Source: Promethearchaeota archaeon (lineage in GTDB: Archaea; Asgardarchaeota; Lokiarchaeia; Sigyniarchaeales; SOKP01). From it: DNA of 20,997 nucleotides. Position 1 is the first letter of the stretch. Every line of letters begins with the position of its first letter. The DNA lies in assembly GCA_011364925.1 (NCBI GenBank), contig RDOA01000057.1, positions 1 through 20,997 on the forward strand, read 5' to 3'. The notes under the pieces are model-generated. The model worked only from the letters and a program-made list of their open reading frames with translations. It had not been told where the DNA came from and did not search any database. Shown one piece after another: positions 1-20,997 of this stretch. The translations under genes and the position numbers were made by a program.

Positions 1-1
1 C

Positions 2-1591
2 AGTAGATCTTTTACATTTATAAAAAATAGAGGTACGCTAGAATGGTTATTCGATCCAAACGAGAGGATCAATCACACAATTCTATTAAGATTAAAGGGA
101 AGTAGCAGTAACGCGTTTAACATTTCAATAAACGATTTTGATGTAGAATTTTTATACCGGGATGTTAACGAATATTTAGTACTTAGCTCCAGAGTCATTT
201 ATAGATCAGCTAGTGGTTTGGTTGAGTACATTAGAACCTCGAATTCAATATCGTTGAGCACGATTAATATGGCGTCGATTGTAGCTTACGCTCGTCTTGA
301 TAAATACAACTCTTACGCGGGAGAAATAAACAATTACTCGCTAGTAATTAAAAATATAGGCTCATCTTTCGCAAGGAACATAAATATATCGTTGGCCATT
401 CCCGGAATTATCTACGATCCAATTAACTTCACAATAGAAAATGATTCGTTAAACTATAAATTAGCGGAGCTTCCAGCTACTGCAGAATCTATATTGAAAT
501 TTTCATTCTTTGTTCCTAATTCAATAATTATTAGTAATGTGACGATAAATTATAGCAACGATGAGATCGTTAAAAATATTAATTCTACCACTTTAAAAAG
601 CCATCCAAATGAAATTTATGTTGTAGCTCCAATTGATTATTTAGATCGCTTCCCTTTTATCAAAACTATCGAAATTTCCTATAATAGCTCGAATTTAGCA
701 CCGTTAATTAACGACGAACTAAATTTAACCATTTCTGTGAAAAACACTGGACCTGAAGGTTTAAATATCCAAAACATAACTTTTTCTATGAGTGACCAGT
801 TTGGTAGCCTTATTCCAATGAATACTTCTCCTTTAACAATCCCCAAAATTATGTATAACACATCTGAAATACTCACACTTAACCTAAAAAAAATAGAATG
901 GAGAGGTTACTATTATGCCCCAATTAATTTCTTTAATGCTCCCGAGCAAAATACCGTCCAGATCGCATCCTCTAAACCAATTGTAATGGGATATTTTAAC
1001 TTTCTTATAACAAAGTCAGTGGACAAAAATCAGATCGAAATTGAAGATTCTATCACAGTAAATATAACTGTAGTTAATATTGGGAATATTTGTGCTAAAA
1101 ACGTAACGTTAAACGATGCAACAAGCTTCACAGGTATTGAGTTTTCTTTAATAAGCGGAAGTTTGATTTATACAATTCCAACCATCCATCCTGGAGAAAA
1201 GGTAACATTTTTCTATAAAATTCAAGCTATAAGACAAACTTTAGTAGCATTAAAACCCGCTGTGATCGAATATTACTATTTAGTAGAAAGAAAAGCAGTA
1301 TCGAATACAATCGTGGTAAAAATCGCAATTCCGAAGCTTATAATGATCTCATTCGTTTTAGGTCCAGCATTAGCATCGCTTATTGCTTTATTCATTTTTA
1401 TTTGGCAAACTCGAAGATATAAAGCGAGAAAATACGAACTTCAGAGAAATGAGTTAACACTTTTCAAGGTTTCTAAGAGCGAAGCAGTATTAAAAGTAGA
1501 AAATACCTTAAGAGATAGATTAAATTTGATCTCTAAAGGGAAAGAAAAGATAAAAAATGAAGATAATGAGGGAGGTAACACAAAGAATTGA
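2..1591 (+). CDS. 5'-truncated single-pass membrane/surface protein with repeated DUF11/CARDB-like Ig domains; last domain plus TM helix is TRAP-beta-like
   Basis: The frame is open from base 2 (SRSFTFIKNRG...SASGLVEY), so the start lies upstream of the window and 218 is not the real start. Three 'xxIxNxG' Ig-like modules (LVIKNIGSSFARNI, ISVKNTGPE, ITVVNIGNICAKNV). C-terminal TM (LIMISFVLGPALASLIALFIFIW) followed by a basic tail. Many NxS/T sequons before the TM and none after it. Confidence 0.8.
   Translation, partial: SRSFTFIKNRGTLEWLFDPNERINHTILLRLKGSSSNAFNISINDFDVEFLYRDVNEYLVLSSRVIYRSASGLVEYIRTSNSISLSTINMASIVAYARLDKYNSYAGEINNYSLVIKNIGSSFARNINISLAIPGIIYDPINFTIENDSLNYKLAELPATAESILKFSFFVPNSIIISNVTINYSNDEIVKNINSTTLKSHPNEIYVVAPIDYLDRFPFIKTIEISYNSSNLAPLINDELNLTISVKNTGPEGLNIQNITFSMSDQFGSLIPMNTSPLTIPKIMYNTSEILTLNLKKIEWRGYYYAPINFFNAPEQNTVQIASSKPIVMGYFNFLITKSVDKNQIEIEDSITVNITVVNIGNICAKNVTLNDATSFTGIEFSLISGSLIYTIPTIHPGEKVTFFYKIQAIRQTLVALKPAVIEYYYLVERKAVSNTIVVKIAIPKLIMISFVLGPALASLIALFIFIWQTRRYKARKYELQRNELTLFKVSKSEAVLKVENTLRDRLNLISKGKEKIKNEDNEGGNTKN
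1571..1576 (+). promoter_or_regulatory. Shine-Dalgarno-like GGAGGT for the subtilase TTG start
   Basis: GGAGGT lies 11 nt upstream of TTG 1588, which overlaps the upstream TGA stop (TTGA), suggesting translational coupling. Confidence 0.6.
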
Positions 1592-4500
1592 AAGGATTAA
1601 AAAGATTTTCTATAAAATTGATAGTATTAATTCTTTTAACTATTAGTCCGGTAATTCTTTCAAATCTATTCCTTGAAAATAATAAGTCATTACTTACTAC
1701 AATTCAGATAGATAAAGAAAAAAAATTACATACATCTTATGCTAATGAAACTGCTGTAATCGTTTTTTTTAACGAATCAACATACAACATAGCTGCTGTA
1801 AACCGTTTTGAATTCTATGGTGGTTCGCTAAAAGAAAATGAAAATTGGAATGGATTATTTAATAACTTTTCAGGTTTTGCTGGAAGTATTCCTACAGAAA
1901 ATATCACATCTTTTAGAAATGAGTTCCCCGATATCAACATTGATCTTGACGAGATTGTTGATGTTCAAATGAATTACGCTAGCGTTCAAATCCAATCAAT
2001 CAATTCCACTTGGTATGTAAATGGGTATAATGGGATACCAAGTTCTAGTATAGCAGTTTTAGACAGCGGTGTGAACCCCAACCAAGATTTTCTGCAAGGA
2101 AAAATAAGTGGTTGGCAAAATTTTGTTGATCAAAAACCCATTTCCGATGATAATGGCCATGGAACTTTTATTTCTTCCGTTATAGCAGGGACTGGTTTGT
2201 TAAGTAATAGCTCTAGCATACCTTCACAAGTAAATTTATACGGAAATTACTCCCACTTAGATTTATTTAAAGACTATTTACCATCCCAAAATTATACTTT
2301 AAAAGTTTTTACGACAAATTTCTCTAGAGCAAATTCGAAAATTACAGTAAATACAACTGTTAATTTTAATCCAAGTGAGATTGATCAATTTTGGATTGAA
2401 TTATATAATGCAACACAGTTAGTCAATTCGACAAATATACAAATTCCTAACCAATTCTATTCACTAAACCATAAAATTCACTCCTCCGATCTAGGAATTT
2501 ACGATTTATTCATTACATATCATAAAAAAGGGAATACAATTCCGTTATTCTCATTTAATTCTTCAGTTCACTATTATCCCGAAGCCTACTATTCAAACTA
2601 TAACCACTTTACCGGGATTGCTAATGCTACTAATATTTTGGCATATAAAGTTGTAAATCAATCTGGAATCGGTTATGTTTCAGATTTAATATCGGCAATG
2701 GGGAGTGTAATTCAAAATAGAACAAATCATCGAATTATAACTGTTTGTCTAAGTGTTGGTACTTTAGGAGACGATGTTTCAGCAATTAACGCTGTAATTA
2801 ACGAAGTTATTGAAAACCACATATTAGTAGTAATTGCGGCGGGGAATAATGGAATTCAAGGCACCGATCCCTTTAATAGGCTAGGTACAAACAAAAAGGC
2901 TATTGTAGTAGGGGCAATTAATGATAAAGATCAGGTTACGTCTTATAGTAGTATGGGTCGAGGCGTTGGAAGTAATGTTCTAAAACCAGATATAGTTGCG
3001 CCCGGAGGGAGTACTATTCCTCACCATCGTTCAATAATCAGTGCCGATGGTAAGTCGAATAAAGCTACAGCATTGACTGGAACCTCCATATCGACTGCTA
3101 TTGTCTCAGCCGTAATTAACATTTTAATCGAAGCCAAATGGGGTACTTGGGCAGGATGGAATAGCCAAGATTTATCAAAGTGGGTTAAAATCATAAAAGC
3201 TATATTATTAATGACTGCTTCAGAAACTAATATGGAAAGAGAGGATGATCCACTAACTCAAAAAGACGAAAGTAATTATTCTCCGTCATTATTTAATGGA
3301 CTTTTGAATAGTTTAAAAGACACGCATGAAGGGTATGGCCGTTTGAACGTTCAAGCAGCTATTGATGCTTTAACTAAAACTATTGAACCAAATGTATCAG
3401 TTTCTGGCGACTTAACAAGCTCAGGAATAAATCCTTTAGGCAATCATGTTTTTGCAAGAAAGATAAGATTAGAAGAAAATGTACAATATTTATTTGAATT
3501 AAATGATGTAGATGCTGGTACTGATTTAGACTTGTTTTTATTCTCTAATGCATCAAATCAATTTGGAGAACCTATTTTATTAGAAGCGGGACAAAAGTGG
3601 TATGGTGATTTTAATTACTTTTATTTTACACCAAAATACAATCAAACAGAGTGTATTGTAATTGTTAAAGCAATAAACGGTAAGAGTAGTTTTCAATTAA
3701 ATATAACTACTGTTCCAAACAATTTTGCTCCTGAACTTAAAGTTCCTACTATTACATTTTTCGGCGGATCAAAAAATGATACCGTCATTAGTCTTCAAGA
3801 ATACTATGGAAATAACCCCGAAAAAAATTATACTATTGATAGCTACTGGTTTTATATAGACTATTTTGATAATGATTCTTCTAATGTGCCCCCTCAAGAG
3901 GTATATGTATCGATCATAGAAACTGCTGAAAATTACAGTCTATCTCAATTAATTGCGTTTGATAATAATTACACGGATGGGGCTGTTTTTAGAAGCGAGC
4001 AAATAAAATTCCCAATTCCCGGCACTTATCACTACTATTTTACTGCTAGCGACGGTTCTCATAAAGTTAGATACCCTTTGGTAGGAGAGATAAGCATTAC
4101 TATTGAATTCCCGAGTGATAGTATACAATTTCCTTACACACACGATTTTAATGAGGGTTATAATGGTTGGGTTTATAACGGAACAGGTTGGGGGGTATTA
4201 ACTCAAAATAATCAAAATGATGATAGATCTTACCTTTATTCTGGTGATTGGTTAGCTATGTATTTTGGGAGAGAACACAATTATCCTTCAGATTACACTT
4301 ATCAGCCTACTATTGTAACAGATCCCTTCCCGAATGGTACTTTGAGAAGTCCATTATTCAATATAACGCAAGTTAATCAAAATACCACCCAGGTTTTTGC
4401 TAAATTTGGATTAAGAATTAGTATTAATGCGGGAGATTTTATTAGGTTACAAATTAATCCAAATTGGACGGGATGGGTTACGTTGAAAACATACTCCGAC

Positions 4501-6393
4501 GAAGAAAGCGAATGGTTCCTTGAAGAAATAAACATAACTCAGTATATTGGAAATTTTGTACAATTTCGATTTGTAGCAGCAATTGACGACCAGTACGACC
4601 CATTACAATATAAAGGATTGATGCTAAGTTATTTTGCGCTAGAAAATTACACAAATTCTTATTCCCCTGAAATAGAATTTAATTTTAACGAAGATTTGTC
4701 CGCAAACCAGGGATTTAAATATGATCGCCTCACATTCTCTTGTCGATATTATGATATTGATGGAAATTATCCCAAATTTGTATCTCTTGAAATAAACGAT
4801 GCAAATTATTCGATGATTAATATCTATGGAGCGTGGAATGCTTCTTTCAATTCTTTTCCCAACCGCGGGATTAAATTCGTTCGATCTATTGTTTTAGGCG
4901 AGTTTGAAAATCTTAAGTTTAGATTTCATGCATCTGATGGGAGGTTTCTAAACACAACAAGATATTACAATCAAGATAATTCGCTCTTTAACTTTATTAT
5001 TCCTCCCTATTTAGAATTTAACATAAATCAGAGTAATACTTTAATTGGTTATGAGTTTTCTAGCGATGATCTATCAGATTATTATATAATAGGAACACCT
5101 AATCAAAACGAATTGACATCATGGTTAAGGGGGGATAATACCTGGCATCTTTTCTCGCGGTTTAATCAGTCTTACGTTTATGGAGGATTAGGTCAAAGTT
5201 TTGGTAGTTTAAGTCAAGGATACGGGATAAATTGGGACGCACAACTTATAACGCATCTTTTATATGTTCCTGATGATCATGATGTGTATTTGAGATATTC
5301 TTACGAGATTTCTTTACAAAACGAATTTTTCTTGGGAAGAGAGGAATTAGATAAGTGTACGGTCTCTCTATCTCAAAATTATGGTGAAGATTGGGTTGAT
5401 CTTGCGGAATACTTCTATGATTCTGAGTCCCTTTCTGGAAATGAATCTTTAGATCTCTCAAAATATTCAAATTCAATAATTTTGATTAAATTTACTTTGT
5501 ATTCAAATAATGTTACATTAGGATTAGGTAATGGATGGTTACTTTCTAATTTATATATTGGATACGATAAATCCACTGACTTTGTTTCTCCAAGTATCGA
5601 ATTTATTGAACCTTCAGAGGGTGAAACAGTTAGTTCAATTACCCCTATACATGCCAATCTTAGTGATAACGTTGAATTAGACGATTCAAGAGTATATATC
5701 TATTTGAACAATAAAATGGTTGACAGAAGTCTGCTCGATTTTAATATCGAAACGGGATTATTATCATTCAACTGGGATACGCCTTTATATTCCAACGGTC
5801 AATATCAGATCACTGTTGTTGCGTACGATACTGAAGGAAACAGAGCCGAAGCGTCTATCAGTGTTAAAGTCGAGAATGGGTTTATAAATTTACGAACATG
5901 GGGTCCATGGCTTCTAATTATAGCAAGCCTTATTATTATTGGAGTAGTAGTGTATTATATCGCTGAAAGGAGGGGAAACATCCTGTTTAAAAACCGTAAA
6001 GCTATTAACGCTGAGAAAATTAGATTAAGTCAAATTGATAAAGATCAAGCTATCAAGAGGATAGAGTTAATAGAGAGTTACGAAGAAGCGGGAAAACCTC
6101 TCACACTTCATTGTAAGTTTTGTAAATCGTGGTTTGAGGCAGATAAATTTAATTACTTCTGTCCTGTATGCGACCATGACCAAATTTATGTAGCATATAA
6201 TTGTATCAATTGTGGAAAATGGTATTTTAAAGACGATCCCAGCAGTAAATATTATTGTAAAAACAAAAATTGTAAAGGAATTAGATTGGTTAGACGAGAA
6301 AAAGTTGAAGTCCAAGAAATTTTAAGTAAAGATGGAATCTTTTTAAGAAAATATGAACCAAGAAAGAAGAAATTCAGTATTTTAGATTCATAG
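1588..6393 (+). CDS. Membrane-anchored S8 (subtilisin-like) serine peptidase with Ig-like and MAM/jelly-roll-like ectodomains and a C-terminal double zinc ribbon
   Basis: N-terminal signal/anchor (KRFSIKLIVLILLTISPVIL) and a propeptide-like segment. Catalytic motifs IAVLDSG (D159), NGHGT (H191), AAGNNG (N420), KPDIVAPG and GTSIS (S500). TM helix WLLIIASLIIIGVVVYYIA at about 5908-5964, then CKFC/CPVC/CINC/CKNKNC. Confidence 0.9.
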   Translation: MKGLKRFSIKLIVLILLTISPVILSNLFLENNKSLLTTIQIDKEKKLHTSYANETAVIVFFNESTYNIAAVNRFEFYGGSLKENENWNGLFNNFSGFAGSIPTENITSFRNEFPDINIDLDEIVDVQMNYASVQIQSINSTWYVNGYNGIPSSSIAVLDSGVNPNQDFLQGKISGWQNFVDQKPISDDNGHGTFISSVIAGTGLLSNSSSIPSQVNLYGNYSHLDLFKDYLPSQNYTLKVFTTNFSRANSKITVNTTVNFNPSEIDQFWIELYNATQLVNSTNIQIPNQFYSLNHKIHSSDLGIYDLFITYHKKGNTIPLFSFNSSVHYYPEAYYSNYNHFTGIANATNILAYKVVNQSGIGYVSDLISAMGSVIQNRTNHRIITVCLSVGTLGDDVSAINAVINEVIENHILVVIAAGNNGIQGTDPFNRLGTNKKAIVVGAINDKDQVTSYSSMGRGVGSNVLKPDIVAPGGSTIPHHRSIISADGKSNKATALTGTSISTAIVSAVINILIEAKWGTWAGWNSQDLSKWVKIIKAILLMTASETNMEREDDPLTQKDESNYSPSLFNGLLNSLKDTHEGYGRLNVQAAIDALTKTIEPNVSVSGDLTSSGINPLGNHVFARKIRLEENVQYLFELNDVDAGTDLDLFLFSNASNQFGEPILLEAGQKWYGDFNYFYFTPKYNQTECIVIVKAINGKSSFQLNITTVPNNFAPELKVPTITFFGGSKNDTVISLQEYYGNNPEKNYTIDSYWFYIDYFDNDSSNVPPQEVYVSIIETAENYSLSQLIAFDNNYTDGAVFRSEQIKFPIPGTYHYYFTASDGSHKVRYPLVGEISITIEFPSDSIQFPYTHDFNEGYNGWVYNGTGWGVLTQNNQNDDRSYLYSGDWLAMYFGREHNYPSDYTYQPTIVTDPFPNGTLRSPLFNITQVNQNTTQVFAKFGLRISINAGDFIRLQINPNWTGWVTLKTYSDEESEWFLEEINITQYIGNFVQFRFVAAIDDQYDPLQYKGLMLSYFALENYTNSYSPEIEFNFNEDLSANQGFKYDRLTFSCRYYDIDGNYPKFVSLEINDANYSMINIYGAWNASFNSFPNRGIKFVRSIVLGEFENLKFRFHASDGRFLNTTRYYNQDNSLFNFIIPPYLEFNINQSNTLIGYEFSSDDLSDYYIIGTPNQNELTSWLRGDNTWHLFSRFNQSYVYGGLGQSFGSLSQGYGINWDAQLITHLLYVPDDHDVYLRYSYEISLQNEFFLGREELDKCTVSLSQNYGEDWVDLAEYFYDSESLSGNESLDLSKYSNSIILIKFTLYSNNVTLGLGNGWLLSNLYIGYDKSTDFVSPSIEFIEPSEGETVSSITPIHANLSDNVELDDSRVYIYLNNKMVDRSLLDFNIETGLLSFNWDTPLYSNGQYQITVVAYDTEGNRAEASISVKVENGFINLRTWGPWLLIIASLIIIGVVVYYIAERRGNILFKNRKAINAEKIRLSQIDKDQAIKRIELIESYEEAGKPLTLHCKFCKSWFEADKFNYFCPVCDHDQIYVAYNCINCGKWYFKDDPSSKYYCKNKNCKGIRLVRREKVEVQEILSKDGIFLRKYEPRKKKFSILDS

Positions 6394-6453
6394 AACCAAA
6401 ATCAGAAAAAGAGTGAGAAATTGAATTTACCGAATTTGATATTTCGATTAAGA

Positions 6454-9387
6454 ATGAAAATAAGATTACAATTCTTAAAACAAACTTGGTTGAATCTCAA
6501 AAAGGATCGTGCCAAAGCCATATTTGCCATAGCTGGAATAATGGTTTCATTAATTCTTTTGACTGCAATTGGAATGGTAAACGATTCAATGTCATATAAC
6601 TATATGAATATGATTACAAGCACGACAGGAAGTGCAGATATAATCATTTCTCAGAAACCCAAGACGGATCTAACTTACGACACTTTCTTCAATGAAACTA
6701 TTATTGATAACGAACTTTCTGGTATCGAGGGTGTAGACGAACTATTCCCTAGAATAATGATGCTTGTTAAAGTATCGTCATACAACACAGATGCTAATGG
6801 TACGTTACAAATTTATGGGCTAGATTTTATTAAAGAAGCTAGTAATGGAAATATGGGAGATTTAAAAATTGTAAACCAAAACGGTATCGAAACGGGAGAG
6901 ATTTATGTAGGCGAACCAGGAATGGGTGAATGCGTAATCTTATGGAAAGTAGCAGAACTCTTGAACGTAAGTTTAGGCGATTTGGTACATTTGAATTATC
7001 AAAACCACGATATTGACGTTGAAGTCGTAGCAATTTGCCAACAAGACTTAAAATTCACAGAATTAGAAAATGCTTTAATTTTACTTAATATAGAGCAGGC
7101 TCAATCTTTTTTAAATAAAGAAGGAGAGATTAATTTAGTTATGGGTACAATAAAAAACCCACAATCTATATATGTTGTAAGTGATATTGACTTTACTAAA
7201 AGAAAGATAAGAGAAATTGGCACGCGGATTCAACAGAGACTAGATCCAAACGAGTATACCGTTTCGATGGCAAAATTAGAAGAGCTTAATGCTCAACAGT
7301 TTATGCTTATTGGGATGACAATAATTTTCTGGTTCATTACTATAATATCGATGCTAATCACAGGAATTTTGATTAATTCCATTCTTTCTACTTCTACAGA
7401 AGAAAGGATAAGGGAATTTGGTATTTTAAGGGTCGTGGGAGGAAAGAAAACATTCCCCGTCAAAATGGTGATCTTTGAGGGTGTATTAATTGGCGTAATT
7501 GGATCACTTCTTGGTATTATTATCGGTTTAATCGGAACTCCACCAATAGTGAACTTTTTATTCATAGTAACGAATTTTCCAATTCAAAATATGGAATATG
7601 TAATCCAACCATTTACAATCGTTTTAGCTTTTTCCATTGGATCAATCGTGTCGTTAGTTATATCACTATTTCCAGCTTTTAAAACATCAAAACTGGATAT
7701 CATTAAATCGATCACTCCGTTTCATAAAAAAGAAGAAGGTTGGGAGGTAAAAAAGGAAGGTAGTGTGAATGTAAGAAATTTTTTGATGGGGAGCGCCCTT
7801 GCCACAATTGGTATGCTTGTTTTTATTCTGTTGCCCAGCATATTCGTTTCTGGGGAAATGATGATGGTAGCGGGACTTTTTATCGGTTTAATTGCAGCTA
7901 TTCTAATTGGAATGGTTTTTGCGTCAGTTGGAATTATCCCTCTTATTCAAAGCGTGCTCATAGGCGCTATAACCCCTTTTATTAAAAAATATGCTAATAT
8001 CATAAAGATTTCCCTTAAACGAAACAGAAGACGAAATACGAGCACAATTGTTATGTTTGCTATTAGTTTTTCTTTTATATTTTTTATAACAAGCGTCACA
8101 GAAATGGAGTCAAAAAACCTGTCAACAAACATACGGTTTCAGTATGGTTCTGATTTGGTTTTAATAAATCAGGGCTTAAATCCAGAAACCAATGCAATTA
8201 CTTATGATTTGTTCCAAGAACTTACATCTATAAAAGGAATAGAGCAAGTAACACTATCATTATATAACATGTTTGATATAACCTCTGTATTGTCTGCTAT
8301 TTTTGATTTTAGCCAAAGCGGAGGAGGTTTTGATGAAGAATCAATTAACGAAGCATTCATGAATATTTTTGAATTCTATACAGAACAAGCGCAAGAGAAA
8401 TATCAAGTAACTGCTGGTGATCTCTCTGCTATTGATGAAGTGGAAATAGGATTTATAGGAATCGAAAAAAATTACTATAATTTGATGGATAAAAATTTGA
8501 TGATTTGGAGTAGTCCTCAGAGTGGTTTTAATTATACCTTTACTCAGCTCTTTAAAGGGAATAACACTTGTATAATTGCTAAATCTCTTGCGACTGTATT
8601 TGGAGTAAGCGATGTAGGCGAATATATCCGCTTAACATTTTACGATCCTAAAATTGAAAATGATAAAGGAATTCCTATGAAATTCCAAGTTGTTGGTATT
8701 TCGGGTGGAATGCCCGGATATTACAATTTTAGATCATCTGAAGCTACTGCAGAAGGCGGAGGTATCATCGTATCGTTAGATAATTATATTCGTTTAATGA
8801 ATGTTGAAAATCCGTGGAGCCCTAATATGGTTGTGGATAAAACTTTTATTAAACTTATTGACAATTCTGAAGAAACAATTGAAACAACTAAAGATAATAT
8901 ACAGGATTTAGTTAGAGATAAAGATTTTTTCCTTGATGATGCTATTACCAAGGTAAAGTTAATGCAAGAGTTGTTTGATAGACAAAGTGCGTTGATGGAA
9001 GTGATTTTATGGTTTGCAATAGCAATAGCCATCTTCGGATTGGTTAGCACAATGTATGCAGTAATGTTAGAAAGGAAATTTGAAATAGGAATTTTACGAT
9101 CAATGGGTATGAAAACCAAGAATGTTAGAAATCTCTTTCTAATAGAGAGCATGATAATCATGTTAAGTAGTGGAACGATGGGTACAATAATAGGTACATA
9201 CTGTGCTTATTTAATGGAAACAAATCTTGGTCTCATTACAGAAATGCCAATCGTCTTTTCTATTCCCATTGATGTTTTATTTAGAGTATTTTCACTTTCT
9301 ATCTTCTTTGGAATCCTTGGTATTTATGTGATCTTAATAAAATTAAGTAGACAGTCTGTCATGGATATATTTCGCCAAACATTTTGA
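6454..9387 (+). CDS. FtsX/MacB-family (type VII) ABC transporter permease, internally duplicated
   Basis: Two halves, each with an N-terminal TM, a large extracytoplasmic domain and an FtsX motif (ERIREFGILRVVGG; ERKFEIGILRSMGM). ATG 6454 is preferred over TTG 6421, but the start is uncertain. Confidence 0.88.
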   Translation: MKIRLQFLKQTWLNLKKDRAKAIFAIAGIMVSLILLTAIGMVNDSMSYNYMNMITSTTGSADIIISQKPKTDLTYDTFFNETIIDNELSGIEGVDELFPRIMMLVKVSSYNTDANGTLQIYGLDFIKEASNGNMGDLKIVNQNGIETGEIYVGEPGMGECVILWKVAELLNVSLGDLVHLNYQNHDIDVEVVAICQQDLKFTELENALILLNIEQAQSFLNKEGEINLVMGTIKNPQSIYVVSDIDFTKRKIREIGTRIQQRLDPNEYTVSMAKLEELNAQQFMLIGMTIIFWFITIISMLITGILINSILSTSTEERIREFGILRVVGGKKTFPVKMVIFEGVLIGVIGSLLGIIIGLIGTPPIVNFLFIVTNFPIQNMEYVIQPFTIVLAFSIGSIVSLVISLFPAFKTSKLDIIKSITPFHKKEEGWEVKKEGSVNVRNFLMGSALATIGMLVFILLPSIFVSGEMMMVAGLFIGLIAAILIGMVFASVGIIPLIQSVLIGAITPFIKKYANIIKISLKRNRRRNTSTIVMFAISFSFIFFITSVTEMESKNLSTNIRFQYGSDLVLINQGLNPETNAITYDLFQELTSIKGIEQVTLSLYNMFDITSVLSAIFDFSQSGGGFDEESINEAFMNIFEFYTEQAQEKYQVTAGDLSAIDEVEIGFIGIEKNYYNLMDKNLMIWSSPQSGFNYTFTQLFKGNNTCIIAKSLATVFGVSDVGEYIRLTFYDPKIENDKGIPMKFQVVGISGGMPGYYNFRSSEATAEGGGIIVSLDNYIRLMNVENPWSPNMVVDKTFIKLIDNSEETIETTKDNIQDLVRDKDFFLDDAITKVKLMQELFDRQSALMEVILWFAIAIAIFGLVSTMYAVMLERKFEIGILRSMGMKTKNVRNLFLIESMIIMLSSGTMGTIIGTYCAYLMETNLGLITEMPIVFSIPIDVLFRVFSLSIFFGILGIYVILIKLSRQSVMDIFRQTF

Positions 9388-9393
9388 AGAATA

Positions 9394-9981
9394 CTAATCG
9401 GTCTCCCTCAGATACTCAACTAACTTTCTCCAAGCTTTTCCTCTGTGGGAGACATTATTCTTTTCTTCAACTGTTAATTCGGCAAAAGTTCTATTTGGTA
9501 AATCTGCGGGGAGAAAGATAGGATCAAAACCAAAACCTCCTCTTCCTCTGATGGTCTTTGCTAGTGTTCCCTCGACAATTCCTTCAAATACATGAGTTTC
9601 GCTTAAGGGTTGGAAATAAAGAGCGATGACAGCTTTAAAATGAGCTTTAGTTTCATCGTAATCTCTGATAAGGTCTAAAATACCCTTATTGCCGATTGTA
9701 TTTAGCACATAATTTGAATATACTCCTGGAAAACCGTTAAGAGGGATATCAACGAAAAATCCAGCGTCTTCGATAAAATAGGAACCATTTAGCTTTCCCC
9801 TCACACTATTTAATTTGAATAAGGCTACTTCTTTAATGCTTGTTGCTTGAATTTCGGTAGTTTTAATTTCACTTTGCCTTATCTCGTAATTTAAATCTTC
9901 TTTTTGGAATAAATTCTTGATTTCGTTAAATTTGTTATTATTCCCAGTAATGAAATATATCGTTTCTTTTTGTTTTTCCAT
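9394..9981 (-). CDS. rdgB: Non-canonical purine NTP pyrophosphatase (RdgB/HAM1, dITP/XTP pyrophosphatase)
   Basis: Motifs FITGNNNK, EDAG, GFPGVYS, GGFGFDPIF and SHRGKA. ATG 9981 is preferred over TTG 10011. Confidence 0.95.
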   Translation of the reverse strand: MEKQKETIYFITGNNNKFNEIKNLFQKEDLNYEIRQSEIKTTEIQATSIKEVALFKLNSVRGKLNGSYFIEDAGFFVDIPLNGFPGVYSNYVLNTIGNKGILDLIRDYDETKAHFKAVIALYFQPLSETHVFEGIVEGTLAKTIRGRGGFGFDPIFLPADLPNRTFAELTVEEKNNVSHRGKAWRKLVEYLRETD

Positions 9982-10090
9982 AATCCTTCTAATATCCTTT
10001 GATTTATACAAATTAATAAGGTTTTAGTAGTCCAAATTCAAAAATTTTAATTTACATGATTCTTTATATTGTTCATCAATAAAATTGCAG

Positions 10091-10100
10091 TTATTAAATA
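10091..10100 (+). promoter_or_regulatory. Putative TATA box for rps15 (probably a leaderless transcript)
   Basis: TTATTAAATA ends 23 nt before ATG 10124 and no SD motif is present. The region is AT-rich, so specificity is limited. Confidence 0.4.
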
Positions 10101-10123
10101 TTTCATAAACTGTGACGTAAAAT

Positions 10124-10582
10124 ATGGCTCGTATGCACTCAAGAAAGAAGGGAAACTCTGGAAGCACTCGTCCAGCAAGGCGAGAGAAGCCAGTCTGGGT
10201 AGAACTTTCTTCCGAAGAAGTAGAAAACGAGGTTATTAAACTAGCGAGAAAAGGTTTCTCTCAGTCGTTAATCGGTGTAAAGTTAAGGGATTCCTATGGC
10301 ATACCTTTGGTTAAAGTAGTCACCGGTAAATCGATTCATCAAATTCTCAAAGAGAACAATATTGAAACACCGCTTCCCGAGGATTTAACGAATTTAGTGA
10401 AAAAAGCACTAACTCTAAGAAAGCATCTAGAATCAAATCATAAAGACCTTGAATCGAAAAAAGGTTTGCAGAGGACAGAAAGTAAGATATACAGGTTAAT
10501 TAAGTATTATAAAAGCAAAAAAGTATTAGAACCCGACTTTAGATACGATCCCGAGAAGATCAGAACAATAGTGATGAGGTAA
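10124..10582 (+). CDS. rps15: 30S ribosomal protein uS15 (archaeal S15/S13e)
   Basis: MARMHSRKKGNSGSTRP; IGVKLRDSYGIP; LPEDLTNLVKKA; ESKIYRLIKYYK. Confidence 0.98.
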   Translation: MARMHSRKKGNSGSTRPARREKPVWVELSSEEVENEVIKLARKGFSQSLIGVKLRDSYGIPLVKVVTGKSIHQILKENNIETPLPEDLTNLVKKALTLRKHLESNHKDLESKKGLQRTESKIYRLIKYYKSKKVLEPDFRYDPEKIRTIVMR

Positions 10583-10591
10583 TACTAATCT

Positions 10592-11386
10592 ATGAGTCAA
10601 AAGGCTAGGAAAAAAAGTCCGAAATTGAGGAAAGTTTCTTTTAAAGATAAAGATTGGTTTACTGTAATTTCTCCAAAAAGCTTTAACTTCAAACCTATCG
10701 GAGAAATTATTGGAATAGAAAATACAGTAATTGGTAGAACCGTCGAAACTTTGTTGTACGATTTTACAAACAGATACGAAGATATAAGTTTAAAATTGAA
10801 ATTTAGAGTTGTTCAAGCAAATCCAGAATCAAACCAAGCAAAAGCCATATTTATAGGGCATTCTTATACGAACGACTATGTAAGATCACTAATCGGAAGA
10901 GGAAGTTCTAAAATCCAAACTATAATAAATCTAACGACTAAAGATAATTACATTTTTCGATTAACAGTAATTTGCACGACGATAAAGAGAGCCCGTAGTT
11001 CACAACAAATCGTTATTAGAAAAATCATGAGGGAAATTTTAAGAGAATTTGCAAAGACTCTAAATCACGAAAAGTTCATAACTGGAATGATTCATTCTGA
11101 GTTTTCAAATCAAATTTTAAGAATCGCAAAAACAATATATCCATTATCAAATTGCTCAGTAATTAAAAGTAAGTTAGTTAATATTCCTGAAGGCGGGGAA
11201 GATAAAGTATATATTGCTGAAGATGAAACTTTCGAAGTAGTTGAAGTGGAAGTTAAACGTACTAGAAAAAGTGATATAAAAAGAACTGAGAGAATCAATG
11301 TTAGGAAGCTTGGCCAGTCTAAAGCTGCGGTAAAAGAAGATTCATCGGATGAGACTGAATCTATTGAAGATACCTCAGAGGAATAG
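10592..11386 (+). CDS. rps3ae: 30S ribosomal protein eS1 (S3Ae) with a C-terminal extension
   Basis: KDKDWFTVISPKSF, GRTVETLLYDFT, DYVRSLIGRGSSKI, RARSSQQIVIRKIM and KTIYPL match the eS1 pattern. Located 9 nt after rps15. Confidence 0.95.
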   Translation: MSQKARKKSPKLRKVSFKDKDWFTVISPKSFNFKPIGEIIGIENTVIGRTVETLLYDFTNRYEDISLKLKFRVVQANPESNQAKAIFIGHSYTNDYVRSLIGRGSSKIQTIINLTTKDNYIFRLTVICTTIKRARSSQQIVIRKIMREILREFAKTLNHEKFITGMIHSEFSNQILRIAKTIYPLSNCSVIKSKLVNIPEGGEDKVYIAEDETFEVVEVEVKRTRKSDIKRTERINVRKLGQSKAAVKEDSSDETESIEDTSEE

Positions 11387-11407
11387 GTTTCTGAATAAAA
11401 TGTAAAC

Positions 11408-12697
11408 TTAACAGTTTCTTCTTTTTTTAATTATTTCTTTCTTATATTGATAGTATAAAGTATTATCAGGAACATCTTCATTTACTATTGTGTGCGCCCC
11501 AATAATAGACCCCTGTCCGATTTTTTTACCACACATAATACTGGTGTTAATTCCTGTTTGCGAGTTTGGTCCGATAATGGCACCTAATTTACGTCTACCA
11601 GAATCAATTAATTTATCATTAATAGTCATTTTTATATTCTCGTTGTCAAACCTTAAGTTAGAAATTTTAGTACCCGCTCCAAGGTTAACATTTTCACATA
11701 TAATCGAATCTCCAATGTAATTAAAATGAGGTACAGCTGAATTTGAGAATATTAATGAGTTCTTAACTTCAGACATCCCAATATGACAATCGTTCCCTAT
11801 TGATGAATGGGGTCTAATAAACGCATTCGGACCTATTAGAGAATTTTCTCCTATATAGCAAGGACCTATAATATAAGATCCAGATCGAACCACTGAATTT
11901 TCTCCGATGATAACATTACCTTTAATCACTACATTTTTTTCTACTTCGCCTTTAATATCGCTGGAAATTCTATCTAAAACATAAACATTTGCGTCTAAAA
12001 GGTGCCATGGTAATCCGATATCGCTCCAATATAGTTCTTTGATTACATATCCCTTGATCTTTCCTTTCAAGTCGTTAATAAGAATCCTCATTGAGTCAGT
12101 GAATTCAAATTCTTTCCTTAACGAGAGTTTTGTATTTTCTATTGCTTCAAATATGCGTGAACTGAAAACAAATATTCCTGCGTTCGCTAAATTTCCCAAA
12201 TCTAATTCATTAGAAGGCTTTTCAGTAATATCTTCAACATAACCTTCAGGGTTTAAAGAAATTATTCCGTATTCTTCTGGATTGCTAACTTCAAATAAAG
12301 AAATTACTCCATCAACTTGGTTCTCTTCAAAACTTTTTACTACATTGCTGTAGATCGTTGGATCTGCGAGTAGATCACCATACATTAATAAAAAACTATC
12401 CTCTCCTACAAAGTCTTTGGCAAATCCTACTGCATGAGCTGTACCTAAATGCTCAGTTTGTGAGATATAACTAATATTTACATTAAATTTTTCAGCACTG
12501 TCCCCGAAATAATCTTTTATAATTTGATCTTGATAACCAACGATCATTAGAACTTCGGTTATACCAATTTCTTTTAAACTTAAAACAGAATATTCTAAAA
12601 GCGGGGTTCCTCCAATAGGGATCATCGGTTTTGGAAGGGTAGATGTTATGGGATGTAATCGTTTACCCTTACCGGCTGCTAAGATAACAGCTTTCAT
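11408..12697 (-). CDS. glmU: Archaeal GlmU-like bifunctional sugar-1-phosphate nucleotidylyltransferase/acetyltransferase
   Basis: MKAVILAAGKGKRLHPIT..PKPMIP, LGTAHA and MYGD motifs, then a left-handed beta-helix of hexapeptides with PHFNYIGDS, NLGAGT, NLRFD and GRRKLGAIIG. Confidence 0.9.
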   Translation of the reverse strand: MKAVILAAGKGKRLHPITSTLPKPMIPIGGTPLLEYSVLSLKEIGITEVLMIVGYQDQIIKDYFGDSAEKFNVNISYISQTEHLGTAHAVGFAKDFVGEDSFLLMYGDLLADPTIYSNVVKSFEENQVDGVISLFEVSNPEEYGIISLNPEGYVEDITEKPSNELDLGNLANAGIFVFSSRIFEAIENTKLSLRKEFEFTDSMRILINDLKGKIKGYVIKELYWSDIGLPWHLLDANVYVLDRISSDIKGEVEKNVVIKGNVIIGENSVVRSGSYIIGPCYIGENSLIGPNAFIRPHSSIGNDCHIGMSEVKNSLIFSNSAVPHFNYIGDSIICENVNLGAGTKISNLRFDNENIKMTINDKLIDSGRRKLGAIIGPNSQTGINTSIMCGKKIGQGSIIGAHTIVNEDVPDNTLYYQYKKEIIKKRRNC

Positions 12698-12721
12698 AAG
12701 TATCTATAAGTAGCATTTTAT

Positions 12722-13606
12722 TTAGAAATTATCGATTAGAAACTCATTAAGCTGAGTTTTCAGAGATCTAAAGGGTTTTAAATCCCCGGCGAATTCGTTT
12801 GTTAAAATTTGCTCTTGAGAAATATTATGCTCTAATTGATTAAAAATCTCTTTTATTTTAACAAAATCTCCAGAAGCGATGAAATCTAACGAATATTCAT
12901 TTATTGGACTACAAAGAATTATCTTTTTGCATCCTTGGTCATCTAAATCGTTAAAATGTACTTCTTTTATGTTTGTTTTTGCTCGGATTTGAGTATTCAT
13001 GGTGATTGTTGCAAGTTTAGCCGAAATACTTGATGCAAATAGCTCTATATTCTCATCATTAATTTCTCTATGAAAATTATTCAAAAGAGATTTATCATAC
13101 AATTGCGAAATTATTGGTAATCCTTGAGCAGAAATGCCACAGTATATTATTTTATTTTCTATACCTAAACATTGCGCTTCGATTACTTCATCTTCTATGG
13201 GATCTCGATATTTATCCCATAGATATCCTGTTATTAGTTGTATAACTTTTGAAAATTCTGAGTGACTTGACATTTTTTTAATAATTTCTGCGGTCTCGTA
13301 ATTAGCTGTGACTTTTTCAATATATTCATCCATTAATTTAGATACTTCTTCAGAGTTTGATGGAAAATCACCAGTTATGCAATAGAATAAGCTTTGATCA
13401 TTTTCTGTTACGATATGTCTGATTATCATCCGTTCCTTACCCATATCACCCTCAAATAAGATGTTTGTTAATCGCCAAAAATTCTTAGGATTAAGACTAC
13501 TAATTAACTTTTCGACAAAAAGCACTATTTCAAAAGAAGGGTATTTATTAGAATTTGATACATAGAGTACATCTTCATCCAGAATAATTGCAAAACCGGT
13601 TAACAT
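12722..13606 (-). CDS. Hypothetical protein, predicted tandem longin-like domains
   Basis: 294-aa ORF with two segments showing a beta-beta-alpha-beta-beta-beta-alpha-alpha pattern. The second has GISAQGLPIISQ and a terminal FAGDLKPF helix motif. The fold is inferred by eye. Confidence 0.6.
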   Translation of the reverse strand: MLTGFAIILDEDVLYVSNSNKYPSFEIVLFVEKLISSLNPKNFWRLTNILFEGDMGKERMIIRHIVTENDQSLFYCITGDFPSNSEEVSKLMDEYIEKVTANYETAEIIKKMSSHSEFSKVIQLITGYLWDKYRDPIEDEVIEAQCLGIENKIIYCGISAQGLPIISQLYDKSLLNNFHREINDENIELFASSISAKLATITMNTQIRAKTNIKEVHFNDLDDQGCKKIILCSPINEYSLDFIASGDFVKIKEIFNQLEHNISQEQILTNEFAGDLKPFRSLKTQLNEFLIDNF

Positions 13607-13872
13607 AGAAAAAATCGACGCAGAAATAATGGTTAAGTAATAAAACTATCCCTTTAAAAATTCTAATAATTAAAAATATTAATTATTTTCGAATAGATCA
13701 ATTTTAAATAATAGAAATCTAAGGGTTATTTGAATCTTAGGAATTTTTAATTTTTCTGTACCTATATAACAATTAACTTTTAATAATTTCAATAAATATA
13801 ATAAAAATAGCTGAAAACTTACAGATGCTTAGTTTTAATTAATATTTACAATACAATTTTTCATCAGATTAC

Positions 13873-14667
13873 ATGAAAGTCGTAAGATTAATCGAGAAGA
13901 AGAAAATCCAAAAAGCAGCCAGTCTCCTTTTAAATTCGAAAGAAGCAATTGTGCTAACGGGGGCAGGGGTCTCTACTGAGTCTGGAATACCCGATTTTCG
14001 TGGCGAAGGAGGTATCTGGGAGAAATACAAGCCTGAAATCTATGGTAATATCAGCGCATTTTTAAAAAATCCCGCTAAGTTCTGGGAGATGGCCCAAAAG
14101 ATCGCCCCTAACTTGTTCAAAGCAAAACCAAATCCCGGACATTACGCTCTCGCAGAATTGGAGAAATTGGGTATAATTAAAGCTGTGATTACTCAAAACA
14201 TCGATGAACTCCACCAAAAAGCCGGTTCTATAATTGTTTACGAAATACATGGCAGTGTCAATAGATTTAATTGTGTAGCGTGTAATGCCTCCTACACAAA
14301 AGAACAAATTCTAAGAAAATTGAAGAAAGAAAAGAAAGGGGGTCCTTCTTGCGAGTATTGCGCTGCTCCTTTGAAACCTTCGGCCGTTTTGTTTGGAGAA
14401 CCTTTACCACGATTTGAGAAATTCCAATCCCAAGCTTTAGCTCAAAAAGCAGATGTAATGTTAATAGCTGGTTCCTCTCTCTCGGTTGCTCCTGCGTGTT
14501 ATTTACCGCTTTATACGCTTAGGGAAAATGGAAAATTAATTATCGTGAATGACCAACCAACAGATCTGGACGATAAAGCTGAGGTTGTAATTCATCATAA
14601 AACGGGAGCAGTTTTACCTTTAATCGTTGAAGAAATCAAAAGATTACAAATTTTACAAAAAGCATAA
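13873..14667 (+). CDS. cobB: NAD-dependent protein deacylase, Sir2/sirtuin family
   Basis: GAGVSTESGIPDFRG, TQNIDELH, EIHG, Zn ligands CVAC/CEYC, VLFGEPLP and GSSLSVAPA. Confidence 0.96.
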   Translation: MKVVRLIEKKKIQKAASLLLNSKEAIVLTGAGVSTESGIPDFRGEGGIWEKYKPEIYGNISAFLKNPAKFWEMAQKIAPNLFKAKPNPGHYALAELEKLGIIKAVITQNIDELHQKAGSIIVYEIHGSVNRFNCVACNASYTKEQILRKLKKEKKGGPSCEYCAAPLKPSAVLFGEPLPRFEKFQSQALAQKADVMLIAGSSLSVAPACYLPLYTLRENGKLIIVNDQPTDLDDKAEVVIHHKTGAVLPLIVEEIKRLQILQKA

Positions 14668-14717
14668 TCGTTTATTAGACATTCTCTAATGGTCCAATAA
14701 GTTAATGGTTTTACCGT

Positions 14718-16304
14718 ATGTATAGAGAAAGCGTTATTGTGAAAGATTGGAGAAATATTGATTTAACCTTTGGTCTAATTTATCCAAATACCTATCAATT
14801 AGGAATGTCTTCGTATTCAATTAGACTCCTTTATCATTTAATCAATTCAAATGAAAAATATGTGTGTGAACGATTCTATTTACCTGATAAGATTAATTTT
14901 CCTGCCACTAAGGATTTTTCTTCGATAAATCAACTTCGCAGCATCGAAAATCAGATATTACCAAAAGAATTCGACATTTTAGGTTTCTCTGTTCATTACG
15001 AAAACGATTTTAGGAACATCTTATGGATGTTAGAGAAAGCAGAAATTCCTTTAAAATCTAAAGAAAGAACAAAATCTTCAACTGGTATTTTAAACGAATT
15101 TCCTTTAATAATAGGAGGGGGTCCTGCAATAACCTCTAATCCGCTACCATTAAGTCCCATTTTTGACGTATGCTTCATTGGAGACGCAGAACCGAATTTA
15201 AGTAAATTTCTAAGCACTTATTTAGCATTTAAATCAAAAGATTACAACTTTGAAACTTTTCTAAGGAATGTCACCCATATCGAAGGAATATTTGTTCCAT
15301 CTCTTAATAATGAAGTGAAGCGTGCGGTTTTAAAAGATTTAGATAACTCACCCTTCCCTCGTTATCAATTGCTTTCTAAAAGTGGTATTAAAAAAAAGAA
15401 GATTTTTGAATCAAGCTATTTTATTGAAGTAAATCGAGGTTGCCCGTATCAATGCAAATTCTGTATTTCCTCGTTTCATAACTATCCTTTTCGAAACAAG
15501 AGTTACAACGAAATAATTAAAGCAATTGATCAAGGTTTGAAATATTCTGATTTTGACAAAATTAGTCTTATAGGTTCGTGTGTATCGTCACATCCCAAAT
15601 TTATTGATATCTGTGAATACATCCTCAATACTGGAAAAACATTTAGTATTCCTTCGATACGAATAGATCATATTACACCTGAAGTTATTAAGCTCCTCGA
15701 GCGAAGTGGCGTGAAAACAATAACTATTGCTCCTGAAACAGGAGCAGAATCGTTGAGAGTGGAGTTAGGGAAACGAATTACCAATGAAAAAATTTTTCTA
15801 GTCCTAAATTTGATTAAAGAATCAAAAATAAGAAACATAAAATTTTACTTCCTAATCGGCTTACCAAACGAAACTGATGAAGATATTGAAGAGATTCTAC
15901 ATTTATTACGCAAAATTGATAAAATCGGATTTAGTAAGAATGAATTAAGAGTTAACATAAACCCTTTTGTTCCAAAATTAAACACTCCATATAAAAATCA
16001 ATGCTCTTTCTATTTTACAGAAAATCTTGATGAGTTCAAACGTAGACTCTCTCATTTAGGCAGAGAGTTAAAAAAAAATTCAGCAATTAAAATTAATTTT
16101 CAAGAGCCTAATAAAATAATAAATAACGCAAGATTACAAACATTATTATCATTAGGAGATCGAAGTACAGCTGATATCTTGCTGACCTACTACCTTAACG
16201 GTGCTAATATGGGCGCGTTAAGAAGCGCTGAAAAAAAACTGAACTTCTCAATTGATGATTATTTCAAAAAGATGCATGATGGATATAATCCATGGAATTT
16301 TTAA
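14718..16304 (+). CDS. Radical SAM protein with an N-terminal B12-binding-like domain, substrate unknown
   Basis: IEVNRGCPYQCKFC (CxxxCxxC), YPNTYQLGMS, IIGGGP, SIRID, TIAPETG, YFLIGLPNET and PFVPKLNTP. Confidence 0.9.
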   Translation: MYRESVIVKDWRNIDLTFGLIYPNTYQLGMSSYSIRLLYHLINSNEKYVCERFYLPDKINFPATKDFSSINQLRSIENQILPKEFDILGFSVHYENDFRNILWMLEKAEIPLKSKERTKSSTGILNEFPLIIGGGPAITSNPLPLSPIFDVCFIGDAEPNLSKFLSTYLAFKSKDYNFETFLRNVTHIEGIFVPSLNNEVKRAVLKDLDNSPFPRYQLLSKSGIKKKKIFESSYFIEVNRGCPYQCKFCISSFHNYPFRNKSYNEIIKAIDQGLKYSDFDKISLIGSCVSSHPKFIDICEYILNTGKTFSIPSIRIDHITPEVIKLLERSGVKTITIAPETGAESLRVELGKRITNEKIFLVLNLIKESKIRNIKFYFLIGLPNETDEDIEEILHLLRKIDKIGFSKNELRVNINPFVPKLNTPYKNQCSFYFTENLDEFKRRLSHLGRELKKNSAIKINFQEPNKIINNARLQTLLSLGDRSTADILLTYYLNGANMGALRSAEKKLNFSIDDYFKKMHDGYNPWNF

Positions 16305-16323
16305 AAAAAAAAAGAAGAAAAAA
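16303..16323 (-). terminator. Oligo-T terminator for rubrerythrin, between convergent genes
   Basis: An A11 run (16303-16313) plus GAAGAAAAAA on + reads as T-tracts on the minus strand, 13-33 nt after the rubrerythrin stop. Archaeal intrinsic terminators are oligo-T. Confidence 0.6.
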
Positions 16324-16335
16324 TTTAATAAAATC

Positions 16336-16839
16336 TTATTCAATTTTGTTGAATGCTTTTTTTGCAGCTTTACAAACAGGACAATTTTCTGGAGGTTCTC
16401 CTTCGTGGGTGTAGCCACATACAGAGCATACATATATATCTTTAACCTCTAAATCCTTACCGCTTTCAACTAAATCTAACGCCTTTTTGTACAGTTTATG
16501 ATGGATTTTTTCTACTTCATTTGCGTAGTTAAAAGTCCTTTCCGCATTCGCATTTCCTTCTGTTTTAGCATTCTCAATAAATTCGGGATACATCGTTGTA
16601 AATTCGTAAAATTCACCATCGATAGCTTCTTTAAGATTTTCCACAGTCGATTTGATTCCACCTAAAACGCGTAAGTGATTGTGTGCATGCACAGTTTCCG
16701 CAGCAGCAGCAGCGTGGAATAAGCGTGCTACACCAGGAAACCCCTCTTGTTCAGCTTTTTTCGCAAAAGCTAAATATTTTCTATTTGCTTGGGATTCACC
16801 AGCGAAAGCAGATTTCAATCCTTCTTCCGATTTTGTCAC
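16336..16839 (-). CDS. rbr: Rubrerythrin (di-iron four-helix bundle plus rubredoxin-like domain)
   Basis: AFAGESQANRKY, AETVHA, GEFYE, VEKIH and CSVCGY...CPVC. GTG 16839 is preferred; GTG 16851 is an alternative start. Confidence 0.95.
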   Translation of the reverse strand: MTKSEEGLKSAFAGESQANRKYLAFAKKAEQEGFPGVARLFHAAAAAETVHAHNHLRVLGGIKSTVENLKEAIDGEFYEFTTMYPEFIENAKTEGNANAERTFNYANEVEKIHHKLYKKALDLVESGKDLEVKDIYVCSVCGYTHEGEPPENCPVCKAAKKAFNKIE

Positions 16840-16861
16840 GTTAATATTCACATGTTTTGGT

Positions 16862-16907
16862 TTAGGTTAAATTATGTTAAAAAATATTTTAACTTACATT
16901 TTATAAA
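16862..16907 (-). promoter_or_regulatory. Putative rubrerythrin promoter (TTTATAAA) with downstream operator-like inverted repeats
   Basis: TTTATAAA at 16900-16907; GTTAAAA-aata-TTTTAAC at 16876-16893; DtxR-like TTAGGTTA-aat-TATGTTAA at 16862-16880. Confidence 0.45.
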
Positions 16908-16990
16908 TAATAAAAAAAGATGAATCTAAAGTCAATACTTAAATGGGTATAAACTAAGAGGATCTTTGAATAATTTTGTATCAACTGATT

Positions 16991-17797
16991 TCATTTCTGA
17001 AGGATATCAATAATTTTCTTTACTGCTTTCTGTAAATAAAACTCCGCCATTCCAAACCTAATATTGGTATCAAAGATCAAGATAAGAATGTAGATATCCA
17101 ATATGTTTTCAGAGAAAATGAGTTCGTTGTTTTTCGAGGTATAAAATAACTTAAGAATAGAATTGTTTGATATTTTTACTCTAAAATCAACTTCTTTTAA
17201 AAATCGCTTTAGACTTGCATCATTAAAAGAGGTGAAAATTAGTTTTCCTCGATTGGTTATGAGTACAGCACCATTAAGTTCCTTCAATTTTTGGAATTCA
17301 TTTAGAAATTCCGTGATCATTCTTTCCTTTTTTAAATCAAATTCAGTTGAAAAAGGTTCTCTTATAATATCTTCAATGAGATAATTAAGATGCTCGTCAT
17401 ATACATATTCTATATCAGTTCTAATGTTGTGCTTATTCGAATAAGAGAGAAATGTCGAGTTAACTTTTGAAATTATCGCCTCTAGTAGCTCCAAGTTTTC
17501 AATAGCACTACAAAGAAGACTGTAATATAATCCTTTTTTTTCAAACACGACTAATTTGATTCCACCACCCATTTCAACGGTTTTAATTTTATCTCCAATA
17601 AGTTCTTTAGTAAAAGACATCAAAGCTGTAAAATAAGAAGAAATAAGTTGTTCTTGCTCTATTCGGTAAAGATTCGTGAGATTTAACCCATAGATGCATA
17701 TTCCTGATTTATTAAATATGAACAGATTGTGGATGTTCAATTTCTCAGGTACTCTTTTAATCTTCGAGATAATTGCAGAATGATCGGGAATTCCCAT
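16991..17797 (-). CDS. Longin-like plus roadblock/LAMTOR-like fusion protein
   Basis: N-terminal domain: LFIFNKSGICIY...LISSYFTALMSFTKELIGDKIKTVEM (longin pattern). C-terminal domain: LNGAVLITNRGKLIFTS...ILILIFD..IRFGMAEFYLQKAVKKI (roadblock pattern). Confidence 0.7.
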   Translation of the reverse strand: MGIPDHSAIISKIKRVPEKLNIHNLFIFNKSGICIYGLNLTNLYRIEQEQLISSYFTALMSFTKELIGDKIKTVEMGGGIKLVVFEKKGLYYSLLCSAIENLELLEAIISKVNSTFLSYSNKHNIRTDIEYVYDEHLNYLIEDIIREPFSTEFDLKKERMITEFLNEFQKLKELNGAVLITNRGKLIFTSFNDASLKRFLKEVDFRVKISNNSILKLFYTSKNNELIFSENILDIYILILIFDTNIRFGMAEFYLQKAVKKIIDILQK

Positions 17798-17818
17798 ATT
17801 ATTTTGTTTAATTCAAAG

Positions 17819-17826
17819 TATAAAAA
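17819..17826 (-). promoter_or_regulatory. Putative TATA box for the longin-roadblock gene (leaderless)
   Basis: Minus-strand TTTTTATA at -29 to -22 relative to ATG 17797. Confidence 0.5.
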
Positions 17827-17853
17827 GCTCAAACTTTTCACTTTTCTCTGGTT

Positions 17854-18855
17854 CTAATATGCGTAACTTAAGACACCTTTAAAGCAGAGTTTAAATGGTA
17901 TAATTTTATACCCATTTTCAAACAATTTTACTTTAATTTGATGTTCACACCCGCTTTTCGCAAGTATCGTTGCTGAACCACCTCCTCCTGCACCATTGCA
18001 TTTGAATCCTATTGCACCATTAGCTTTTGCTATCTTTTCTACTTTATTTATATCGGGATTAACCATTAAGGGATGCAATCTTTTATTAGCATCCCAAGTT
18101 TTGTTCATGATATTTCCAATGTCTAATATGTCTGAATTTATAGCATCTTTCATTTCATAGGCGCAATCTTTCATGATGTTTAACGATTCTAAAGTATCAT
18201 GATCTTTCTTCATGTAATTTTTTATCACAGCAGTATGCATATCACTTGAACTTCTTGAGCTTAAGTATACCAATATAAATTGATTTTCTAGCTCGAAAAT
18301 TCGCTTTTCATTAATCTTAACTTTTGAAATCTTCACTTTAGGGTACTTAACTTCTATAAAGTTTATTCCTCCAAACGAAGCGGCATATTGATCTTGGACA
18401 CCACTTTCCAATCCTAACTCTTCAATTTCAAGTTTATGTGCTATAGTAGCAATCTCGTTTCGATCTAGATGCAATCCTCTATATGTTGCTAATGTAGAAA
18501 TTAATGCGACAGCAACACTTGCACTTGTGCCAGTTCCACAACCTGGAGGCGCATCTGCTCTCACATAAATATCTGCACCATTTTTAATCTCCATTCTTTT
18601 AACAGCAGCTTTTAATAAATCTAATGTTCCATTGTATTCTATATTTTTTGAACTGCTGATTTCAATAGTTTTTCTAAAATCTTTAGCAAAAATACGAATG
18701 TTAGATTTTTCAGTTTTTATAATCCTTACATGACTATAGAGATCAATACAAAAATTGAACACCGCACCTTCAGGATAAAACCAAGTATCCGTCCATCCAC
18801 CTATATCGCATATTCTCACAGGTGCCCTTGTTAAAACTTCCGTTATAGCACTCAT
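17854..18855 (-). CDS. GHMP-family sugar kinase, HddA (heptose-7-phosphate kinase)/fucokinase-like
   Basis: RAPVRICDIGGWTD, PPGCGTGTSAS (ATP loop), GVQDQYAASFGG and NGAGGGG. Confidence 0.88.
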   Translation of the reverse strand: MSAITEVLTRAPVRICDIGGWTDTWFYPEGAVFNFCIDLYSHVRIIKTEKSNIRIFAKDFRKTIEISSSKNIEYNGTLDLLKAAVKRMEIKNGADIYVRADAPPGCGTGTSASVAVALISTLATYRGLHLDRNEIATIAHKLEIEELGLESGVQDQYAASFGGINFIEVKYPKVKISKVKINEKRIFELENQFILVYLSSRSSSDMHTAVIKNYMKKDHDTLESLNIMKDCAYEMKDAINSDILDIGNIMNKTWDANKRLHPLMVNPDINKVEKIAKANGAIGFKCNGAGGGGSATILAKSGCEHQIKVKLFENGYKIIPFKLCFKGVLSYAY

Positions 18856-19144
18856 ATCGATGATTTATTATTGTAGTTCAATGAAGAGTTGTAGTTCTTT
18901 ATTGATTAAATTTTCATTTTTTTAAGAGATTAGAATTGAATTACAAGGTAAAATCGAAAAATGTATGCTCGAGTTTTGAAGCTGTTAATATCAAATCTAA
19001 ATGCTCGTATCCTTGAATTAGCGTTGCTGTACTCAGAATCTAAAGATTACGCTCTACTCCTCATTATTTAAGAGCTTATTACAATTTTCTTAGATCAAGT
19101 GTAGACTCATAATATTAACCTTCTATGATGTTTTTTCAACTAGA

Positions 19145-19218
19145 TTTAAATAGAAGTAGAAGAAATATACTTTAAGAACAAATTTATTTTTAAAACTTAT
19201 TTAAACAATTAAAGGAGG
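19145..19218 (+). promoter_or_regulatory. Putative histone gene promoter (TTTAAATA) and strong Shine-Dalgarno (AGGAGG)
   Basis: TTTAAATA at 19145-19152; AGGAGG at 19213-19218, 8 nt before ATG 19227. Confidence 0.6.
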
Positions 19219-19226
19219 AATAAAAA

Positions 19227-19433
19227 ATGGCTAAAAAAGCAGCTGCTGCAACACCAGACGTTTTATTTGTAAAATCCAAAATTCGAGACTACATCAAATC
19301 AAAGGGTTGTAACACAAGTGGAGATGTGATTGACGGACCTGCACTTAACGCCGCAATTACTGGTATTCTCGATAAAGCGATTGGTCGAGCTAAGGCTAAT
19401 GGAAGAAAGACTGTTCAAGAAAAAGATCTGTAG
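19227..19433 (+). CDS. Short histone-fold protein (alpha3-truncated, Bd0055/face-to-face-like) with an N-terminal tail
   Basis: Histone L2/alpha3 signature RAKANGRKTVQEKDL; alpha1 VLFVKSKIRDYIK; L1 NTS; strong SD upstream and terminator downstream. Confidence 0.9.
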   Translation: MAKKAAAATPDVLFVKSKIRDYIKSKGCNTSGDVIDGPALNAAITGILDKAIGRAKANGRKTVQEKDL

Positions 19434-19468
19434 AGTTAAAATCTCATATTAATGATTTTGCTCAACTT

Positions 19469-19509
19469 AAGGAAGAGTTTGTATTAGTACCTTTTATTCC
19501 TTTTTTTTT
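19469..19509 (+). terminator. Histone gene terminator: imperfect hairpin followed by T9
   Basis: AAGGAA (19469-19474) pairs with TTCCTT (19497-19502), with an inner GTA-ttag-TAC stem; T-run at 19501-19509. Confidence 0.6.
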
Positions 19510-19703
19510 ATTCAAAAAAATTAATAATTTCTCAGGGTATATTCTTTTTTAATCTTTAAACAGTTCAATAAAACTAACACACAATTAACACGACTTAATA
19601 GAATAAAAAATTCTTCCTAAATCGCCTTATCCTTGTTCTTTAATTCTTTGAAAGAAATTTTTTATTCTAATCTCTTCTTTTTACAGTTAGTCGCCATCAA
19701 CCT

Positions 19704-20249
19704 TTAGTCAATATGATGTGAATTAAACTCTTTATCAATTATAAAAAAATCAATCGCAATTACACTTTTTAACCTCTGCAACTTTTCTTTTAGTAATTTA
19801 ACTCGTTCATAAGGTCCTGAAACTGCTATGATTTCTAAACATTTTTCAAATTCTAAATGTATATGCATTGTTGATGTAATTACATCGTGAAAATGGTGTT
19901 GAATGTCGTTTTTTCGAATTTCATCTGTTTGTTGAACATTAGCATAAATTGGACCAGATTCATATTCGTGATCGTGATGATCATCGTCATGATTTACTTC
20001 ATGCGAGTGTTCATGTGAGAGTTCATTTCTGTGCTTACCGGGAAAATGTTCGTGCAACATAATAATAGGTATGCACCCAACAACATTCCCTGTCGTAACT
20101 CTTATATTTTCTTCACTGACCATTAAAGAATGCATTGCTTTTCTTATACTATCCGATCGGGAAATACCTAATTTTTCCCTAAATGCTTCAAACTTTTCAT
20201 ATAAATCTTTAGGAAGAGAAACTGTAAAGCGTTTGTATTCCTCCATCAT
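19704..20249 (-). CDS. nikR: NikR-family nickel-responsive regulator with a His-rich insertion
   Basis: RHH N-terminus (KRFTVSLPKDLYEKFE...SRSDSIRKAM); metal-binding domain DIQHHFHDVITSTMHIHLEFEKCLEIIAVSG retaining the His/His-x-His/Cys Ni ligands. The start could be 20246, 20249 or 20255. Confidence 0.92.
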   Translation of the reverse strand: MMEEYKRFTVSLPKDLYEKFEAFREKLGISRSDSIRKAMHSLMVSEENIRVTTGNVVGCIPIIMLHEHFPGKHRNELSHEHSHEVNHDDDHHDHEYESGPIYANVQQTDEIRKNDIQHHFHDVITSTMHIHLEFEKCLEIIAVSGPYERVKLLKEKLQRLKSVIAIDFFIIDKEFNSHHID

Positions 20250-20282
20250 AAACATCTTACAACATTATAATAAATACAAAAT

Positions 20283-20996
20283 TCATTTCTTAATTAAAAT
20301 AGCAATAGGTACACTTGCCTCCCGCCACTGGGCTATCTTACCCGAATATTCTAAGTCTAACTTCACTCGTCCGTGATCGCCTAATATTATCATCAATGAA
20401 TTATTCCTTAATTGTTTGTAATTCCCTAAAATCCATTTATCCGTGCGTAGAATTAACTTATCGATCAGATCCTCAGGTGTTCGCTGTTTTAAAGCTTGTT
20501 GTTGTTTGTGTAGATTCTCAAAATCCAGATAATGCATCCAAGAAAGCTCAAAATTATTAATTACCTTAGCAGATTCCACCCAAGTAGCCATATCAGTTTC
20601 TTTTGGAATCGAATAAGTTCCTCCATCGTATCTTTCAATATCCTTTTTTCGCCCTACAAAACAAGATTTTTTCCCATTGTCGTTTAAAAATTTAAGTAAA
20701 TGAAACCCATTAGGTTCGTAATCAAATCCTCCATACATAATTTGATGTAAAACCCCTAGAGTATAAGGATTCTTAGTTGAAAGGAGTAACATAACCTGGG
20801 AATTAGTAATCATAAATTGGGGTTTGTGATAAGTGAGTTCGAATAATCCAAAATTATCTATGGCGTTAACAGAGATTCTCTCAACACCTTGATACATCTC
20901 TACAACTGATTGAACGGGTTCCGGAACAGTTCCAGAAGGAGGATCAATCCCCAACAACTTGATAATGGTTGCGGGTAATTGATTTAAATAGCATTT
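20283..20996 (-). CDS. 5'-truncated alkaline-phosphatase-superfamily (nucleotide pyrophosphatase/PglZ-like) protein, compact and degenerate
   Basis: The frame is open to the window end (KCYLNQLPATIIKLLGID). Motifs AIDNFG, WMHYLDFENLH, IILGDHG and EASVPIAI. Confidence 0.65.
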   Translation of the reverse strand, partial: KCYLNQLPATIIKLLGIDPPSGTVPEPVQSVVEMYQGVERISVNAIDNFGLFELTYHKPQFMITNSQVMLLLSTKNPYTLGVLHQIMYGGFDYEPNGFHLLKFLNDNGKKSCFVGRKKDIERYDGGTYSIPKETDMATWVESAKVINNFELSWMHYLDFENLHKQQQALKQRTPEDLIDKLILRTDKWILGNYKQLRNNSLMIILGDHGRVKLDLEYSGKIAQWREASVPIAILIKK

Positions 20997-20997
20997 T

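Follow-up and report, generated by a model that had tools for sequence, protein, structure and literature searches.

The closest solved relative of the protein described here is HLp of Leptospira perolatii (PDB 9QT0-9QT2), which wraps DNA as a tetramer and is also able to bridge it in crystals and simulations (PMC12701072). In archaea, wild-type HTkC of Thermococcus kodakarensis (PDB 9F2C) wraps and compacts DNA, the R45A mutant is dimeric and no DNA bridging was shown (10.64898/2025.12.06.692711). HBb (Bd0055) of Bdellovibrio (PDB 8CMP, 8FVX) has an alpha3-truncated fold and is dimeric. A further non-nucleosomal histone of Lokiarchaeia, HLoC, known from Lokiarchaeum ossiferum and its relatives, has a short C-terminus behind RxTxxxxD. 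It was labelled face-to-face (FtF) in a preprint and makes up 0.2-2.4% of the proteome of four cultured strains; the same work reported tail methylation and almost no acetylation on Asgard histones, whose tails are 16-32 aa long with more than 30% Lys, and detected phosphorylation on none of the archaeal histones (10.64898/2026.07.02.735847). Lastly, the Rab GTPase histones of Lokiarchaeota carry a C-terminal FtF-like domain (PMC11390915).

Here we report on a 68-aa histone encoded in a window of 20,997 nucleotides (the whole stretch of DNA that was analysed), which is contig C68 of a genome of 3.9 Mb and 100% completeness. The overall best explanation, to which we give a probability of about three in four, is that a monocistronic gene encodes an FtF ring histone acting as a second architectural chromatin protein.

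A standalone gene in a genome with seven histones

The gene is accompanied by the following elements.

19124..19130, + strand: upstream element TATGATG, about 20 nt 5' of the TATA box, a conserved block in 65 orthologous upstream regions
19145..19152, + strand: candidate archaeal TATA box TTTAAATA, with a TTTAAA column block at least 85% conserved in 65 aligned orthologous upstream regions
19214..19221, + strand: Shine-Dalgarno (SD) region GGAGGAAT, kept in 65 of 66 orthologues
19227..19433, + strand: gene of the 68-aa alpha3-truncated FtF histone (pI 9.8, net charge +6)
19501..19509, + strand: T9 tract, probable archaeal intrinsic terminator; T tracts also lie 3' of the stop in the orthologues displayed
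19704..20255, - strand: convergent NikR-like gene (Pfam NikR_C and RHH_1), the nearest downstream gene at 53 of 66 orthologous loci

The open reading frame 19227-19433 and the residue numbering (K3, K4, T9, G37-P38-A39) given in a preliminary description of the window are borne out, the chain ending one residue past the Asp of RxTxxxxD. Since an in-frame stop lies two codons 5' of the ATG and no further ATG, GTG or TTG occurs ahead of the fold, the N-terminal segment is translated, provided that the gene is, which upholds the earlier view of this tail as part of the protein. The genome had been taken for a probable Asgard one, and homologues indeed carry the names Lokiarchaeota and Promethearchaeota; Hermod-, Hod- and Thorarchaeota titles on close orthologues look like mislabels, one 'Hermodarchaeota' locus being that of a genome of the source family (f1).

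The strong SD, TATA box, terminator and standalone layout proposed earlier also stood up to comparison, given the conservation of the first two among orthologues and a T9 run that fits an archaeal terminator; the CCTCC anti-SD is present in the source genome. A scan for bacterial-type promoters and terminators, which is uninformative here, returned no hairpin terminator at the histone gene. The gene stands alone between a divergent GHMP kinase gene and the convergent NikR-like gene; the upstream neighbour differs among the 66 orthologous loci compared, and the NikR-like gene appears to be a conserved neighbour with no evident functional tie to the histone. Taken together, the conserved promoter block, SD, T run and standalone layout argue that the gene is probably monocistronic and strongly expressed. 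From the position of the TATA box, transcription would start near 19170-19178, so that the AT-rich leader would span some 50 nt, and TATGATG may be a regulator site. In the family this leader shows TTTAAA units repeating about every 10-12 nt, and in one orthologue a stretch of about 35 nt within it is duplicated in tandem.

Other genes of the window deserve mention. A sirtuin-like gene with a QNID motif lies at 13873-14667 (+), about 5 kb upstream of the histone gene. A subtilisin-like membrane-anchored protein of 1601 aa with a C-terminal multi-cysteine zinc-ribbon region is encoded at 1588-6393 (+), and tandem longin/roadblock-type Asgard look-alikes at 12722-13606 (-) and 16991-17797 (-) have no strong Pfam match, the product of the latter matching Sybindin weakly (E 0.007). 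The NikR-like protein contains a long His/Asp-rich insertion separating the RHH and nickel-binding domains, and the phosphopentomutase/alkaline-phosphatase-like gene at 20283-20957 (-) has probably been cut at its 5' side where the contig ends, its homologues measuring 264 aa.

The source genome encodes seven histones, five nucleosomal and two FtF paralogues. The second FtF paralogue (C38:19717-19911) has 65 aa, the same hinge and MAKK start and a more basic C-terminus ending in KARDL; its gene lies downstream of an Alba-like gene and adjoins an SMC/Rad50-like gene. Both paralogues occur in most genomes of the source family.

A lokiarchaeal variant of the face-to-face class

The protein itself can be divided as follows.

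19227..19256, + strand: disordered N-terminal segment, residues 1-10 (MAKK at 19227-19238, a variable Ala/Gly/Thr linker, T9-P10 at 19251-19256)
19272..19301, + strand: helix alpha1, residues 16-25 (DSSP on the model)
19335..19343, + strand: G37-P38-A39 hinge, splitting alpha2 into 32-36 and 38-57 (alignment with HLp; AlphaFold2 model)
19386..19430, + strand: FtF tetramer and L2 signature, R54, N58, R60-K61-T62, D67 and C-terminal L68

An AlphaFold2 model built from a 99-row alignment (mean pLDDT 88.5), which superseded a poor one from a shallow alignment (pLDDT 68, rmsd 8 Å), has helices at 16-25, 32-36 and 38-57 (DSSP), and no helix of at least 4 residues past 57, hence none for alpha3; its first residues are disordered, with a pLDDT of 53 over residues 1-10. 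It fits HLp with an rmsd of 1.2 Å over 56 residues (target TM 0.90) and HTkC or HBb with 1.4-2.0 Å. The protein does not cluster with canonical nucleosomal histones, whose structures fit worse (2.4-3.2 Å) and whose family models stay below cut-off (PF00808, 13 bits vs 21.4; NF043032, 16 bits vs 50). HLp was likewise the best match in a sequence search of the PDB (E 1.9e-10), followed by HBb and HTkC; a match to T4 lysozyme (E 0.63) was set aside as chance.

As in alpha3-truncated histones, alpha3 is reduced to 3-4 residues and alpha2 is shortened, and the 10-residue alpha3 and long alpha2 of archaeal nucleosomal histones (HMf, HLoA/B) are absent. The FtF hallmark residues as defined in PMC11390915 are all present: the interface Arg and Asn (Haloferax R41 and N45 correspond to R54 and N58), and RxTxxxxD followed by the free C-terminal carboxyl. 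R54, N58, R60, K61 and D67 occur in all 178 close homologues and T62 in 177; the chain always ends one residue beyond D67, with L in 175 sequences and I in 3. The exposed basic residues of alpha1 expected of an FtF histone (K16, K18, R20 and K24) are invariant in the homologue alignment, and the alpha1 DNA-contact residues K16, S17, K18, R20 and K24 align with HLp A13/S14/K15/K17/K21. The initial call of a non-nucleosomal histone with truncated alpha3 can therefore be sharpened to the FtF tetramer type of HLp and HTkC, as distinct from the dimer type of Bd0055/HBb, R54 and N58 being present where HBb has Ser and Asp, and the tetramer Arg/Asn being what bacterial dimer histones lack. The protein is a lokiarchaeal variant of the FtF class, marked by a two-residue alpha2 hinge.

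A prediction with four copies scored 0.89 vs 0.00 for the best control, with runs agreeing in 100% of contacts and a partner pLDDT of at least 88, a pass that may reflect the predictor's memory of solved rings (HTkC/HLp) and that refers to a calibration unlike the present job, where the mark was attained for 20 of 30 solved pairs and for 1 of 23 single chains. The copy whose contacts were read meets its dimer mate and, via 53-58 and 66-67, a third copy, and the predicted dimer-dimer contact (53-54, 57-58, 66-67) equals the HLp interface R49/S52/N53/T61. This oligomer model, which the preliminary description had proposed as a check, thus predicts a homotetramer contact via C-terminal alpha2, L2 and alpha3, as read from the contacts of one copy; these are consistent with a closed torus and cover one of its two interfaces.

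By analogy with HLp and HTkC, we consider a homotetramer ring wrapping about 60 bp most likely. Two monomers would form a histone-fold dimer, and a ring of two such dimers would be held shut by R54, N58, R60 and the free C-terminal carboxyl, so that extension into a hypernucleosome would be precluded. Some 50-60 bp of DNA may be wound on the ring via alpha1 (K16, S17, K18, R20, K24), L1 (T30, G32) and L2 (K61, T62), in a manner that would be free of sequence specificity. The replacement of HLp R59, a main DNA-binding residue, by Q64 counts against HLp-like wrapping. The tetrameric state in solution, the wrapping and the probable abundance of the protein are all proposed from what HLp and HTkC do.

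A glycine hinge shared with fusion proteins

The preliminary description pointed to a helix-breaking GPA insertion near the start of alpha2. The break was recovered in the model, exactly at G37; the three-residue size was not, as Gly is common to HLp and the insertion therefore amounts to two residues. Core spacing is 45 in the hinged family vs 43 in ordinary FtF histones. G37 is found in 178 of the 178 family sequences, position 38 is P in 121, D in 34, K in 8, A in 6, N in 4 and another residue in 5 (E is among the variants), and position 39 is mostly A or S; with an invariant Gly and a variable Pro, the break is a Gly hinge and not a Pro feature. Relatives have 1, 2 or 6 extra residues at this site, so that it behaves as an exposed hinge. 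Both FtF paralogues of the source genome and neighbouring families of the class have the hinge, the two-residue insertion marking a clade of Lokiarchaeia.

The same spacing recurs in Rab-GTPase, TPR-TIR and LRR fusion proteins. Full-length Rab-histone fusions occur in 5 of the 135 genomes of the source family, which suggests that the published Rab histones arose from the hinged clade; none was found in the source genome. A tree of 80 cores grouped the fusions with the hinged clade (support 92/74), a grouping that is weak because the insertion columns feed it. The hinge offers a marker tying Rab-GTPase-histone fusions to a standalone FtF family. Our literature search found no description of the hinge, of the exclusion between FtF and HLoC or of the Rab-histone link. 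As a side observation, hinged FtF domains fused to TPR and TIR_2 proteins could be defence sensors.

Could the hinge alter the DNA path, so that the protein bends or bridges DNA like HBb or MJ1647 instead of wrapping it, or provide a docking surface for partners that would suit the Rab, TPR-TIR and LRR fusions? The invariance of G37, the high-confidence break in the modelled alpha2, the equal spacing in Rab-histone and other fusions and the bridging by HLp in crystals and simulations (PMC12701072) speak for such a role, which we nevertheless regard as quite improbable: all tetramer residues are retained, the core superposes on HLp at 1.2 Å over 56 residues, the insertion varies in sequence and in length, and HTkC is without bridging (10.64898/2025.12.06.692711). 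We favour a wrapping ring in which the hinge would be a tolerated clade-level indel that frees the first turn of alpha2; as no solved FtF histone carries the insertion, the DNA geometry may differ all the same.

A conserved lysine pair at the N-terminus

The stretch ahead of the fold varies between 3 and 20 residues (mode 9) in the 178 family sequences. M[AS]KK opens 174 of them, while the linker is free to vary, and three members have no tail; the Lys pair singled out in the preliminary description is thus conserved and, in the source genome, histone-specific, which supports some function. MAKK opens five of the seven histones of this genome, three of them nucleosomal, and begins only 0.4% of its long ORFs; of the non-histone proteins in a set of 48 basic SD-led ORFs, in which ribosomal ones are numerous, none has it. 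Its absence from the ribosomal proteins of the source genome rules out a generic start of highly expressed genes.

Three further claims about the tail did not survive. The T9-P10 phospho-site has no depth, since Ser/Thr-Pro occurs in 2 of 178 sequences only, the query and a 99% identical twin of the same species. Nor is a tail unusual for the class: positively charged tails are reported on most bacterial FtF histones (PMC11390915), and we see such tails too. Distant FtF histones without the hinge start with MAKK in 19 of 56 cases, a count biased upward by the presence of MAKK in the search profile, and Lys-rich ends of similar or greater length occur on unhinged FtF histones, including a Planctomycetota protein and one of Heimdallarchaeum endolithica. 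Lastly, the data lend no support to a 'separate route to regulated chromatin', since the same MAKK opens nucleosomal histones of this genome and many FtF histones elsewhere. Short basic FtF ends being already known in bacteria and here seen also in several Asgard lineages, the tail is a modest point. Other Asgard lineages, H. endolithica included, have K-rich FtF N-termini often beside tail-less paralogues of the same genome, and many of the distant matches are natural doublets, with two FtF histones in tandem over 117-134 aa.

MAKK might be no protein feature at all and merely reflect a translation-start cassette (SD, A-rich spacer, ATG GCT AAA AAA) that is maintained for strong expression or has spread from one histone gene to another by copying. 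The FtF gene shares its SD region with all five nucleosomal histone genes of the genome, and the leader GGAGGAATA stands at these six of seven histone genes (contigs C11, C28, C36, C51, C112 and C68) and, out of 147 GGAGG-led ORFs, precedes only 8; furthermore, codons 3-4 are AAA in 91% of cases vs 79% for core lysines. We hold this origin to be very improbable. Over 68 genes, AAG appears 12 times at codons 3-4 and a non-Lys residue once, and the A-rich Asn and Ile codons never substitute for Lys, which argues for selection on the lysines; the second paralogue retains MAKK behind a different SD region, and ribosomal protein genes lack such a start. GGAGGAATA is common within the source family; as an Asgard-wide histone leader it was rejected, since in the family of the cultured strains most histone genes lack it and since it also precedes unrelated genes.

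The Lys pair probably matters, then, most simply as an extra DNA contact, the floppy MAKK end placing two added positive charges beside the DNA face of alpha1. Alternatively, the ring would be the same and K3/K4 would be a regulated methylation or acetylation site for the enzymes that act on HLoA/HLoB-type N-termini of nucleosomal histones, so that FtF chromatin would be co-regulated with hypernucleosomes. The retention of MAKK despite a free linker, the tolerance of AAG and its near restriction to histones agree with such a site; LoHAT2 has been modelled on Lys3 of a tail starting with AKK, and Loki tails were shown to be methylated (10.64898/2026.07.02.735847), and the sirtuin gene is near. 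We find it unlikely nonetheless, as a plain DNA contact accounts equally for the Lys conservation and three family members are tail-less. The segment falls short of the tailed Asgard type, with about 10 aa and 20% Lys (family mode 9 residues, 2 Lys) vs 16-32 aa and more than 30% Lys in the modified HLoB/HMpB tails; acetylation of tails was barely detected in vivo, with no reader domains found (10.64898/2026.07.02.735847), and HLoC, the apparent replacement of the FtF histone, is without MAKK. Modification of the tail is possible, and the route would be shared with nucleosomal histones.

Two short-alpha3 histones with nearly complementary distribution

The family profile matches 125 of 134 other genomes of the source family and 0 of 14 genomes of f3, so that 126 of 135 f1 genomes, counting the source genome, have at least one strongly conserved FtF histone; FtF genes occur in many other Asgard families. 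HLoC was searched with a query from the f3 genome G138, whose histones equal the published L. ossiferum set letter for letter, and matched 27 of the 161 class genomes, namely all of f2, f3, f5, f6 and f7 and the five genomes of genus g2, the sole f1 genus without an FtF match. Altogether, 129 of the 161 have FtF only, 25 HLoC only, 2 both and 5 neither; these genomes are related and stand for a handful of independent events, not 161, and we claim no P value. The FtF family has no match in G138 even at E 10, an absence with which the zero alpha3 targets in the preprint table agree (10.64898/2026.07.02.735847). Since cultured Loki strains have HLoC only, their proteomes never sampled the hinged FtF family.

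A figure legend had led us to suspect that the 68-aa protein is itself HLoC. This was ruled out on sequence: it lacks the long basic insertion before RxT of that 76-79-aa type, a profile search of the source genome found no HLoC and scored the 68-aa histone at E 0.04 only, and the match between the HLoC and hinged FtF profiles has a probability of 9.9%. That HLoC is a diverged orthologue at the same locus was rejected as well, the two having no common neighbours and both being carried by two f7 genomes (one labelled Helarchaeota).

The simplest reading is that of two paralogous short-alpha3 histones subject to reciprocal loss, which would imply interchangeable roles. The FtF histone seems to fill the chromatin role that cultured relatives fill with HLoC, that is, it would be a second architectural chromatin protein alongside five nucleosomal histones, in a slot that HLoC may take in other Lokiarchaeia. 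The near-exclusive pattern suggests that this second slot is required and proposes for HLoC, which was set aside in the preprint (10.64898/2026.07.02.735847), a function that can be tested. It is tempting to go further and to propose that almost all lokiarchaeal genomes retain one short-alpha3 type that is non-nucleosomal, hinged FtF or HLoC, and that in the largest, uncultured family the FtF type bears a nucleosomal-type AKK N-terminus served by the same writers and erasers. We judge this rather unlikely as a whole; if true, two structurally different chromatin particles would be under one tail-based control.

Comparison with known histones

HLp, at 46% identity and an rmsd of 1.2 Å, shares with the 68-aa histone the truncated alpha2/alpha3, the tetramer residues, the RD clamp and most DNA-contact residues. 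Its disordered N-terminus covers 9 residues before the fold, the first seven unresolved, which equals the mode of the present family. Unlike HLp, our protein has the two-residue hinge after G37, the Lys pair at 3-4 and Q64 for R59, and it shares its genome with five nucleosomal histones, whereas the host of HLp has no other histone. HTkC (36% identity, rmsd 1.4-1.8 Å) is likewise an archaeal FtF histone beside nucleosomal ones, with R45 equivalent to R54 and a VKSK start, but it is tail-less, has a longer L1 and no alpha2 insertion, and carries His instead of the Asp of the RD clamp. HBb resembles the protein in its alpha3-truncated fold and alpha1/L1 (about 45% identity) and differs in lacking R54 and N58, in being dimeric and in its poorer fit to the model (rmsd 1.7-2.0 Å).

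Among the histones of Lokiarchaeia, HLoC differs by its 76-79 aa with the long insertion before RxT, by the lack of R54/N58, hinge and MAKK, and by its other gene neighbourhoods. The tailed nucleosomal HLoB/HMpB, of which the source genome has one gene (C112), open with the same AKK, yet they have a full alpha3, are of the hypernucleosome type and bear tails of 16-32 aa with more than 30% Lys and demonstrated methylation. The Rab GTPase histones (PMC11390915) carry the same two-residue insertion and are found in genomes of the source family; they differ in the fused Ras-family domain and in their patchy occurrence.
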